Source: an uncultured Ignavibacteria bacterium (lineage in GTDB: Bacteria; Zixibacteria; MSB-5A5; JAABVY01). From it: 64,000 nt of DNA. The stretch is from the NCBI GenBank assembly GCA_964496505.1, contig CAZBZV010000008.1, positions 14,328 to 78,327 on the forward strand, read 5' to 3'. Positions 1 to 64,000 of the stretch are shown here, one piece after another. Both the position numbers and the translations under genes were made by a program. The notes below the pieces were generated by a model. That model worked only from the letters and a program-made list of their open reading frames with translations. It was not told the DNA's origin and made no database searches. How positions within the stretch are numbered: the stretch's first letter is position 1; each line of letters begins with the position of its first letter.

Positions 1-284
1 ATATTGCCCTGGGGGATACCGCCGCGGCAATGGTGGGACGGCGCTGGGGGTTTCATAGATACGGCAACAAATCGATCGAGGGTTCTCTGGGATTCTTTAT
101 TGTGACCGCCGCAGCCGGAATCGGATTCCATTATCTCTACCCGGGCGGGCTTCCGATAATAGCGGCGGTTGCGGGCGCCTCGGTGGCCACGATTGTAGAG
201 GCTATGACAGTTCGCTCGGACGATAATATGACCGTCCCGATAGTAAGCGGGCTATTCATGCAAATCCTGATAGCCTTTATTTGA
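1..284 (+). CDS. C-terminal fragment of a CTP-dependent polyprenol (dolichol/phytol) kinase / cytidylyltransferase-family membrane protein; the 5' end lies outside the window
   Basis: The frame is open from the window edge. It reads IALGDTAAAMVGRRWG...NKSIEGSLGFF, the GDxxAxxxGxxxG...K.xEGS motif of this superfamily, followed by a hydrophobic tail. Confidence 0.5.
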   Translation, partial: IALGDTAAAMVGRRWGFHRYGNKSIEGSLGFFIVTAAAGIGFHYLYPGGLPIIAAVAGASVATIVEAMTVRSDDNMTVPIVSGLFMQILIAFI

Positions 285-351
285 CTTGACAGACAAAACC
301 CCTCAATCTACCTTAATAGATTAAATTTCATCGAGAGTACAGGAGTTAATT

Positions 352-1386
352 ATGAAATATATCGATCTGCGTTCCGATACAGTAACCCGTCCATCAGATA
401 AGATGCGTGAAATAATTGCCTCAGCCGAGGTGGGGGATGATGTTTTTGGGGATGATCCCACGGTAAACGAATTGCAGGAAAAAGTGGCAAAATTATTCGG
501 TAAAGAGGCCGCTCTGTATGTGCCCTCGGGTTCGATGGGAAATCTTGTAGCAATCAAGACCCACACCAATCCCGGCGAGGAGGCGATCTTCGAAGAGGAT
601 TGCCATTCGCTTAATTACGAAGCCGGTTCTATGGGCGCGGTGGCGGGACTGGTCTCGCATACATTCCGTGGAAATCATGGGGTCATGACTCGTGAGCAGG
701 TCGAGCCGTATATCAAAAAGAAGTCCCTGCATACTCCACCTACGACTTTGATTGCCCTGGAGAACACTCATAATCATGCGGGCGGTACTATCTATCCACT
801 GGAGGAGATCAAGAAACTGCGTGATATGGCCGACGAGCACGGCCTTAAGATGCATCTCGACGGCGCCCGTATCTGGAATGCTTCGATCGCCACCGGAATT
901 ACTCTGGATGAATACTGCCGGTATTTCGATTCGATCCAGTGCTGTTTTTCTAAAGGTCTGGGAGCGCCAATCGGATCGATTGTTATCGGGGATGGTGAGT
1001 TCATCGAAAAAGCCCGCCGCTTCCGCAAAATGTTCGGCGGGGGTATGCGTCAGGTTGGAATACTTGCCTCTGCTGCTATTTATGCGCTTGATAACAATAT
1101 GCCTCGTATGAGCGAAGATCATGAAAATGCTTCCTTCCTGGCTGAAAACCTGGCCAAAATAGACGGTATTGATATTGATCTTGAATCGGTTCAGACCAAT
1201 ATCGTAATCATGAATATCGCTTCATCGGGAAAAGAGGTTCCGGATGTGCTCTCGGAGCTTAAGGACATGGATGTGCTGGCAGTGCAGTTCGGCGCCACCA
1301 AAATCCGCTGTGTTACACATCTGGATCTCGATCGCGCAGATATCGAAACAGCGATAGAGAAGTTCAAAGCGGTCTTTAGCAGTTAA
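352..1386 (+). CDS. ltaE: low-specificity L-threonine aldolase (PLP-dependent)
   Basis: 344-aa ORF. IDLRSDTVTRPS, GDDVFGDDPTVNELQ and SGSMGNLVA are hallmark threonine aldolase motifs. Full length, with stop at 1386. Confidence 0.85.
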   Translation: MKYIDLRSDTVTRPSDKMREIIASAEVGDDVFGDDPTVNELQEKVAKLFGKEAALYVPSGSMGNLVAIKTHTNPGEEAIFEEDCHSLNYEAGSMGAVAGLVSHTFRGNHGVMTREQVEPYIKKKSLHTPPTTLIALENTHNHAGGTIYPLEEIKKLRDMADEHGLKMHLDGARIWNASIATGITLDEYCRYFDSIQCCFSKGLGAPIGSIVIGDGEFIEKARRFRKMFGGGMRQVGILASAAIYALDNNMPRMSEDHENASFLAENLAKIDGIDIDLESVQTNIVIMNIASSGKEVPDVLSELKDMDVLAVQFGATKIRCVTHLDLDRADIETAIEKFKAVFSS

Positions 1387-1411
1387 AAATCATATCTAAT
1401 CGAAATATCCC

Positions 1412-1448
1412 TTGCTTTATGACATATATTTGGCTATTTTGCCAAATA
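1412..1448 (+). promoter_or_regulatory. sigma70-like promoter with a candidate ArsR operator
   Basis: The promoter reads TTGCTT (1412-1417), 17 nt spacer, TATTTT (1435-1440). Perfect inverted arms TATTTGGC (1427-1434) and GCCAAATA (1441-1448) bracket the -10. The site lies about 30 nt upstream of the arsR ATG. Confidence 0.35.
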
Positions 1449-1477
1449 ACCAATAATATATTTGCGTAATGTAAGCG

Positions 1478-1801
1478 ATGGACAAGAAAACAAAAAATCT
1501 ATTTGAAGCCAGAGCGAAGATCATCAAGGCCCTGGCACATCCGGCCCGTCTGTTTATAGTCGATCAGCTATCGCACGGAGAGAAATGCGTATGCGAGTTG
1601 ACAGAGATGATCGGTTCCGATGTTTCGACAATATCGAAACATCTCGGAATACTCAGGAATAACGGAATCATCTCTTACGAAAAGCGCGGCACACAGGTTT
1701 TCTATTCGCTTAGGGTGCCCTGTGTGCTGAACTTCTTCAGTTGTGTGGAATCGGTAATCAGCTCCAATGCCCGTGAGCAGTTGTTACTGCTAAAGGAATA
1801 G
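1478..1801 (+). CDS. arsR: ArsR/SmtB-family metalloregulator
   Basis: 107 aa with the winged-helix signature ALAHPARLFIVDQL...CVCEL...STISKHLGILRNNGII. The CVC metal(loid)-binding motif sits in helix 3. It is the first gene of the ars operon. Confidence 0.85.
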   Translation: MDKKTKNLFEARAKIIKALAHPARLFIVDQLSHGEKCVCELTEMIGSDVSTISKHLGILRNNGIISYEKRGTQVFYSLRVPCVLNFFSCVESVISSNAREQLLLLKE

Positions 1802-1835
1802 CTGAAGGTCACATGAGCCGGATAATTTAAATATT

Positions 1836-3134
1836 ATGAGATGGCAGTCTGAATGGAAGCCGCTGGTTTTAATCAGCGGGGTGTTTCTTGCATTTTTCTA
1901 TATCCCCTTTAATGTAACGGGTATCGAAAATGCTATTATGGAAGCTTTGAAGCTGACCCAATGGTATGCCCGCGAGCATGTTATATTATGCCTGATACCG
2001 GCTTTTTATATCGCCGGGGCGATTGCCGTATTTATCAGCCAGGCCTCTGTAATAAAATATCTCGGTGCGAAGGCCAACAAGGTGCTTTCCTATGGAGTCG
2101 CCTCGGTTTCGGGTACGATTCTGGCTGTCTGTTCCTGCACGGTACTGCCGCTTTTTGCGGGGATTTACAAGATGGGCGCGGGGATTGGTCCCGCCACCGC
2201 CTTTCTTTATTCCGGCCCTGCCATAAATGTTCTGGCGATAATCCTGACCGCCAGAGTCCTGGGGCTTGGATTGGGGGTTGCGCGGGCGGTGGGCGCAATC
2301 GTTTTCAGTATTATAATCGGCCTGATTATGCATCTGATTTTCCGCAATGATGAAAAAGAGAAAGCAAGCGCTCAAATGGCTATGCCGGAATCGGATGACG
2401 GGCGTTCACTTTTGCAGAATGGGATATATTTTGCGGCCATGATTGCGATTCTTGTATTCGCCAACTGGGGCAGGCCGGATGAATCGGCGGGAATCTGGTA
2501 CACAATTTATTCGTATAAATGGATCATTACCGGTTTTGCAGCAATCTTGCTGGGCATTGTATTGGTTTTCTGGTTTAAAATGAAATGGTGGAAACTAATT
2601 CTGGTCGCAATTCCCGCTATTGTTCTGGCCATCGCAGTGCCGCATGAGCCAATGATCGCTTTTGCCGCGGCAGTAATCGGATTTTCGATCGTTACCGCAA
2701 CATCAAAAGGCGAATCTTCGGAATGGTTTGATCAGACCTGGGGCTTCACCAAGCAGATTCTGCCGCTTCTATTTGCCGGTGTCCTGATCGCGGGGCTGCT
2801 TCTGGGTCGTCCCGGTCATGAAGGATTGATACCCTCGGAATGGATCAGCAGTTCGGTTGGAGGAAATTCGTTGTGGGCAAACCTTTTCGCATCAGTGGTG
2901 GGGGCTTTTATGTATTTCGCGACTTTGACCGAGGTGCCGATTTTGCAGGGATTAATCGGCAACGGCATGGGCAAAGGACCGTCGCTGGCGCTTCTGCTGG
3001 CCGGGCCTGCCCTGTCACTGCCAAACATGCTTGTCATACGGTCTGTGATTGGAACGAAGAAGACATTTGTTTTTGTATTGCTGGTGGTAGTTATGGCGAC
3101 TATCTCCGGCCTGATATATGTTTCGTTTTTCTAA
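1836..3134 (+). CDS. COG0701/DUF318-type permease (ArsP-like) with a CSC motif
   Basis: 432-aa polytopic membrane protein. AVCSCTVLPLFAG and the repeated SGPAINV / AGPALSLPN half-repeats are typical of the permease family that pairs with the small redox-active disulfide protein. Organoarsenical efflux (ArsP) is a possibility, not shown. Confidence 0.7.
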   Translation: MRWQSEWKPLVLISGVFLAFFYIPFNVTGIENAIMEALKLTQWYAREHVILCLIPAFYIAGAIAVFISQASVIKYLGAKANKVLSYGVASVSGTILAVCSCTVLPLFAGIYKMGAGIGPATAFLYSGPAINVLAIILTARVLGLGLGVARAVGAIVFSIIIGLIMHLIFRNDEKEKASAQMAMPESDDGRSLLQNGIYFAAMIAILVFANWGRPDESAGIWYTIYSYKWIITGFAAILLGIVLVFWFKMKWWKLILVAIPAIVLAIAVPHEPMIAFAAAVIGFSIVTATSKGESSEWFDQTWGFTKQILPLLFAGVLIAGLLLGRPGHEGLIPSEWISSSVGGNSLWANLFASVVGAFMYFATLTEVPILQGLIGNGMGKGPSLALLLAGPALSLPNMLVIRSVIGTKKTFVFVLLVVVMATISGLIYVSFF

Positions 3135-3172
3135 TAAAAACCGATTTTGGATGTACTTAAGGAGCGTTTTAA

Positions 3173-4408
3173 ATGAAGAATGATTCAGGCCCCTCGACAA
3201 ACTGGAAGGCATATGCAATAATCAGCCTGCTTGGAATTCTTGCAATTACGCTTGCGGCGGCAATTTTCAGGCTCTGGGTGTTGACCGCAATCCCGATAGG
3301 ATTTTTATTTGGCTTCTTTCTTCAAAAAGGTGATTTGTGCGGATCATCGGCATTCAGCGAGATTATAATGATGCGCGATTCGGGCAAGATTGTCGGTTTA
3401 TGGGTGCTGATTGTAATTGCCATGCTTGGAATCGGCTGCCTGGATTTGCTGGGATGGATCAAGTTGAATCCAAAACCCCTTGTATATCTAAATTACATAA
3501 TAGGCGGCGTTATTTTTGGTTCAGGCATGGTGCTGGCGGGCGGATGTATTAGCGGCTGTCTGTACAAAGGCGCGGCCGGCAATCTCAACTCGATCGCGGC
3601 GCTTCTAAGTATCCCTGTGGGAGTTATGCTGGTGGAGTTTGGTCCTCTCAACGGTGCACATCTTTGGATGAAAAAGCATATCATATCGCTGGCAAGCGGA
3701 GAGAAAGTGAGCCTGTATGCGCTCACCGGACTGCCATTCTGGGCTCTTGCATTGATTTTCGCAGGCATCACCTTTGCATTTGTTATCGCTCTTAAGCGAC
3801 GAAAACCAAAAGCAGATCATTCAATCAAAAAGGATGCTGCGCCTTTGCTCAAGCGGGCAATGACCAGGTCCTGGAGGCCCTGGGTGGCCGGCGTTGCTAT
3901 CGGACTTTTGATGGTCCCGGCTTATCTGTCATCAGCGGCCAGCGGACGAAATTATCCGCTTGGTGTTACTCATGGGGTTATGCAGGCAGAGCTGCTCCTG
4001 ATAGATAACGGTTTTAACCATGTTTATTCAAAAAAACCGGCTGAAGCAGCCAGTATAAAAAACGCAATCATTCCCCCATCAGAGAAAAAAGTGAGCGGAA
4101 AAAAAGTGGTCTGGTGGCTGGTGGCGGGTGTATTGAGCCTGATGATTGGTTCATGGGTCTCGGCAAGGATGGCCGGACGGGCCAGGCTTCTTCCAAAACC
4201 ACCTGACGAAATCCTGATCGCCCTGCTGGGAGGATTGATGATCGGAGCGGGCGCGGCTATTGCGGGAGGATGTGTGGTCGGAAATATTATGTCCGGCTGG
4301 GCTTTAATGAGCGTTGGCACTATTATATTTGGAGTGGTGGTCGTATTAACAAATTGGGCAACAACATATATCTATATGATGGGCGGGCAGCGAGTTCGAA
4401 AGACTTAA
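3173..4408 (+). CDS. YeeE/YedE-family (sulfur/selenium-compound transport) membrane protein with two fused domains
   Basis: 411 aa. Each half carries the GDLCGSSAF / AGGCISGCLYKG and AGGCVVGNIMSG cysteine-loop motifs characteristic of YeeE/YedE. Confidence 0.8.
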   Translation: MKNDSGPSTNWKAYAIISLLGILAITLAAAIFRLWVLTAIPIGFLFGFFLQKGDLCGSSAFSEIIMMRDSGKIVGLWVLIVIAMLGIGCLDLLGWIKLNPKPLVYLNYIIGGVIFGSGMVLAGGCISGCLYKGAAGNLNSIAALLSIPVGVMLVEFGPLNGAHLWMKKHIISLASGEKVSLYALTGLPFWALALIFAGITFAFVIALKRRKPKADHSIKKDAAPLLKRAMTRSWRPWVAGVAIGLLMVPAYLSSAASGRNYPLGVTHGVMQAELLLIDNGFNHVYSKKPAEAASIKNAIIPPSEKKVSGKKVVWWLVAGVLSLMIGSWVSARMAGRARLLPKPPDEILIALLGGLMIGAGAAIAGGCVVGNIMSGWALMSVGTIIFGVVVVLTNWATTYIYMMGGQRVRKT

Positions 4409-4437
4409 CAGATTGTTTTATGATAGGAGTGAAGCAT

Positions 4438-4671
4438 ATGAAGAAAATAGAAATACTGGGCACCGGCTGCCCTAAATGCCAGAAAATGGCCGAGTGTGCC
4501 GAGGAAGCCGCCAAAGAGCTTGGGATCGAATATGAGCTGAAAAAGATTACCGATATCGCTGAAATCACAAGCCACGGTGTTATGATGACTCCGGCTTTGG
4601 TGGTTGACGGCAAGGTAAAAATCGTGGGAAAAGTGCCCTCGAAAGATGAGCTTAAAAATCTAATTGCATAG
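4438..4671 (+). CDS. small redox-active disulfide protein (thioredoxin fold, CPKC), cytoplasmic
   Basis: MKKIEILGTGCPKCQ...VMMTPALVVDGKVK is the classic TM0996/MTH895-type mini-thioredoxin. I chose the ATG at 4438, preceded by GGAG at 4426-4429. The tracked ORF start at 4270 overlaps yeeE and is rejected. Confidence 0.85.
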   Translation: MKKIEILGTGCPKCQKMAECAEEAAKELGIEYELKKITDIAEITSHGVMMTPALVVDGKVKIVGKVPSKDELKNLIA

Positions 4672-4695
4672 TTCTCGAATGATGGGAGGATCATA

Positions 4696-5211
4696 ATGTT
4701 TAAAAGAGCGACACTCATACTAATTCTTTTACTTTTTGCGTTTTCCGGACTCGTCGTGGGCCAATCCTCGGAAAAGCAGGAATCACAAAAATTGCCGCTT
4801 AAACCTTTCACCTCAGAAGAGAAGGTTACCGATTCGACCGCGGCCGCAAAGACTGAGGCAAAGGAAAAAATCGAAAGCAAGGTTATTGCCTACTACTTCC
4901 ACAGCACCCGCCGCTGTGCGACCTGCAAAAAGCTGGAGGAGTATGCCAGGGAGGCGATTGAGGGCGGCTTCGAGGATGAGCTGGAAAAAGGCACACTGGA
5001 ATTAAAGGCGGTTAATACCGACGAGGATGAAAACAAGCATTATATCGACGATTACAAGCTCTATACCAAGGCTCTTATATTATCCAGAGTGAAAGAAGGT
5101 GAAGAGGTTGAATGGGTCAATCTCGACAAGATATGGAAGCTGGTTGGCAACGAGGACAAATATAAAGCTTATGTCACAAGCGAGCTTGAGGAGTTCCTGG
5201 GAGAGAATTGA
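4696..5211 (+). CDS. exported thioredoxin-like protein with CATC motif (ArsF-like family)
   Basis: Signal peptide MFKRATLILILLLFAFSGLVVGQ, a low-complexity linker, then YYFHSTRRCATCKKLEEY...DDYKLYTKALIL. I recall this pattern as the 'ArsF family' thioredoxin-like protein. Not verified by search. Confidence 0.6.
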   Translation: MFKRATLILILLLFAFSGLVVGQSSEKQESQKLPLKPFTSEEKVTDSTAAAKTEAKEKIESKVIAYYFHSTRRCATCKKLEEYAREAIEGGFEDELEKGTLELKAVNTDEDENKHYIDDYKLYTKALILSRVKEGEEVEWVNLDKIWKLVGNEDKYKAYVTSELEEFLGEN

Positions 5212-5906
5212 TGGAGAGCATTCTTATCGGGATCGGTTCGGCGTTTTGGCTGGGGGTGTTAACCTCGGTCAGCCCCTGCCCTCTTGCGACAAATATCGCG
5301 GCCATATCATATATCGGAAAGCGTGTATCCAATCCGCGAATGGTCGTGCTTTCGGGTATGTTATATATGCTCGGAAGAGTGGTTGCATACCTGGGGCTGG
5401 GAATTCTGATTGTAGCGAGCGCATTGTCGATTCCGGAAATCGCCTGGTTTTTGCAGAAAAATATGAACCAGTTTCTGGGGCCGATACTGGTGATTGCAGG
5501 CATTTTACTTCTGGGCTTTATCAAATTCAGTCTTCCCGGCGGAGGTATCAGCGAGAAAATGCAAAAGCGGGTCGAGCGTTTGGGAATCTGGGGCGCGGGC
5601 CTTCTGGGTATCCTGTTTGCGCTTTCCTTCTGCCCGGTGTCGGCGGCGCTTTTCTTCGGCAGCCTGATTCCCCTCTCGGTTAAACACGGATCAAGTTATA
5701 TGCTGCCGTCGGTTTATGGCATCGGTACCGCTCTGCCGGTGATCGTTTTTGCATTTATAATCGGTTTTGGAACTCATTATCTCAGCCAGGTGTTTAACAA
5801 AATCACAAAGTTTGAGCTGTGGGCGCGGAAAATTACCGGGATAATTTTTATAGCCGTCGGGATTTATTATATACTCATATATTACTTTGGGATAACCCTG
5901 TTTTAG
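5208..5906 (+). CDS. CcdA/DsbD-family membrane thiol:disulfide electron transporter (ArsG-like)
   Basis: 232 aa with about 6 TM segments. One Cys sits in TM1 (SVSPCPLATN) and one in TM4 (LSFCPVSAALF), as in CcdA. The ATG overlaps the upstream stop (TGATGG). Confidence 0.75.
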   Translation: MMESILIGIGSAFWLGVLTSVSPCPLATNIAAISYIGKRVSNPRMVVLSGMLYMLGRVVAYLGLGILIVASALSIPEIAWFLQKNMNQFLGPILVIAGILLLGFIKFSLPGGGISEKMQKRVERLGIWGAGLLGILFALSFCPVSAALFFGSLIPLSVKHGSSYMLPSVYGIGTALPVIVFAFIIGFGTHYLSQVFNKITKFELWARKITGIIFIAVGIYYILIYYFGITLF

Positions 5907-6015
5907 ATTTTGGGATTTTCGCCAATATGTAATATACTTCGAATGGAAAATTGCAAATCCTAAATGGCCGCTATCCCGGCCATTAAAACACGGCCGTATT
6001 ACGGAGATGATGTGA

Positions 6016-7206
6016 ATGAGTAAGAAAAAACGCAAACAGAGCAAGAACACGAAAAAAACGGCTTCGCAGAAAAAGGAGCCGGAAATATATCAAAGGAACC
6101 ATAACCGTATTTATGTTATCCTGGCAGGAATAGTAGTTATAGTTGCCGCCGCGGTTATATTATTCAGCATGGATTTCGCAGAACTCGGAGGCAATAATGC
6201 CGGCGCAACTCTGGATCAATCCTCAGAGGCCGAATCCAATGCCAACCAGCCTCCCTCTGTCAAGGTAGGCGGTCCCTCAATATATCTCCCCGAGAAATCG
6301 TATGACTTTGACACAATTCCCGAGGGTGCGAAGGTGTCTCATACCTTTATAGTAAAAAATACAGGCACCGAGCCCCTGGAGCTAATCCGTGCCAAGGGAT
6401 CGTGAGGATGCACGGCGGCCGTACTGACAGAGACGGCCATTCCCCCGGGCGGGGAAGGTAAAATTGAGGTAACCTTTGATAGCAAAAAGAGACGTGGAAA
6501 ATCTATTAAGCATATAAGTGTCGAGTCAAACGATCCGGTCAGCCCGAAAGAATCTCTGACTATCTCTGCCTATGTCGAGGCAGAATTCGGCTTCGAAACC
6601 AATTCGCTTAACTTGGGCAGGATTCGTAAGGGCGAGTCTGTCAGCAGGACAGCAACCTTGCTTATGAAAGATACCTCCAAACGCGATTTGCTTGAAATCG
6701 GCTCAAAGTCTTCTCAAATTGATGTACAGATTGTTGATAACGATGATGAAAAGGATGGGGGAATTGAGGTTGAAGTAACCGTTAATGCAGACGATTCTTT
6801 CGGCAGGCTTGATGAGCGTGTTAGCGCCAAATTGACTGATGGTTCTCATCCCGAGTCTATCCTGCGGATTATTGCAAATATCATCGGGAATGTGGAGGTG
6901 GATCCGCGATCAATACACTTTATAATCGACACGGCACAGGCAGAGCCGGATGTTCCAATTCGAGAAGTAAAGGTCTTCAGCAACAGCGAGAACGCAGGGT
7001 TTGGGCTTTTGAGTGTTGAGGACACAAAAGACCTTTTGACGATTAATGCTGATACGATTATCGCCGGCAAGCAATACCGAATTTTGACAAGGCCGAATGA
7101 AAAGGCCATGAAACTAAATCGAATAACCTCAGGCTCAGTCAGGATAAAAACGGATGATCCAGAACAACCTGAAGTAAGCTTCAGTTATAGGATTGTTCTG
7201 CGCTGA
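6016..7206 (+). CDS. membrane-anchored DUF1573-domain protein with an in-frame UGA at codon 130 (candidate selenocysteine); read as one 396-aa product
   Basis: ORFs 6016-6405 and 6613-7206 are in the same frame, and there is no stop in the 207 nt between them. The translation across the TGA (6403-6405) reads FIVKNTGTEPLELIRAKGS-[TGA]-GCTAAVLTETAIPPGGEGKIEVTFD. That is the DUF1573 '...SCGCT...PG..G.I.V.F' core with the first Cys replaced by TGA. The N-terminus is a Lys-rich tail plus one TM helix. Confidence 0.55.
6403..6438 (+). promoter_or_regulatory. UGA codon plus SECIS-like stem-loop
   Basis: UGA at 6403-6405, then an 11-nt spacer. GGCCGU (6417-6422) pairs with ACGGCC (6433-6438). Inner C-G and U-A pairs are possible, which would leave a bulged A and a G-initiated apical loop GACAG. 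Confidence 0.45.
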
Positions 7207-7224
7207 AAATGACATGGAGGATAT

Positions 7225-7671
7225 TTGATAGATTCGAATGACAGGCTGAAAATCCTATTTCTTTGTACCGGCAATTCCTGCCGCAGCCAGATGGCCGAGG
7301 GATGGGCACGGCATCTTAAGGGCGATAAGATCGATCCTTACTCCGCCGGCATAGAAACTCATGGCTTGAACCAGAATGCGGTCAAAGTCATGGCCGAGGC
7401 AGGCGTGGATATATCGGGGCATAAATCCAAACATGTGCAGGATTTGCTGGATATCGGCTTTGACTATGTTGTTACGGTCTGCGATCATGCCAGCGAAAAT
7501 TGCCCGATTTTTCCGGGCAAGGCGAAAGTTATTCACAGGGGCTTCGATGATCCTCCCAGGCTGGCCAAAGACGCAAAGAGCGAAGAGGAAGCATTGGGAC
7601 ATTACAGAAGAGTGCGGGATGAGATCAGGGATTTTGTGAAAACACTGCCACAGGCATTGGGGCAAAAATGA
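7225..7671 (+). CDS. arsC: arsenate reductase, thioredoxin-coupled LMW-PTPase type
   Basis: [19 protein letters not shown]-loop plus [12 protein letters not shown], the Cys10/Cys82/Cys89 arrangement of pI258-type ArsC. The tracked start at 7225 is TTG, so the exact start is uncertain. Confidence 0.85.
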
Positions 7672-8741
7672 AAAAGCGCTTATCATTTCTGGATAGATTT
7701 CTGACATTGTGGATTTTCCTGGCTATGGCGGTCGGCGTAGGTGCAGGGTATTTCTTCCCAAACGTTGCCGGTTTCTGGAATAAGTTCAGCGTGGGCACTA
7801 CCAATACTCCGATTGCAATCGGGCTTATACTTATGATGTATCCGCCTCTAGCGAAAGTACGCTATGAGGAACTGGGCAAGGTCTTCCGCAATTTCAAAAT
7901 ACTTGGCCTGAGCCTGGTGCAGAACTGGGCTATCGGTCCGGTCTTGATGTTCGTGCTGGCGATTGTTTTCCTTCACAACTACCCGGAATATATGGTAGGC
8001 CTGATTATGATCGGTCTGGCACGATGTATCGCCATGGTTATCGTATGGAATGACCTGGCCGAGGGTGACCCGGAGTATGCCGCCGGACTGGTGGCATTTA
8101 ACTCTGTCTTTCAGGTGATATTCTATTCGGTGTTTGCATGGATTTTTGTGACCAAGCTGCCTCCCCTGTTTGGATTATCGGGAGCGGTGGTGGATATTAC
8201 TATCGGCGAAATCGCCAAAAGTGTTTTTATATATCTGGGGATACCGTTTATAGCCGGAATTATTACCCGTTTCTCGTTAATCGCTCTCAAGAGCAAGGAA
8301 TGGTATCATTCTGAATTCATACCGCGTATCAGCCCGATAACATTGATTGCGCTGCTGTTTACGATCATAGTCATGTTCTCGCTCAAGGGCGAATATATTG
8401 TCAAGATACCGCTTGATGTTGTCCGTATCGCGATTCCGCTGTTGATTTATTTCGTGTTCATGTTCCTGATCAGCTTTTTTCTCAGCAAGAAGGCGGGGGC
8501 CAATTACAGCCAGTCGGTAACTTTGAGCTTTACAGCCGCCTCGAACAATTTCGAGCTGGCGATCGCGGTGGCGGTTGGGGTCTTCGGTATCAATTCGGGT
8601 GTGGCTTTTGCGGCGGTAATTGGCCCGCTGGTGGAAGTACCGGTCTTGATAGCGCTTGTCAATGTCGCTTTCTGGATCAGGCGAAAGTTTTACGGCGATG
8701 AGCTGCAGATGTCGCCAAGGCAGGTGTATGAACGGGGATAA
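7668..8741 (+). CDS. acr3: ACR3-family arsenite efflux transporter
   Basis: 357 aa. [13 protein letters not shown]...[22 protein letters not shown] and the overall 10-TM pattern are typical of ACR3. The ATG overlaps the arsC stop (ATGA). Confidence 0.9.
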
Positions 8742-8779
8742 AGGCCTTTAAGATAAATCGTGGTTCACTCAATTTAGGA

Positions 8780-9463
8780 TTAATATATTTCACTGCGTAT
8801 TGACTTTAAGAGCTCATCAATCTGACCGAGTATGCCATCCCGGTCATCCTCCTCAGCGGTTACATATTGGATTAGTAGCTCTCCGCAATCGACCATAATT
8901 TTGGGCAAACCGGCTTCAGGTGACCAGGTGCCGGCAAAATAATAAGGCCGGATATAGAACTCATAGACAACGCCATCAGCAAGCAAAAGCTCTTTTTCAG
9001 AATATCTTGTCTTTTTTTTCAAAACCTCGCTCCAGATGTTCAAAATCCTCTCAGCAATCTCATTTGGAATAATCGCGGTTTTCCTAGCTACACCAACATT
9101 CTCTCTCAAATCGAGAATGGAAACGCTGTCATTAATATCCGTCCAGTTCCAGATATGCTCTTCGGCCACAGCATATTCGAGTTCATAATGGAACCGGTAA
9201 CCATTGTCCTCTATTTTTCTCAGGATAACAGCGTATTCAACCCGAAAACTTGGTCGTACCATCATCCATAATGAGGGCCATGGATCCTTTATAAGAGTCT
9301 TAAAAACCACTTCATGGTAACCAGCACCAGAATGATCATACGGTTTTATTGGTGCCATACTTTCAGGGGTATACTGTGCTTTAGCATCCGGTCTCAGGAC
9401 TAACATTAAGGCAATTGTTGCAAGCAGTAGACAGCAGGCCAAATATATTTTGGATCGTTTCAA
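8780..9463 (-). CDS. hypothetical exported protein
   Basis: 227-aa ORF with an N-terminal signal peptide (LACCLLLATIALMLVLRPDAKAQ). It is convergent with acr3. I recognise no family. Confidence 0.45.
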   Translation of the reverse strand: MKRSKIYLACCLLLATIALMLVLRPDAKAQYTPESMAPIKPYDHSGAGYHEVVFKTLIKDPWPSLWMMVRPSFRVEYAVILRKIEDNGYRFHYELEYAVAEEHIWNWTDINDSVSILDLRENVGVARKTAIIPNEIAERILNIWSEVLKKKTRYSEKELLLADGVVYEFYIRPYYFAGTWSPEAGLPKIMVDCGELLIQYVTAEEDDRDGILGQIDELLKSIRSEIY

Positions 9464-9552
9464 AATTCACCTCCCCAGATTGTGTTATAAATCATTTGGG
9501 ACCACTTTATCTTATTATAAATCCATCAAAGATCATGGACCATTGGAATGTT

Positions 9553-9762
9553 TTATTCCCGTACCAGAAGAACATTTATCGCTTTTACGATGACTTTTAC
9601 ATTTTCGCCTTCTTTTATTCCGAGGTCCTCGATTGATTCTGTGGTCATAACCGAATTCATAACGGAATCCGCCGGGATTTCAAGGGTAACCTGTCCCATG
9701 ACATCGCCCTTTTTGATTTTCGTAATCTTACCTTCGATTTGATTTCTGGCGCCGTATTTCAT
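9553..9762 (-). CDS. mop: TOBE-domain molybdate/tungstate-binding protein (Mop-like)
   Basis: 69 aa. SARNQ-type start (GARNQIEGKITKIKKGDVMGQVTLEI...KAINVLL) is the single TOBE/Mop fold signature. Confidence 0.8.
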   Translation of the reverse strand: MKYGARNQIEGKITKIKKGDVMGQVTLEIPADSVMNSVMTTESIEDLGIKEGENVKVIVKAINVLLVRE

Positions 9763-9937
9763 AAAGTCCTCCGTGATATAGGGTTTACTTATTATGATTT
9801 GAATTATAATTTAATATTTGCTCGGCTAAAATTAAAAACAGCTTTTATTATTGAGATGTCAAGATAAATGAAGTTATACCTTTTTTTCATCGAATAAAGG
9901 TTCCACCCGGCTGTATAAATATTGCAAGGAGGTTAAT

Positions 9938-10144
9938 ATGTACGCGGTTATTGATTTCTTCAACAGCCGGGTCAAGAGATTCACTATCTTCGACGTCAAA
10001 CTTCTTCAGGGAATAGGAATCTTCACGGCCCTGATTCTGGCCAAATTATTTCCCCCGATCATGGAGATAAGTATCTGGTGGTTCGTGGCATTGCTTCTGA
10101 TCTGCACGATCAGGCCGTTTTATTTGATGTATATACGGAAGTAG
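9938..10144 (+). CDS. small two-TM membrane protein, hypothetical
   Basis: 68-aa ORF preceded by a strong AAGGAGG 6 nt upstream of the ATG, with two hydrophobic helices. Confidence 0.45.
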   Translation: MYAVIDFFNSRVKRFTIFDVKLLQGIGIFTALILAKLFPPIMEISIWWFVALLLICTIRPFYLMYIRK

Positions 10145-10252
10145 TGCGGCAGTTCTTAATAATTAAGGCAGTTTATTCCGGACAATCAAAAAAACCAGCC
10201 ATTAATCGAGTTATCATAGTAAATAATTATAGGTTCAAGAATATTATTTTAA

Positions 10253-10281
10253 TTGACCGATTTGGTCCGAAATGGTATATT
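10253..10281 (+). promoter_or_regulatory. near-consensus sigma70-like promoter in an intergenic region
   Basis: TTGACC (10253-10258), exactly 17 nt spacer, TATATT (10276-10281). No ORF of meaningful size follows. Confidence 0.3.
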
Positions 10282-10287
10282 ATAAAT

Positions 10288-10358
10288 ACCCTTTCATTTA
10301 AACCTACCCTATAAGATGTGGTGTCTATAGACCGGCCGCTCGGCCGGTCGTTTTTTTT
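10288..10358 (+). ncRNA. candidate ~70-nt small RNA (promoter-to-terminator unit)
   Basis: The predicted TSS is about 7 nt after the -10. The transcript would end at the GC-rich hairpin plus T8 at 10330-10358. The only ATG-initiated ORF inside is 4 codons long. Confidence 0.25.
10330..10358 (+). terminator. rho-independent terminator
   Basis: GACCGGC-CGCTCG-GCCGGTC stem-loop followed by G and eight T. Confidence 0.7.
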
Positions 10359-10432
10359 GGGCTCAGTCTGACTGCAAAACGTGATGAAAGCGAAAAACTT
10401 TTTACAAACGGCTTAAATTATGCCCATAAATC

Positions 10433-10460
10433 AAAAAGCCTCCGCAAGTTAGAGGCTTTT
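10433..10460 (-). terminator. rho-independent terminator downstream of tRNA-Ala (flanked by A-run and T-run, so possibly bidirectional)
   Basis: AAGCCTC (10436-10442) pairs with GAGGCTT (10452-10458) around a 9-nt loop. The minus strand reads the hairpin followed by TTTTTGA. Confidence 0.6.
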
Positions 10461-10481
10461 GCGGAAGCTTTCAAAAATTTA

Positions 10482-10554
10482 TGGAGCCGAGGGGAGTCGA
10501 ACCCCTGACCTCTTGACTGCCAGTCAAGCGTTCTCCCAACTGAACTACGGCCCC
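10482..10554 (-). tRNA. tRNA-Ala (anticodon GGC)
   Basis: The reverse complement is GGGGCCGTAGTTCAGTTGGGAGAACGCTTGACTGGCAGTCAAGAGGTCAGGGGTTCGACTCCCCTCGGCTCCA. It has a 7-bp acceptor stem with the G3:U70 alanine identity pair, anticodon loop CTGGCAG and T-loop GGTTCGACTCC. CCA is not encoded. Confidence 0.9.
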
Positions 10555-10705
10555 AGAGGTTTTTCCAATATATTCTCTATCGGTATTCTGTCAAGCCATT
10601 TTATACCGATTTTAAGATGGTTTGATCCGATTATATTTGCAAACTTTAGGTTGATTTCAGTGTAAAATGATGTAAATTCCGGAAAATAAACCCGCGAGGA
10701 GAGAC

Positions 10706-11698
10706 ATGAAAAAAGCGCTATTACTATTTCTAACGGTATCATTCACATTGATTTTCGCATTCAACCTGTCGGCCCAGGAAGCGAAACTGGGGAAATTGAT
10801 CTTCGAGGACGGCAAATATCCGCAGGCGGTCGGAAATACCGGCCTGATATCGTTTTACCAGTTCACGGATGATCTCGGAAATGTCAATCTGCGGCTCGTG
10901 ACCGCCGATCCAAAAACAGGCGAAATCGAACCTGTAGATCTGGAATTCGAGGATTCCCCCCCTATGGGCTCGATTGCCTGGTCAAAGGACGGCGAAAATA
11001 TGGCGCATGTGCGCAAGGATTACACGGTCTGCGATATCTATTCCATGCCGCGTGGCAATCCCGATTCTCTAATCAAACTGACGGATTTGACTCAATATAT
11101 TCCGGAAATGGATACGGCCCGCATGAATCTTTACAAGTTAGAAGAGAAAATGCTTTTAAATGCGGCTTATCTGGAATGGTCTTATGACAACGAGAAGATG
11201 GTTTTTACACTTCTGAGGGTTGTGGATGCGGGAATGTATATGCTGGATATACCGACAGGCCAGACACGTCAGATCGTTCCCAAGAAGATGATGGCCGGTT
11301 CGCCAAGCTGGGCGCCGGATAATGAAACGCTTTATTTCGGCGGAAAGGATCCTTCGGGCGAACGATCCAACCCGGATATTTACAAGTTTACAGTAAGCGA
11401 TTATTCTGTAGAGACGGTTTTGAATTCATCCGCCTCCGAGTTATATCCGGAGGTTTCACGTGATGGTAAGTATCTGGTATATACCAAAATGGCTCCGGGA
11501 GAACGTCAGACAGTCTATGTTTACGATATCGAAAACGACCGCTGGGCTCAGCTTGTATATCTGGACAAAACCGGCGCGGCGTCATTTCCGATGTGGTCTG
11601 CTGACGGCAAGTCGGTTATATATCAGTTGATCGTGCCGGGGAATACATACCCCGATTTATATCAGATAGATTTTGATCCCTCGATTTTCGATAAATGA
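10706..11698 (+). CDS. exported TolB-like PD40/WD40 beta-propeller repeat protein
   Basis: Signal peptide, then repeated PD40-type blades: SIAWSKDGENMAHV, GSPSWAPDNETLYFGG, ELYPEVSRDGKYLVYT and SFPMWSADGKSVIY. Confidence 0.7.
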   Translation: MKKALLLFLTVSFTLIFAFNLSAQEAKLGKLIFEDGKYPQAVGNTGLISFYQFTDDLGNVNLRLVTADPKTGEIEPVDLEFEDSPPMGSIAWSKDGENMAHVRKDYTVCDIYSMPRGNPDSLIKLTDLTQYIPEMDTARMNLYKLEEKMLLNAAYLEWSYDNEKMVFTLLRVVDAGMYMLDIPTGQTRQIVPKKMMAGSPSWAPDNETLYFGGKDPSGERSNPDIYKFTVSDYSVETVLNSSASELYPEVSRDGKYLVYTKMAPGERQTVYVYDIENDRWAQLVYLDKTGAASFPMWSADGKSVIYQLIVPGNTYPDLYQIDFDPSIFDK

Positions 11699-11704
11699 TT
11701 TATG

Positions 11705-11804
11705 CGGTCATTCTGAGCGAAGCGAAGAATCTGTTTGAATCGTAGAGATTCTTCGGCCCGTCAGCAGCCGGATTTACAATCGCTTCACTCCCTCAGAATG
11801 ACGG
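11705..11804. repeat. nested palindromic (REP-like) intergenic element
   Basis: Outer 11-bp stem GTCATTCTGAG (11707-11717) / CTCAGAATGAC (11792-11802). Inner 10-bp stem CGAAGAATCT (11723-11732) / AGATTCTTCG (11746-11755). The GTCATTCTGAGCGAAGCGAAGAATC core resembles a repeat I recall from many environmental genomes. Confidence 0.45.
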
Positions 11805-11835
11805 TTTCAATTATTTTTTATATGAGTTTTAGCAG

Positions 11836-11861
11836 GCCGGGCTCCCGTGCCCGGCTTTTTA
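11836..11861 (+). terminator. rho-independent terminator after the PD40 gene
   Basis: GCCGGGC-tcccgt-GCCCGGC followed by TTTTTATT. Confidence 0.7.
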
Positions 11862-11923
11862 TTGCAGCGCTCTTGTGAACTAAAACCTTGCATAATACCC
11901 CGGCTGTTTATTAATTAAGAATT

Positions 11924-13624
11924 ATGATTTCGAGATTACATATCTCCGACTTTGCCATAGTCTCCGATCTTAATGTCGAGTTTTTTTCCGGTATGAATAT
12001 CCTTTCTGGTGAAACCGGGGCAGGCAAATCGATAATAATCGGCGCTTTGAATTTGCTTGTGGGTGAACGTGCCCAGACCGAGATGATCCGCACCGGAAAT
12101 GAGATGGCGGTGGTAGAGGGCTATTTTAAGCCTGCCAGAAAGACATCGGAGATATTAAAACGGATGGATATCGATCCCGGCAGCGAGCATTTAGAAATCC
12201 GCCGTGAGATACGCAGGAATGCCTCCTCGCGATGTTTCCTGAACGGCCAGATGGTTACGGTGGCAGACCTTAAAAGGCTTGGCGCGGAGCTTGTCGACCT
12301 GGTGGGACAACATCACCAGCAGCTTCTTCTGGATTCGGCAAATCATATCGGCTTTCTTGATGATTTCGCATCTAATCATGCAAATCTCGAAAAGTACCGG
12401 GAGCTTTATAAGCGTTATCAGAAAACGAAAACAGAGCTGGGGGAGCTCAAAAGGAAAATCGCGCGTGAGAAGGAGAAGATGGAGCTGTACAGGTTTCAGA
12501 TCCAGGAGATCGATGCTGCCAGGCTGTCTTCTGACGAAGAGGATGAGCTGAACCGAGAACGCCAGCTTTTAGAGAATGCGGAGACATTGAAGACCTCGTA
12601 CTACGGTATCTCCGAGCAGATTTATCATGGCGAGGGGTCGGTTACGGAGCTTCTAAATAATGCTATCTCTGTGCTTGAACCGTTGAAGAAATATGATGAC
12701 AGCCTTGAGGACACCCTGAAATCGATTAAAAGCAGCCTGTTCAATCTTCAGGAAGCGGGACGCACGCTGGAGAGCCGTTCACAGGAGATCGAGCACGATC
12801 CCCAGCGCCTGTCCGAGGTCGAGGAACGTCTGGATACATATTATAATCTCAAGAAAAAATACGGCGGATCGCTGGAAGAGCTTTTCAGATACAGGGAAGA
12901 AATCGGACAAGCGAAGGATTCCTTTCAGGACAGCTCGGATCAGCTCTCAGAACTTGAGGAAGTTGTTAAAGCCAGTCTGGTCCAGCTTTGTTCATTGGCT
13001 GACAGCCTCTCCTCTGCCCGACAAAAATCGGCGGCGAAGCTTTCTAAGAGTGTGGAAAAGGAGCTTGCCAATCTTCTGATGGGCAAAGTTGAATTTGAGG
13101 TTAAGATAAGCTCTGACGAGGCTTCCAGGGGTGAGTATGAAAAAGACGGTAAAATCCTGGTATTGGGACCGGACGGATATGACATTGTCGAATTTTTGTT
13201 TTCACCCAATCCGGGCGAAGAGAAAAAACCCTTGGCGAAGATTGCCTCAGGCGGTGAATTATCCCGCGTTCTTCTGGCAATCAAGACGATAGTCTCCGGC
13301 AAAAACAAGAGCAGTTGTTTGATATTCGATGAGATCGATTCCGGTATCGGAGGTAAGACCGCCTCGGCAGTCGGCAGGAGCTTGCAGGATCTTTCGAAAA
13401 AACATCAGGTGCTGGTAATAACCCATCTCCAGCAAATAGCCGCATTCGGGGAAAATCATTATCTCGTTTTCAAAGAAAAATCGAATGGCCGTATGATTAC
13501 TCAAATCAGGAAGCTTACCCTGAAACAGCGCAAAGAGGAACTGGGACGGATGATTTCGGGTGAAAAGGTTACGGAATTGTCATTAAAACAGGCGGAGGAG
13601 CTTCTGGATAAAGGCAAACGGTAG
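11924..13624 (+). CDS. recN: DNA repair protein RecN
   Basis: 566 aa. N-terminal LHISDFAIVSDLNVEFFSGMNILSGETGAGKSIIIGAL (Walker A), a long coiled coil, and C-terminal ASGGELSRVLLAIK...LIFDEIDSGIGG (signature and Walker B). Confidence 0.92.
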   Translation: MISRLHISDFAIVSDLNVEFFSGMNILSGETGAGKSIIIGALNLLVGERAQTEMIRTGNEMAVVEGYFKPARKTSEILKRMDIDPGSEHLEIRREIRRNASSRCFLNGQMVTVADLKRLGAELVDLVGQHHQQLLLDSANHIGFLDDFASNHANLEKYRELYKRYQKTKTELGELKRKIAREKEKMELYRFQIQEIDAARLSSDEEDELNRERQLLENAETLKTSYYGISEQIYHGEGSVTELLNNAISVLEPLKKYDDSLEDTLKSIKSSLFNLQEAGRTLESRSQEIEHDPQRLSEVEERLDTYYNLKKKYGGSLEELFRYREEIGQAKDSFQDSSDQLSELEEVVKASLVQLCSLADSLSSARQKSAAKLSKSVEKELANLLMGKVEFEVKISSDEASRGEYEKDGKILVLGPDGYDIVEFLFSPNPGEEKKPLAKIASGGELSRVLLAIKTIVSGKNKSSCLIFDEIDSGIGGKTASAVGRSLQDLSKKHQVLVITHLQQIAAFGENHYLVFKEKSNGRMITQIRKLTLKQRKEELGRMISGEKVTELSLKQAEELLDKGKR

Positions 13625-13625
13625 A

Positions 13626-15014
13626 TCAGTATTTGAATTCGATTACGATACGATGATTGTTGGCGCGGCCTTCGGCGGTCGTGTTGGTATCGATGAAATC
13701 AGTGGCGCCCATACCCACAGCCTCGATTCTCTCCCCGCCGATTCTTCTTTCCACCAGATAACTTTTGATTTTCATGGCCTCGAGCTCGGCCTTCTGCTGG
13801 CTTTCTTCCTGGCCGAGAGTGTTATCGGTATAAGCTTTGACCACAACATCAACCTCCGGGAAGTCACGCAGCGCCTGGGCTATATTATCAAGTGTACGCA
13901 GTGACCTGAAGTCAATTCCGCGGCCGGATTCCGAGAAGCGCACGTTCAGGGTGCGGGAATGAAAAATCGAATCCATAATGGCACAGCCAGACTCATCAAC
14001 CGGATATCCCGGCGGAGTGTCGGCACAGGCATCAATACTGTCGGGTACGTTATCGCCGTCGCTGTCCGGAGGACAGCCGGTTGAATCGAGCGTAATCTCG
14101 GCATATATATCGGGACAGCGGTCACGGAAGTCGGGCAGGCCGTCGCCGTCAGTGTCGACCGGACAGCCGTACTCATCAACCATACCCCGTCCCTCAGGCG
14201 GCGTATCCGGGCATAGATCGATAGCATTGGGAACGCCATCCAAATCGGTGTCATCTTCCAGAAGTTCCTCAGCAGCCGCACCAGTTTCCTCCAGGTCATC
14301 ATAGGAGATACTGACCTCTCCCTTCTCCAGTCCGAAGTATACGGAGACTCCGAATTTAAGATCTCCATAGGCTCGTGAGCGGAAATCCTGAACACTATCG
14401 GCAAAATCGGCTCCAAGGCCGGTCAGGTAATTCAAAGAAGCGTCCGCATGAATGGAGATATTATCACGTACAAACCACTCGTATCCAAGGCTTCCGGTCA
14501 GCAGAAACTCTGTGGCGCTGTAATCGACGGGATCACCCTCACCGTCGGGCACCTGAATAGGATCGTCGGTAGCGACGAATTTGATTGACCAGAATGAAAG
14601 CCCCATGCCTGCCGAAATATACGGCACAAAGCTGCTGTTCCCGATTAAATGATATTTCAGTTTGGCCTTAAGTGTGTTAATTTGCCAGTAGCGGTCGGCG
14701 TCTTCCTTGCCGATTTTGTATATGGAATGCGAGACCGTATCGTTATAAACCTTGCCGAATTCGTATTCGCCCACGATCATAACCTCTTCATTGATACCGA
14801 TGCCCGCGCCAATGGCAAATGCGGGTGAGATCACCCATGGCTGCCAGGTTGGGTTCAATGCGGGCTGACGTGCCCCGGCGTTAATATAAAGCGAGAGCTT
14901 TTTCTCCAGGCCGATCTGTGCCTGGAGAGCGGATGTACCAAGGATCAGGCAGGCCAGAAATATCGTTATAATAAATGTCTTATTTTTCTTATTCATGCTC
15001 TTCATAAGCGTCAA
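13626..15014 (-). CDS. OmpA-family outer-membrane protein: N-terminal beta-barrel, thrombospondin type-3 (DxDxDG) repeats, OmpA C-terminal domain
   Basis: Signal peptide, then alternating beta-strand region. TDLDGVPNAIDLCPDTP, DTDGDGLPDFRDRCPD and DSDGDNVPDSIDACADTP are TSP3 repeats. The C-terminus reads ...GRANNHRIVIEFKY. Confidence 0.8.
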   Translation of the reverse strand: MTLMKSMNKKNKTFIITIFLACLILGTSALQAQIGLEKKLSLYINAGARQPALNPTWQPWVISPAFAIGAGIGINEEVMIVGEYEFGKVYNDTVSHSIYKIGKEDADRYWQINTLKAKLKYHLIGNSSFVPYISAGMGLSFWSIKFVATDDPIQVPDGEGDPVDYSATEFLLTGSLGYEWFVRDNISIHADASLNYLTGLGADFADSVQDFRSRAYGDLKFGVSVYFGLEKGEVSISYDDLEETGAAAEELLEDDTDLDGVPNAIDLCPDTPPEGRGMVDEYGCPVDTDGDGLPDFRDRCPDIYAEITLDSTGCPPDSDGDNVPDSIDACADTPPGYPVDESGCAIMDSIFHSRTLNVRFSESGRGIDFRSLRTLDNIAQALRDFPEVDVVVKAYTDNTLGQEESQQKAELEAMKIKSYLVERRIGGERIEAVGMGATDFIDTNTTAEGRANNHRIVIEFKY

Positions 15015-15063
15015 TAATGATAAGTTTTAGCTCTAATGGCAAGCTTTTTCTAAGCCCCTGAAA

Positions 15064-16308
15064 TCAATATGCTTTTTTAAGCTCCACGCCTGTATAGTAA
15101 GTTTTCAGTATCTGGTCGTAGCTATGTCCGGCACGGGCTCGTCCGATTGCACCGGTCTGGCACATTCCCACACCATGACCGTAGCCCTTGCCTACCGCGG
15201 TAATCTCTGTGATCTCTCCATTCATATCTCGCCATAACCTGATCTGGAAATTTGATGATGGCAATATCTGGTTCGGTTTGCCCGGACGTCTGAAGGCCCA
15301 TCTGATCTGATCCTTGAAAAACAAGAATTCGCCGTGATCGGTCAGTACCTTGAGATACGATATCCTTCCTGAGGGATACCTTTCGACCACCTCGATATCG
15401 GTTATAACCAGGGATTCATCCTGGAAATCTCTTTTTTCTGCAAGATAATCCCTGAGATAGGAGGCAAGTTCCTGCGGTTCCCAGGTCATCTCCCAGTCGT
15501 GAAATTTAGACCATTCGCAATAATTGCTGTCGTCGATACTCTGCAGATAGCCGTTTATATGCTGATCCCAGACATTAGCGACTTCCTCGGTATAACCTCC
15601 GCAGGTGGAATGATAATAGGCTGTGATGGTTTCGCCGTTGTATGTAAGAATCTCGCCGCGAGTTTCTTCAATTGCCTTATTGGCGAGGCCGTATTCTCCT
15701 CTGATGCCTATATAGACCTGATCCATAATATCATTTACCAGATCATAACGCTTTTCGGAATTAGCCACTATTCTGGAATAAGCGTAGGTTCTGGCTGCCA
15801 CAGACTGGGCTTTCAAAGCTTCGAATCCGTTTTTCTTGAGTCTACCGATTTCGGGGGGAAGGACGCCCTTTAGATAGTCCTCGATATTGAGGACGTTGAT
15901 TACCTCGATCCTGTTGTCAACCGCAAGAATCTCCAACACCCCGCGAAACTGCCTGTCATTCAGAATCACATGCGAGCCTCGCACCTTGGGGGAGACATAA
16001 ATCTTCATCAGGGCCGTATCCAGAGTAAAGCCGGTTTTTTCCGATAAAGTCAGGCCGTTTGGCAGGGATCTGGCTTTTAAAGGCGCCACCGAGTAGTAAC
16101 CCTTGGCCGTGCTGTCAGCCATGATGCAATTGAGCCTGTATGTGCCCTCGCAGTCGATTTCGATATTATCGGTCTGTAGGATTCTAACACGGATATGCGG
16201 ATGCGGAACCATCTCGGTGCCAGTTTGACGGTCGATATACGACATACGCGAACAACCGCATAGCGCAATCACTGCAAATATCAATATGTATTCAAATGTT
16301 TTTTTCAT
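15064..16308 (-). CDS. SpoIID/LytB-domain protein (lytic transglycosylase-type peptidoglycan remodelling), lipoprotein
   Basis: YYHSTCGGYTE and GHGVGMCQTGA motifs. I chose the start at MKKTFEYILIFAVIALCGC (lipobox), whose ATG overlaps the anmK stop (ATGA). The 54-codon upstream extension in the ORF track lies inside anmK. Confidence 0.8.
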   Translation of the reverse strand: MKKTFEYILIFAVIALCGCSRMSYIDRQTGTEMVPHPHIRVRILQTDNIEIDCEGTYRLNCIMADSTAKGYYSVAPLKARSLPNGLTLSEKTGFTLDTALMKIYVSPKVRGSHVILNDRQFRGVLEILAVDNRIEVINVLNIEDYLKGVLPPEIGRLKKNGFEALKAQSVAARTYAYSRIVANSEKRYDLVNDIMDQVYIGIRGEYGLANKAIEETRGEILTYNGETITAYYHSTCGGYTEEVANVWDQHINGYLQSIDDSNYCEWSKFHDWEMTWEPQELASYLRDYLAEKRDFQDESLVITDIEVVERYPSGRISYLKVLTDHGEFLFFKDQIRWAFRRPGKPNQILPSSNFQIRLWRDMNGEITEITAVGKGYGHGVGMCQTGAIGRARAGHSYDQILKTYYTGVELKKAY

Positions 16309-17474
16309 GGCAATGTCAGCTTTCCGAGTACTGTCTCTCTCGATGCTCCGGTAACAGACGGCAGGTTGGCCGGTTCTCCAAAAACCCATAGGGCTGCCAA
16401 GAGTGCAAACGAGACTGCTTCGACATAATCGGGATTGATGCCGGCCTGTTTGCTGCTTACTACCTCGCATCCGGGAATCAGATCGGCAAGGCGGGTCATG
16501 AAATATTTGTTGTATACTCCCCCGCCCGATACTATCAGCCTGTCAGGCAAAGTCGTACTTTCGATATAATCCACTACTGCAATCACAGTCGCTTCTGATA
16601 CCGTGGTCATAATATCCGCATTTGAAATCCCATATCGTTTGCCAATTTCTACTATTTTTCTTGCTTTGGCGCTGCCGAACTGCTCGCGGCCAAGGGATTT
16701 AGGGTAAGGTCTTTTGAACCATGCCTGACGTTTGAGTGCGGTTAATAGCTTTTTTGAAACAAATCCTGAGAGGGCGAATTTTCCACCATTATCGTACTCT
16801 TTTTTGAATAGCATCTTTGCCAACTGATCGACCAGCATATTCCCCGGTCCGCAGTCCGAGGCCCTGACTTTTTTCTTTCCGCCTTTTTTGGGGAGAAAGG
16901 TCAGATTTGTAATACCGCCGATATTCAAAACTGCAATATCTTTGCTGTCATGGCCAAACAGATGATAGTGGCAGACAGGGGTTAAAGGCGCTCCCGAACC
17001 GCCTAATGCTATATCTGCGGCACGGAAATCGGATATAACGGGTAGACCGGTTTTAACTGCAAGCCGTGAGCTTTCACCAATCTGCCAGCTTAAGCTGCCG
17101 GCCTTTTTGGATTTTAGAAGGCGCCTGTCGAAATGAAAGATGGTCTGCCCGTGGCATCCCAAAAGATCAATAGATTCCAATTTATGCTTTTTCCTGAAAT
17201 GATTTACTTTGGCTGCATAAAAATCGGCCAGATCATTTTCAACCTGTCTTATATATGCTTTGGCAAATTTATCTTCTGAAGCATGCTTTTGAAGATTTTT
17301 TTTAAGCTTCTGACCGAATCGATAATAGCCTGTTTTCAGGATTTCGACCTCATGCCGCTTTTTTCGACGGGATATACGGCAGTGTGCCAGGTCGAGTCCG
17401 TCCAGCGAGGTGCCCGACATCATTCCGATAATATTGAGGTTTTTCTTAGACAGAAGCTCTTTTAAAGGCGGCAT
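16305..17474 (-). CDS. anmK: anhydro-N-acetylmuramic acid kinase
   Basis: 389 aa. IIGMMSGTSLDGLDLA N-terminus, CHGQTIFH, and NIGGITN motifs are typical of AnmK. Confidence 0.9.
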   Translation of the reverse strand: MPPLKELLSKKNLNIIGMMSGTSLDGLDLAHCRISRRKKRHEVEILKTGYYRFGQKLKKNLQKHASEDKFAKAYIRQVENDLADFYAAKVNHFRKKHKLESIDLLGCHGQTIFHFDRRLLKSKKAGSLSWQIGESSRLAVKTGLPVISDFRAADIALGGSGAPLTPVCHYHLFGHDSKDIAVLNIGGITNLTFLPKKGGKKKVRASDCGPGNMLVDQLAKMLFKKEYDNGGKFALSGFVSKKLLTALKRQAWFKRPYPKSLGREQFGSAKARKIVEIGKRYGISNADIMTTVSEATVIAVVDYIESTTLPDRLIVSGGGVYNKYFMTRLADLIPGCEVVSSKQAGINPDYVEAVSFALLAALWVFGEPANLPSVTGASRETVLGKLTLP

Positions 17475-18441
17475 GATTTAAAAGCTTATCCTTAAGCGTT
17501 TTTATCCGCTTCAGTTTAACGGCGAATTCATCCCTGTCAATACGACCGTCATTATAGCTGTCCAATACGGATTTGAAAGCATTTTCCTGATCTTTTTTAT
17601 CATGGCAAATCATTGCCATATCGTGTCCCGCCAGAAGAGCATTAAGCGCACAGTCTTCGGGAGGTACGTTGCCCTTGACCGCCCCCATACTGAGATCATC
17701 GGTTATGATGACACCTTCAAAGCCGAGTCTGTCGCGCAGGAATGTCGATATAACCTTTTTCGAGAACGTAACCATATTATCCGGATCGAGGGACTTTGCC
17801 AGCAGATGGGTTGTCATCACAAAATCAATGCCTTGTGGTATCGCTAGTTCATACGGCTTCCAGTGGATATCCTCGAATTCCCGGTAATCTATTTCTGTCA
17901 TGGACAAATCTACATGAGGATCGATCTCGGCTGAACCCAAACCGGGGAAATGCTTGGCGGAGCATAGAATTCCGTTTTTATGGTACTCGTCGATAAGGGC
18001 GGAAATACATTCGGATACAAGCTCGGGACTGTCTCCAAAAGTCCTTTTCTGCATTAAGGTATTATTCGGATTCGTAAGTACATCACAAACCGGCACCAGA
18101 TTGGTATTGACGCCGATTGCACGCAGATGCTTCGCGGTCGTGCGGGCCATGACTCTGATGCCCTCGATATCATTTCGTTCACCGTAATACCTTGGCGAAG
18201 GAAAGAGCGGGAAATCCTGTTTGGCACGATTCACCGGTCCCCCCTCCTGATCGATGCTGACGATCAATCCGCTGCCTGAGGCCGCACGGAGTTGATTGAT
18301 TTCTTCTGAAATCCTATCAAGCGAATCCAGATTGCGCTCGAAGAGAATAACTCCGCCTAACCCATGCTCTTCGGCAAACCGCTTGAGAGATTCAAAATCC
18401 TCAGGCTTATACCCGAACATGAAGAACTCGCCGATTTTCAT
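17446..18441 (-). CDS. nagZ: beta-N-acetylhexosaminidase (GH3)
   Basis: GGVILFERN, IDQEGGPVNR and KHFPGLGSAEIDPH (catalytic region) motifs. I chose the start at MKIGEFFMFGY (18441), with GGGGTGATGAG immediately upstream. The longer tracked ORF overlaps the cyclase gene. Confidence 0.85.
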   Translation of the reverse strand: MKIGEFFMFGYKPEDFESLKRFAEEHGLGGVILFERNLDSLDRISEEINQLRAASGSGLIVSIDQEGGPVNRAKQDFPLFPSPRYYGERNDIEGIRVMARTTAKHLRAIGVNTNLVPVCDVLTNPNNTLMQKRTFGDSPELVSECISALIDEYHKNGILCSAKHFPGLGSAEIDPHVDLSMTEIDYREFEDIHWKPYELAIPQGIDFVMTTHLLAKSLDPDNMVTFSKKVISTFLRDRLGFEGVIITDDLSMGAVKGNVPPEDCALNALLAGHDMAMICHDKKDQENAFKSVLDSYNDGRIDRDEFAVKLKRIKTLKDKLLNHAAFKRASV

Positions 18442-18457
18442 CTCATCACCCCGCTCA

Positions 18458-20047
18458 TTATACGGTGCACACCATATTTTTGCCTGCTCCTTTAGCCCGA
18501 TAGAGCGCCATATCGACAGTCTGTACAAGCTCCATTGTGGACAGGCCGTTATCCGGGAATGATGTCGTGCCGATGGATACTGTTATCCTGAGTCCCGGGA
18601 TATCGGTTGCAATACTGAAATCATGTTTCTCGACTTCCGCTCGGATTCTTTCCGCCAGTACGCTGGCCTCGGAGGAGCCGGTCTGGGGAAGAATGATAAT
18701 GAACTCCTCACCCCCGTAGCGGCAGAATGTGTCGGTATCGCGTATGCAGGATTTAACAACCTGCACTATTTCCTTCAACACGATATTTCCAATTTCATGA
18801 CCATAACTATCATTTGTTTTCTTGAACCAGTCCAGATCAAGCATAATAAGCGACAGAGGAAGATCATAACGTGCAGCCCGCCTCTTTTCCTCTTCCAACC
18901 GCTGGACAAAATAACGGTAGTTGTAGATTCCTGTTAAATCGTCGGTCATAGTCAAATCGGAAATCCGTTTATGCAGACGGGCGTTCTCGATAGCCATACC
19001 GGCCGAACCGGCCAGAATCGTGAAGAGCTTCTCGTCTCGTTCATTGAATGCCGCCAGCTTGGTCGATTCGGCATTGAGGACGCCGATAATTTTTCCACGG
19101 GCAATCATGGGTGCAGCCATCTCGCTCTTCGCGCCATCGAGTCCGGGAATGTAATTGTTCAGCGTGGTTAAATCCGCCACCCGTACAATGCGTCCGGTCT
19201 CGATTGCCCTTCCACTAACACCTTTAAGACTGATCTTCTTTGGATTCCTGAATATTTCCTTTTCTCCGCCCGTCATTTTCGCCGCCAATTCCAGATGCCG
19301 TTTGTCCTTATCCAGAAGTAAAATGCTGCACATTTGGTATCCAAGAATATTATCAGCAATATTATTGACCTCAACAAAAACTTCATCGAGATTATGAATT
19401 TCTCCCAGCGAACGCGAAGTTTCGTAAATAGTCTCGAGTTGAATTTGTGTCCTTTCCAGTTCGGTAGTACGCTCGTTAAGGGTATCCAGAAGATGTAGCA
19501 GCTTGCTTCCGGAATGTTTGAAGTGCTTTGAAAAGACGCCTATCGCCAGGGCATAAAACCATGCCACCGAAAGCCTTACCGGAAGATCGGGCAGAATCGA
19601 AGCACTCAGTTGGGGAGCTATTGCGATTACATAGCTAACCGTACTGACAGCAGCAAGAATTATCCCTCCCTGCAAACCGAGATAATATGCTGAGAAACTT
19701 ACCGGCAGATAATAAAAGATGAAGAATTCGCTTCTGATTCCGCCGGTGGCATAAATCAGAATCGAGATCAGTATTATATCGAGTACAAAGGATGCCCTGT
19801 ATAGAATCGAGACTCCGATTGAGCTTTTTCGGAAAAGGAGATCGAACAGAATTAAATGCAAGGTAAATATTGATAATATTATCCACGATACTGAGGAGAT
19901 ATATCCGTCAGGCTTGACCGCAAACGCGACCCATGCCAATAGCACCAGAACAGAAACTGTTCTGGTAAACATGAAGAAATACTCCTCACGCGGAAATAAT
20001 GACCTGAATGATCCTCTCTTCATCTTCCCTGTCAGACCGTTAAACAA
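18458..20047 (-). CDS. membrane-anchored GAF-GGDEF diguanylate cyclase
   Basis: About 5 N-terminal TM helices, a GAF-like middle region (ETSRSLGEIHNLDEV...), then DDLTGIYNYRYF...RYGGEEFIIILP with an RxxD-type I-site context. Confidence 0.85.
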   Translation of the reverse strand: MFNGLTGKMKRGSFRSLFPREEYFFMFTRTVSVLVLLAWVAFAVKPDGYISSVSWIILSIFTLHLILFDLLFRKSSIGVSILYRASFVLDIILISILIYATGGIRSEFFIFYYLPVSFSAYYLGLQGGIILAAVSTVSYVIAIAPQLSASILPDLPVRLSVAWFYALAIGVFSKHFKHSGSKLLHLLDTLNERTTELERTQIQLETIYETSRSLGEIHNLDEVFVEVNNIADNILGYQMCSILLLDKDKRHLELAAKMTGGEKEIFRNPKKISLKGVSGRAIETGRIVRVADLTTLNNYIPGLDGAKSEMAAPMIARGKIIGVLNAESTKLAAFNERDEKLFTILAGSAGMAIENARLHKRISDLTMTDDLTGIYNYRYFVQRLEEEKRRAARYDLPLSLIMLDLDWFKKTNDSYGHEIGNIVLKEIVQVVKSCIRDTDTFCRYGGEEFIIILPQTGSSEASVLAERIRAEVEKHDFSIATDIPGLRITVSIGTTSFPDNGLSTMELVQTVDMALYRAKGAGKNMVCTV

Positions 20048-20166
20048 ATGAAACCTATTTGTTTAGGTATCGGCATTCGGAGCCGATTTCTTGCATCTCA
20101 GAGGTGATCTTTTAAAAAAATGGGGATTAAATCAGGTCAAAAAATGTGATGATTTAACGCATAAAA

Positions 20167-21942
20167 TCAATGACTTGAGGGGGAAAATGCTGTATGGCCG
20201 CCATGTTTTCGTTCCCAATGAAGCCGAATTGCGGTTTTTACAACCAGCACAGCCACCGCAACCGAAAGCAGGAGAAGGACTACATCGGTAACGATCAAAA
20301 TCCAGTTACTCGCTGGGATATAATCGGTTAGCAAAAGATAAATAAGCGAGGCCAGGGTTGTTACAATCATAAATGAGGCCGGTATCATGGTGAACCAAAC
20401 CCTTTTACCGCGCACATAAAGCCAGACCGTGATCGCCATAAGGGTCAGCGATGCCATAAGCTGGTTGGCGCTGCCGAAAATCTTCCAGAGGCTGGCGAAA
20501 GCATTGGAATAGCCCATCAGAAACATCAGGACAACCGACAATCCCGAATTGAACCAGTATTTGCGCATCACCGAGGGCACATTCCCGGAAAAAAGGATAT
20601 TCCAGAGCTCTTCGAAAAGATAGCGGTTTAGACGGACTGCGGAATCGAGGGTGGTAACAATAAATCCTTCGATCATGAGGATGCCGAAAACGGAGCCCAG
20701 GGCGACTGTGATAAACGGGAATGCGTTGTGTACTATATTGCCGACTCCAAGCGCGAATCCGAGAATCGGATTGCCTCCGCCCCCGTCGGGCCAGACTATT
20801 TTCAGGTAGTCCTGATGTCCCAGCCCGGAGGCAAGAGTTAAGAGAACCAGAGTGGCCAGAATGCCCTCGAGTATCATGGCATTATAGCCGATCCGCCGCA
20901 CATCCTTTTCGCTGTTGACCTGTTTGGAGGTAGTCCCACCTCCCGCCAGAGCGTGGAAGCCCGAGATAGCTCCGCAGGCGATGACTATAAACATCATTGG
21001 CCATATCATGCCCAGATTTGCGGTTCCGGCGGCAAAATCGAAACTGGGGGCATTAATCGAAAGACCGCCCAGCCCTCCGATAATCAGCGAGGCGGATACA
21101 ATAAATATCCCGCCATACAGTATTTGCACATTGGTGAAATCGCGCGGCTGAAGAATTATCCAGACAGGAATGCCTGCTGCGATGAATGTATATATGCTGA
21201 TTACCGCCATCCAGATCTTTGGATCAAGCGCTACCGGATGCCGGAAACCGATATATATCGATATGATACAGAGCACGAATGCTATAATATAGGCATAAAG
21301 CGAACGCAGTTTGCGTCGGTAGATCAAAAATCCCAGAATTGGCGCAAAGGCGGTGATTATTATAACCGAGGTTGAAGCGATTCCGCCTATAATCCCCTTA
21401 ACCACGCCGTCCTCGGTAACCGTTTTCAAAAGCGTCTGATTCTGAGGAAGAGTCAGATCCTCAAGAGGCCATTTGGAGGTGAGAGATTTGGCTGCGGCCC
21501 CCAAAAATGCCGAGGTTACCAAAATTATCATTACCAGCGTGAAGATTATAAACAGGATAAATCCCTGTTTTCCGAGCGCATTTCCGGCAATCTGCGCCAT
21601 GGACTTGCCTCGCTCGCGCACCGAGGCAAAAATGGCGGTATAATCGTGCACTGCCCCGAAGAAGACGGCACCCACGATCAGCCACGCCAACACCGGCATC
21701 ACGCCGTATGTAAAACCCATAACCGGCCCTATTATCGGCCCGACACCGGCAATGGTGGCAAAATGATGAGCAAACAGAACATGCGCCTTGGTAGGCACAT
21801 AATCGCGGCCATCATTCATCGAAACCGCCGGTGTAGGTATGTTATTATCTGAGCCGATTTGTCGGGAGATGAAGCGGGAGTAAAACCTTATGCCCAGCCA
21901 GAATAATGCCAGTGCAAGGAGTAATAATATTAAAACATTCAT
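20167..21942 (-). CDS. cstA: carbon starvation protein A (peptide/pyruvate transporter family)
   Basis: 591-aa polytopic protein. FAHHFATIAGVGPIIGPV and AVHDYTAIFASVRERGKSM are CstA signatures. Confidence 0.9.
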   Translation of the reverse strand: MNVLILLLLALALFWLGIRFYSRFISRQIGSDNNIPTPAVSMNDGRDYVPTKAHVLFAHHFATIAGVGPIIGPVMGFTYGVMPVLAWLIVGAVFFGAVHDYTAIFASVRERGKSMAQIAGNALGKQGFILFIIFTLVMIILVTSAFLGAAAKSLTSKWPLEDLTLPQNQTLLKTVTEDGVVKGIIGGIASTSVIIITAFAPILGFLIYRRKLRSLYAYIIAFVLCIISIYIGFRHPVALDPKIWMAVISIYTFIAAGIPVWIILQPRDFTNVQILYGGIFIVSASLIIGGLGGLSINAPSFDFAAGTANLGMIWPMMFIVIACGAISGFHALAGGGTTSKQVNSEKDVRRIGYNAMILEGILATLVLLTLASGLGHQDYLKIVWPDGGGGNPILGFALGVGNIVHNAFPFITVALGSVFGILMIEGFIVTTLDSAVRLNRYLFEELWNILFSGNVPSVMRKYWFNSGLSVVLMFLMGYSNAFASLWKIFGSANQLMASLTLMAITVWLYVRGKRVWFTMIPASFMIVTTLASLIYLLLTDYIPASNWILIVTDVVLLLLSVAVAVLVVKTAIRLHWERKHGGHTAFSPSSH

Positions 21943-22051
21943 TTTTTGTTGCTAAGTCTCAGGCAATTAATATATTTTAAGTTCTTGACAGAATAAATCA
22001 AGCAAAAAATGTTGGGTATTATTTAGCCTGCATGCAAACAGGCGAGCCTAT

Positions 22052-23275
22052 ATGATTAAAAGTTATTTATCCTCATTCAAGATCAAATTTCTCCCTCTCT
22101 TAATTGGTACGATTCTCGGTATCGTCTTTTGTGCGTCTCCGGGATATGCTTTAATAGCGACATCCTCGGATGGCGTCGATACTCTGCCGGACAAGATTTT
22201 CGATGATCTAATCATTCGCGACAATCAGGCTGAGGATTTGGAGCTCAATGAAATTGCCGGAGATTTGATTATATCTGCGGAAAAAATCAATGTTACTGTC
22301 AATCAGGTTGGTGGTAATGTCAATGCTGTGGGCGCGGATATTTTTATTGGCGGCAGAATCCGTCAGTCCGCCAGGATGCTCGGACATACAATAACGACCG
22401 ATGCCAATATAGGACGGAATCTAACGGTTGCCGCTCTTCCACGCAGAAATGTATTTGGATTTGGCTCAAATGTTATCGTCCAGAGGGATTGCAGTGTTGC
22501 CCGGGATGTCGATATTGACGCGGCCGCTGTTCATTTGAGGGGCACTATCGGAGGCGATCTCAGAATCAATGCCGAGACCGTAATCATTGGCGGGGTGATT
22601 GAAGGTGATGCCAGAATTGTCGCCAATAAACAGCTCCGTTTGGAGCCGAGCTGCCGTATCGAGGGCATCCTGACCTACAGTTCGCCGAATGAGGCGGAAA
22701 TCGAGGAGGGCGCCCAGGTCTTAAGCGGCGTCATTGACTATGAGGAGATATCCTATCGCGGGCTTTTCGATATACCGCTTTCATGGAGAATCGTTTTTGG
22801 TTTTGCCGCGTTGCTGGTCGGAATCATATTCGTGCTTCTATTCCGCCGGCAGATACGTGAACTGATCAAAATACTAAACACTCGTTTCGGCCAGTCGCTG
22901 GGAATCGGCCTGGCAGGGGCAGCGGCAATGATCATTTATACGGCCGTGTTCCTGATAACATTCATGTTTGCGCTTTTCTATAAGCCGGTCTTTTCACTGG
23001 TACCGGTTCTGGCAGTTGTATTTATTATCTTCTTCCTGATGTTTTATCTGGCGAATATTCTTGTGGCAATATTTCTGGGAAGATTCATAATCGTGCGCAT
23101 AACCGGCAATGAGGAATGCTCGCCGGGAAGATCGCTGATCCTGGGCCTGATAATTCTCACACCCCTTTACGGTATACCCACTGTCGGCATTTATCTGTAT
23201 GCAATCTCGGCCATGCTGGGTTTCGGGGCTTTCATGATCGGTATTTATCGGCAGATGAAGGTCTCGGCTCAGTAG
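22052..23275 (+). CDS. membrane protein with an extracytoplasmic bactofilin-like (polymer-forming, beta-helical) repeat region and about 5 C-terminal TM helices
   Basis: Signal/anchor, then repeated G(G)D/N-[LIV]-x-[LIV]-x-A/G segments (GDLIISAEKINV, GGNVNAVGADIFIGG, GGDLRINAETVIIGGVIEGDARIV), then a hydrophobic C-terminal third. Confidence 0.45.
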   Translation: MIKSYLSSFKIKFLPLLIGTILGIVFCASPGYALIATSSDGVDTLPDKIFDDLIIRDNQAEDLELNEIAGDLIISAEKINVTVNQVGGNVNAVGADIFIGGRIRQSARMLGHTITTDANIGRNLTVAALPRRNVFGFGSNVIVQRDCSVARDVDIDAAAVHLRGTIGGDLRINAETVIIGGVIEGDARIVANKQLRLEPSCRIEGILTYSSPNEAEIEEGAQVLSGVIDYEEISYRGLFDIPLSWRIVFGFAALLVGIIFVLLFRRQIRELIKILNTRFGQSLGIGLAGAAAMIIYTAVFLITFMFALFYKPVFSLVPVLAVVFIIFFLMFYLANILVAIFLGRFIIVRITGNEECSPGRSLILGLIILTPLYGIPTVGIYLYAISAMLGFGAFMIGIYRQMKVSAQ

Positions 23276-23379
23276 TAAATAAAAGTCTTTCGTACATCAA
23301 ATAATCCCAAAGCATTCTGGATTTTTCAGTTGAAAAGGATTATACTGCAATTCAGATCTAAGAAAAATACTTATATAAT

Positions 23380-25083
23380 ATGAAAGACAGACTCGACACC
23401 GTACAGCTAATCATCTGGATACTGGTGGGCCTGGCCGCCTTCTACGGGCTCTATCAGGCGATTTCGCTGGCCTGGGTAGGCGATGACGCCTTCATCTCGT
23501 ATCGCTATGCAGAACATCTAATCGAGGGACACGGCCTTGTATACAATCCGGGTGAGCAGGTGGAGGGATACACTAATTTTCTGTGGACAATCCTGGTTGC
23601 GCTGGGGATGCTGGCGGGTATTGATCCGATTACCTTTTCTCATATCTTCAGTATCACAGCATATATGCTAACCGCCGCTATACTCGTTTACCTGTCCTTT
23701 AAACTTTCGAAGAGAGAAGAAAATGGCGGCAGATCGCTGGTGTTTCCGGCGGCGGCAATGGCAATTCTGGTTCAGCATGATTACCATATCTATGCCACCT
23801 CGGGGCTGGAGACATCCCTGGCTTCCATGCTGGTCACACTCGGCTTTGCCATTCTGGTATTGAAAAATACAAGAAGATGGTTTTTGCTGGCGGGGTATGT
23901 GCTTATCATGGGCGCCATGACCCGTCCGGATGCCATGATCTTCTTCGTAATGGGAATACCATATATTCTTCTGCTTGGACGTGAAAAAAGAAAGCTGCTT
24001 CTCCCCTATGTACTGCCGTTGATAATTATCTATCTGTCCTACTGGCTCTGGCGATATTCCTATTACGGCTATCTCTTTCCGAATACATATTATGCAAAGT
24101 CGGCGTATCTACCCTATTTCTCGCAGGGACTGACATACCTTTTGCTGTATGTCCGGACATACTATGTCCTGATCCTGCTGCCGATCGCTATGATTCTGAC
24201 AATACCCGAAATCCTGAAAAGATATATAGCTCAGAGAAAACTGGAGACGACTTTGAATCGGGTATGGGTTCTGGGAATTCTGTTTATTATTCTTTATGTT
24301 TTCTATGTTGTCAGAAGCGGCGGGGATTTTATGTTCGCGCGCTTTTTCATACCGATCACGCCTGTATGTTTCCTGCTTCTGGAATCGGGAATATTGTATT
24401 TGAGCCGTAAACCGCAGTTGCGTGTAGCAGTGGGAGCTGCGCTGATTCTTGCGGTCTTTTTCAGATGGAATCAATTCGATCAGCCGCAGGAGATGATCGA
24501 CGGCATAGTTGATGAGAGATCATATTATCCCTCAGAATATGTGGAGCAGGCCAAGCGAGACGGCCGCAATATGCAGAAATATCTTGACGGGCTGGATGTT
24601 ACGATCGGATTTTACGGTTCGAAAGCAATGACCGCTTACTATTCGAAATTGCCTGACGCTGTGGAGCTTCATACCGGGCTGACTGATGAATATATTGCTC
24701 ATCTCCCGCTCAAAGAGCGCGGGCGTCCGGGACATGAGAAGATGGCGCCACTTGATTATATGTTCAGGCGTGGAATAAATTTCATAATAAAGCCTACGAC
24801 GCTTCCCGTTAAAGACAGCACAAAAGTATTATTTCTGGATTCCACTGTTGTGCATATCTTTATTTATGAAAATGAGATTATGAATGAGTTAAAAAAGAAG
24901 CCGGGAATCGTATTTCTGGACCTGCCTCGGTTTCTGGATGAATATATCAAAAATTTCGAATATACCCCTCCTGATCAGATAATACGAGACTTCAATTTCC
25001 TGAAGAACTACTACTTCGATCACAACAATGATCCCGGAAGACTGCAGCCATTCCTGAATAAGCTGAGGGAGATCCAGCGCTGA
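23380..25083 (+). CDS. polytopic GT-C-type (polyprenyl-phosphate-sugar dependent) glycosyltransferase-like membrane protein
   Basis: 567 aa. VGDDAFISYRYAEHLIEGHGLVYNPGEQVEGYTNFLW sits in the first extracytoplasmic loop (Asp-containing GT-C-type motif), followed by about 10 TM helices and a soluble C-terminal domain. Confidence 0.5.
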   Translation: MKDRLDTVQLIIWILVGLAAFYGLYQAISLAWVGDDAFISYRYAEHLIEGHGLVYNPGEQVEGYTNFLWTILVALGMLAGIDPITFSHIFSITAYMLTAAILVYLSFKLSKREENGGRSLVFPAAAMAILVQHDYHIYATSGLETSLASMLVTLGFAILVLKNTRRWFLLAGYVLIMGAMTRPDAMIFFVMGIPYILLLGREKRKLLLPYVLPLIIIYLSYWLWRYSYYGYLFPNTYYAKSAYLPYFSQGLTYLLLYVRTYYVLILLPIAMILTIPEILKRYIAQRKLETTLNRVWVLGILFIILYVFYVVRSGGDFMFARFFIPITPVCFLLLESGILYLSRKPQLRVAVGAALILAVFFRWNQFDQPQEMIDGIVDERSYYPSEYVEQAKRDGRNMQKYLDGLDVTIGFYGSKAMTAYYSKLPDAVELHTGLTDEYIAHLPLKERGRPGHEKMAPLDYMFRRGINFIIKPTTLPVKDSTKVLFLDSTVVHIFIYENEIMNELKKKPGIVFLDLPRFLDEYIKNFEYTPPDQIIRDFNFLKNYYFDHNNDPGRLQPFLNKLREIQR

Positions 25084-25091
25084 GATTAACT

Positions 25092-26270
25092 CTAGACGGT
25101 CTTTCGGAAAAATTCCGGATCGGTATCGCCCTCTGTGTTTAGCAGTAAGACAGTCGATGTTTCTTTTAAGGCTAAGAACTCTCTGGCATCTTTGTAATCA
25201 GTCTTTTCGCATAGCGCCTTCAGAGCTGCAAGCGAGGATGCTCCCGATTCGCCTGATATTATTTGCGGATCATCCCCCTGCGGATAATAATAAGAGCGCA
25301 TAGCATCGACCGCATCCGAATCCGAAACTGTCATAAACAGATCAATGCCCTGCTTTATAAATGGCCAGGCTGCCAGTGAAGGTGTACCGCAATTAAGTCC
25401 GGCCATGATTGAATCGAGATTTCCGCGGCTTTTCAGAGGCTCGCCTTTTTCAGTGTCAATGGATTCCAGAAGGCAGGCCGCTTCTCGTGGTTCGATCGAG
25501 ACTATTTTCATATCTCCGGCTTTGCGGGTAGTGTTATAATACCATGATGCGGCTGCAGCTAATGCACCGACTCCTCCCTGAATTATGAAGCAGTCGATTT
25601 TTTCAGAATCACTCAGGCTTTGATCGATTTCCTGAAAGATGGTAACATATCCCGCCATGATCCAGGCCGGTATGGTTTCATAGCCGGGCCAGGATGTATC
25701 GGAAATGATCTGCCATCCGTTTCTTTCCGCCTCCTCCTGACAGATTCCAACAGCATCATCATAATCACCCGCGACTACATGCACCTCGGCTCCAAGCTTT
25801 CGAATATTCTCGATTCTGGCCGGTACAGTATTTTTGGGCATATAGATAACGGCCTTCTGTTCCAGCTTCGAGGCTGTCCAGGCCACACCGCGGCCATGAT
25901 TGCCGTCAGTGGCAGTGCAAAAGGTATACTTCTCCGGCGGGATAATGTCGTTTTCCGAATAGAAAGAATCAGGAGCGGGAGGGTCAAGATTCGATTTTTT
26001 AAATTCATCGCAGATAAATCTGTAAATGGCGTAGGACGCGCCAAGGGCTTTGAAGGCCTTCAGGCCGAATCTGTGTGCCTCGTCTTTTACGAGTATTTGC
26101 CTTAGTCCCAGGCTTCCTGCCAGATTCGAAAGACGTAAAAGAGGTGTTGGGCTGTATTCCCCCAATGACCTGTGTACTTTAATTATATCGGAGCTTTCAA
26201 ATTCGCCCGTAAGCGATCTATCCCATGCCGGTTCTGGCCTGCGGAATTTGTTATTAATGAAATCTTTCAT
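25092..26270 (-). CDS. dpaL: diaminopropionate ammonia-lyase (PLP fold type II)
   Basis: 392 aa. HRSLGEYSPTPLLRL..LGLRQILVKDEAHRFGLKAFKALGASYA and ATDGNHGRGVAW match the DpaL/YgeX pattern. Confidence 0.8.
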   Translation of the reverse strand: MKDFINNKFRRPEPAWDRSLTGEFESSDIIKVHRSLGEYSPTPLLRLSNLAGSLGLRQILVKDEAHRFGLKAFKALGASYAIYRFICDEFKKSNLDPPAPDSFYSENDIIPPEKYTFCTATDGNHGRGVAWTASKLEQKAVIYMPKNTVPARIENIRKLGAEVHVVAGDYDDAVGICQEEAERNGWQIISDTSWPGYETIPAWIMAGYVTIFQEIDQSLSDSEKIDCFIIQGGVGALAAAASWYYNTTRKAGDMKIVSIEPREAACLLESIDTEKGEPLKSRGNLDSIMAGLNCGTPSLAAWPFIKQGIDLFMTVSDSDAVDAMRSYYYPQGDDPQIISGESGASSLAALKALCEKTDYKDAREFLALKETSTVLLLNTEGDTDPEFFRKTV

Positions 26271-26455
26271 AGTTCATAGATTATCAGGAATATTCCGCGC
26301 AGTCAATGCTTTTTGCAAAAAGGCAAATATTATTTTGACATTAAGATATGAAAATATTATTTACTGTTTATGTTTCGGGCCGTAATGGACACTTGAAATA
26401 CAATTTTCCCAGTATTTAGCCTTATGTGGTTGGAAGTACAGACAGGACAGATTTA

Positions 26456-27409
26456 ATGGATTTGATTCAGCAACTGGGGGCAATGGCCTTTGCCTCGCGC
26501 TTAAAACGCTTAAGCGAACGTCTTCACAAAGATGTTTCCCGGGTTTATGGCAAGCAGGACGTCGATTTTGAGGCGCGATGGTTTCCGGTACTCTATGCCT
26601 TAAAGGAACAGTCCAGTCAGCCTGTTACCACACTGGCAGCATCACTGCGCCTGACACATCCGGCGATTAACCAGATTGCGGGAGATATGGAAAAGCGGGG
26701 TCTGGTCTCCTCTACCCGCGATAAGAAGGATGAACGCAAACGGCTCCTGCGCTTAACTCCCAAAGGCCGGAAGCTTATAAAGAATCTGGAGCCGATCTGG
26801 AAGATTATCGAGGGGGAGACTCGCAAAATCCTCAGAAACAGCGGCGGCCAGATTTTAAAATCGATGGATAAAATCGAGGCAAGTCTGGATGAGAGGGATA
26901 TGTATGAGCGGGTGATGGATAAGCTTAAAAAGCGGTACTTCTCGAAAATAAGAATTATTGGATACAAGCCGCAGTATAAGAAACATTTCAAAGAGCTTAA
27001 TTACGAATGGCTCAAGAAATATTTTAAAGTTGAGCAGACAGATGAAAGGGTATTATCCGACCCGAATAAGTATATTATAAAGCCCGGCGGATTTATTCTT
27101 TTTGCTAGGTACAATGGCAAGATAGCAGGTACAGCGGCAGTTATGAAGCATTCGGATTCGATATTTGAACTGACAAAGATGGCCGTTACCGAGTCTGAGC
27201 GCGGAAAATACATAGGAGAGAAGCTTGCAATCAAAGTTATAGAGAAGTCACGTGCAAAAGGGGCAAAAGAACTGATTTTACATACCGCTACCAAATTAAA
27301 ACCGGCTATAGCGCTTTATGAGAAGCTGGGTTTTGAGAAGATCAAAGAGCCCGATCTGGATCTTCCAAAGTTCAAGCGCCGTACTATCGTAATGGGGCTG
27401 AAGCTCTGA
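26456..27409 (+). CDS. MarR-type HTH regulator fused to a GNAT N-acetyltransferase
   Basis: N-terminal MDLIQQLGAMAFASRLKRLSERL...LTHPAINQIAGDMEKRGLV...DERKRLLRLTPKG (MarR). C-terminal GKIAGTAAVMK...ERGKYIGEKL...LYEKLGF (GNAT). An in-frame GTG at 26426 is an alternative start. Confidence 0.75.
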   Translation: MDLIQQLGAMAFASRLKRLSERLHKDVSRVYGKQDVDFEARWFPVLYALKEQSSQPVTTLAASLRLTHPAINQIAGDMEKRGLVSSTRDKKDERKRLLRLTPKGRKLIKNLEPIWKIIEGETRKILRNSGGQILKSMDKIEASLDERDMYERVMDKLKKRYFSKIRIIGYKPQYKKHFKELNYEWLKKYFKVEQTDERVLSDPNKYIIKPGGFILFARYNGKIAGTAAVMKHSDSIFELTKMAVTESERGKYIGEKLAIKVIEKSRAKGAKELILHTATKLKPAIALYEKLGFEKIKEPDLDLPKFKRRTIVMGLKL

Positions 27410-27419
27410 CTGGCAGAAT

Positions 27420-29336
27420 CTATTGTGCCGTATCGCCTGATAATTCCAGAAGCTTGTTGTATCTTTGTTGATAGAACCGTGAATCGGGATCTGTTTGAAG
27501 AAGACGCTTCTGGAAATAAAGTGCGGGCTCGAATCGGCCGTCAGAAGCAAGAACATCAACAAGCGATTCCATCATAGCTGTGCTGTCTTCAGAAATTGAT
27601 ACGGCAATATCCAGATACTTGACTCCCGAATCGGTTTGATTTTCGAAGATGTATGAATGTCCCAGGAATGAATAGAGCGGTACCGCAGTTGTATCCCTGA
27701 TTAGAAATTTAAACTGCTGAATCGCCCGATCAAAATTTCTGGTCATATAAAGCGATTTGGCGTACCCCATGCGATTCAGACTGGTCATGGGGCATCTGTC
27801 TACAATCATGCTATAGTAGTTCTCGGCAGATTCATAATCCTGCATATTGGCGTAAGCATTTGCCAATGATATAGCAAATTTACAGTCAAGCTGTTTTTCT
27901 TTGCCCAGTCTTTCCAAAAACTCTGCACTTGGTTGATGTTGCTTATAAACGTTGGAGAGCAAGTAAGCAAAAATTCTGACTCTATCGCCTTCATAGTAGC
28001 CCCCTTGATAATGCGGATCATCATGGGCAAGACGCACAATTCGATCAACTGATCGCTCCGGCTTCATGTTAAGTGCGGCAAATGATGCGAAGTGGACAAT
28101 GTTCAAAAGCAGAATAGGTATCAATAAAGTACGGATCTTTTTCGTTGTGCTATTCGCATTCGAAAGAATAACTGCTGCAAACAGAAAGGCCGGCAGGGCA
28201 TACATCGAAAGCAGGTCCCAGTCGCGCGGCGCGCCCAGAACCGGATCTATCATGAAACTGACTAAAAATGCCGGTACCGCCGCCCAGAGAAAAAACCGAA
28301 GATTTTCTGACTGTCTGTATGATGAAGGAGTGAATAGATAAACCAGCGCCATGAATCCCAGGACTGGCCCTGCTATAAAAATGACATTCAGAATATCAGC
28401 AAAATGCACAGGCGAAAACAGGAAGTAATTTGTTGAGTCGTTCGGAATAAGCGGCAGTGTGGTCTGGATATCGGATCGTGATGTAAATGTGCCGCCGATG
28501 TAAATTCCTATGATATATATGGCAGTGATCAGAATCATAAAAAGACGTGATATCAGCCTATACCTTTTATTGATCATCCAGAGTAATGACGGCACGAAGG
28601 CCAGAAACCAGATATGCCAGAACAGGCCGACCGCAAGTATGCCGGCTGGAATCAGAATGCTGGATTTGTATTTCAATGATTCGACTGTCGAATGTAAATA
28701 GATAACAAGCCAGGCCAGAAGAATAGGATATGTCTCGACATAGCCTGCGAAGATAACGCTGATCCCAGAAAGATAGATTATCAGAAACAGCCATAATCTC
28801 ACTCGGTAGTCATCTATCAGGAGGCTGAGTATTTTATAAAGAAAACACGTATAGATTAGGCCACAGATGATCGACAACACTGCCATAAGATTCGCGGCCT
28901 GGGCATGGGTTTCTATTGCAAACAGTTCTGCCAGGAGGCTGACCATCTGGCTGTAGCCGAATGCGGTCGAGGAGATCGGAATACCATCTACTATATTTCC
29001 GATTATCAGGTTGCCGTCACCCAGAATATAGCTGTGGCTTCTAAGTAAAAAGAAAAGTGCGGCCGGGATAGCTATCCAGAGGGCTGTTTTCAGGATTTTC
29101 GGAAAAGCATCCATTTTCATCATCAAGGTCTGCAATACCTTTGATTTCAAATCCCAGACTATTTCGCTCAATCGGGAAATGATAGCAAATAGTATTGCGA
29201 ATGCAGGAAATATGATATTTATCGGATAGAGCACATCCAAAGGCAGTACTGACCAGTTCCAGTATGCGGGATAGAACCATGAGATGATATTAACAGCGGA
29301 GATTGCCAGGATTATTATGCGGATGGCTATAATCAT
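27420..29336 (-). CDS. polytopic membrane protein (about 12 TM) with a C-terminal TPR domain; function unknown (possible GT-C/polymerase-like)
   Basis: 638 aa. Hydrophobic for about 430 aa, then TPR-like repeats (AISLANAYANMQDYESAENYY, GYAKSLYMTRNFDRAIQQF). Confidence 0.5.
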   Translation of the reverse strand: MIIAIRIIILAISAVNIISWFYPAYWNWSVLPLDVLYPINIIFPAFAILFAIISRLSEIVWDLKSKVLQTLMMKMDAFPKILKTALWIAIPAALFFLLRSHSYILGDGNLIIGNIVDGIPISSTAFGYSQMVSLLAELFAIETHAQAANLMAVLSIICGLIYTCFLYKILSLLIDDYRVRLWLFLIIYLSGISVIFAGYVETYPILLAWLVIYLHSTVESLKYKSSILIPAGILAVGLFWHIWFLAFVPSLLWMINKRYRLISRLFMILITAIYIIGIYIGGTFTSRSDIQTTLPLIPNDSTNYFLFSPVHFADILNVIFIAGPVLGFMALVYLFTPSSYRQSENLRFFLWAAVPAFLVSFMIDPVLGAPRDWDLLSMYALPAFLFAAVILSNANSTTKKIRTLLIPILLLNIVHFASFAALNMKPERSVDRIVRLAHDDPHYQGGYYEGDRVRIFAYLLSNVYKQHQPSAEFLERLGKEKQLDCKFAISLANAYANMQDYESAENYYSMIVDRCPMTSLNRMGYAKSLYMTRNFDRAIQQFKFLIRDTTAVPLYSFLGHSYIFENQTDSGVKYLDIAVSISEDSTAMMESLVDVLASDGRFEPALYFQKRLLQTDPDSRFYQQRYNKLLELSGDTAQ

Positions 29337-29387
29337 ATTTTGGTAAGAGGTGTCAAATCTTAAAAAGATTTGACTTACTGTTTATTC

Positions 29388-29423
29388 CGATTAAAATCAT
29401 CGCCGGGAAAGGATTCCCGGCGA
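29388..29423 (-). terminator. probable intrinsic terminator after secA
   Basis: 10-bp stem TCGCCGGGAA / TTCCCGGCGA (29400-29423) with a 4-nt loop. The minus strand continues TGATTTTAAT. Confidence 0.45.
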
Positions 29424-29456
29424 GCACCTCAATCTATTCACATACATCTATATTAT

Positions 29457-32400
29457 CTACAAATTGCGTCCGCAGCACTTTTTGTATTTCTTACCGGAGC
29501 CGCAGGGGCATGGGTCGTTACGGCCGATCTTCTTGCCTCTGCGTTTGAAGGGCTGTTTTTTGCCCTGCTGAGGGGTGTCATCCTCGACCGCTTTGCCCTG
29601 AGCCTGCACCGCTCCGCCCTCGGGGGCACGAAACCCGAGCGATTCCTTTTTGTCGTGACGCGCCTTTGCGGCAGCGCGTGATTCACGTTCGCGGCGTGAG
29701 ACCTCGCTCTGGTCGGCCGGACGCATCCAGTAGCAAAAGCGTACCGCTTCACGGTCGATCTGATCCAGAAGTTCGGTAAACATGCGGTAGGCCTCGCGCT
29801 TGTATTCTATCAGGGGGTCCTTCTGAGCATAAGAGCGCAGCCCGATTCCGGTGCGGAGCTGATCCATCTCGTACAGGTGATCTTTCCACTTTTCAGTCAC
29901 AGTGGATAGAAAGGCCATTTTTTCGATTTTGCGCATAACATCGGAGCCCAGCACCTCTTCCTTCTGCTTATAAACCTTGAAAGCGAGTTCCTTGACTTTT
30001 TCGACCAAATCCTCATGCTCAATCTGCATAATATCGATATCTTTGGTTTCCAGCGGCGCCAGGAACATCTTATGGGTTTCTGTAGAGAGGCCGGATAGAT
30101 CCCATGTTGCCGGATCTTCCTCGGGCGGGGCGTAATTCATGACCATGTTCTCGGCCACCTCGGCTATCTTCTCGCTGACTTCCTCGTGGATATCCTCGGT
30201 CATGATGTACTCCTGCCTGCGATCGTAGATAACCTCGCGCTGAATATTCATAACGTCATCATAGTCCAGCAGCTTCTTACGTACAGAATAGTTCTGACCC
30301 TCGACCGACTTCTGGGCCTTTTCTATCGATTTGGTGATACGCTTGTGCTCGATCGCCTCACCCTCTTTAAGGCCGAGCATATCGAGCACGCGGGATATAC
30401 GGTCCACTCCGAAGAGGCGCATCAAATCGTCCTCAAGAGAAAGGAAGAACCGTGATGATCCCGGATCGCCCTGCCGCCCGGCACGCCCTCGAAGCTGGCG
30501 GTCGATACGTCTGGCCTCATGACGTTCGGTGCCGATGATATGAAGGCCGCAGACCGGGGTCTCATCGCATTTGTATTTTTCCAAATGGGGACAGACCTCG
30601 CCGTACTCGGGAGTTTCGATCAATGCGCAATTTTTATGTTTGAGAACCTTTTCGCCCAGCTTGATATCGGTTCCTCGGCCGGCCATGTTGGTGGCAATCG
30701 TAACCGCGCCCTGACGACCGGCAAACTGCACAATCTCGGCCTCACGCTGATGCTGTTTGGCGTTTAATATCTCGTGCTTGATGCCCTTGCGCTTGAGCAT
30801 GCGGGAGATGGTCTCGGAGACATCCACACTTACCGTACCCACCAGAATCGGCCGTCCCAGGTCGCGGAAGTATTCGATCTCATTCAAAATGGCTGTATAT
30901 TTTTCCTTCTTTGTACGATAAATCTGATCAGTGAAATCGATTCGTTTAACCGGCTTATTGGTCGGAATCACGACAACATCGAGCTTATATATATCCCAGA
31001 ATTCTCCGGCCTCGGTTTCAGCGGTGCCGGTCATACCCGCCAGTTTATAATACATGCGGAAATAATTCTGCAAGGTGATTGTGGCGACTGTCTGTGTTTC
31101 GCCCTCGATCTTGACCTTCTCTTTGGCCTCGATGGCCTGGTGCAAACCGTCGGAGAAGCGCCGTCCCGGCATCAAACGGCCGGTGAACTCATCGACAATA
31201 ATAACCTTGCCGTCCTGCACAACATACTCGACATCCTTTTCGAACAAGCTGTAGGCTTTCAGAAGCTGGGTGATCGAATGCAGTTTCTGGGATTTTTCGA
31301 TATGATGCTTATAAAGCCTGTCCTTGGCTTTAGCCTTGTCCTCGGTATTCATCTTCTCGTCATTGTCGATCTGAACGATACCCTCGGCAATATCGGGAAT
31401 TTCGAAAAGCTGTTTGTCCGAGGGATGAAGCTCGTTTAAGCCCATTTCTGAAAGTGTAACCGAATGATCTTTCTCATCTATGGCATAGTAGATGCGCTCA
31501 TCGATTTCATTTAAGTTTTTCTTATCGCGCATGATGTTGCTTTCAATGGTTGAGACCATGCGCTGTACCCCGGCCTCCTTCATGATTTTCATGAAGCGCT
31601 TATTCTTGGGAGCAGCGCGTCTGACGGTTAGAAGATCGTAGGCGGCATCATCATAATTTTCTTCTTTAAGCTCTTTCTCGGCCTGGCTAATCAGTTGATT
31701 GGCCATCAGGGTTTGTTTTTTGGCAATCCGCTCGACCAAAGGCTGCATATCGCGGAAGGCCTGGTCGATTGTCGATTCCACCGGGCCGGAAATAATCAGC
31801 GGGGTACGGGCCTCGTCGATGAGCACGCTGTCGACCTCGTCAACTATAGAGTAAAAATGCCCGCGCTGGCGGTTGTCTTCCACACGCCAGCCCATGTTAT
31901 CATGAAGATAATCGAAGCCGAATTCGGAGTTGGTGCCGTAAGTTACGTCGCAATTATACTGCTCGCGCCTTTCATCGATATCCTGGCCATGCTGAACCAC
32001 CCCGACTGTTAGTCCGAGGTATTTATAGACCTCGCCCATCCACTCGGCGTCACGAAGGGCCAGGTAGTCGTTGACCGTGATGATATGCACTCCCTGCCCC
32101 ACAAGGGCGTTAAGATAAACCGGCATAGTGGCGACCAGTGTCTTACCCTCACCGGTGGCCATCTCGGCAATTTTGCTTTGATGCAGTACGACCCCTCCGA
32201 AGAGCTGAACATCGTAAGGGATCATTTCCCAGGTAATATTCATCCCTCCTGCCTCCCAGGTCTTGCCCTTCAGGCGGCGGCAGGTTTCCTTGACCATGGC
32301 AAAGGCTTCGGGAAGGATGCTGTCGAGATATTCGTCAATTCCTTCTTTTAGCTTTTCCTTGCGTTCCTTGTTGTCCCACTCGAATTCCTCGGCCTCCCGG

Positions 32401-32585
32401 TTCAGGTCCCCCCAGACCTTTTTGGCCTCAGCCTTAAATTCCTTGGTTCTTTTTATCAGATCTTCCCGCGGAATATTCTCGAGAGCAGGATAGATTTCAT
32501 TTATCTCATCAACAATCGGGTTTATCTTCTTTAAGTCTCTTTCGTGTTTGGTTCCGAATACTTTTTTTATCAGAGTATCTAACAA
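29457..32585 (-). CDS. secA: preprotein translocase ATPase SecA
   Basis: 1042 aa. [14 protein letters not shown] (Walker A), [32 protein letters not shown] and the C-terminal zinc finger [14 protein letters not shown]. Confidence 0.97.
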
Positions 32586-32703
32586 TATTATCTCCTCTTT
32601 GCATTTACAGGGGTAACACAGTTATACAACAGATTCCCGCAAACGTTCGATCCCTATCATTATACGCTTTTGGATAAATTGCAAGCAAAAAACGACGCGG
32701 GAA

Positions 32704-33495
32704 TTAATCCTTGGGGGTCAGATTGCGCCTGGTGAAGATATAGAATGTCGGAATAAGAAACATTAGCAGTAATGTGATGAAATATAACAGCTTTTGAAGC
32801 TGGGTAGTATCGTAAATCAGCGTACTGCCGATGATGTTACCCCAGTTGTTGAGGACATCGTATTCGGGGCCGATATACCAGATCACACGCGCCAGATTAG
32901 TCCAGAAGCCCCAGTCGGTGTGGATCATCTGCTTGGCTATCTGCGGCAGAAAATATGTTACCAGCACCACTATTGAAGCCCAGACCGGATGCATGAATAC
33001 TGAGAAGAATGCGGTAACTACAATCAGCATAAAATACAATAGAAGATCGTATATGAAGGCCAATACAAGATTGGCGGTCAGCCCGTAGTCAGTAACCGTG
33101 TACAGGAGTATCATGAAATAGAGAACCTGGAACAACCAGAAGATAATCATCAGCTTAAAGGCGCCAATTATCTTCCCGAATATAAATGCGCTGCGGGAAA
33201 CCGGCTTTGCCAGATACGGAAACAGTGTGCCATCACGGATATCCTGAATCAATACCAGAGAGCCGACCGTAACCGACGCGAACACCCCAAAGAAGGTGTA
33301 CATTTTGGTAAAACTTGAAATAATCATAAGCAGCATGGGGCCGCTTTCCTGACGGAAATCCTCGGCCACAAGAAATGGAATCAAAGTCATTAGAAGCATG
33401 CCCAGGCCAACTATGAAAAAGACCCAGTAAATCTTGCTTCTTAACAGCTTGGCAAACTTATGCTTGCTGATCAGGTTTATCGATCTCAGTTCCAT
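32704..33495 (-). CDS. ABC-2-type transporter permease
   Basis: 263 aa with 6 predicted TM helices. It lies immediately downstream of, and overlaps, the ABC ATPase gene. Confidence 0.6.
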   Translation of the reverse strand: MELRSINLISKHKFAKLLRSKIYWVFFIVGLGMLLMTLIPFLVAEDFRQESGPMLLMIISSFTKMYTFFGVFASVTVGSLVLIQDIRDGTLFPYLAKPVSRSAFIFGKIIGAFKLMIIFWLFQVLYFMILLYTVTDYGLTANLVLAFIYDLLLYFMLIVVTAFFSVFMHPVWASIVVLVTYFLPQIAKQMIHTDWGFWTNLARVIWYIGPEYDVLNNWGNIIGSTLIYDTTQLQKLLYFITLLLMFLIPTFYIFTRRNLTPKD

Positions 33496-34429
33496 TTTCC
33501 ACCAATTGCATAAATATTTCTTCCAGATCGCTGCGCGGGGGAATTACCGAGATTATATCCGCGCCAAGCTCGGAAAGCTTTGCGATTAACTTCGCCTTAT
33601 CCTCTTTTGAGCCGGTCAGAATCGAGTATGCCGTATTGCCTTTATGTTCGAGACTCCAGTTTTCCCCAAGTCTTTCTACTCTGGACTGGCCAAGAGTGAA
33701 AGTCACCTCGGTATCATCGGATTTCTTCAATAGATTTTCGACCGTATCGATCTTTATTACCTTGCCATTGTTGATGATTGCCACACGGTCTGCGATCTGC
33801 TGAACATCGGATAATATGTGCGTGCTGAGAAACACGGTCTTACCGCGCTGCTTTAATTGTAGAAATTTGTTTTTGATCTTTGATTTGGCAATCGGATCCA
33901 TACCGGATGTCGGCTCATCGAGTATCAACAGGTCAGGATCGGAAATCATGGCCTGAGCAAGACCGATTTTCTGCTTCATACCCTTGGAGTATGTTTTCAC
34001 CTTGCGGCCTTCGGCGTCGGCCATTTCGAAGAATTCCAGAAGCTCCCTTCCCTTTGCCTGAATTTGCTTTGAGGGCACTCCGGCAAGGTCGCCCAGATAT
34101 TTAAGGAGCTTTTTGCCCTTTAAGAATTTATCGAATTCAAACAGCTCCGGCAAAAATCCAACCTGTTCGCGGCACTTTGAATTGTAGATCGGAAGACCGT
34201 GAATCATGGCCTGACCGCGAGTAGGATGAATAAAGTTCATGAGGATATGAATAGTCGTGGTTTTACCTGCTCCGTTGGGCCCCAGAAAGCCAAAGATTTC
34301 GCCCTTCTTGACTTCGAAGGATATGCCATCCAGAGCACGCACCCTGGCATGACCCCACATATCGGAGTAAACCATCTCGAGGTTTTGAATCTCTATGGCA
34401 TTTTCACCATTGCCGTTCATATCAATCAT
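33458..34429 (-). CDS. ABC transporter ATP-binding protein (ABC-2/exporter-type)
   Basis: GPNGAGKTT (Walker A), YSKGMKQKIGLAQA (signature variant) and LLILDEPTSGMD (Walker B). Confidence 0.85.
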   Translation of the reverse strand: MIDMNGNGENAIEIQNLEMVYSDMWGHARVRALDGISFEVKKGEIFGFLGPNGAGKTTTIHILMNFIHPTRGQAMIHGLPIYNSKCREQVGFLPELFEFDKFLKGKKLLKYLGDLAGVPSKQIQAKGRELLEFFEMADAEGRKVKTYSKGMKQKIGLAQAMISDPDLLILDEPTSGMDPIAKSKIKNKFLQLKQRGKTVFLSTHILSDVQQIADRVAIINNGKVIKIDTVENLLKKSDDTEVTFTLGQSRVERLGENWSLEHKGNTAYSILTGSKEDKAKLIAKLSELGADIISVIPPRSDLEEIFMQLVENGTEIDKPDQQA

Positions 34430-35054
34430 CTTTCTTTATGGTATCCACGCTGATTATGCTGTCGCCGGATTTCACTTCTACTTTGATTGTATCACCGTGT
34501 TCGTCCTTCGTAATCTTGGTAGTCGTTTCATCTTCGTCACCGCGAAGCTGTCGTCTAATTCCGTAATCGATATCCTCGTGCATACCATCCCATCTTTTTT
34601 GAATCTCACCCTCTTTGTTTATAAAAATGGCGGCCGGCAATGCCCCCACTCCAAACTCCTTGGTAATCTCATTATTGGGATCGAGGCCGATTTTCATGTC
34701 GATATTCCATAGCTCTTTGGCCTGCGCGATATCCTCAACGGATTCGCCGACATTGACCGCAATAATCTCAAACTCATAGTCTTCCCGCCATTTTTCGACA
34801 TCCTCCCCGATTTCATCCAGAGCAAGATGAGAGGGATTTGATGTTGAGTTCCAGAAGACCAGAATCACCGGCTTTTTACCTTCGTAATAGCCCAGAGGCT
34901 CGAAGCCCCCGTCAAGAAGCGTGATCTCGATATCGGCAAAATTTTCGGAGGCCTCTTTCTTCTTGAGAATATCGGGCTGTTTTATCAGGACATGCTGTAT
35001 CAAGAAAAGCAAGCCGAGTATTAGTAGCGTTATGTAGAAGCTCTTACGGGTCAT
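34422..35054 (-). CDS. membrane-anchored TlpA-like thioredoxin-fold protein whose CxxC is replaced by SNPS
   Basis: KPVILVFWNSTSNPSHLAL aligns to the TlpA/ResA consensus ..FWATWCGPC.., with both Cys changed to Ser. The rest of the fold motifs (GALPAAIFINKEGEI) are retained. Confidence 0.6.
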   Translation of the reverse strand: MTRKSFYITLLILGLLFLIQHVLIKQPDILKKKEASENFADIEITLLDGGFEPLGYYEGKKPVILVFWNSTSNPSHLALDEIGEDVEKWREDYEFEIIAVNVGESVEDIAQAKELWNIDMKIGLDPNNEITKEFGVGALPAAIFINKEGEIQKRWDGMHEDIDYGIRRQLRGDEDETTTKITKDEHGDTIKVEVKSGDSIISVDTIKKDD

Positions 35055-35139
35055 AATCTATCTGCTGAAATTTCCCTGAATATATTAGTTGTTTACGGGA
35101 ATTCAACAGATTTGTTATATTTTTTGCCTGAATAAATGG

Positions 35140-36912
35140 CTATTCAAGCGGAGAGACATATCTTTCCCAGCGTGCCTGCTGAATTTTGGAAGGCGATTCC
35201 ATCATACTTGCCCGATAGACATCGGAAGCATCGAGCACAAGCTCGGTTTCATACAGTTCCTTGCCGCGCCTGTAATCAACCTTGACCTTGTCCCCGGCCT
35301 TCTTAGTATTCAGGTATTCCACCAGAGGATTAACGGATTTATAAGTTTTTCCGTCAGCCTTTAATATAACATCCCCCTCTTCCAAACCGGCATCCGAAGC
35401 GGAGCCGCCTCGCTGCACGAAATCCAGAGTCAGATCCCGGATTGACGAAAAGGCTGCTCCGACATCAATCTTGCCGCCTGGAATTACCTCGAGCCTTGCA
35501 CCGAATTTTTCCAGCATGCCGGGAAGATCCATCTTGTTGCGGATATTAATACATGAATCGACGAAAGGCATGAGATACTGGCCGCTTAATGTGTCGGTCA
35601 ATTCAAAGAACTGTGCAGCAGAGAAAACATTATTGTCTCCGTGAAATCTCTGCGCCAGGGCGGCCATGACCTGATCCAGCGACGAGATTCGGGGACTCAT
35701 GGCGCGAAGCCTTAAATCGAACATGCAGGCGGTAAGCATTTCCGCAGAAAAGACATATCCGCGGGCTCCGGAAATTTCACGCGCAGCTCTAACCGAGAGC
35801 CCAATGCGGTCGTATTCACGAGAATACTGCTCGTAGGCCACTGTCAGCTTATCGAGAAACTCCTGATCGGAGATCAGCCCGATACGCCTCATGAGAAGAA
35901 GCTGATAATAATTCGATGTGCCGCGAATCACCCAGCTCTCATCGACCTGATCGGATGGGAAAAAGGTGATCGGAATCCATTGAGGAAAAATATTGTATGC
36001 GAATAATCCGAAGCTGTTATCAAGCGCCTCGGATTTCAGTTTATGATCGAGAAGTATGCTTATGCTTCCGGGTGAGCTTGCACCGGAATTATGGATTTCG
36101 GAATTCTGCATCGAGAACGGAAAACGGGATATAATCAGAAGCGGATCGAATTCAGGCGGTACGCCGAACACACGTGTCATCTGATACCATAATTTTCGAA
36201 GGTCTCCCATGAGCTGGTCATTCAATTCAGTAAGGAAAAACCTCTGCATGGCGATATCCAGGGGAAATCCCTCAGGGCCGATGGTCAATGTGTCGTAAAG
36301 CCCAACCGCCCAGAAAGCATCGAAGATGTGGTCCAGACTGGGAATCAGATATCTATTCTCACCAACTCTCTCCTGGGGCAGAACTGCAACCATATTCTCA
36401 CCCAAAACGAAGTTGATTTCAAAATCTTTGGGCAACAGTTCCGGCTCGAGTTCAGGATATATTATCATACTGCTGCCGATCAGCACGCCGGATTTACCGA
36501 GGTAAAAAGGCGTCTCGTCAATACCATACTGGCTCGGTTTACGCAAATGCTGAATGGGCAGGATATATTTCAACTGGCAGCTGCCCTCGATATCGCGGGC
36601 GAGCCATTTGTTGGATGCAATCGAATCCACCTCGATTTCAACGGAATCCGGCCCGAAAAGGGTGAACTGCTTGATATACTGGCCATAGCCCTCGGTGTAA
36701 TGATTATCGGTGTCTGCGATTTTGAATATAACCGAATCCATACGCTCGGGAAATTCAAAGTTAGCCCCCACGGCAAAAAGCATCCTTTCGGGATTCACGA
36801 GCTGAATTGAATATTCCGCCTTAACTTGCTCGGATTGGGCATTAAGATTTGCGGCTGTTAAAACAAAACAGGTAATAGTGATCAAAGATAATAGTAGAAT
36901 TTTTCTCATCAA
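35140..36912 (-). CDS. M61 (glycyl aminopeptidase)-like protein with a C-terminal PDZ domain; no HExxH present
   Basis: 590 aa with a signal peptide. ESWVIRGTSNYYQLLLMRRIGLISDQEFL resembles the M61 LWFxEGFTxYY...RxGLI segment. PDZ is GLEEGDVILKADGKTYKS. Where HEFFHxW is expected, the sequence is AYNIFPQW. Confidence 0.55.
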   Translation of the reverse strand: MMRKILLLSLITITCFVLTAANLNAQSEQVKAEYSIQLVNPERMLFAVGANFEFPERMDSVIFKIADTDNHYTEGYGQYIKQFTLFGPDSVEIEVDSIASNKWLARDIEGSCQLKYILPIQHLRKPSQYGIDETPFYLGKSGVLIGSSMIIYPELEPELLPKDFEINFVLGENMVAVLPQERVGENRYLIPSLDHIFDAFWAVGLYDTLTIGPEGFPLDIAMQRFFLTELNDQLMGDLRKLWYQMTRVFGVPPEFDPLLIISRFPFSMQNSEIHNSGASSPGSISILLDHKLKSEALDNSFGLFAYNIFPQWIPITFFPSDQVDESWVIRGTSNYYQLLLMRRIGLISDQEFLDKLTVAYEQYSREYDRIGLSVRAAREISGARGYVFSAEMLTACMFDLRLRAMSPRISSLDQVMAALAQRFHGDNNVFSAAQFFELTDTLSGQYLMPFVDSCINIRNKMDLPGMLEKFGARLEVIPGGKIDVGAAFSSIRDLTLDFVQRGGSASDAGLEEGDVILKADGKTYKSVNPLVEYLNTKKAGDKVKVDYRRGKELYETELVLDASDVYRASMMESPSKIQQARWERYVSPLE

Positions 36913-37029
36913 TCAGGCCTTTGATATTTTTGATTCGATTATAGTTTTACAACCTATATCGTAAAAGTTGCGGTTTCATTTAAGCTGAATGATTATATTT
37001 GCAATCCATTATAATGCAATAATTTAGTT

Positions 37030-37452
37030 TTATTCGGCAGATATTTTTACCCCGGCCTCCCGCAAAACATTGAAGGCATACTCGATTCCCTCCTGAATTT
37101 TGGGGTCGGGATATTTATGAAACTCCTTCAGGCAGTTCACGAATTCTTTGGCGAGCTTCGGTTTATGACGGCCGATCTCACCGATTGCCTGGGGCGCAAA
37201 CCAGCAATTGTTGCCGGATTCCTCGTTTATCATCCAGACCAGCTGCCGCAGTAGCGTTTTTGTCTTCTCATCATCAAAAACCAGCGAAGCGTAGCCAAAT
37301 GCCCGTGCTGCTCCCCAGCGAAGATCGGGATCCAGATCATATAGCATGCGCTGGATTTTTCGTATCAGCGCGGGATGCTTTCCAAGCTCGGACTGTATCA
37401 ACTCGCGATCATCATTTAATAGAGCTTTTTTCAATTCTTCCCGCTTAAGCAT
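37030..37452 (-). CDS. HEAT-like repeat protein (DVU0298-like small family), function unknown
   Basis: 140-aa all-helical protein. DPDLRWGAARAFGY and PDPKIQEGIEYAF are HEAT/PBS-lyase-type repeat signatures. Confidence 0.45.
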   Translation of the reverse strand: MLKREELKKALLNDDRELIQSELGKHPALIRKIQRMLYDLDPDLRWGAARAFGYASLVFDDEKTKTLLRQLVWMINEESGNNCWFAPQAIGEIGRHKPKLAKEFVNCLKEFHKYPDPKIQEGIEYAFNVLREAGVKISAE

Positions 37453-37528
37453 AAAACCTTTCGAAACGTTTAGCCATTTTAAGAGAAAAGAACCGAATTG
37501 ACAAGGTCAAAGTTCTCACTCACACATA

Positions 37529-37560
37529 TAAAAAAGCCCGCCATTTTCGTAACGGCGGGC
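37529..37560 (-). terminator. rho-independent terminator after the VOC gene
   Basis: GCCCGCC (37536-37542) pairs with GGCGGGC (37554-37560). The minus strand reads the hairpin followed by TTTTTT. Confidence 0.7.
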
Positions 37561-37580
37561 ATAATAAATCCTGTCATAAA

Positions 37581-37955
37581 CTATTTCACGTCGGGATCCA
37601 ATTGTATAATACCGAAGATATTGCCTTCGGTATCCTTGCAGTAAGCCATCCAGCCCACCTTGGGGACAGCCATCTTGGGCATAACAATTTCTCCGCCGTG
37701 CTTTTTGATCTTCTCCGAGAATTCATCGACATCCGGCACATCAAGTGTATTCGTAGTCGACGGAAACTGCTGGGTGTCCGAGCGCCTGCTCATACCGCCG
37801 TCAATGCCGGGCTGTTCCTTTTCCCCGGTCATCAAAAGCCAGTAATCCTCAGGACCATCCCATTTCTCGATTTTCCATCCAAAAACATCGCGATAAAATT
37901 CAGCCGCCCTCTCGGGATCATCGGCCTGCAGCTCAAAATGAATCGGTCTGGGCAT
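37581..37955 (-). CDS. VOC/glyoxalase-family protein
   Basis: 124 aa. PIHFELQADDPERAAEFYRDVFGWK...GGMS...AYCKDTEGNIFGI is the paired beta-alpha-beta-beta-beta glyoxalase/bleomycin-resistance pattern. Confidence 0.8.
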   Translation of the reverse strand: MPRPIHFELQADDPERAAEFYRDVFGWKIEKWDGPEDYWLLMTGEKEQPGIDGGMSRRSDTQQFPSTTNTLDVPDVDEFSEKIKKHGGEIVMPKMAVPKVGWMAYCKDTEGNIFGIIQLDPDVK

Positions 37956-38148
37956 AATGCTCTCCTTCCTGTCGGTTATATATCATAGACTATTTTGGTA
38001 CATAAAATATATCCGGCAGAAGCCGCCTGAAAATCATATTTGGAATAAAATGATATTAATATGCGCACACGGGATTGATTGACGACAACGTCCTGTTGTT
38101 TACAAATATAATAACGATATGAGATTGATTTAGTTTATATTCAATCCG

Positions 38149-38184
38149 AAAAAAGAGCCAAAATACAAATGATTTCGGCTCTTT
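38149..38184 (-). terminator. rho-independent terminator after the DsrE-like gene
   Basis: AGAGCC ... GGCTCT stem. The minus strand reads the hairpin followed by TTTTTT. Confidence 0.55.
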
Positions 38185-38214
38185 AGGGCAATTAAGTGCG
38201 GGTTATAATTTTGT

Positions 38215-38673
38215 TCAATAATCCAGTGTGAGAATGCGCCCGTCGGTGAAATTGAAAAATTTCTCCCTTTCGGCGACAGTCACACCCGGCATAAGATCGT
38301 CGCCTGTTTTACCGATGGCCTTAAGACATCCCGGACAGGCCATCATAGTTACGCCCAGATCGGCCAGCTTTTTGATCTGTGTATGGGATGACGGGAAGTG
38401 GCTGAATGTCAGATCCTCGGAATCCTTAAGCACGACCTGCGCGCCGTCAATGTCGAAATATACCAAAACGTCCTGGGTCTCGACCATCATAACAGCCATC
38501 TGCAAAGCCATCAGGACCTCGTGGGGATTGTCGGGACCATTGGTGATGTGAATGAAAACCCCGTCAGTCAATGGCTCTACCGGCTCTTCGACAACCGTAT
38601 TCTCGGCAGAGGGCTGACATGCAACGATAAACGCCAGCGCGAGAAGAATTAATAATGAACTGGATAATTTCAT
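38215..38673 (-). CDS. DsrE/DsrF-like family lipoprotein
   Basis: I chose the start at MKLSSSLLILLALAFIVAC (lipobox), preceded by AAAGGAGGG. VFIHITNGPDNPHEVLMALQMA...VYFDIDG...MACPGCL resembles DsrE-fold proteins. Confidence 0.6.
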   Translation of the reverse strand: MKLSSSLLILLALAFIVACQPSAENTVVEEPVEPLTDGVFIHITNGPDNPHEVLMALQMAVMMVETQDVLVYFDIDGAQVVLKDSEDLTFSHFPSSHTQIKKLADLGVTMMACPGCLKAIGKTGDDLMPGVTVAEREKFFNFTDGRILTLDY

Positions 38674-39094
38674 TTTCCCTCCTTTAGATTTTATAAAAAT
38701 AGACAGGTATATATTAAATCCGTTTTTACATTTTATCAATAGAATTTAAGTGTTTTACTTAGAACTTCTCTTCCGACCTCCTTAGGGGAAAATTTGCTGA
38801 AATTCCAGCCATGGATCAACTGCAGAAGGCCTCTCATATTCCGATTCCCATAATGTAAGCTCGGGGCTATTGGCGGAAACAAAGATCATAAAAACAGATT
38901 TTGGGGCGGCTTTACTCGCAGATTTTTCTGCTCAGAAAAAGTACAGATTGAAGAGAGCTTGATCAGTGTTTCTCGGATCAAGTCGAATCGGGGCTCGACT
39001 ATTCTCGTAAGTCCTTGTCTCGCAATACAAATATTATTCGAAATAGACCCCGTGTTTGGCATGAAAATTTATCTACTAAAGTTGAGGAAATAAT

Positions 39095-42000
39095 ATGTGG
39101 GTAACGAATGTAAATAACATCATTGGGGGTCAGAAGACCATGTCTAACAGCATCAATTCATACCGCAGGGGATTACCACAGGAGTATGGCCCGCAAAGAA
39201 CGATTTATAGAATTATTCTTTGTCTGGTTTTGGCAATTGCGATATTGATTCCTGCCCGTCTGGGGGCAGAATATAAAACCGAGTTCGCCGATACGGTTGT
39301 TCTCAGTTCCGTAGATCTACCCTATAATGTCCCCCAGAGCAATCTGCTGATTTTGACCAACGGCAACCTATACACCGGCGGAACCGCTATCAATGTCGGC
39401 GACCGTAACGATATCATGATCGACGGCGGCGGTGACACGATTTTCTTTGGAAGCGGGGAAGGCGATTTCGTGCACGGCGTAAGGATGTCCTACAGCCCGG
39501 AACGGATTCAGATAAAAAATATAACGCTTATTCATGATGTACCCGATGCCACTCTGGCTGAGGACTGCTCACCGATTCATCTTTACGGCGATGACAGTGT
39601 CTGGGTCAAAAATGTAAATATGGTTTCCCGTGGGGTGGAGGGAAACTGTATCGATGCTACTACCAAATATGGAAACGGTATTTCGAACATATGGGTGGAG
39701 GACTGCGAATGCGATAACCGCGCTCACAGCTACTACAGCCGTAACGCCGATCCGGCGGCGGCATTCAGAGTATGTGCTGATATTTCCACACTTGGTCCCG
39801 GAGAGTATACCGGCAAATTCGAGAATGTCACGGTTACCAGAACGCCTCATTCAGCAATCTACGCGGTCGGCGGCAGCGATAATCGTCCGGTAATGATAAT
39901 TCACGACTGCAGCCTGACAGTTGATGCGCACAACGATATGTATGACACTACCAATGCAACCGTTTTTCATTCTTCCGGCGATCCGTTTGCAATAAGCGTA
40001 TTCAGGCTCGGCGCCGGATCTCAGATATATAACAATGTCATCCGCTCGGGAAATCAGTATGAGGGAGGACAGGGCATGATGATTCAGGGTGCGCAGGGCA
40101 CGGCTTCTAATCCTGTTGAAATATATAATAATGATGTGCAGGTTCATTGCGGCCCAACTCAATCTGACCTGCGTTACGGCGGGGATGGCAAGTCGATTGG
40201 TTTTTATCTTCGCTGGCCCGAGGGCGATTCCAAAATGTCGAACTGCTATGTGAAGATCAGGGATAATATTTTCAAGACCTATGCCGACGCCCTGACCGAT
40301 CTGGATAACGGCGGCACTGCACATACCGGGGGCTCTGCGCAGGGCATCCGTATCCATGCCGACAGCGGATTTCATAACTGTGAGCTCGTCAATAACCGTG
40401 TTTTCGCTTTGAGGTCGGATTCGCTGGTTGATACGGGTTATGTGGAAACGGTTGCGGCTATGATCGCCAAAGTCGATACGAATCGAACCGACAGCTATGG
40501 GCTGACTCACATGCAGGATGTTCACGATAACGTATTCAAAGGAAATTATTATTATGCGCTGACTTCACCGCTGTATATCGGCAGTGTTGCGCAGCATCTG
40601 CTGGGCGGCGGAAATCTGATTCTGTATGCTGACACCTTGCACTGCCCCGAACCGGCAGGCGGAAATACATCGGTGGAATTTCCACAGTACGGCACATTCA
40701 GGTACAGCTCCACCGGAAGCAGGCTTATCGACTATACATATCTCGGCTATTCTAATGATGATGATATAAAGTGGGGTAATATCAATACCGACTGCAACGG
40801 CCTCGGCAAAGACCTGCGCTACGACAGAATCGCCACGATCAAAGTTAAAGACGATCAGGGAAATGATTTGAGCGGAGCAGCGGTAACAATAGTAAACAAC
40901 TATGGACAACTGGTTGCATCGGGAAGCACTGACGCATTCGGCGAGTTCACAGATACGGTCACATACAAGGCCAGGCATTACAACAGTCCTTATGATGACG
41001 GTTCATGCTACTGGGAGGATTCGCTTCTTTTCAATGATTTCACGATCAAGGCCAAGTACGGCGGGGACAGCAGTATCACGACCCTCGCAATCAATGCCGA
41101 GACGGCATTTCCATTTAATATGTCGCTTAACGGGGGCAATCCGGCCAATAATCCGCCCTCAACTCCGTTACTGGCCAGCCCTTCAAACGGGGCAACTCTT
41201 GATGATTTAACACCGGTATTGACAGCTAACAATTCATCCGATTCCGACGGCGATGCATTGACATACAGTTTCCAGGTGTCATCAAATTCGAGCTTCACAG
41301 CTATCGTTGCACAGACAAGCGGTCTTACCGAAGGCGGAGGTTCAACTACGTCATGGACAGTCTCGCCGAATCTTTCCAATGGCAATAGCTATTACTGGAG
41401 AGTGAGGACTTATGACGGTGAGAGTTATTCGGGATGGTCGTCGTCAAGAATATTCAGCGTCAATCTTCCGAACAATGTACCCTCCTCACCTGTGCTTGCA
41501 AGTCCGGCTGACGATGCGACCGTGACAAGTCTAACTCCGGAACTGGTTGCCAATAACAGCAGCGATGCTGACGGAGATGAACTGGTTTACGATTTCCGTG
41601 TATCGGCCAATGCCAGCTTCACGAATATAGTGGCTCAGGTATCGGGCCTGTCCGAGGGGGGCGGTTCAACGACATCATGGACAATAACGCCTGAACTTTC
41701 AGACGGCACGACCTACTACTGGAGAGGACGTGCCTACGATGGTCACGATTATTCCGGGTGGTCGTCAGCCAGATCCTTTACCATCAACCTGCCCGACAAT
41801 CCGCCTTCAACACCGGTGCTTGCCGATCCATCTGACGGCGCAGTGCTAACATCAACTGCACCCGTTTTGACAACGGGCAATTCCACCGATCCGGATGGTG
41901 ACGGTTTAACATATAGTTTTCAGGTGGCATTGAACTCGGATTTCTCATCTATTGAGGCACAGGTAAGTAACCTTTCGGAGGGCTTGGGCGACAATACTTC

Positions 42001-44305
42001 CTGGACAGTTTCTCCAGAGCTGTCGGATGGAAACGCTTACCACTGGCGAGTGAGGGCTTATGATGGAAACAACTACTCAGATTGGTCGGATTCCAGGTCA
42101 TTTTCTATCGAAATTCCCAATAACAGTCCCAGCGTCCCGGTTTTGGCCTCGCCCGATGACAGCGCTTCGGTGGAAATCCTGAGGCCAGTTTTGACACTTA
42201 ATAATTCAAATGATCCCGAGGGAGATGATCTGGTATACGACATCCAGATCTCAACCTCGCAGACATTTATCATACCTCTGGCAGCGGAGTATGGTATAAC
42301 TGAGGGCTCAGGAGAAACAACCTCGTGGACTGTTCCCAGCGATCTTTCCGACGGCATCCGCTATTTCTGGAGAGCGCGTGCATACGATGGCGACTCTTAC
42401 TCGGGCTGGTCGGCAGTCTGGACGTTCGTAGTTGAATTGCCCAATAACGCTCCCACAACACCGGTTCTGGCAACGCCTGCCAACGGCAGCAGCGTTAACA
42501 CCCCCACCCCGGTACTGGTGAGTAATAATTCCGCCGATGTCGACGGTGATGATTTGACATACGATTTCCAGGTATCGTCAAATTCCACTTTCAGTTCAAT
42601 TTCGGCCGAGGTAACGGGCCTGTCCCAGGGCTCCGAATCGACAACCGGATGGACCGTGGACACCGATCTTACGGACGGCAACACATATTTCTGGCGTGTT
42701 CGGGCATCGGACGGAGAGGCTTATTCGGGTTGGTCACAGGTAAGATCATTCACAATCGACCTGCCCAATAATGCACCCACAGCGCCCATTCTGGCAAGCC
42801 CGGGTAATGGCGAGACGGTAACGAGTCTATCGCCTGAGTTGACTGTCAATAATTCATCCGATGATGACAATGATGCTCTTACATATCATTTCCAGGTTTC
42901 GAGTAATTCGAGCTTTACGGCTATAGTCGCCCAGCAGTCCGGATTAGCAGAGGGCTCCGGAGAGACCACATCCTGGACGGTAAACAGTTCTCTGAGTAAC
43001 CAGACGAATTTCTGGTGGCGGGTACGTGCCTATGATGGCGAAGATTATTCAGCATATTCGCAGACTTCGGTATTCTATGTAGACTATACCGAGCCGAATG
43101 ATCCGCCTGAACCTCCGGAATCGGATCAGCCGCCAGCGGGCGATTCGGTTGATAGTCCCAATCCGATACTTGTTGTAGCAAATTCGGTCGATCCTGATGG
43201 CGACGATTTGTCTTACCATTTCGAGGTCTGGAACGATCAGCAGTCAGAGCTGATAAAGGCTTCGCCGCCGGTCCCCGAAGAATCGGGTTCCACGACTTCA
43301 TGGGAAGTCGATACCGCACTCGAGGACGGACAGCAGTATCACTGGCGTGCACGTTCATTCGACGGCAGCGAATATGCCGATTGGACATCATGGTCAAATT
43401 TCTATGTCGAAATGTCGCCGCCTAATGGACCGCCAACCACACCCACAATCGTTTTGCCAAACGATGGCGATACGCTTATCGGATCGACACATACACTGGT
43501 AATCGGCAACAGCAACGATCCGGATGGAGATGAGATTACCTATGAATTTCTGATCTGCTCTGACAGCGGCATGTCGCAGACGGTTGAACATGTAGTGAAC
43601 GTCGTTGAAGGCACTACAAACACAACTTTCATTACCTCGGCTACTCTGGAACAGGGAAACACATACTGCTGGCACGCACGTGCATGCGACGGACAGGATT
43701 CATCGGCATGGTCGGAGACTCGCTCCTTCGTGCACCTCGATTTCACAGCCAGCGCTGAGGATATTCCTACTCCCGAGTATCCGCTGGAGGGCGAGGTGGT
43801 ACATAATCTGAGACCGACATTCAGGATTCAAACTGATGAGAGCGATGTGGGTGTCAATTTCTATTTCGAGGTATCCGATAATCCGGAATTCGCAAATCCG
43901 ATATCTTCGGGGCCGGTAGAGGGTGAACGAAATAAAACGTCCTGGCGGCCGGATCAGAATTTGGTACCGAATTTTACATATTACTGGAGAGCAAAAGCAG
44001 AGAAATCGGGATGGTGCGAGGTAACCTCATTTTCAACAAAGGGGAATGTTCATGTCTCGCCTAATCCATTCCGCCCCGACAAGGACGGTGAGGAGGTTGT
44101 ATTCAGAAATCTGCCGCAAACATCTAATATCACGATAACAACAATCAGCGGAGATATTGTATACCGTATGCAGGAGGCAGAGGGGCCGGAGATCATTTGG
44201 AACGGCAGAAATTATAATAATGAGCCGGTGGCAAGCGGAGTATATCTGTACTTCGTAAGCAGTCCGGACAGTTCCGAATCGGGTAAAATTGCTGTGATTA
44301 GATAA
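39095..44305 (+). CDS. giant secreted surface protein: right-handed beta-helix, CarboxypepD_reg-like domain, 9 Fn3/Ig-like repeats and a T9SS-type C-terminal sorting domain
   Basis: 1736-aa ORF with an N-terminal hydrophobic anchor/signal (IILCLVLAIAILIPARLGA). The beta-helix region has repeated NN-x-I/V turns. IKVKDDQGNDLSGAAVTIVNNYGQLVASGSTDAFGEF is the CarboxypepD_reg-like part. The C-terminus reads VSPNPFRP...ITITTISGDIVY...ASGVYLYFV...KIAVIR. An alternative start at Met16 is possible. Confidence 0.8.
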   Translation: MWVTNVNNIIGGQKTMSNSINSYRRGLPQEYGPQRTIYRIILCLVLAIAILIPARLGAEYKTEFADTVVLSSVDLPYNVPQSNLLILTNGNLYTGGTAINVGDRNDIMIDGGGDTIFFGSGEGDFVHGVRMSYSPERIQIKNITLIHDVPDATLAEDCSPIHLYGDDSVWVKNVNMVSRGVEGNCIDATTKYGNGISNIWVEDCECDNRAHSYYSRNADPAAAFRVCADISTLGPGEYTGKFENVTVTRTPHSAIYAVGGSDNRPVMIIHDCSLTVDAHNDMYDTTNATVFHSSGDPFAISVFRLGAGSQIYNNVIRSGNQYEGGQGMMIQGAQGTASNPVEIYNNDVQVHCGPTQSDLRYGGDGKSIGFYLRWPEGDSKMSNCYVKIRDNIFKTYADALTDLDNGGTAHTGGSAQGIRIHADSGFHNCELVNNRVFALRSDSLVDTGYVETVAAMIAKVDTNRTDSYGLTHMQDVHDNVFKGNYYYALTSPLYIGSVAQHLLGGGNLILYADTLHCPEPAGGNTSVEFPQYGTFRYSSTGSRLIDYTYLGYSNDDDIKWGNINTDCNGLGKDLRYDRIATIKVKDDQGNDLSGAAVTIVNNYGQLVASGSTDAFGEFTDTVTYKARHYNSPYDDGSCYWEDSLLFNDFTIKAKYGGDSSITTLAINAETAFPFNMSLNGGNPANNPPSTPLLASPSNGATLDDLTPVLTANNSSDSDGDALTYSFQVSSNSSFTAIVAQTSGLTEGGGSTTSWTVSPNLSNGNSYYWRVRTYDGESYSGWSSSRIFSVNLPNNVPSSPVLASPADDATVTSLTPELVANNSSDADGDELVYDFRVSANASFTNIVAQVSGLSEGGGSTTSWTITPELSDGTTYYWRGRAYDGHDYSGWSSARSFTINLPDNPPSTPVLADPSDGAVLTSTAPVLTTGNSTDPDGDGLTYSFQVALNSDFSSIEAQVSNLSEGLGDNTSWTVSPELSDGNAYHWRVRAYDGNNYSDWSDSRSFSIEIPNNSPSVPVLASPDDSASVEILRPVLTLNNSNDPEGDDLVYDIQISTSQTFIIPLAAEYGITEGSGETTSWTVPSDLSDGIRYFWRARAYDGDSYSGWSAVWTFVVELPNNAPTTPVLATPANGSSVNTPTPVLVSNNSADVDGDDLTYDFQVSSNSTFSSISAEVTGLSQGSESTTGWTVDTDLTDGNTYFWRVRASDGEAYSGWSQVRSFTIDLPNNAPTAPILASPGNGETVTSLSPELTVNNSSDDDNDALTYHFQVSSNSSFTAIVAQQSGLAEGSGETTSWTVNSSLSNQTNFWWRVRAYDGEDYSAYSQTSVFYVDYTEPNDPPEPPESDQPPAGDSVDSPNPILVVANSVDPDGDDLSYHFEVWNDQQSELIKASPPVPEESGSTTSWEVDTALEDGQQYHWRARSFDGSEYADWTSWSNFYVEMSPPNGPPTTPTIVLPNDGDTLIGSTHTLVIGNSNDPDGDEITYEFLICSDSGMSQTVEHVVNVVEGTTNTTFITSATLEQGNTYCWHARACDGQDSSAWSETRSFVHLDFTASAEDIPTPEYPLEGEVVHNLRPTFRIQTDESDVGVNFYFEVSDNPEFANPISSGPVEGERNKTSWRPDQNLVPNFTYYWRAKAEKSGWCEVTSFSTKGNVHVSPNPFRPDKDGEEVVFRNLPQTSNITITTISGDIVYRMQEAEGPEIIWNGRNYNNEPVASGVYLYFVSSPDSSESGKIAVIR
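41147..44044 (+). repeat. nine in-frame tandem coding repeats (about 108 aa each) inside the giant gene
   Basis: Unit starts are at 41147, 41471, 41795, 42119, 42443, 42767, 43097, 43424 and 43745. The first five units are exactly 324 nt. Consensus: NNxPSxPVLASPxxGxxVxxLTPxLxxNNSxDxDGDxLTYxFQVSxNSxFxxIxAQxSGLxEGxGxTTSWTVxxxLSDGxxYYWRVRAYDGxxYSGWSxxRSFxIxLP. Confidence 0.9.
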
Positions 44306-44324
44306 TTCGTTTGGGTTGTGCGGA

Positions 44325-44359
44325 AAAGACGTCCGGTTGAAACCGGGCGTCTTTTTTTA
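44325..44359 (+). terminator. rho-independent terminator after the giant gene
   Basis: GACGTCCGGTT-gaa-AACCGGGCGTC (one mismatch) followed by TTTTTTT. Confidence 0.75.
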
Positions 44360-44435
44360 TCTTTTCTGTTTTATTTTTCTTCTATTTTTCTCATATTTAG
44401 GAAAATCTAAATACGCACCATGAGGAGAAACGGAA

Positions 44436-46445
44436 ATGAAGACAATTATGCCAGCCGTATTCGTAATATTGCTAATGATTCCATTTTGCCTGACCGCACA
44501 GAACCTCCCTCCGGGCGAAAACCCTCCACCGGATGTGTTCGACCGTATCGTAAATGCCGGTGAGGCCGGAAAATACGAAAACGCACCTTACGTAATCGTG
44601 ATGGATTCCAGTGTTAACCGTGTCAACGACCTGGGAATATCATATATAGATAATTATATGCTGTTCAAAGCCCTCACTGATGCTGGCTGTAAACAACTTG
44701 CGGTGATTACCAGAGGATATGAACCCTTAAGCAGCATAATCGAATTCCGCGAGATCAATATTATCAGGGACACCCAGAAGATACCGGTTGATCTGGAAAA
44801 TGTGAAAGACCTGCCTGCTCCGCAGTCGGGGATTTACTGGGGTGACAGGATAAAGATAATCCAACTGCCTCGTCTCGAGATCAATGACGGTATTGAAATA
44901 GTAACATTCAGAAAGGGTTATTCCTATGCCCTTTTGGATTCGGACGATATCCCGCCGGAGGATGAAAAGTATATACCGCCTATGCCGGGCGAATATTTTG
45001 ATATAGTCCTTTTCGAGGCCAATATGCCGATTGTGGAAAAAAAGTACGTTCTCAAAATTCCTGCTGAAAAACGGATTCATTCACAGATATATAATGGTCC
45101 CATGTACTCGGCCACGACATATAACCAGGACACAACCACATATAGCTGGTGGATCAAGGATATGCCTGCTCAGAAATCCGAACGATCCACTCCGGATGCC
45201 TCGGATATCACTACCAAAGTCGTGCTCGCCACGGTTGAAAGCTGGGAGGCCAAAAGCAGGTGGTTTTTCGATGTTAATCAGGGACAGTTCGATGTTACCC
45301 CGGCTATCCAGGCCAAGGTTGATGAGATTTTAAAGAGCGAGGGTGTGTTCAACGGCACCGAAGAGGAGAAAGCATTCGCGCTTCTTCACTGGGTAGCACA
45401 GAACATCCGTTACAGCGGCCAGACAATGGGTGAAGGCGAGGGCTTTACCCTGCATTCGGGCGAGATGATTTTCGAGCAGAGAAGCGGTGTCTGCAAGGAT
45501 ATTGCCGGGATGCTGGTTACCATGATGCGGGCGGCCGGGTTGGACTCGTACGCGGCCATGACCATGGCCGGAAGCCGTATCGAACAGGTTCCGGCCGATC
45601 AATTCAACCATTGTGTGGTAGCGCTCAAAAAAGAGGATGGCAGCTTTGTGATGTACGATCCCACCTGGGTGCCGTTTAACAGAACAATTTGGAGCCTTTT
45701 CGAGGCCGAACAGCATTTCCTGGTGGGAACGCCTGAGGGCGAGGGATTGGATAGCATCTACTACAGCCCTCCAGAGGAATCGCCCATGCGGATTACCAAC
45801 AACGCCAGAATTCTCGATGACGGCACGCTTGAGGGAGAAATCAGATTCTCCGCGGGCGGTTCAATGGATTATTATCTGCGGGGATTAATCGGATGGTATC
45901 CCAGATCGGAAATCGAAAGTAATCTAGAAGATATGTTCAGCAAAATCAGCAACAGGATTGAGATTGTCGGCTATGAGCATGGTGATGTACTGGATTTTAA
46001 TCAGGATATGTGGTGGAATATCGAATACCGGATACCCGAATATGCGATGAAGTTCGGAGATGGTATGGAGTTCCAGAGCCCGATGCTTATGCTTGCAACC
46101 AACAACCGCTTTCTTTTCAGAATCGGCGGCGATCCCTGGCCGGAAAAGCGCGAATCGGATTTGTTTTTGTATACCACCCAGCTTCTGGATGCAAGCGAGA
46201 CAATAAGACTGCCGGGCGATTACAAAGTTGTCAATGCAAAAGAGAGTGACAAGGTTGATGAGACTTATGCCTATTATCATTCGAATACAGAAATGGATGG
46301 AAAAGAATTTATAATCAAGACCAGAGGAGAAATAAAGAGGCGGCAGATACCGCCCGAAGGGTATGGCGGATTTTATAAGATGACAAAGCAAGCACACGAT
46401 TTCGCTGAGACAATTTTCCGGGCTGAGAAAGGGGGTGCAAAATGA
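44436..46445 (+). CDS. exported DUF3857-like plus transglutaminase-like cysteine-protease-fold protein (Cys-His-Asp intact)
   Basis: Signal peptide. The transglutaminase core RSGVCKDIAGMLVTMMRAAGL ... FNHCVVAL ... VMYDPTW carries the catalytic C, H and D. Confidence 0.7.
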   Translation: MKTIMPAVFVILLMIPFCLTAQNLPPGENPPPDVFDRIVNAGEAGKYENAPYVIVMDSSVNRVNDLGISYIDNYMLFKALTDAGCKQLAVITRGYEPLSSIIEFREINIIRDTQKIPVDLENVKDLPAPQSGIYWGDRIKIIQLPRLEINDGIEIVTFRKGYSYALLDSDDIPPEDEKYIPPMPGEYFDIVLFEANMPIVEKKYVLKIPAEKRIHSQIYNGPMYSATTYNQDTTTYSWWIKDMPAQKSERSTPDASDITTKVVLATVESWEAKSRWFFDVNQGQFDVTPAIQAKVDEILKSEGVFNGTEEEKAFALLHWVAQNIRYSGQTMGEGEGFTLHSGEMIFEQRSGVCKDIAGMLVTMMRAAGLDSYAAMTMAGSRIEQVPADQFNHCVVALKKEDGSFVMYDPTWVPFNRTIWSLFEAEQHFLVGTPEGEGLDSIYYSPPEESPMRITNNARILDDGTLEGEIRFSAGGSMDYYLRGLIGWYPRSEIESNLEDMFSKISNRIEIVGYEHGDVLDFNQDMWWNIEYRIPEYAMKFGDGMEFQSPMLMLATNNRFLFRIGGDPWPEKRESDLFLYTTQLLDASETIRLPGDYKVVNAKESDKVDETYAYYHSNTEMDGKEFIIKTRGEIKRRQIPPEGYGGFYKMTKQAHDFAETIFRAEKGGAK

Positions 46446-48379
46446 AGCGGACATTGATTTTTATGACGGTTACTCTTGCATTCGCATTCCTTTTCCAGAA
46501 TGCAATTGCACAGGAATCAATCGACGGAAGATATAATATTGCCGAGCTCATGGATTCGGCACGCGCTAACTTCGATCTTGAACAGCAGGATGGTGTCTTT
46601 CTTCTGGATAGCAAGGATGTAAAATGGCTGGAGGATGGCAGGCTGTCGACTACAGTGCATCGGATTATCTGGATCGCAACCGACTTTGCGGTAGATCAAT
46701 ACGGCGACCATCGTATCCCCTATGATCATGAACGCCAGGATTTCGAGGTTATCACGGTGCGCACATGGATGGACAATCAGTGGTGGGTGACCGGAGAGAC
46801 GGGAATAGTCCCAACTCTGCCGCATGCGCTTAAGAAGGCCTACGATTATACCAATATGCGTGAGATGATGCTTCTGCATAACGGTATTGAGATACCGTGT
46901 ATACTGGAAGTGGCATACACGATCACGGATAAAGAACCATATAGGAAAAATATTGACGGCATGTGGGTATTTCAGAAAGAATTGCCGGTTGTTGTATCGT
47001 CGATAAGCATGAGAACACCTGAGATCAGGTCTCCAAAGTTTTATCGCCCCCTAAGCCTTCCTTCGCCAAATATTGAGGAAAACGGTGGGCTGAAAACATA
47101 TAGTCATACCTCAGGACCATATGAGGCTATTCCCGATCCATGGAGTCAGCATGATATTTTCTCTGCTCCTCATATTGTCTGGTCAACCTGGGATAGCTGG
47201 AATTCGCTTGGGGAGTATTACGACAGCCTTTTCCAGCAGGTTATGTCCATAGATGATTATCTACAAACAACAGTAGACTCTCTTGCGGATGCCTCTATTA
47301 ACAGGCAAAAATGTGCAGTTGAGATTGCCAGTTTTGTTTCTAAGAAAACCGGCTTTATATCCTATCCATATCGATATTGGATGTATTTCCCACGCGAGAC
47401 TGTGAGGATTTATGAAAGCGCTTACGGCCATGCTCTGGATCGGGCGTTACTGGCATCGGCGCTTTTCGAATTAGCTGATCTTGAACCGAAGATGATTCTG
47501 CGCGGAGAGAATCTACAAGATGCCTACCTGGAAATTCCCTGTTTTGACTATTTTGATGCGCCCTTGATAAAAATCGCAGCCGACGGCAGCGAAATGTATT
47601 ATAATCCTGTCAACGGCATGATTTCAAAGAGCATTCAGCCCTATTTCGGTCAAACAGGATTTTATCTTACAGATAATCGGGGCAGACCGATTCAAAAATT
47701 CGAATTCCCTGAGGAAGAAAATCTTTTCACATTGAAGGTAGACCTTTCTTTGAATGATACTAAAGACACTTTAAACGGCATAGCCTATCTTGAAGCCGAA
47801 GGATGCTTCAGCCCATACAGCCAGATGGCCGGACTCGATAAAGAAGCGGAAAGCTACCTTGGCTCAATGATATCGGGGGTAATATCGGGGGCCAAGCTGA
47901 AAAGCCATAATCCCATTCACTTCAGGGAAGGTCGATGCAGAATGGGAATGAATTTCGAATTGAAGACTCCAAAGCCGGATGAATTCGGTCATATAAGGCT
48001 GGTGTTTGGCAGCCCGTCAGGGGGAATAGTGGATCAGCTCCCTGAAGGTGTAAGGCTTTTTGATAACGTAAAACAATCGAAAACAAATCTGCCGGGTACC
48101 CTTATTCAAACGGTCGAGATCAGTATCGATACCTCCGGTATGCAGGCAGTCTATTTTCCCGAATCAGAGAGCATACAAAATGAAGTCGGAAGCATCTCAA
48201 TTATATCAGAGAATGCCAAAGACAGAATCAGGATCATAAGAAGAATGCATCTTACAAACAATGAAGTCGCTTCTTCACAATGGCCTGATCTTCGCGAATT
48301 ATTATTGGAGGAAACAGATAGGAGGAATCAGATGTTTATATTCGAAGCAGGAGAGGAATCAGACAAAAAGGGAGATTGA
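46442..48379 (+). CDS. exported DUF3857/transglutaminase-like paralogue with the catalytic triad substituted
   Basis: Signal peptide and the same overall length and architecture. The core aligns as YGHALDRALLASALFELADL ... FDAPLIKI ... MYYNPV, so C, H and D are replaced by A, A and N in my by-eye alignment. The ATG overlaps the upstream stop (ATGA). Confidence 0.55.
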   Translation: MKRTLIFMTVTLAFAFLFQNAIAQESIDGRYNIAELMDSARANFDLEQQDGVFLLDSKDVKWLEDGRLSTTVHRIIWIATDFAVDQYGDHRIPYDHERQDFEVITVRTWMDNQWWVTGETGIVPTLPHALKKAYDYTNMREMMLLHNGIEIPCILEVAYTITDKEPYRKNIDGMWVFQKELPVVVSSISMRTPEIRSPKFYRPLSLPSPNIEENGGLKTYSHTSGPYEAIPDPWSQHDIFSAPHIVWSTWDSWNSLGEYYDSLFQQVMSIDDYLQTTVDSLADASINRQKCAVEIASFVSKKTGFISYPYRYWMYFPRETVRIYESAYGHALDRALLASALFELADLEPKMILRGENLQDAYLEIPCFDYFDAPLIKIAADGSEMYYNPVNGMISKSIQPYFGQTGFYLTDNRGRPIQKFEFPEEENLFTLKVDLSLNDTKDTLNGIAYLEAEGCFSPYSQMAGLDKEAESYLGSMISGVISGAKLKSHNPIHFREGRCRMGMNFELKTPKPDEFGHIRLVFGSPSGGIVDQLPEGVRLFDNVKQSKTNLPGTLIQTVEISIDTSGMQAVYFPESESIQNEVGSISIISENAKDRIRIIRRMHLTNNEVASSQWPDLRELLLEETDRRNQMFIFEAGEESDKKGD

Positions 48380-49659
48380 TTTTGCACAGACTCATCACTC
48401 TCGGATTGATTTTGTTATTGCTGGCCGGATGCGGGGGCGGCTCTGAAGATGAGGATAAACAGATTGTTTTCGCAGTCGGCGGAGCGCCCTCGGAGATCGA
48501 CTTCTGGGAAGCGTTAATTGATGAGTTCAGCACGGAATATCAGATCGATGTCAGCATAGTCCGTCAGCCGACCGACACCGACCAGCGCCGTCAGGGACTG
48601 GTGGTATCTCTTAAGGCGCGGGATAATGATCCTGATGTTTTCCTGATGGATGTAGCCTGGCTGGCGCAGATTGCAGCCTCGGGATGGCTTGAGCCTTTAA
48701 ATACAGAAACCGACAGCATTGAAACGGAAGCATTCTTCGAAAATATCCTCAACCTTGCTGACAGATACGACGGAAAGCTGATGGCTCTGCCGGTCTATGT
48801 CGACGGCGGTGTTTTATACTACCGCAGGGATCTTCTGGAGAAGATTGGAGTGAAAAATCCGCCTGACACCTGGCAGGAGCTGATTGAATACTCCCAAGAA
48901 GTTCAGGATATAAAGCGTGAGGAGAATCCCGACTTTTATGGCTTTGTGTGGCAAGGGGCGCAGTATGAGGGACTGATCTGCAATTTCCTGGAACTCGCGG
49001 CCTCGAACAACGGCGGATTTATTTTCGAGGGTGACAGCCTGAAACTGAATATACCAGAGAATGTGGAAGCGCTGAAGACGATGCATGATATAATTCATGA
49101 ATATAAAATATCTCCACCGAATACCTACACGGAGTTTACCGAGGAGGAGGTCAGGCTTTTCTTCCAGAATGGCAATGCGCTTTTCGAGCGCAATTGGCCC
49201 TATGCCTGGAACCTGCATCAAAGCCCGAAATCGCCTGTGAAGGATAAGATCGGAATAGATGTTCTTCCGCATTTCGAGGGCGGACAGAGCATTTCGACAT
49301 TGGGAGGATGGCATATTGGAATCTCGATCTATTCTAACGTCAAAGAAGAGGCGCGGCAGTTTGTAGAATATGTGACCTCATACGAAACGCAGAAGAAGCT
49401 CGCCTTAAACCTGGGATGGAATCCGGGACGCAAGGATGTCTATTCCGATTCCGAAGTGCTGGAGCAACTGCCGCATTTTGCGGAGTTGAGAGATGTTTTT
49501 GAAAATGCTTATCCCCGTCCTACCCGGCCGTATTATTCGCAGATGTCTGCGATCTTGCAGAAACACCTTAATTCAGCTCTCGCGGGTGAGATTGGCCCGG
49601 AAGATGCGCTCGACGCGGCTGAAACGGAGATTCAGGATATCATAAACCGATACAGGTAA
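48376..49659 (+). CDS. sugar ABC transporter substrate-binding lipoprotein (family 1, trehalose/maltose-like)
   Basis: Lipobox LLLLAGCGGGS. DVFLMDVAWLAQ, ALPVYVDGGVLYYRRDLL and GGWHIGI motifs of carbohydrate SBPs. The start is TTG at 48376 or 48382 (uncertain), after AAAAGGGAG. Confidence 0.8.
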   Translation: MILHRLITLGLILLLLAGCGGGSEDEDKQIVFAVGGAPSEIDFWEALIDEFSTEYQIDVSIVRQPTDTDQRRQGLVVSLKARDNDPDVFLMDVAWLAQIAASGWLEPLNTETDSIETEAFFENILNLADRYDGKLMALPVYVDGGVLYYRRDLLEKIGVKNPPDTWQELIEYSQEVQDIKREENPDFYGFVWQGAQYEGLICNFLELAASNNGGFIFEGDSLKLNIPENVEALKTMHDIIHEYKISPPNTYTEFTEEEVRLFFQNGNALFERNWPYAWNLHQSPKSPVKDKIGIDVLPHFEGGQSISTLGGWHIGISIYSNVKEEARQFVEYVTSYETQKKLALNLGWNPGRKDVYSDSEVLEQLPHFAELRDVFENAYPRPTRPYYSQMSAILQKHLNSALAGEIGPEDALDAAETEIQDIINRYR

Positions 49660-49670
49660 TAAGTAATTTG

Positions 49671-50552
49671 ATGAAAAGGATTTTTTCCAAAGATATACTG
49701 AAATCATACGCATTCCTGATACCATTTGCATTTTTTATCATAGCATTCATACTGATACCGGTAGTTGGGACATTTATCAACAGCTTCTACCAGGATGTCA
49801 CCTTCAAAGCCAGAGAATTCATCCAATTCGAAAATTATACCAGCCTCTTTCAGGATTCGGGATTCTGGCAGTCGCTCAGGTTTTCGCTTTTGTTTATTCT
49901 GGTCTCGGTGCCGTTCGAGCTCGTACTGGGAATGATCTTCGCTCTGCTTTTGAACCAGATCAGAAAACTCCGGGGCCTGATCTGGGCAGCTGTGCTAATA
50001 CCCTGGGCAATACCCTCGGCAATCTCGGCCCGGACATGGGAGCTGATATATAACTATAATTACGGCCTGGCGAACTATGTCCTGTCGGAAATCGGAATCA
50101 CCCAGGAGCCGGTCAACTGGCTGGGAACAAGTATGGGCGCATTTATCTCGGTCGTGATTGCCGATGCCTGGAAAACCGCTCCCTTTATAACGATAATTCT
50201 GTTGGCCGGTCTGCAGGGGATACCTGACGATCTTTACCGTCAGTCACGAGTTGACGGCGCGAACTTCGTGCAGGGCTTTCGCAAGATCACCCTCCCCCTT
50301 TTGAAGCCGGTAATAGTAGTGGCCCTGCTTTTCAGGACTATTGATGCACTGCGGGTATTCGATGTGATCTATGTCTTAACAGGCGGAGGACCGGGCGGGG
50401 CGACCACCTCGCTTTCGATATTCGGCTATAGCTATTATATCAACGGGGATTTCGGTTATGGTTCGGCGGTGTCGGTCGTGCTCTTTGTAATAGCGTTCGG
50501 CCTTTCGGTTTTATATGTCAAAACGAGCAGGTTTGAGGCGGGGATTCGATGA
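49671..50552 (+). CDS. sugar ABC transporter permease (MalF/ThuF-like)
   Basis: 6 TM helices. The EAA loop is RQSRVDGANFVQGFRKITLPLLKP. The ATG at 49671 is preferred over the TTG at 49668. Confidence 0.85.
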   Translation: MKRIFSKDILKSYAFLIPFAFFIIAFILIPVVGTFINSFYQDVTFKAREFIQFENYTSLFQDSGFWQSLRFSLLFILVSVPFELVLGMIFALLLNQIRKLRGLIWAAVLIPWAIPSAISARTWELIYNYNYGLANYVLSEIGITQEPVNWLGTSMGAFISVVIADAWKTAPFITIILLAGLQGIPDDLYRQSRVDGANFVQGFRKITLPLLKPVIVVALLFRTIDALRVFDVIYVLTGGGPGGATTSLSIFGYSYYINGDFGYGSAVSVVLFVIAFGLSVLYVKTSRFEAGIR

Positions 50553-51379
50553 GAGAAGAGACGGTCAAAACTATTATGATAGCTGCGGGCATGGTTCTGA
50601 TGCTTTCGTTCTGCCTGGCGCCCTTTCTCTTTATGATCATAACCAGCCTGAGCAAGAATCCGGAATTCCTTTCCCCTGCCGCCGATTTCAAATTGACGCT
50701 CGAGAATTACAGCTCTGTCATATTCAAAGAATCACTGCATTTCATCGATTATCTGCGCAACAGCGTAATCATCTCGGGAGTGTCGGCGGTGGTCGGTGTT
50801 CTGACGGCCGCGATTGCGGCATTTGCGATCACGCGCCTGAAACTGCCGGGCAAGATGCTGTTACTGTTTTTTGCATTGGCGGTATCGATGTTTCCGCAGA
50901 TCAGCATTGTGGGATATCTTTTCAAGCTGATGACCTGGATGGGCTGGATCAACACATACTTCGCATTGGCATTACCCTATGTAGCCTGGGTGCTGCCTTT
51001 ATCTCTATGGATTCTGACCAGCTATTTCTCACAAATTCCCAAAGAGCTCGACAGGGCTGCTTATGTTGACGGCTGTTCGAGGCTGAAAGTGCTGACTAAA
51101 ATAATCATGCCGGTGGCGATGCCCGCTGTGCTGTCGACTATGCTTCTGGCATTTATATTCGCCTTTAACGAATTTATGTTTGCGCTGATTCTGACTTCTG
51201 ACCATCATGCCCGCACAGTCCCGGTCGGCATAGCCCTGTTTCAGGGACTGCACGGGGAGATACCCTGGGGCGATATTATGGCTGCTTCTGCGGTTACCAC
51301 GTTGCCTGTGGTGATTTTGACCATTATATTCCAGAGAAGGATAATCGCCGGACTTACTAGAGGAGCGGTAAAAGGATGA
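50549..51379 (+). CDS. sugar ABC transporter permease (MalG/ThuG-like)
   Basis: 6 TM helices. The EAA loop is DRAAYVDGCSRLKVLTKIIMPVAMP. It overlaps the upstream stop. Confidence 0.85.
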   Translation: MREETVKTIMIAAGMVLMLSFCLAPFLFMIITSLSKNPEFLSPAADFKLTLENYSSVIFKESLHFIDYLRNSVIISGVSAVVGVLTAAIAAFAITRLKLPGKMLLLFFALAVSMFPQISIVGYLFKLMTWMGWINTYFALALPYVAWVLPLSLWILTSYFSQIPKELDRAAYVDGCSRLKVLTKIIMPVAMPAVLSTMLLAFIFAFNEFMFALILTSDHHARTVPVGIALFQGLHGEIPWGDIMAASAVTTLPVVILTIIFQRRIIAGLTRGAVKG

Positions 51380-52470
51380 GGCTGGAGCTTAAAGAGCTTT
51401 CAAAAAAATTCAAGTCTATGCGGGGCGAGGTCGAGGCCGTTAAAAATATCAGCCTGACTGTGGAAGACAGGGAGTTCTTCGTATTGCTCGGGCCCAGCGG
51501 ATGCGGGAAATCGACTCTCCTTAATCTGGTGGCGGGTCTTGAAAAACCCACCACAGGTGAAATCAAATTCGGCTCGAAAACCATGGCCGATGTCGATAAA
51601 AACATATTCAAATCCCCTCGGGAACGAAATGTGGCAATGGTGTTCCAAAACTACGCGCTCTACCCGCATCTGAAAGTCTATGACAATATCGCCTTCCCGC
51701 TTAAGATCGAGAAAAAAGATAAATCTGAAATAGACAACGCTGTCAGGAAGGCGGCAGATATTCTGAATATAACCGCTTTGCTCGATGACAAGCCTTCTGA
51801 ACTTTCCGGAGGTCAGCGGCAGCGTGTGGCCATAGCGCGGGCAATCGTACGCGAACCCAATATCTTTCTTCTGGACGAGCCGCTCTCGAATCTTGACGCG
51901 CAGCTTCGGATGTCGATGCGTACCGAGCTTAAGAATCTTCAACGTCGTCTGGAAATAACCGCGCTCTATGTGACTCATGATCAAACTGAGGCAATGACAT
52001 TGGGTGACAGAGTGGCGATACTTAATGAGGGCAGGATCGAACAGGTCGGGACACCGCTGGAATTGTACGACAAGCCTGCAAACATTTTCGTGGCACAGTT
52101 TCTGGGATCAACTCCAATAAATATTTTCGATACGACATTGATCGAAAAGAACGGCCGATTATTCCTCCAAATCTCAGGCAGCAATATTGAACTGCCCGAG
52201 AGTAAAATAGAGAAGGCAAAAAAGCCTGGCCCCGGGAAAGCAGTCTTGGGCATTAGACCTGAGGATGTAAAGCCGGTTGAGAGAGATGAGCCCTCTCACA
52301 TCGAAGGTGAGATCAGGGAAATCGAGCTTTTGGGAAGGGAGACACTGCTTCATGTACTTGTGAATGATATCCTTATCAGAGCGCTTTCGGATTCTCCCAA
52401 CTGGCAAATCGGAGGGAAAATAAACCTTCAATTCAATATGGACAAAGCACACCTTTTCCCGATTTTATAA
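51376..52470 (+). CDS. sugar ABC transporter ATP-binding protein (MalK/UgpC-like, with a C-terminal TOBE-type regulatory domain)
   Basis: GPSGCGKST, LSGGQRQRVAIARA, FLLDEPLSNLDA and VTHDQTEA motifs, plus a C-terminal beta-domain of about 120 aa. Confidence 0.9.
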   Translation: MRLELKELSKKFKSMRGEVEAVKNISLTVEDREFFVLLGPSGCGKSTLLNLVAGLEKPTTGEIKFGSKTMADVDKNIFKSPRERNVAMVFQNYALYPHLKVYDNIAFPLKIEKKDKSEIDNAVRKAADILNITALLDDKPSELSGGQRQRVAIARAIVREPNIFLLDEPLSNLDAQLRMSMRTELKNLQRRLEITALYVTHDQTEAMTLGDRVAILNEGRIEQVGTPLELYDKPANIFVAQFLGSTPINIFDTTLIEKNGRLFLQISGSNIELPESKIEKAKKPGPGKAVLGIRPEDVKPVERDEPSHIEGEIREIELLGRETLLHVLVNDILIRALSDSPNWQIGGKINLQFNMDKAHLFPIL

Positions 52471-52732
52471 GCAGATATTTCATTAAAATTAATCCATTTA
52501 CACCGTATCTCGGGCAAATTCGGCTAAATTATTCTGCGTATTTATGAAACGAATAATGGCCAGGACATATAATAAACTTGAGTTAACGATAATATAGACA
52601 CTGGAAATTGCCGGTAGATATATAAAAATGGGCCAATGACAGCCCTTTAAAAAACTGACCATAAATTTCCACGATTATACTGATTAGTAAGAGGTTGATT
52701 GGGGATAAGCCCCGTTATAAAGGGTAACCATT

Positions 52733-53755
52733 ATGGAAGCAGCAGAAAAAAACCAACTGAAATTGAATGTCTTATTTTACAATATTCATCTTTTCGGCAG
52801 CGCTCTGCCCGGTGCGGATTTCATCATGAGGCATATTTACGGTAGTCCATTACTTTATGAGGATGAGGCCAGGGCCAGGATTGCCGCCAGAAAGATCAAT
52901 AAGCTGGGAAAAATGGAAGACGGTTGCGATATTGTCGGGCTGTGTGAATTGTGGGATGATGAGATGGCCGATCGGATTCGCCTGCAAATCCAGGGCACTT
53001 TTCCCTACTGCTATCGCCCGGCCAATAAATCCAGAATGAAATATGCTGTTGGATCAGGGCTGACACTTTTCAGCAAATATCCTATCAGGGATTTGGATTT
53101 CATACCGTTTAATACCCAGGCCAATATAATCGAAAAGAACTGCCAGAAGGGCATCCTGAAAGCTGTTGTCGAAATCAACGACAACTTTCCGGTCTCAGTT
53201 TTGCTATCGCATTTCCAGGCCGGCCAGCGCCGAAAGGAGCGTAAGGTACGCCTTGGGCAATTAAAGGAGATAGGAATAATCCTGGAGGAGATTCGCGGCG
53301 GACAGTACAAAAAGGCTCCAATCATTTTGATGGCTGATTTCAATATTATCGCTGAAGATGAAAGAGGAAACATGCGCGATGAGTATATTGCCATGAATCG
53401 TATCCTGCGATTGAAGGATGTTTTCAGGGCAAAGTTCGAATCTGCAATCGGCAACCCCGGATATACTTCGGACGGCAGCCAGAACAGCCTGTTGAATATC
53501 TTCCATCGAAACACCCAAAAGCGCAAACGTATTGATTTCATCTTCTCCAATAATTACCGTCAGATGAGCATCGAGAATTGCATTGTGGACCAGTTCAGGA
53601 CCAACAATCCGGTCGGAAACGGCACGAAAAAAGTAAGGCGTCCAATTCATCATCTCTCAGACCACTTCGCGGTGCAGGCAAACTTTGTATTCGCGCCCAG
53701 CTATACAGAGAACAGCCCTGACAACAAATACAGCGGTCACAATTCCACAAATTAA
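52733..53755 (+). CDS. endonuclease/exonuclease/phosphatase (EEP) family protein, sphingomyelinase/phosphodiesterase-like; no signal peptide seen
   Basis: 340 aa. FYNIHLF near the N-terminus, GLCELWD, ILMADFN, RIDFIF and the terminal LSDHFAV motif fit the EEP catalytic signature order. Confidence 0.65.
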   Translation: MEAAEKNQLKLNVLFYNIHLFGSALPGADFIMRHIYGSPLLYEDEARARIAARKINKLGKMEDGCDIVGLCELWDDEMADRIRLQIQGTFPYCYRPANKSRMKYAVGSGLTLFSKYPIRDLDFIPFNTQANIIEKNCQKGILKAVVEINDNFPVSVLLSHFQAGQRRKERKVRLGQLKEIGIILEEIRGGQYKKAPIILMADFNIIAEDERGNMRDEYIAMNRILRLKDVFRAKFESAIGNPGYTSDGSQNSLLNIFHRNTQKRKRIDFIFSNNYRQMSIENCIVDQFRTNNPVGNGTKKVRRPIHHLSDHFAVQANFVFAPSYTENSPDNKYSGHNSTN

Positions 53756-53792
53756 GAATAAAAAAGCGCGTGAATTGAATTATCTGTGGTTT

Positions 53793-54740
53793 TTAGCAGT
53801 CCGGTATGCCATCATTGTCAATATGACACGGCGCATATCCATCCTGGAAGATATAAAGGATTAGCCAAACCGCATCGGTAATGTTAACGAAACCATCGCA
53901 ATTGATCTCTGCAGATAAGAGAGGATACGGCGAGGGGGCACCGGTAATAAATATATAATTTACAATCCAGACAACATCAGTGACATTAATTTCATTATCG
54001 GCATTGGCATCCCCGCATCTATACATAATCCTAAAAGCATCCTGTGCGGAGACAGAAAACTGGCTGACCAGGTCATTGATCCACACATCCCAATACTCAA
54101 AGGAAGCATCGGGCGGGATTGTAAACGATGCGCTGAGCAATTCAGAGGAATATACATTTATGCCATAACCGGAAATAGTGGAGCTTCCCTGTGTAAACCA
54201 AACCGCGGTTGAGCTGGCCTGCCCGAACTGAGTATGCTGTCCGGTTATGGTCACCAGAAGAGACTCATTGCGGTAAGCGCTGTCGGGATCGACGGATATT
54301 ATCATGGGATAGGGGACCAAAATACTAAAAGCCTCGGGAAGGGATAAAACCGGATCATAATCATCATCAACATATAAATCCCAATATCCGGCTGAAGCAT
54401 CGGATGGTATACTGAAATGGGCGTTCAGGCTGGTAGCAGATGTCGGATAGGATGAACCGGCATAAATGGTGGAACTGCCCTGGACAAACCACACAATGGA
54501 ACTGCTGGACTGGCTGAAATGAGTTCCGCTGCCGGTGATCGTCACCCAGAGGTTATCCCCCTGGTAAGCGCTGTCCGGCTCGATTGAGTTAAGGGATTGT
54601 GCAAAAACAGTATTCGATGCGAAAAAAAGACAAGTAGCCAGAATTAAGCTGATGATGATAGTTTTGCTGTTTTGTTTTAACATACTTTTTACAACCGGTG
54701 TGGCCGTTTCCTCTACTGACAAGTTAAGCATGTTTGTCAT
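53793..54740 (-). CDS. secreted protein with two IPT/TIG-like duplicated domains and a C-terminal dockerin-like double EF-hand module
   Basis: The internal duplication is IEPDSAYQGDNLWVTITGSGTHFSQ... / VDPDSAYRNESLLVTITGQHTQFGQ... The C-terminus reads CGDANADNEINVTDVVWIVNYIF...EINCDGFVNITDAVWLILYIF. The likely true start is Met20 (54683), which begins a clean signal peptide. Confidence 0.6.
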   Translation of the reverse strand: MTNMLNLSVEETATPVVKSMLKQNSKTIIISLILATCLFFASNTVFAQSLNSIEPDSAYQGDNLWVTITGSGTHFSQSSSSIVWFVQGSSTIYAGSSYPTSATSLNAHFSIPSDASAGYWDLYVDDDYDPVLSLPEAFSILVPYPMIISVDPDSAYRNESLLVTITGQHTQFGQASSTAVWFTQGSSTISGYGINVYSSELLSASFTIPPDASFEYWDVWINDLVSQFSVSAQDAFRIMYRCGDANADNEINVTDVVWIVNYIFITGAPSPYPLLSAEINCDGFVNITDAVWLILYIFQDGYAPCHIDNDGIPDC

Positions 54741-54855
54741 TTGGTCAAGTTAAATATGACATCGGCATAGATATTTCTTTTCAGTTTCCATAAATATATT
54801 ATCATTTATTCATTACTGGGAAATTGATAGTAAAACTGCACAGCAAGCGAATAAT

Positions 54856-56748
54856 ATGGGTATGAGAAAACAGATAAAGCCAGTAGCATATTTTTACTTC
54901 ATACTGGCGGTATTTTCAATGCCGCTGGTATACTATTCGGGCACCACCGATCCATGCCTGACTCCCCGGCATCTGGCTCTCTCCCTTATTCTTCTGCTCA
55001 CAACTATAATTTTTCTGGTCATAATTAAGAGGCGCAAAGATATTTTTGATTACAGGATTAAGGGAGAAATAATCCTATATGTCTATGGCATTTATATCAT
55101 TGCATCCCTGCTCTCGCTGATAAAAGCCGGTAATATCGCGGAGTCGCTTTTTGACATAACACGACTTTTCCTTGGATTCGGCGTTTTCCTTTTCACGTTC
55201 ATGATCATAAGCAATTATAAGAACGGGATCAGACTTCTTAGCAAATTTATCATAATCTGCGGTCTGGCCCTGGGCCTACTCGGTTTTTTGCAATACTACG
55301 AATTCGCATTCGGTTTTCTTTACCAGGCCGGACTGCCAGCCGGGACCTCGGCAAATCGGAATATATTTCTGGCACAAATCGCACTTATACTGCCCTTTGC
55401 AGTTTTTGGGATTTTCGCATTCAAAAAGCTCTGGCGAATTGTCAGCATCCTGACATTTACGATGATACTTTTTCTTGTGATCGTCGGATCATCTCGCTCG
55501 GTAATGGCGGCGGTGGCACTTTCGATAATAATAAGCGCAGTGTTGTATTTTATATTTAGAAAAAGATTTCATACTGACAACGAAAAAAGAATACCGAGGA
55601 ATAAGCTAGTTGCCTTCATACCGATAGCTATGATAATTGCCATTGCTATAATTTCCGGCTATGCCCTAAAATCCGGTCAAAGAAGTCTGACCGACACAAT
55701 CTCCTCAGCCTTTAATCCCCATATAACCTCCAATCGCATTAGAATTCAGATGTGGGAAAGATCACTGCAAATGTATGCCGACAACCCGATTCTTGGAGTG
55801 GGAGCGGGCAACTGGAAAATCGAGGTTGCCGCATACGGCGCTGTTGGTCCTGAATATATGGTGGAGAAACGTTTTTTCCAGCGGCCTCATAATGATTATC
55901 TCTGGGTGCTCTCAGAGAAAGGGCCAGCGGCGCTTCTGGCATATCTGGCAATATTCGCAATAGCAATAGTCTATGGGCTCAGGATAGTAAAAAATCGATC
56001 CACGGGCGAAGAACACGGGCGATTATTTGCGTTATGCATGACTGTGGGAGTTCTGATTTACCTGGTTGATTCATTTTTCAGCTTTCCAATGGAGAGAATT
56101 CTGAATCTTATTTTTATCAACCTAATACTCGGAGCTCTGTTTGCGGTTTACTCAACGTCCGTTGGGGATGAAAAAGGGCCGGGTTATGGCAAACCGGTAT
56201 TTTTAGTTTTGATAGTGCTTTTGCCGGTTTTTGCTTTTTCCGCAATCATAGGTGTGGTCAGGCTGGACTCCGAAATTCATACAAAGCTGGCAAATGCAGA
56301 GCGCGCAAGAGGCAACTGGAGCGACGTAATCCGATTGATCGACCGTGCTGAATCTGCACTCGTCAACCTCGATCCCACCGGAACTCCTCTGGCATGGTAC
56401 AGCGGCGAAGCCCATTTCATGCGCGGCCAATACAACTCAGCCTTTTTTAACTATTTGCGGGCTTATGAACACAATCCCAATCATATCCATGTCCTTAACA
56501 ATCTGGCGACAACCTATGAAATGAGAGGCAATCATAACAGGGCAATCGAGCTTTACGAGCGGGCAATTGCAATTCATGAGGATTTCGATGAGGCCTATAT
56601 TAATCTGGCCGCCGCATATTATAATGCCGGGATGTATCGCAAGGCCGATGAGAGCCTGTCGAAAGTGGATGATGATTTTGAGGATGAGAGAAAAGCTGTT
56701 TATCGTCAAAAGATCGATGAAAAACTGAAATCAATGCAGATGCGATAA
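54856..56748 (+). CDS. O-antigen ligase/polymerase (Wzy_C)-family membrane protein fused to a C-terminal TPR domain
   Basis: About 12 TM helices. The periplasmic loop FFQRPHNDYLWVLSEKGPAALLAYL has the Wzy_C His/Arg motif context. C-terminal TPRs: GQYNSAFFNYLRAYEHNPNH, GNHNRAIELYERAIAIHEDF and GMYRKADESL. Confidence 0.7.
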   Translation: MGMRKQIKPVAYFYFILAVFSMPLVYYSGTTDPCLTPRHLALSLILLLTTIIFLVIIKRRKDIFDYRIKGEIILYVYGIYIIASLLSLIKAGNIAESLFDITRLFLGFGVFLFTFMIISNYKNGIRLLSKFIIICGLALGLLGFLQYYEFAFGFLYQAGLPAGTSANRNIFLAQIALILPFAVFGIFAFKKLWRIVSILTFTMILFLVIVGSSRSVMAAVALSIIISAVLYFIFRKRFHTDNEKRIPRNKLVAFIPIAMIIAIAIISGYALKSGQRSLTDTISSAFNPHITSNRIRIQMWERSLQMYADNPILGVGAGNWKIEVAAYGAVGPEYMVEKRFFQRPHNDYLWVLSEKGPAALLAYLAIFAIAIVYGLRIVKNRSTGEEHGRLFALCMTVGVLIYLVDSFFSFPMERILNLIFINLILGALFAVYSTSVGDEKGPGYGKPVFLVLIVLLPVFAFSAIIGVVRLDSEIHTKLANAERARGNWSDVIRLIDRAESALVNLDPTGTPLAWYSGEAHFMRGQYNSAFFNYLRAYEHNPNHIHVLNNLATTYEMRGNHNRAIELYERAIAIHEDFDEAYINLAAAYYNAGMYRKADESLSKVDDDFEDERKAVYRQKIDEKLKSMQMR

Positions 56749-56754
56749 TTATCT

Positions 56755-57759
56755 TCAGCAGTCCTCCTGACCATCGCCGTCAGTATCGCAGGGATCATTT
56801 CCTCCGATAAAGACATAGTTTATAATCCAGACAGCATCGGAGACATTCACTGCTCCGTCACAGTTAGCTTCGCCGGATTCGTACGGATCGGGAGGCTCGC
56901 CTCCGATGAAGACATAATTAATAACACCAACCGCATCACTGACATTGACCGAACCATCCCGGTTAACATCTCCGCAGATATATTCCCCGGAGTAACTCCA
57001 TCCGATAATTTTAGCCATCATCCACCACCACACCTTGCCTTTCTGATAGCAGTTAAAGCATTGGGAATGGGCGCATCCGCACGACGGACAGGTATGTGTT
57101 GTGCACCAGTCGGTGCACCAGTTGCAGTAATCGGTTTCGTCAGGATAATAGTTGCCGTCTGGGTCGTAGCTTTCGATATCCGCAAAATCAAAAAGTATTT
57201 TATCGTTATTCTGGCAGTAGGTGCGGATCTGATTATTGCGGGCATAAAGGTTGCCGTCGACACCGGTTCCATCAAGGTGACCGGTCATATAAATAAATGT
57301 GATATCGGGATAATCGGCCTCCAGTTCCTCCATCTTGGCCAGATAGGCATTAATTCCCTCTTCCGTGTTGTCAGAACATCCGCCGCACCATGAAAACATA
57401 GCCATATTGCAGTCCGGATGACTGTCAAGATAGCTGCGAGTGGCGGGCACCCAGGAGGTATCACCGTTGTGACCGAGATCATCGCCCACCTCATGAAAAG
57501 GCGGTGGATCGTACAAGGCATTTTCATTATATAATTCGGCTATGCCTGTCATGATCTGGCTGCCATGGGATGTGTGCACATAGTAGATATTGAATTCGGC
57601 GCCAATATCTTCGAATATCGTATCGGGAAGAAGATCGAATTGAGAGCAGGCATTATGATCGGCGATTATGGGCTGAGTGAAAGCTGAGATCGGAAATAGT
57701 AAGATCATGAAAAATACAAGGAGAATTCGCCCGGCAGTTAATATATTTCTATGTAACAT
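56755..57759 (-). CDS. secreted protein: N-terminal hydrolase-like domain, Cys-rich linker and C-terminal dockerin-like module
   Basis: Signal peptide. The Cys cluster is CNWCTDWCTTHTCPSCGCAHSQCFNC. The C-terminus reads CGDVNRDGSVNVSDAVGVINYVFIGG...EANCDGAVNVSDAVWIINYVFIGGNDPCDTDGDGQEDC. Confidence 0.6.
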   Translation of the reverse strand: MLHRNILTAGRILLVFFMILLFPISAFTQPIIADHNACSQFDLLPDTIFEDIGAEFNIYYVHTSHGSQIMTGIAELYNENALYDPPPFHEVGDDLGHNGDTSWVPATRSYLDSHPDCNMAMFSWCGGCSDNTEEGINAYLAKMEELEADYPDITFIYMTGHLDGTGVDGNLYARNNQIRTYCQNNDKILFDFADIESYDPDGNYYPDETDYCNWCTDWCTTHTCPSCGCAHSQCFNCYQKGKVWWWMMAKIIGWSYSGEYICGDVNRDGSVNVSDAVGVINYVFIGGEPPDPYESGEANCDGAVNVSDAVWIINYVFIGGNDPCDTDGDGQEDC

Positions 57760-57899
57760 GTTTCCTCCCGATATAATTCTGCAAAAATCACCGATTTATT
57801 CAAGCAATTTAATATATTTGATACATCTGTCAATCTTAATAGCTGATATCTGTTCAAATTAAACTTGAATATGGAAGTTCATAAATGTAAATTCACGGC

Positions 57900-59411
57900 A
57901 TGGTGAGTTTTTTCAAAAGGCATCCGCTTGCAACTGTGCTTGCAGTCGCTGTAATTCTTCGTATTCTGGCAGTGATTTTTGCCCAGGGTTATATGGCGCA
58001 TGATGATCATTTTGAGACTGTCAAGATCGCATGGGAATGGCATCACGAGGGGATATTCCTTGAGGATGGCAGCCTTAGATGGGAAGGTAAGCCGGATATC
58101 GGTGTTCTCAGGAGCGCGGTTTACAACCTGTTTCTTCTGGCTGAGATGAAGGTCACCACTGCGTTGGGGGCAGATTATCTGGATATTCACATGTATTTCG
58201 ATCGGGCGGTACATGCGCTATTGTCTCTCTTTCCAATTCTATTTGGATTCTACTACCTCAGAAAAGAGACTGACACAAGTACAGCGCTAACCGGTGGACT
58301 GCTGCTGGCCGCTTATGGCATGATGCCGTTTTTTGCCGTGAAAAATCTGGTTGAGATGGCCGCGGCTGACTTTCTTCTGCCCTGTCTTGTATTAGCGCAT
58401 TTTTCGATGAAGAAGCGCTCAAACGCTCTTGTAATTATTTCCGCAGTATTGGGCGGGATGGCCTTTATGATACGTTTCCATGTCGGCCTTGCTCTCGTGG
58501 CGGTACCTTTTGCAATGGTAATCCAGAGCCGCAGATGGAAACAGGCCGTACTTTTTTCAATCGGCATACTGGCTATGGTCGCTATTCAGGGGCTGATAGA
58601 TATCTGGAGTCACGGCAGATTCATGGGAAGTATTATAAATTATATCACCGGCAATCTGGGAGCGCCGCCTACGATTCCCGGTCCCTGGTATAAATATATT
58701 CTGCTTATCTTCGGAATAATGATTCCGCCGTTCTCGATCTTATTCGTGTTGTCGATTTTTGGAAGGGATGTAATCAAAAAACATCTGATCCTGCTATTAT
58801 CGTTTATAATATTTGTTGCCGGACATTCTGCGGTTGTCAATAAACAGGAACGGTTCATAATCCCGGTCTTCCCCGTACTTCTTGTTCTGGGATGTGTGGG
58901 GCTTTACTATCTTTATTACAACAGCGGCTGGTATTTCAAATGGAAAGGCCTAAGGGCGTTTTTATGGGGTTGGTTCTTGGTTTTTAATACAGCGCTCCTG
59001 GTACTATTCACTTTTAATTATTCCCACAAGGGCGCAGTCGAGCCTATGGTATATCTCTCGCGTCAGCACAATGTAGGCGGCGTAATATTCGATTGCACCG
59101 AGCGAAAGAAATGGCTGCCATATTCATACTGGGACTATAAAAAGCCGGGAGCGGTGAAACTTACTCCCGACTATGGATTGCAGGATGCAATTGATGCGGG
59201 ACAGGTCAGGTCTTCAGACCCGCCCCAGTATATCGTTGTATTTTCTGATGGAGAGCCGGATGATTACATCCAAAAGTATGATAAGCATTTGGGCAGGTAT
59301 AAAACCGTCTTTCACAGCAAACCGTCGTTAATGGACATCATTCTGCACAGGTTGAATCCCAAGTATAACCACCTGAATGAGTCCTGGGTGTTAGAACTGA
59401 AAGATCGGTGA
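57900..59411 (+). CDS. GT-C membrane glycosyltransferase, Alg9/PIG-B (GT22)-like mannosyltransferase family
   Basis: 503 aa with about 10 TM helices. The first loop, GYMAHDDHFETVKIAWEW, resembles the GT22 HPDE-hFQ-lE motif. A soluble C-terminal domain follows. Confidence 0.55.
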   Translation: MVSFFKRHPLATVLAVAVILRILAVIFAQGYMAHDDHFETVKIAWEWHHEGIFLEDGSLRWEGKPDIGVLRSAVYNLFLLAEMKVTTALGADYLDIHMYFDRAVHALLSLFPILFGFYYLRKETDTSTALTGGLLLAAYGMMPFFAVKNLVEMAAADFLLPCLVLAHFSMKKRSNALVIISAVLGGMAFMIRFHVGLALVAVPFAMVIQSRRWKQAVLFSIGILAMVAIQGLIDIWSHGRFMGSIINYITGNLGAPPTIPGPWYKYILLIFGIMIPPFSILFVLSIFGRDVIKKHLILLLSFIIFVAGHSAVVNKQERFIIPVFPVLLVLGCVGLYYLYYNSGWYFKWKGLRAFLWGWFLVFNTALLVLFTFNYSHKGAVEPMVYLSRQHNVGGVIFDCTERKKWLPYSYWDYKKPGAVKLTPDYGLQDAIDAGQVRSSDPPQYIVVFSDGEPDDYIQKYDKHLGRYKTVFHSKPSLMDIILHRLNPKYNHLNESWVLELKDR

Positions 59412-59500
59412 ACAATCTAAACGACTCTACATAAAATAATTTACCAAAAAAAGCCCGCCCCTGAATTTGGGACGGGCGATATCGATAATTACCCACCGAT

Positions 59501-60010
59501 TTATGGCGTAAATGGGCAGCAGTCGCCGTTATACCAGTTGGGTGAGCCGGACGAACAATTGCCCGGAGGATCTCCGCCGATAAAAACATAATTTATCAGC
59601 CAGACAGCATCGGAGACATTTACGAAATCATCTGAATTAGCATCGCCGCAGGCCAGCACCGGTTGAGGTTCTGAGCCTCCTATAAAAACATAATTTATAA
59701 TCCAAACGGCATCGGATATATTGACGCTCAGATCAAAGTTGGCGTCTCCGCATTCTCCCTGGCAGGGGCCGCCTGAAGTCGCGAAGACCTGCCAGAAGCC
59801 GTGCTTAAGCTTGTAATTGGTTGATGAGCCTTCATCAACCGCCGTTTGACTGACTGTGCCCTTGAGGCCATAGTTGGTCGATGATCCCTCGGTACCGCCG
59901 CTTGAGAGCACCTGCCAGTTGATCTCTTCACCGGCTTTGGGATCGTCAGCAACAGCACTCACAAGCGCAATCGCGCCGATCAGGAGTACTATATAATATA
60001 TCTTCTTCAC
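59501..60010 (-). CDS. small secreted protein with a duplicated SSTNYxLK motif and a C-terminal dockerin-like module
   Basis: GTG start sharing one nt with the upstream stop (TAGTG). Signal peptide. GSSTNYGLKGTVSQTAVDEGSSTNYKLKHGFWQVF, then CGDANFDLSVNISDAVWIINYVFIGG...CGDANSDDFVNVSDAVWLINYVFIGG. Confidence 0.6.
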   Translation of the reverse strand: MKKIYYIVLLIGAIALVSAVADDPKAGEEINWQVLSSGGTEGSSTNYGLKGTVSQTAVDEGSSTNYKLKHGFWQVFATSGGPCQGECGDANFDLSVNISDAVWIINYVFIGGSEPQPVLACGDANSDDFVNVSDAVWLINYVFIGGDPPGNCSSGSPNWYNGDCCPFTP

Positions 60011-61770
60011 TATTCCTCACCCCCTATTTCAGCGGCCTCGCGGGCTGCCCGTCTTGATTTATAATTTACGGATCTTTCCTCGCCATAGCCGTAACCCTCT
60101 GGATAAAGGTACAGGCCTTTTTCATGATCGAATTTTTCTACTTCAACAGAGATTCTGCCATCCTCGGCGGCCGGATCCTTGCGTATTCCCGTAATCTGCC
60201 ATGAGATCTCCATTCCGGGTTTGCCGCCCGCAATCTCAAATCGATTATTGCTGATTTTTTCGGCAATATAGACAGGCGCATATCCGCCAATGCAGGTAAG
60301 TTGATAGCGAAAATCCTTATTCAGCGCTTCGAAATATTCAGGGAGGTTGACCACTGCTCCACCATCTGCACCAAGAATTACGACCCCGTCATAAACATTT
60401 TTCATGTCCGGTGAATTGACTGCACTGTGACAAAGATACTCATTTTCAGGATCAAGTGGATGGTCTATTCGAAAAGCGGATTTTTTCTGATAAAAGGTAC
60501 CGGTCACAATAGCATCGCCATCAAAATATCCCGCCCAGTTATAGTGTAGCCCTCCGGTTACATATCCTTCAATAGCTATGGCATCACTGCCTCCCGAAGC
60601 GTAGCCGTATACGGCCTGTGTATATCCAACCTGATTATCATTCGTCGCAATACCGTAAAGGCCATAAGTCCTGTTTGACGTTGAAGAGGAGGACGTTCTG
60701 TGCGCTTTAGTCCAAATGCCGAATACCGTTCCGGTTCCCGCCTGCCTCGCCTCGCTGCTTGAGACATATCTGGAGCCGGTTGAATTGTAGCCTCTGTCCA
60801 TTCGAAGTATGCTGTAAGTTACCGGTTCTATCCCCAATCCAACACAACCGTTTTGAATCGTAAGCGCATCACTGTAATTCGTACCTGAATGTTTACTTCC
60901 CAGCGTGACCAGGTTATCATCTACATCCCATAGCATCCAGGCACGGTCGTTGCCGGACTCACCGAAAACCAGCCCTGTCTGAGTGCCGGGATTGTCATCA
61001 CCAATGACAAGTCGGTTGCCGCTAAAAGAGCCGAGGTCCTTGCCGATAACAAGCGGTTCGCTTGCATCATCAGAGGGTATACCTATACCGACATTGCCCT
61101 GATAAATGGAAATCGGTCTGCGAGTAATGCCTGCATCTCTGGTAGTGATAGAGAATCTATCATCAGCAGAACGGGTTATGGCGACTCTATCATTTAAATC
61201 CTGCCCTATTAGCAATCCGCTGTTGCTATCAAGACTGCTGATTGTTACACAGGTACCGAAGAAGGTGCCGAGGTTTTGACTGCCAACCGTGAGCTCCTGT
61301 TCGGGATCTGTATTATTAATTCCAACTTTCATATTCTCAATCGTTTCATCGGTATGAATTGTGTTGCTGGAATAGCCGCTTTGATTGAATTTCCAACCGC
61401 CTCCATGCTGGGCGTGCATTGCAAAGGCCGATGAAAGAATCTGAGTTCGCGGCAATATCTCTTCCCCATTTACAGAGATACCTAAATAACAAAAACTTGT
61501 GTCGGTTAAAGCAAGCTCCGGCACATTCAAAATGAAGTCGAATAATCCGTCGGTAACCTCCACTGATCTAGAATCAGTATAAACTGGAGATCCGCCATTC
61601 TCCATGTGATAAATGCTCAGGGAAACATTGTAGACTCCATCCGGTAACGGATCCCCGTTACTATCTGTCAGTCTGCCCTGGTAGTTTGTAGCCTTCGGAA
61701 CGCTCATGGCATGCACTGCAACTGCCAACAAAAGCATTATCAATATTCCACACAAAATCGATTTTTTCAT
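60010..61770 (-). CDS. secreted tail-fibre-like surface protein (N-terminal NYQG(R/Y)LTD module, conserved C-terminal IDHPLDPENEYL...FRYQLT domain)
   Basis: 586 aa with a signal peptide. The N-terminal KATNYQGRLTDSNGDPLPDGVYNVSLSIY...TDGLFDFILN is shared with the upstream paralogue. I recall the C-terminal block AFRIDHPLDPENEYLCHS...LPEYFEALNKDFRYQLTCIGG from uncharacterised fibre-like proteins. Confidence 0.5.
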   Translation of the reverse strand: MKKSILCGILIMLLLAVAVHAMSVPKATNYQGRLTDSNGDPLPDGVYNVSLSIYHMENGGSPVYTDSRSVEVTDGLFDFILNVPELALTDTSFCYLGISVNGEEILPRTQILSSAFAMHAQHGGGWKFNQSGYSSNTIHTDETIENMKVGINNTDPEQELTVGSQNLGTFFGTCVTISSLDSNSGLLIGQDLNDRVAITRSADDRFSITTRDAGITRRPISIYQGNVGIGIPSDDASEPLVIGKDLGSFSGNRLVIGDDNPGTQTGLVFGESGNDRAWMLWDVDDNLVTLGSKHSGTNYSDALTIQNGCVGLGIEPVTYSILRMDRGYNSTGSRYVSSSEARQAGTGTVFGIWTKAHRTSSSSTSNRTYGLYGIATNDNQVGYTQAVYGYASGGSDAIAIEGYVTGGLHYNWAGYFDGDAIVTGTFYQKKSAFRIDHPLDPENEYLCHSAVNSPDMKNVYDGVVILGADGGAVVNLPEYFEALNKDFRYQLTCIGGYAPVYIAEKISNNRFEIAGGKPGMEISWQITGIRKDPAAEDGRISVEVEKFDHEKGLYLYPEGYGYGEERSVNYKSRRAAREAAEIGGEE

Positions 61771-61773
61771 TTC

Positions 61774-63117
61774 CTACCTCGCATTCTCAAGTGCTTCTAT
61801 TCTCTGTATTAATTCCTCATTGGTTGCTTTCAATTCCTCATTCTGTGTCTTAAGCTCCTTGACCGCTTCCACTAAAAGGGCTGTTATCCTGCTGTAATCC
61901 ACCCCTGTTAAGCCATATTCATTCTCTCCCACAATCTCCGGCACAACCTCTTTGACCTCCTCGGCAAGAAATCCCACCTGACGGTTTTCCGGCATTCTCA
62001 GCTGGGGAAACTCTTCTGTCTTGCAGTCATAGTAAACTCCCCGCATCCGAGCCACTTTTTCGAGCGCATTATCAATGGACTGGATATTGGTTTTCGCCTT
62101 TGTAGCAGTATATGTAAACACATCCCCTGAAAACCAACCATTGCCCATAACCGTAAGTGCCTCCGGAACGCTGTCGGTGCCGACCCCGATGCTGGCATCG
62201 ATGCCTGAGGCATTCAGATGAATCTCCGCTCCCGGAGCTCCGACCAAATCGGTCCTCAGGGTCAGAGCGCCAGGAGATAAATGTGATTCCATATTTTGCG
62301 TAACATCGTACATTGAAAGTTGAGCGCTGCCCCCCTTGGCGCTATAATCACTGGTCATATCAAGAAGAAGAGCGGGCGGTTCGGGCTGAGGGTTAAACAT
62401 CTTGATACTGCCGCCAGATGAGGGAAAGGCGCCGATTTCAACAATCTCCCCATCATCACCCGGATCAATAAGCTTCAGTAAATATCCGTCGGCAAAGGGG
62501 GACGGCTCGACACCCATTACCTTACCTATATCATTATAGAGGTTCAGGCTTGCCCCACTTGTGGCATCCGCATTAACCTCAAACATCTTTGCCGGGGGCT
62601 CAGGCTGCGGGTTGAACATCTTAATACTTCCCGCAAGCGACTTCGTGCCATCGAAATTCGATTCCATTACGATTACTGAATCGCCGTCAACATCCTTCAT
62701 AACAAGCTTTCCATTCTCAGTTTCAATATCCCCGCCCATTTGCTGTGAAATGAATGCGTGCGGTACCGCCGTAATTAATGTGCGGGGCGAAATTTCCGGG
62801 TCATCTCCAATCTGAATCCCCAGGTATCTGTCCTCGCCGTTAAATACTGAATCCTGGAAAGGTGTAGTCTGCCCGAGAACCACACTAAACAAGCCATTTT
62901 CGCATTCAACGATATGGCTTTCCGACCACATCCACATTTGCGTCAAAAGGCTTTCATAAATATAGAATGTCACACCATAAGAGCCATTCGCAGGTTCTCC
63001 TGAAGAATCGGTAAGATAGCCCTGATAATTTATTGTTCTGGATGAATCAGCAACTAATATTGTCGCCAAAAATAAGATGATTATGCAAAATAATGCACAT
63101 GTGAGTTTTTGTCTCAT
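61774..63117 (-). CDS. secreted tail-fibre-like protein with a C-terminal peptidase-S74-type intramolecular chaperone domain and coiled coil
   Basis: 447 aa. The N-terminus reads RTINYQGYLTDSSGEPANGSYGVTFYIY...NGLFSVVLG. An internal duplicated GSIKMFNPQPEPPA is present. The C-terminus reads TATKAKTNIQSIDNALEKVARMRGVYYDCK...VGFLAEEVKEVVPEIV...VDYSRITALLVEAVKELKTQNEELK. Confidence 0.65.
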   Translation of the reverse strand: MRQKLTCALFCIIILFLATILVADSSRTINYQGYLTDSSGEPANGSYGVTFYIYESLLTQMWMWSESHIVECENGLFSVVLGQTTPFQDSVFNGEDRYLGIQIGDDPEISPRTLITAVPHAFISQQMGGDIETENGKLVMKDVDGDSVIVMESNFDGTKSLAGSIKMFNPQPEPPAKMFEVNADATSGASLNLYNDIGKVMGVEPSPFADGYLLKLIDPGDDGEIVEIGAFPSSGGSIKMFNPQPEPPALLLDMTSDYSAKGGSAQLSMYDVTQNMESHLSPGALTLRTDLVGAPGAEIHLNASGIDASIGVGTDSVPEALTVMGNGWFSGDVFTYTATKAKTNIQSIDNALEKVARMRGVYYDCKTEEFPQLRMPENRQVGFLAEEVKEVVPEIVGENEYGLTGVDYSRITALLVEAVKELKTQNEELKATNEELIQRIEALENAR

Positions 63118-63238
63118 GACATCCTCCTGAGATATTTTCCATACTTTTGCCTTGCGGGCTGGTGAGATCAGAAATGAACAATCTGGTCAGAAGCCCCGAA
63201 AATAGTAGTCCTAAGTTGTCCTGCGGGTTGCTCTTTAA

Positions 63239-63266
63239 AATATACAATCTTAACTGATTTTGTCAA
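63239..63266 (-). promoter_or_regulatory. sigma70-like promoter for the tail-fibre-like operon
   Basis: The minus strand reads TTGACA (63266-63261), 16 nt spacer, TATATT (63244-63239), about 120 nt upstream of the 63117 start codon. Confidence 0.35.
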
Positions 63267-63308
63267 TTTAAAAGGGATACAATACATCACTATTATAGTC
63301 TTGTATAC

Positions 63309-63345
63309 AAAAAAGCCCTCTCACAAGAAGCGGGCTTTATTTTAG
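63309..63345 (-). terminator. intrinsic terminator (bidirectional-looking)
   Basis: AAAGCCC (63312-63318) pairs with GGGCTTT (63332-63338), flanked by an A-run and a T-run. Confidence 0.55.
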
Positions 63346-63369
63346 TTATATCATTATTTGTCTTGAGGG

Positions 63370-63516
63370 CTAATCTCCAATCAGTTCCCTGACCTTGGAT
63401 ATGACCTGTTCGGGATCAATTGGCTTGTCGATGAACATTTCCGGCCTGACCAAGACCTCCCCGCTAAGGGTATATTGTTTTAATTTGAGGAATCCTGAAT
63501 ATATTGAAGATTTTGA
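63370..63516 (-). pseudogene. possible remnant of the C-terminus of a response-regulator receiver domain
   Basis: The stop-to-stop frame ends ...RPEMFIDKPIDPEQVISKVRELIGD*, resembling the (GA.DF)I.KPID...L receiver alpha5 end. Only one Met is present, 22 codons before the stop (Met included), and there is no N-terminal receiver sequence. Confidence 0.2.
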
Positions 63517-63652
63517 TTAAACTCAACCGATTTGAGGGAGATTAGCGCTTGTACAACCCTTTGCTCAATAGCCACCTGTGCCTGAAACGCTTCCGGGTCC
63601 TCGAAATATGATGTATTTGAATGACGGCATTTACCTGATCAATTCAGAACAT

Positions 63653-63683
63653 AAAAAAGCCGGCTCATATTAATTGAGCCGGC
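63653..63683 (-). terminator. rho-independent terminator of the partial T9SS-CTD gene
   Basis: 9-bp stem GCCGGCTCA / TGAGCCGGC with a 7-nt loop. The minus strand continues TTTTTT. Confidence 0.7.
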
Positions 63684-63730
63684 CCGTATGGAATTCAGCA
63701 TCCCCATTTTGGTTCGAATCCGATTATACG

Positions 63731-63756
63731 CCTGGAGAGGGCATCCCCTCTCCAGG
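63731..63756. other. perfect 11-bp GC-rich hairpin between the stop codon and the terminator
   Basis: CCTGGAGAGGG-catc-CCCTCTCCAGG. There is no U-tract on either strand. Confidence 0.6.
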
Positions 63757-63772
63757 GTTAAGGTTAATGATA

Positions 63773-64000
63773 TTACTTCACCAGAATCATCTTTGCGGTT
63801 TTTTGGAATTCCTCTGTTTCCATGCGATAGAAATAAACACCGGTCGCAACTCTGCTATCGCTCTGGTTGGTGCCATTCCATGATACCGTATGTCTGCCAG
63901 CAGGCTTGACATCATCAACCAGAGTTTTCACAAGCTGTCCAGAAATATTGTAGACCTTGATCGTAACCCGGGTTTCTTCTGGCAGACTGTATGATATTTC
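63773..64000 (-). CDS. 3' end of a gene encoding a protein with a T9SS type-A C-terminal sorting domain (the rest lies outside the window)
   Basis: My own translation of the minus strand gives ...EISYSLPEETRVTIKVYNISGQLVKTLVDDVKPAGRHTVSWNGTNQSDSRVATGVYFYRMETEEFQKTAKMILVK*, the canonical Por/T9SS CTD pattern. Confidence 0.7.
   Translation of the reverse strand, partial: EISYSLPEETRVTIKVYNISGQLVKTLVDDVKPAGRHTVSWNGTNQSDSRVATGVYFYRMETEEFQKTAKMILVK

Follow-up and report, generated by a model that had tools for sequence, protein, structure and literature searches.

A modular ars operon in Zixibacteria that combines arsEFG genes with a gene for an OS_HP2 selenoprotein

Positions 1478-8741 of the window (the whole 64-kb stretch of DNA that was analysed) carry an ars operon of nine co-directional + strand genes, as deduced by ORF analysis of this Zixibacteria DNA. 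The gene order is arsR, arsP (cluster 1), YeeE/TsuA-family channel, arsE, arsF, arsG, DUF1573/OS_HP2 selenoprotein, arsC, acr3. The operon of this Zixibacteria bacterium is chromosomal and assembled from separable modules. The best explanation as a whole, to which we assign a probability of about 0.5, is that of a modular ars operon in which arsEFG would encode a reductant relay and OS_HP2 would handle arsenicals. The same operon was found again in other Zixibacteria at protein identities of 55-95%, and is therefore not a chance arrangement. The features are as follows.

1427-1448, + strand: candidate ArsR operator and operon promoter (putative function), perfect inverted repeat TATTTGGC-N6-GCCAAATA
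1478-1801, + strand: arsR, ArsR/SmtB repressor (NF033788, 85 bits, cut-off 55; PF01022)
1836-3134, + strand: arsP-type permease, 'cluster 1' (PF03773, 246.6 bits)
3173-4408, + strand: YeeE/TsuA-family (Sulf_transp) channel (PF04143, 195.5 bits)
4438-4671, + strand: arsE, 77-aa cytoplasmic MTH895-type thioredoxin with CPKC (TIGR00412.2, 108.6 bits, cut-off 62)
4696-5211, + strand: arsF, secreted thioredoxin-fold protein with CATC (NF040494, 115.4 bits, cut-off 60)
5208-5906, + strand: arsG, six-helix DsbD/CcdA-superfamily membrane protein (NF040495, 297.9 bits, cut-off 200; PF13386, 62.5 bits)
5963-5984, + strand: inverted repeat AATGGCCG-N6-CGGCCATT, possibly an internal regulatory site, within the 109-nt arsG/OS_HP2 gap
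6016-7206, + strand: OS_HP2/DUF1573 selenoprotein, 396 aa (NF041425, 102 bits, cut-off 100; PF07610, 93.9 bits)
6403-6405, + strand: UGA selenocysteine codon; aligned with TGA in 51 distinct homologues and with TGC/TGT in 33 distant homologues
6417-6438, + strand: SECIS hairpin 1, 11 nt downstream of the UGA; its pairs covary
6440-6456, + strand: hairpin 2, UUCCCC-CGGGC-GGGGAA, spanning the I-P-P-G-G-E codons; nucleotide-invariant in Sec forms, synonymous sites included
7225-7671, + strand: arsC, LMW-PTP-type thioredoxin-coupled arsenate reductase (PF01451, 69.5 bits)
7668-8741, + strand: acr3, arsenite efflux permease (TIGR00832, 455.4 bits, cut-off 282.8)

The earlier note had counted ten genes; a tenth is obtained only by splitting the selenoprotein gene at the UGA, and the note's own list comprises nine. 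Its gaps of 0-109 nt and its start/stop overlaps at 5208 and 7668 agree with the ORF coordinates: from arsR to acr3, the genes are separated by 34, 38, 29 and 24 nt, an overlap, 109 nt, 18 nt and another overlap. For arsG, an ATG at 5211 is a more likely start than 5208. The proposed family assignments were all recovered by HMM searches (NCBIfam, Pfam), and the Cys motifs were all found, namely CSC (residues 99-101 of the permease), CPKC, CATC, and SPC24P plus FC142P of ArsG. The observation of an ars operon with embedded genes resembling a thiol relay is confirmed; its interpretation as a whole is partly supported.

The products of arsR, arsC and acr3 would constitute the core of the operon, responsible for sensing, arsenate reduction and arsenite efflux. 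ArsR contains a C-V-C site of the As(III) type (GEKCVCELT, read from the translation), and the inverted repeat upstream of its gene overlaps a promoter-like site at 1430-1457; the operon is probably induced by arsenite. In ArsC, the CTGNSCRS P-loop and the Cys pair of CDHASENC supply all three catalytic Cys; the TIGR02691 score of 151 bits lies below the cut-off of 174.3. The motifs HVILCLIPAFYIAG and LAV-CSC of ArsP agree with the description of cluster 1 (PMC4435449), and in the NCBIfam scan this permease scored under the cut-offs of the SO_0444 and SaoE models. The YeeE-type protein, which had been described as double-domain, gave a single full-length PF04143 match (residues 52-396 versus profile positions 1-310 of 310). 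It has nine predicted TM helices and conserved pore-type Cys at positions 56, 125 and 367. Its gene is absent from the locus in the closest relative (L012) and in L033 and is therefore an optional insert of the operon.

The OS_HP2 gene reads through one in-frame TGA, and its sequence context marks this codon as a real selenocysteine codon. The covariation score of hairpin 1 is 0.171, compared to 0.079 in shuffles, none of 500 being as high. Hairpin 2 is kept in 50 of the 51 Sec forms and is invariant across genomes of 47-73% GC; Cys forms encode the same peptide with other codons. Furthermore, a compensatory C-G to U-A change occurs in hairpin 2 of L049 and L092. Gene callers treat the TGA as an ordinary stop in every database entry, which would make 6016-6405 and 6613-7206 two genes or a pseudogene. 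This is highly improbable: amino-acid conservation continues straight through the codon in 51 homologues of 27-89% identity, the Cys forms place Cys at the same column, the SECIS-like element covaries, and in the window the stretch from the TGA up to 6613 lacks a start codon.

The encoded protein consists of a K/R-rich cytoplasmic N-terminus, one TM helix (residues 32-50) and three predicted extracytoplasmic Ig-like beta-sandwich domains; U130-G-C132 contains its sole Sec/Cys residues. The earlier description as a membrane-anchored DUF1573 protein with a (TGA)-G-C motif is borne out by alignment and topology, which place a Sec-Gly-Cys motif outside the cytoplasm. The fold was taken from an AF2 model of a Cys homologue (P0011, pLDDT 88.5) that is 35% identical to the window protein, and gives no catalytic hint. 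A promoter-like site (5910-5938) lies in the gap between arsG and this gene. The protein is of a kind already described, being a member of the OS_HP2 selenoproteins (NF041425; PMC1976440). This family has been known since 2007, with no assigned function (Zhang and Gladyshev, PMC1976440), and a review lists 'DUF1573, UGC' (PMC13188914).

The CPKC mini-thioredoxin scores as 'MTH895/ArsE family' and positions 4438-5906 therefore comprise a complete arsEFG module by NCBIfam cut-offs. The mini-thioredoxin gene is the third partner gene that had been missed when an ArsF/ArsG pair was considered as an alternative reading, and that reading is the annotation which NCBI's models would assign to this segment. 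ArsE matches the structure of the MTH895 thioredoxin (PDB 1ILO, E 1.1e-18). In ArsF, a signal peptide is followed by a low-complexity linker and then by the thioredoxin-fold domain, which contains C74 and C77; all 32 aligned family members keep the hydrophobic N-terminal signal sequence and R-C-x-T/S-C. The domain is modelled by AF2 with pLDDT >90, and nearly every top Foldseek match in the PDB is a thioredoxin or shares the thioredoxin fold, e.g. PDI domains. ArsG has just two Cys, located in helix 1 (SPC24P) and helix 4 (FC142P), and is likely N-out/C-out according to the positive-inside rule (K+R counts 9 versus 2). The sequence from cytoplasmic thioredoxin via a two-Cys CcdA/DsbD-type membrane protein to a secreted thioredoxin-like protein, as put forward earlier, is real by HMM, topology and fold matches, and the relay architecture of ArsE-ArsG-ArsF is supported. 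ArsE would reduce the two membrane-embedded Cys of the CcdA-like ArsG, which would in turn reduce ArsF.

The ArsEFG names stem from Chen, Zhang and Rosen (2019, Environ Sci Technol 53:6182), who reportedly attributed reduction of the nitro group to ArsE/F and export to ArsG. In this model, trivalent roxarsone/nitarsone undergoes nitro-group reduction by ArsE and ArsF together, ArsG exports the resulting aromatic aminoarsenicals, and OS_HP2 would be an unrelated neighbour. All three window proteins exceed the cut-offs of the NCBIfam models derived from this work, that of ArsG being an equivalog model, arsR-arsP-arsEFG stands alone, without OS_HP2, in L094, and ArsP itself belongs to an organoarsenical exporter family (PMC4435449); PMC9144182 cites the 2019 paper as showing organoarsenical resistance. 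However, ArsF is secreted and ArsE cytoplasmic, so that the two cannot be one soluble enzyme. Pfam/NCBIfam scans of ArsE, ArsF and ArsG detected no flavin or metal cofactor domain, only thioredoxin-type CxxC folds, and ArsG carries the diagnostic two-Cys, six-helix CcdA pattern. In L093, the ArsF-ArsG pair has no ars genes nearby, and synthetic nitroaromatic arsenicals would be unlikely natural substrates in the environments of these MAGs. We consider the published model improbable for the window operon.

Alternatively, ArsE might mainly serve as a dedicated reductant of ArsC or as a partner of ArsP rather than as the electron donor of ArsG. ArsC is of the thioredoxin-dependent type with three catalytic Cys, Thioredoxin_3 genes adjoin arsC-acr3 in L010, where arsFG is missing, and arsP directly adjoins arsE in the relatives L012, L033, L092 and L094. 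On the other hand, arsE-(DGC)-arsF-arsG is syntenic wherever arsFG is present, even at Ignavibacteria loci without arsP. A main role of this kind is rather unlikely; it and a role as ArsG donor are not mutually exclusive.

The neighbourhoods of OS_HP2 link it to arsenic. In the fetched flanks, ars genes occur at 22 of the 29 distinct loci of the OS_HP2 subfamily, in several gene orders, and at none of 56 other DUF1573 loci (Fisher p about 1e-14, not corrected for phylogeny). The ars-linked subfamily spans four phyla, Zixibacteria, Ignavibacteria, Gemmatimonadota and Glassbacteria. No ars genes were seen in the fetched flanks of six subfamily loci (L018, L020, L023, L026, L028, L031), and a related Sec-containing clade of Deltaproteobacteria and Myxococcota is not ars-linked. 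The linkage was not found in the literature searched and appears to be new. Linkage to ars genes recurs among relatives for both the DUF1573 gene and arsEFG, in agreement with the earlier proposal. arsF and arsG share the locus with OS_HP2 in 12 of the 29 cases. The two modules also occur apart, arsFG in L094 and L093, and OS_HP2 in the ars loci L006, L022, L024 and L032, which have no arsFG within 10 kb. An independent convergence is seen in the ars locus L029, where OS_HP2 is accompanied by another type of CcdA-family gene (PF02683) and by the gene for a secreted Thioredoxin_6-like protein, a homologue of the leading gene of the ABC module described below.

OS_HP2 is a type-II-anchored protein whose only redox or metal-binding residues, Sec130-Gly-Cys132, lie at the outer surface of the cytoplasmic membrane. 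According to the preferred explanation, it would handle arsenicals extracytoplasmically, the selenol/thiol pair either binding trivalent arsenicals or acting redox-wise. For this it would need a secreted thioredoxin-like reductant, here ArsF, fed by ArsE and ArsG; we infer that the Sec-Cys pair is held in its reduced state by ArsF, and OS_HP2 would then be the client of the relay, as proposed earlier. In other lineages, the gene that opens the ABC module also encodes a secreted thioredoxin-like protein. In most lineages OS_HP2 follows this MacB-type module as the fourth gene of an ArsR-controlled unit: at 15 of 29 subfamily loci it comes directly after genes for a secreted Trx-like protein, an FtsX/MacB_PCD permease and a LolD-like ATPase. 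The main role of OS_HP2 could accordingly be that of an auxiliary periplasmic subunit, either a substrate catcher or an adaptor, in an ArsR-controlled MacB/Lol-type ABC exporter. The window copy would then be an orphan left after loss of the ABC genes, its adjacency to arsEFG being functionally meaningless. These ABC genes are indeed absent from the 64-kb window, although they could be located elsewhere in the genome. However, four Zixibacteria lineages (window, L001, L012, L033; 41-89% identity) keep OS_HP2 between arsG and arsC although the ABC genes are absent, and neither its Sec codon nor its two hairpins have decayed, which indicates selection on OS_HP2 without ABC genes in cis. The orphan-subunit reading is possible, if rather unlikely; with respect to an arsenic-handling role, it is compatible with the preferred model.

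Compared to ArsEFG of Shewanella putrefaciens 200, the window proteins pass the same curated cut-offs (TIGR00412.2, NF040494, NF040495) and their genes are adjacent, in the order E-F-G, within an ars operon. In contrast, the window module has arsP and yeeE before it and the selenoprotein gene after it, and its topology and fold are more in keeping with a relay of reductant than with a soluble nitroreductase and a permease. In the pathways CcdA-ResA, CcdA-StoA and DsbD-CcmG/DsbC, electrons pass from TrxA via CcdA/DsbD to a periplasmic thioredoxin-like protein. The window likewise encodes a cytoplasmic CxxC thioredoxin, a secreted Trx-fold CxxC protein, and a six-helix DsbD-superfamily protein whose Cys lie in helix 1 and helix 4 and whose topology is likely N-out/C-out. 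However, ArsG matches PF13386 (DsbD_2) and not the canonical PF02683, the role of donor would fall to a 77-aa MTH895-type protein from the same operon, and the context is arsenic resistance instead of cytochrome c maturation or sporulation.

The channel resembles the TsuA/YeeE thiosulfate channel and the YedE selenium transporter in that it matches PF04143 over the full length, is predicted to have nine helices and carries Cys within GDLCG and GGC motifs. It differs in lacking an equivalog-level match (TsuA models 162 and 106 bits, the former versus a cut-off of 400; YedE 68 versus 350; all under cut-off), in having no TusA/YeeD-like partner at the locus, where it adjoins arsE, and in being missing from the operons of the nearest relatives. 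In the SAO system and among ABC-transport selenoproteins (Haft preprint, 10.1101/2022.07.06.499078), selenoproteins likewise cluster with exporters of the ArsP family, small thioredoxin-like proteins and ABC transporters; their setting is anaerobes and their proposed role lies in organometal(loid) handling, as for the window system. Here, however, the proteins score under the SaoE, SaoT and SaoA cut-offs, there is no MerB-like lyase, and OS_HP2 is not among the families of that preprint (0 occurrences). With the OS_HP2 family, the window protein shares the DUF1573 domain, Sec in a U-G-C motif and the existence of Cys homologues, whereas two additional Ig-like domains and a membrane anchor at the N-terminus distinguish its subfamily.

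ORF calling placed nine close-set, co-directional reading frames on the plus strand between 1478 and 8741, separated in order by 34, 38, 29 and 24 nt, an overlap, 109 and 18 nt, and a second overlap. The coordinates read earlier from the sequence, the overlapping start codons at 5208 and 7668 and all Cys motifs were thereby reproduced. The earlier note had counted ten genes, while its own list holds nine; a tenth results solely from cutting the DUF1573 gene at an in-frame TGA. Mechanical ORF calling makes this cut and yields 6016-6405 and 6613-7206. The features were assigned as follows, and these gene identities are near certain.

Genes of the ars operon, plus strand, in order, with model scores against cut-offs
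arsR: winged HTH protein of the ArsR family; NF033788 85.4 bits against 55, PF01022 52.4 bits
arsP: ArsP-type permease; PF03773 246.6 bits
yeeE: YeeE/TsuA-type channel; PF04143 (Sulf_transp), one full-length match, this superfamily model being the only one to reach its cut-off
arsE, 4438-4671: mini-thioredoxin of the MTH895/ArsE family; TIGR00412.2 108.6 against 62, PDB 1ILO with E 1.1e-18
arsF, 4696-5211: secreted ArsF family protein; NF040494 115.4 against 60
arsG, 5208-5906: two-Cys membrane protein; NF040495 equivalog 297.9 against 200, PF13386 (DsbD_2) 62.5 bits
OS_HP2 gene, 6016-7206: DUF1573 protein; PF07610 93.9 against 26.1, NF041425 ("OS_HP2 family (seleno)protein") 102 against 100, a borderline score obtained with Cys substituted for selenocysteine (Sec)
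arsC: LMW-PTP type; PF01451 69.5 bits, CX5R P-loop CTGNSCRS and downstream pair CDHASENC
acr3: TIGR00832 equivalog, 455.4 against 282.8

The GC content is even along the operon, and the closest relative is a Zixibacteria MAG contig (L012 among the 94 loci fetched from other genomes, L001-L094) with 89-99% protein identity. Promoter and terminator scans gave counts that did not exceed shuffle expectation; the operon boundaries therefore rest on gene spacing and synteny. Within the sole long gap, 5907-6015, there are a promoter-like site (5910-5938) and, at 5963-5984, a perfect inverted repeat, AATGGCCG-N6-CGGCCATT. In L001 and L013 a second arsR lies between the OS_HP2 gene and arsC, in place of the gap arrangement. 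Separate regulation of the downstream half is conceivable. Just 3' of the operon there are a 69-aa ORF on the minus strand (9553-9762), Mop/TOBE molybdate-binding-like by eye, and a tRNA-Ala(GGC) at 10481-10555, also on the minus strand; the GC content drops to 0.38 over the stretch of 9-10.5 kb. The large ORFs scanned in the remaining window are housekeeping-like (SecA, CstA, a GGDEF protein, a sugar ABC system). No mobile-element genes, Sec machinery or MacB-type ABC genes were present in 20 large ORFs scanned out of 32 listed beyond 12 kb, and no tRNA-Sec was found within the 64-kb window.

Read through, 6016-7206 forms one frame of 396 codons, whose only stop, at 6403-6405, lies within KGS-*-GCTAAV. 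The close database homologues of this DUF1573 protein are all shortened entries that start just past the motif. When their contigs were re-translated, the corresponding column again held an in-frame stop, and the sequence was conserved before and after it. For a codon alignment, all 94 fetched loci were used, 80 of which came from a scan of species-representative genomes. The aligned codon is TGA in 51 distinct sequences (Zixibacteria, Ignavibacteria, Gemmatimonadota, Glassbacteria, Deltaproteobacteria/Myxococcota and others) and TGC or TGT in 33 more distant ones (Brocadia, Verrucomicrobia, Geobacter and others).

Two hairpins follow the codon. Hairpin 1 (6417-6438) has its first nucleotide 11 nt past the UGA and shows both-sided changes in five of its seven pairs; its covariation score of 0.171 was reached by none of 500 shuffles (0.079), and slid partners gave at most 0.098. 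Hairpin 2 (6440-6456, UUCCCC-CGGGC-GGGGAA) recurs at the equivalent position of about 50 loci, such as L001 (9972-9988). It overlies the codons for I-P-P-G-G-E, which are frozen as ATTCCCCCGGGYGGGGAA and nucleotide-invariant in 50 of the 51 Sec forms, from genomes with 47-73% GC. The Cys forms encode I-P-P-G-G-E by other codons, so that synonymous-site conservation of hairpin 2 is confined to the Sec forms. In L049 and L092 a C-G pair is replaced by U-A in a compensatory manner, by which PPGGEG becomes PPGEEG, and two other Sec forms have a one-sided C-to-U change that keeps a G-U pair. This second, unusually distal SECIS-associated hairpin thus appears to constrain the protein sequence. An Rfam search of 6350-6520 for SECIS or other RNA elements returned matches at chance level only, covering neither hairpin.

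On these comparative grounds, TGA 6403-6405 is a selenocysteine codon. In view of conservation across the codon, its alignment with Cys and the SECIS covariation, a stop or a pseudogene was rejected, and an ordinary stop at this position is extremely improbable. The OS_HP2 selenoprotein family has been known since 2007 (PMC1976440), and "DUF1573, UGC" is listed in a 2026 review (PMC13188914). All public records examined of the OS_HP2 subfamily represented here (database proteins P0001-P0023) end at or are split around the Sec codon, and N-terminal pieces of 129-136 aa are called as separate "weak DUF1573" genes. Since its entries are cut at the UGA, the gene is systematically mis-annotated.

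Residues 1-31 of OS_HP2 contain 12 Lys or Arg and residues 32-50 form one strongly hydrophobic helix; the chain beyond residue 50 should be located outside the membrane. U130 and C132 are its only Sec or Cys residues. The model of a Cys homologue (P0011, 35% identical to the window protein; pLDDT 88.5) consists of three tandem Ig-like beta-sandwich domains, and comparison with the PDB returned generic tandem-Ig proteins as the only matches.

The remaining core genes are of familiar types. ArsR possesses a CVC cysteine pair in the region of its DNA-binding helix (GEKCVCELT), as expected of an As(III)-type repressor, which it probably is. The permease carries HVILCLIPAFYIAG and LAVCSC and thereby belongs to ArsP cluster 1, for which a transmembrane C(S/T)C preceded by LAV and an N-terminal HV(L/I)xCLxPAFxIAG are characteristic (Yang et al. 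2015, PMC4435449); its scores for the SO_0444 and SaoE families are far under the cut-offs. The channel could be assigned neither to the TsuA/YeeE thiosulfate transporters (NF052577 162.3 against 400; NF041049 106.5 against 645) nor to the selenium importers YedE/FdhT (NF033796 67.8 against 350; TIGR04112 24.2 against 200), and scores nearer to TsuA than to YedE. ArsC has the LMW-PTP fold signature with all catalytic Cys present. With the equivalog for thioredoxin-coupled enzymes (TIGR02691) it scores 151.1, under the cut-off of 174.3; this is still its top-scoring family.

The earlier note had considered, as an alternative, that 4696-5906 might encode homologues of ArsF and ArsG; this is correct, as the cut-offs of the ArsF family and of the ArsG equivalog are passed. 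Its objection that a third partner is lacking does not hold, because the mini-thioredoxin is ArsE and 4438-5906 is a complete arsEFG. ArsE is about 77 aa long, has CPKC at residues 11-14 and lacks a signal peptide, TM helix or hydrophobic segment; its scores as SaoT or HUIPC are far under the cut-offs. A hydrophobic signal sequence and an invariant R-C-x-T/S-C are common to all 32 aligned ArsF family members. PDB sequence searches with ArsF and ArsG found nothing, and a fold search was therefore needed for ArsF. The domain of its AlphaFold model has pLDDT values above 90, and almost all of the best PDB matches have a thioredoxin fold, thioredoxins and PDI domains making up most of them (probability 1.0, E ~1e-4). 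ArsG has six predicted helices and exactly two Cys, in SPC24P (helix 1) and FC142P (helix 4); Lys plus Arg counts of 9 versus 2 favour an N-out/C-out orientation. It thus combines a DsbD-superfamily core with one Cys each in helices 1 and 4, as in CcdA/DsbD-type shuttles, and both a candidate donor, the cytoplasmic thioredoxin ArsE, and a candidate acceptor, the extracytoplasmic ArsF with a thioredoxin fold and CxxC, are encoded in cis.

On every feature examined, arsEFG is built like a thiol relay. The model of Chen, Zhang and Rosen for ArsEFG reportedly invokes nitroreduction, and efflux of aromatic aminoarsenicals by ArsG. The signal peptide and thioredoxin-like fold of ArsF are difficult to square with a joint nitroreductase that includes the cytoplasmic ArsE, and the two could not make up one soluble enzyme. 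No flavin or metal cofactor domain family was matched by ArsE, ArsF or ArsG in the Pfam and NCBIfam scans. Relay-like sequences do not disprove the published phenotype. In PMC9144182, ArsEFG is cited for organoarsenical resistance (its reference 12, Chen, Zhang, Rosen 2019). We consider nitroreduction plus efflux quite improbable, and an electron path from thioredoxin via a CcdA-like protein to a periplasmic thioredoxin seems the more natural reading of these sequences. That ArsE serves ArsC or ArsP and not ArsG is unlikely; such a role and the preferred relay are not mutually exclusive.

In loci of the Ignavibacteria type a DGC-domain gene lies between arsE and arsF. Immediately behind arsG these loci encode a second ArsF paralogue (NF040494 110.8 bits; L008:5597-6079, L004:5681-6154, L092:9204-9686), so that ArsG is flanked there by two secreted CxxC proteins. 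Between its signal peptide and ArsF domain, one ArsF homologue (P0133, 298 aa) has a long insert of Cys/His-rich repeats (CPHSK..., CENCPHKKDGK...), whose composition suggests metal or metalloid binding attached to secreted ArsF.

Homologues of all nine operon proteins of the window, together with genes seen in relatives, were mapped onto every fetched locus. The OS_HP2 subfamily, defined by a KGS-U-GCTAAVLT-type motif, comprises 29 distinct loci. Within the fetched flanks, 22 of these contain ars genes, and 18 contain arsC and/or acr3. In control loci with the other Sec clade or with Cys forms, an ars operon was found in 0 of 56 (Fisher p ~1e-14, kinship ignored). Several ArsR proteins adjoining OS_HP2 possess the classic ELCVC site (read in L019, L027, L029 and L030). 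The second Sec clade, with the motif RARGG-U-GCTAAVVS and without ars linkage, stems from Deltaproteobacteria and Myxococcota MAGs (L034-L057, L067, L083); in eight of its loci a PiT/PHO4-like permease gene is located about 1.7 kb downstream. ORF clustering of the GC-rich Myxococcota loci produced mostly noise, and this permease cluster alone looked real.

The gene orders of the ars loci with OS_HP2 differ between phyla. The arrangement of Zixibacteria (window, L001, L012, L033) is arsR-arsP-(yeeE)-arsE-arsF-arsG-OS_HP2-(arsR)-arsC-acr3. As yeeE is missing from the nearest relatives (L012, L033), the channel is no constant component and is dispensable there. In Ignavibacteria and others (L004, L008, L014, L016, L025, L092), a 5' part (RND-yeeE)-arsE-DGC-arsF-arsG-arsF2 is combined with a 3' part consisting of arsR, a secreted 253-aa protein, an FtsX/MacB_PCD permease, a LolD-like ATPase, OS_HP2 and arsC-acr3. 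A minimal arrangement (L006, L022, L024, L032) contains acr3-arsR followed by the same four-gene ABC/OS_HP2 module. Headed by ArsR, this module is present at 6814-9470 of L008 and likewise in L004, L006, L010, L014-L017, L021, L022, L024, L025, L032 and L092, with OS_HP2 in its Sec form, and has the appearance of a so far undescribed type VII ABC system linked to arsenic. The 253-aa protein ends in a tail rich in Cys, GCCPSGSSQSCGP, and matched no NCBIfam model and no Pfam family significantly (one sub-threshold match, PF24878).

A Gemmatimonadota MAG (L029:850-6468) encodes OS_HP2 in its Sec form, arsR, arsC, arsR, an ArsP_1 permease, a PF02683 CcdA-like protein, a secreted Thioredoxin_6-like protein and, following it, a small ArsD-like protein. 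It repeats the functional theme of the window with different families. The Thioredoxin_6-like protein is homologous to the 253-aa protein encoded by the first gene of the ABC module (E 1e-8). A secreted protein with a thioredoxin fold, either ArsF or the 253-aa type, is thus a recurrent companion of OS_HP2.

The ABC genes lie directly upstream of OS_HP2 in 15 of the 29 loci, and arsF and arsG share the locus with OS_HP2 in 12 of 29. The modules are separable: arsR-arsP-arsEFG stands alone in L094, and in six loci of the OS_HP2 subfamily no ars genes were seen. It is conceivable that OS_HP2 of the window is an orphaned ABC accessory subunit whose adjacency to arsEFG has no functional meaning; we regard this as improbable, and it is partly compatible with the preferred model. 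An ArsF-ArsG pair without ars genes nearby was also found (L093:5225-6869); there ArsG additionally matches PF02683 (DsbD_TM), and a further ORF of 157 aa lies beside the pair. About 6 kb away is a T4_deiodinase-like gene, from a further family that has selenoproteins among its members.

The analysis established the gene identities, the sidedness and folds of the proteins, Sec decoding and the link to ars genes. In the picture of the operon that we prefer, ArsE would reduce ArsG, and ArsG would reduce ArsF, which would keep extracytoplasmic thiols and selenols in the reduced state. The only extracytoplasmic thiol/selenol candidate encoded in cis here is Sec130-Gly-Cys132 of OS_HP2. Selenols bind As(III) avidly, and on the external side of the membrane this pair would bind trivalent arsenicals or act on them chemically; where the ABC module is present, the MacB-type exporter would be the partner of OS_HP2. 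We assign this overall picture a probability of about 0.5. The link from ArsF to OS_HP2 and the binding of arsenic are proposed tentatively, at somewhat less than even odds. The most far-reaching version is a rather doubtful proposal: OS_HP2 would be a Sec-dependent extracytoplasmic selenol/thiol clamp that captures or reduces periplasmic arsenicals as terminal client of the secreted thioredoxin-like proteins, and ArsEFG would be a CcdA-type relay that supplies reductant to such extracytoplasmic resistance components, and not a system for nitroreduction and efflux.

If this is true, OS_HP2, the ArsEFG relay and the ArsR-controlled MacB-type ABC module would define a periplasmic branch of arsenic resistance. 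The genomic setting provides OS_HP2 with its first functional context, which the family has been without since 2007, and extends in a broader sense to the large family of DUF1573 proteins, in which a C-G-C motif is conserved. The roles of ArsE, ArsF and ArsG, names now spread by automatic annotation, are open to concrete doubt. Of practical relevance is that the gene of the OS_HP2 subfamily is mis-annotated in all database entries examined.

All genes of the operon fall into described families, and names are already in use for arsEFG and OS_HP2. In the literature searched, no paper linking DUF1573 to arsenic resistance was found. What appears to be undescribed is a selenoprotein subfamily conserved inside arsenic islands of four phyla, its regular company of secreted thioredoxin-fold proteins and a MacB-type ABC module, and the structural argument for a putative CcdA-type relay in ArsEFG. 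The locus is a clear lead for experiment and not a demonstrated new system. In the usual account of arsenic resistance, chemistry in the cytoplasm precedes efflux. Here and in the related loci, a conserved selenoprotein and secreted thioredoxin-fold proteins, joined in many lineages by a MacB-type exporter, are located on the external side of the membrane under the presumed control of ArsR, which points to an undescribed periplasmic step.

Follow-up and report, generated by a model that had tools for sequence, protein, structure and literature searches.

We found that the gene at positions 6016–7206 (plus strand) of the window, by which we mean the whole 64-kb stretch of DNA analysed here, is a member of the known OS_HP2/DUF1573 family of UGC selenoproteins, and not of a new family. 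The best explanation of the evidence as a whole, to which we assign a probability of about 0.9, is that it encodes a membrane-anchored, extracytoplasmic OS_HP2/DUF1573 selenoprotein with three Ig-like domains, whose in-frame UGA would be decoded as selenocysteine (Sec) by way of a downstream RNA structure. Comparison of the gene with its homologues strongly supports the UGA at 6403–6405 as a genuine Sec codon.

The reading frame opens with an ATG at 6016, with a GGAG at 6003–6006, and runs for 396 codons up to a terminal TGA at 7204–7206. The first-pass annotation had held that the two ORFs into which the gene is split, 6016–6405 and 6613–7206, lie in one frame with no stop between them, and the translation bears this out: the sole internal stop between 6016 and 7206 is the TGA at 6403–6405, the predicted codon for Sec130, and 266 sense codons follow it. 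The sequence across the TGA reads ...LELIRAKGS-[TGA]-GCTAAVLTETAIPPGGEGKIEVTFD or, over a longer stretch, ...FIVKNTGTEPLELIRAKGS-[TGA]-GCTAAVLTETAIPPGGEGKIEVTFD..., with the TGC at 6409–6411 supplying the partner residue, Cys132, of a U-G-C motif. When a Cys is put at codon 130, the Pfam DUF1573 model (PF07610) matches residues 93–187 with 93.9 bits, as against a cutoff of 26.1. The NCBIfam model NF041425, “OS_HP2 family (seleno)protein”, likewise matches residues 91–188 upon replacement of U by C, with 102 bits, which is a small margin over its cutoff of 100. A stop at the UGA would cut the DUF1573 domain in half.

A profile search limited to one genome per species recovered 80 homologous loci, in which the aligned codon is TGA in L001–L022, L025, L027, L033 (two copies), L064 and L069, and TGC or TGT in the remaining ~48. 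A later all-against-all check of the same column returned TGA 30 times, Cys 57 times and nothing else, with the TGA loci drawn from several phyla. Both the placement of the TGA at the first Cys of the DUF1573 CGC motif, as originally proposed, and the pairing of Cys and Sec forms at this column among the orthologues are thereby upheld. The second Cys of the motif is always encoded by TGC or TGT in the aligned homologues, and the peptide around the TGA, ...PL.LI.AKGS-*-GCTAAVLT..IPPGGEG.IEV, is kept among TGA loci whose proteins are 30–90% identical. Matches obtained with tblastn cover residues 1–396 in about 20 loci. The top matches in a database of 5.8 billion proteins are fragments of 260–267 aa that begin a few codons past the UGA, as would be expected of gene callers that meet a stop there; remoter full-length homologues from the same search read GSCGCTAA.

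The region past the TGA also bears the mark of selection on a translated product. Using the 89% identical orthologue L001 as the reference, we obtained a dN/dS of 0.17 for the part before the TGA and of 0.13 for the part after it, with out-of-frame controls at 1.7–1.8; the downstream value indicates purifying selection beyond the TGA and hence translation through the stop. TGA is otherwise the ordinary stop used most often in the window, where it closes 17 of the 37 confident genes; the overlaps of the ATGA type at 7668 and 16305, to which the first-pass annotation had rightly pointed, are among these. Genome-wide reassignment of UGA is therefore excluded. A search for other TGA-split genes across the 64-kb window recovered none in a real gene frame, and one for a second Sec/Cys-pair site in all the fetched flanks, which was swamped by antisense and out-of-frame noise, yielded no credible candidate.

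Downstream of the UGA, the plus strand has the potential to form two adjacent hairpins. Hairpin 1 (6417–6438) begins after a spacer of 11 nt (6406–6416) and is closed by the pairing of GGCCGU (6417–6422) with ACGGCC (6433–6438); its conserved core comprises 6419–6423 paired with 6432–6436. All the elements that had been described for it, namely the 11-nt spacer, this stem, the two additional inner pairs, the bulged A and the GACAG loop, are present in the minimum free energy fold. In isolation the hairpin has a folding energy of -11.1 kcal/mol (z = -4.5), which was equalled by none of 200 shuffled sequences. Hairpin 2 (6440–6456), a candidate for the SECIS core, consists of UUCCCC (6440–6445), the loop CGGGC (6446–6450) and GGGGAA (6451–6456). 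It overlies the codons for I-P-P-G-G-E, did not figure in the earlier reading and is more strongly conserved than hairpin 1.

RNAalifold recovered the same two adjacent helices from an alignment of 26 Sec-form sequences. Hairpin 1 covaries, with four of the five core pairs altered on both sides in some sequences (one pair occurs as CG in nine, GC in eight and UA in two), and neither any of 500 shuffles nor any slid register reaches this covariation. Hairpin 2 is 100% paired in the Sec-form alignment, with three wobble changes and one compensatory change. Its codons, ATT CCC CCG GGY GGG GAA, are fixed in essentially all Sec forms, whereas the choice of synonymous codons varies among those Cys forms that share the PPGG peptide. 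Moreover, the region from +12 to +57 folds with a mean energy of -18.4 kcal/mol in Sec forms as against -12.0 kcal/mol in Cys forms (Mann–Whitney p = 2e-8) at a nearly equal GC content (0.68 vs. 0.66), and for the hairpin-1 region by itself the mean energies are -9.7 kcal/mol (Sec forms) and -3.0 kcal/mol (Cys forms). Carriers from at least six phyla keep this Sec-form-specific structure. Scans with the Rfam models, at the gathering as well as at permissive thresholds, returned no SECIS match, a result of little weight since Rfam holds no fitting bacterial SECIS model.

The fdhF-type bacterial SECIS of Escherichia coli is a hairpin about 11 nt past the UGA, in which one of the first two positions of the loop is a conserved G. 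Hairpin 1 of the window resembles it in its distance of 11 nt, its bulged base and its G-first apical loop; however, neither the loop G nor the bulge is conserved in the orthologues, and the loops of L008 and L009 are devoid of any G. A further departure from the fdhF element is the additional 3' hairpin 2, which has an invariant CGGGY loop and is the most conserved element of the region. At 40 nt from the UGA, this loop is a little farther away than the 16–37 nt of the bSECISearch model. A two-hairpin unit in which hairpin 1 acts as a spacer is possible. A more specific form of the idea, namely a two-hairpin SECIS whose distal, invariant hairpin carries the determinants for SelB while the proximal, covarying one sets the distance, is one that we consider rather unlikely as it stands. 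Whichever the division of labor, the mechanism, for which the support is strong, has the UGA at 6403–6405 decoded by SelB together with Sec-tRNA(Sec), with insertion at codon 130 directed by the adjacent hairpins 6417–6438 and 6440–6456 in the mRNA.

The invariance of hairpin 2 provides a sharp nucleotide signature by which carrier genomes can be found in a single scan. The signature UGA-GG-N-TGY-ACN-GC followed by hairpin 2 matched at least 119 species-representative genomes, and the carriers among the matches listed include Zixibacteria, Ignavibacteria, Myxococcota, Thermodesulfobacteriota, Acidobacteriota, Gemmatimonadota, CSSED10-310 and Glassbacteria; cultured organisms among them are Enhygromyxa salina (SWB005/SWB007) and Plesiocystis pacifica SIR-1. 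In eight loci (L033, L085, L106, L110, L112, L163, L178 and L187), ARAGORN identified a tRNA-Sec with a UCA anticodon no more than about 5 kb away from the gene; these loci fall into two lineages, one Myxococcales-type and the other CSSED10-310-type. For a single-copy gene, about 0.2 such cases of proximity would be expected by chance. This selC linkage in some carrier lineages is an observation of some value in itself.

Within the 64-kb window, no selA, selB, selD or tRNA-Sec was detected (ORFs of at least 150 aa were scanned with NCBIfam or Pfam models for the sel genes). Searches of about 1.7 Mb of fetched flanks using tblastn with the E. coli SelA, SelB and SelD proteins likewise uncovered no sel gene, the sole match, in L014, having proved to be LepA. 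The nearest relative is a Zixibacteria MAG (L001), in which the selenoprotein gene is about 90% and the remaining ars genes are 88–99% identical at the amino acid level. We infer the capacity of the source organism for Sec decoding from the orthologues of its selenoprotein gene.

Against this background, the interrupted frame could be explained in other ways. The UGA might be recoded, whether by way of SECIS and SelB or by read-through, to a residue other than Sec (Cys carried by a tRNA-Sec-like tRNA(Cys), or Trp or Cys by near-cognate decoding), giving a full-length product devoid of selenium. Natural recoding of Sec to Cys has been reported, 57 homologues show that a Cys at this column is compatible with function and the window itself contains none of the sel genes or tRNA-Sec; but the RNA structure specific to the Sec forms is conserved over at least six phyla, genuine tRNA-Sec genes adjoin the gene in the eight loci named above, and the upkeep of TGA in preference to TGC would be hard to explain if the product had a Cys. 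We thus accord non-Sec recoding only a slim chance. Sequencing or assembly error, with TGC or TGT as the true codon, has in its favor that TGA is just one base away from TGC. Its probability is close to negligible, given that the identical TGA is found in at least 30 independent assemblies of different technologies, and in at least 119 genomes by the signature search, and that it comes with an RNA structure which the Cys forms lack.

The splitting of the gene by standard gene callers is what would be seen if translation truly ended at codon 129 and the rest were a decaying pseudogene. This reading is effectively refuted by the low in-frame dN/dS past the TGA, to be compared with the out-of-frame values, and by the recurrence of the same TGA in 30 loci of widely differing protein identity with their downstream frames intact; the halving of the DUF1573 domain also speaks against it, and we hold it to be very improbable. 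Equally hard to credit is the production of two polypeptides by termination at the UGA and re-initiation at a downstream start, even though in many orthologues gene callers place a start codon (ATG, GTG or TTG) only a few codons past the UGA. These supposed starts differ in type (M, V or L) and offset from one orthologue to another, the C-terminal piece would have neither a signal peptide nor a TM anchor and would be deprived of half of the first beta-sandwich, and the Cys homologues P0011, P0014 and P0024 are single chains.

The family to which this protein belongs has been in the literature for some time. OS_HP2 is one of six new selenoprotein families predicted from the metagenome of the Olavius algarvensis symbionts (Zhang & Gladyshev 2007, PMC1976440), and the GOS study recorded it as pfam07610 with the motif UxC, two Sec forms and 354 Cys homologues (Zhang & Gladyshev 2008, PMC2398784). 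Reviews of 2022 and 2026 again list DUF1573/PF07610 selenoproteins with the UxC/UGC motif, and report no experimental Se incorporation for any OS_HP2/DUF1573 member. The first-pass annotation had considered the case to be a novel selenoprotein context; this does not hold, in that the family was predicted in 2007 and is curated as NF041425, and the placement in an ars operon is a modest new clue. The protein of the window shares with the described family the domain itself, a Sec in the first position of U-x-C (UGC), an abundance of Cys homologues and a stem-loop past the UGA. Distinctive of the window's member are its Zixibacteria-like genome, the N-terminal TM anchor, two extra Ig-like domains and the ars operon. 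We found no mention of the ars context or of the two-hairpin RNA in the published accounts of OS_HP2 that we consulted.

The protein begins with a Lys/Arg-rich tail (residues 1–31), which is followed by a TM helix predicted from hydropathy (residues 32–52; 6109–6171), a low-complexity linker, the DUF1573 Ig-like domain with the U-G-C turn (Pfam; 6292–6576) and two further Ig-like beta-sandwich domains extending up to 7203. By the positive-inside rule, the helix would be an N-in/C-out anchor that leaves the bulk of the protein extracytoplasmic. Cys132 is the only cysteine in the protein and pairs up with Sec130, such that the product would have a selenol/thiol pair in a beta-turn of its first domain. 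For the full-length Cys orthologue P0011, AlphaFold gave a model (pLDDT 89, pTM 0.73) composed of three beta-sandwich domains; the CGC motif occupies a short turn between strands 86–93 and 98–102 of the first of these. Foldseek searches of this model against the PDB recovered generic tandem Ig/ASH/cadherin-like folds only, and sequence searches for solved structures found no close one, with a marginal match to 2qsv (E = 0.38). The modeled fold would point to a binding or relay module as opposed to an enzyme, and is generic, offering no specific functional clue.

The selenoprotein gene is the seventh in a co-directional cluster on the plus strand. This starts with an ArsR repressor with a CVC As(III)-binding motif (1478–1801), and continues with an ArsP-type permease with a CSC motif (1836–3134), a YeeE/TsuA-like sulfur-compound transporter (3173–4408), the thioredoxin-like ArsE with a CPKC motif and no signal peptide (4438–4671), an ArsF-family protein with a signal peptide and a CATC motif (4696–5211) and ArsG, a member of the DsbD_2 family with six TM segments (5208–5906). 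After the selenoprotein gene come a thioredoxin-coupled arsenate reductase, ArsC (7225–7671), which begins 18 nt past it, and an ACR3 arsenite efflux transporter (7668–8741; 455 bits), whose start overlaps the ArsC stop (ATGA). The gaps between these genes range from -4 to 109 nt and no terminator-like site was found on the plus strand between ArsG and the selenoprotein gene. With a regulator of the ArsR family, an arsenate reductase and an arsenite efflux pump encoded in closely spaced, co-directional genes, the cluster has the makeup of an ars operon.

ArsG had initially been taken for a CcdA-type shuttle, a description that stands only in part. The best specific model for 5208–5906 is NCBIfam NF040495, ArsG “aromatic aminobenzylarsenical efflux permease” (297.9 bits), and the literature too treats ArsG as an organoarsenical efflux permease (PMC9144182). 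On the other hand, the protein matches the DsbD_2 model PF13386 (62.5 bits), and its only two cysteines, C24 in SPCP and C142 in FCP, are flanked by prolines as in CcdA and lie within hydrophobic segments, so that the CcdA-like pairing of cysteines is retained.

The placement in an ars operon, also part of the initial description, is real and recurrent, but is restricted to certain lineages. Of the 22 closest Sec-form loci, 12 have ars genes in their flanks. Eight of these 12 display a second arrangement, comprised of ArsR, a secreted Cys-rich protein of about 250 aa, an FtsX/MacB-like permease, an ABC ATPase and the Sec-DUF1573 gene. In L054, a Bipolaricaulota MAG, a Cys-form DUF1573 gene occurs directly after ArsEFG, between two ArsF–ArsG pairs. 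Among the carriers, Zixibacteria and Ignavibacteria are the groups in which the ars context recurs, and it does not do so in the others; several Zixibacteria have unrelated neighbours, as do most of the Myxococcota, Thermodesulfobacteriota and Acidobacteriota carriers. No ars linkage was found in the Myxococcota and Thermodesulfobacteriota carriers, which weakens the case for an arsenic-specific function; a universal arsenic role for the family is accordingly rejected in view of the unrelated neighbours that prevail in these two phyla and in Acidobacteriota. A search of the literature for a link between DUF1573 and arsenic returned no paper.

Even so, the repeated embedding of the gene beside ArsE/F/G, ArsC and ACR3 supplies a testable hypothesis for the function of the family, namely an extracytoplasmic selenol/thiol site acting on arsenicals. 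Judging from the neighbourhood and the motifs, the U-G-C turn might bind or reduce arsenicals and might be fed by ArsE/ArsG/ArsF, a proposal that we offer tentatively and regard as doubtful. The ArsR CVC and ArsP CSC sites for As(III) offer a parallel, in being vicinal x-C-x-C-type chalcogen pairs encoded in the same kind of operon; these sites are cytoplasmic or intramembrane and made of sulfur only, whereas the predicted U-G-C site would be extracytoplasmic and contain selenium.

A second parallel is provided by DsbD, which combines a periplasmic Ig-fold alpha domain, a TM beta domain and a Trx-like gamma domain, with the pair Cys103/Cys109 in nDsbD. The operon has counterparts to the parts of such a DsbD/CcdA relay in the CcdA-like, two-Cys ArsG, in the Trx-like/CxxC proteins ArsE and ArsF and in an Ig-like domain with a vicinal redox-type pair. 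It differs from DsbD in that these parts are encoded by separate genes, the Ig-like domain is DUF1573 instead of nDsbD and U-G-C takes the place of Cys103/Cys109. Reducing power could possibly pass from ArsE to ArsG to ArsF, as in a split DsbD. That in Zixibacteria and Ignavibacteria the Sec-DUF1573 protein forms the end of this relay (ArsE to ArsG to ArsF to U-G-C), working on extracytoplasmic arsenicals, is a speculation that we think more apt to be wrong than right by a good measure. Were it true, ArsG would serve as a reductant shuttle, either instead of or besides its role as an efflux permease.

As a selenoprotein call, the present case adds little, with the family known in the literature since 2007 and an NCBI pipeline model in existence. 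Its residual value lies in the corrected annotation of a split gene, in the ars clue to function and in the invariant hairpin 2. Public MAG annotations still split such genes, as seen from the fragments among P0001–P0023, and the gene of the window should therefore be annotated as a single selenoprotein of 396 aa.

The UGA of the Sec-DUF1573 gene is followed by a second hairpin, hairpin 2 (window 6440-6456; UUCCCC-CGGGC-GGGGAA), which lies directly 3' of the one recognized by the first-pass annotation (hairpin 1). Its synonymous sites are invariant across essentially all Sec forms, i.e., the homologous loci with TGA at the first Cys column of the motif, and the hairpin is missing in those Cys forms that code for the same peptide. 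Although its distance from the UGA is 40 nt, hairpin 2 may be what SelB actually binds. Hairpin 2 as an RNA motif is also intact in locus L021 (6304-6370), where a single base inserted in the region of hairpin 1 shifts the reading frame to give YSPGWGRK in place of IPPGGEGK; this insertion is probably an indel from long-read sequencing and not biological.

Two loci carry tandem duplicated Sec-form genes (L033 at 4614 and 5838; L153 at 6398 and 7595), and every copy has its own signature of the UGA and hairpin 2. In public databases, protein records (P0001-P0023) represent orthologues split or cut off at the UGA, e.g., a 260 aa protein from a GenBank Zixibacteria MAG named 'DUF1573 domain-containing protein', and the L081 orthologue is annotated as two genes, 2656-3045 and 3064-3846, divided at the UGA.

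We also found an unexpected linkage to selC: tRNA-Sec genes lie about 1-5 kb from the Sec-DUF1573 gene in 8 loci from Myxococcales-type and CSSED10-310-type genomes (L033 8439-8535, L085 1479-1575, L106 3231-3325, L110 3529-3626, L112 7843-7938, L163 2490-2587, L178 6118-6214 and L187 4477-4573), as against approximately 0.2 cases of such adjacency expected by chance.

In the window, the ars operon further encodes ArsE (4438-4671), a cytoplasmic Trx-like protein with a CPKC motif, the secreted ArsF (4696-5211) with CATC, and ArsG (5208-5906), annotated as an efflux permease, whose two Pro-flanked TM cysteines are typical of CcdA/DsbD-beta. With the Ig-like U-G-C protein added, the set resembles a split DsbD relay. 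The ORF track starts ArsE at 4270 (4270-4671), with a 138-nt overlap with the YeeE-like gene; the real start is the ATG at 4438 (77 aa), which is preceded by GGAG and agrees with a gene call of 77 aa in L081. In L054 (4063-8062), from a Bipolaricaulota MAG, a Cys-form DUF1573 gene directly follows ArsE-ArsF-ArsG and precedes a second ArsF-ArsG pair; this placement between the two supports a putative functional link of DUF1573 with ArsEFG that is independent of Sec.

An alternative conserved context, likewise inside ars gene neighborhoods, occurs in eight loci (L003, L004, L005, L009, L010, L012, L020 and L021; ~3300-6000 in each), with the order ArsR, a secreted Cys-rich protein (~250 aa) without a Pfam or NCBIfam match, an FtsX/MacB-like permease, an ABC ATPase and the Sec-DUF1573 gene.

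The YeeE/TsuA-like sulfur-compound transporter of the window's ars operon (3173-4408) shows weak, sub-threshold similarity to the YedE selenium-metabolism proteins (67.8 bits; cutoff 350). A 2026 review counts this family among those with some Sec-containing members; the version here has Cys only. Elsewhere in the window, and unrelated to the Sec-DUF1573 finding, the region 39095-48379 codes for a protein of 1736 aa that contains repeated Ig-like/FN3-type domains and, after it, for a pair of paralogous DUF3857/transglutaminase-like proteins.
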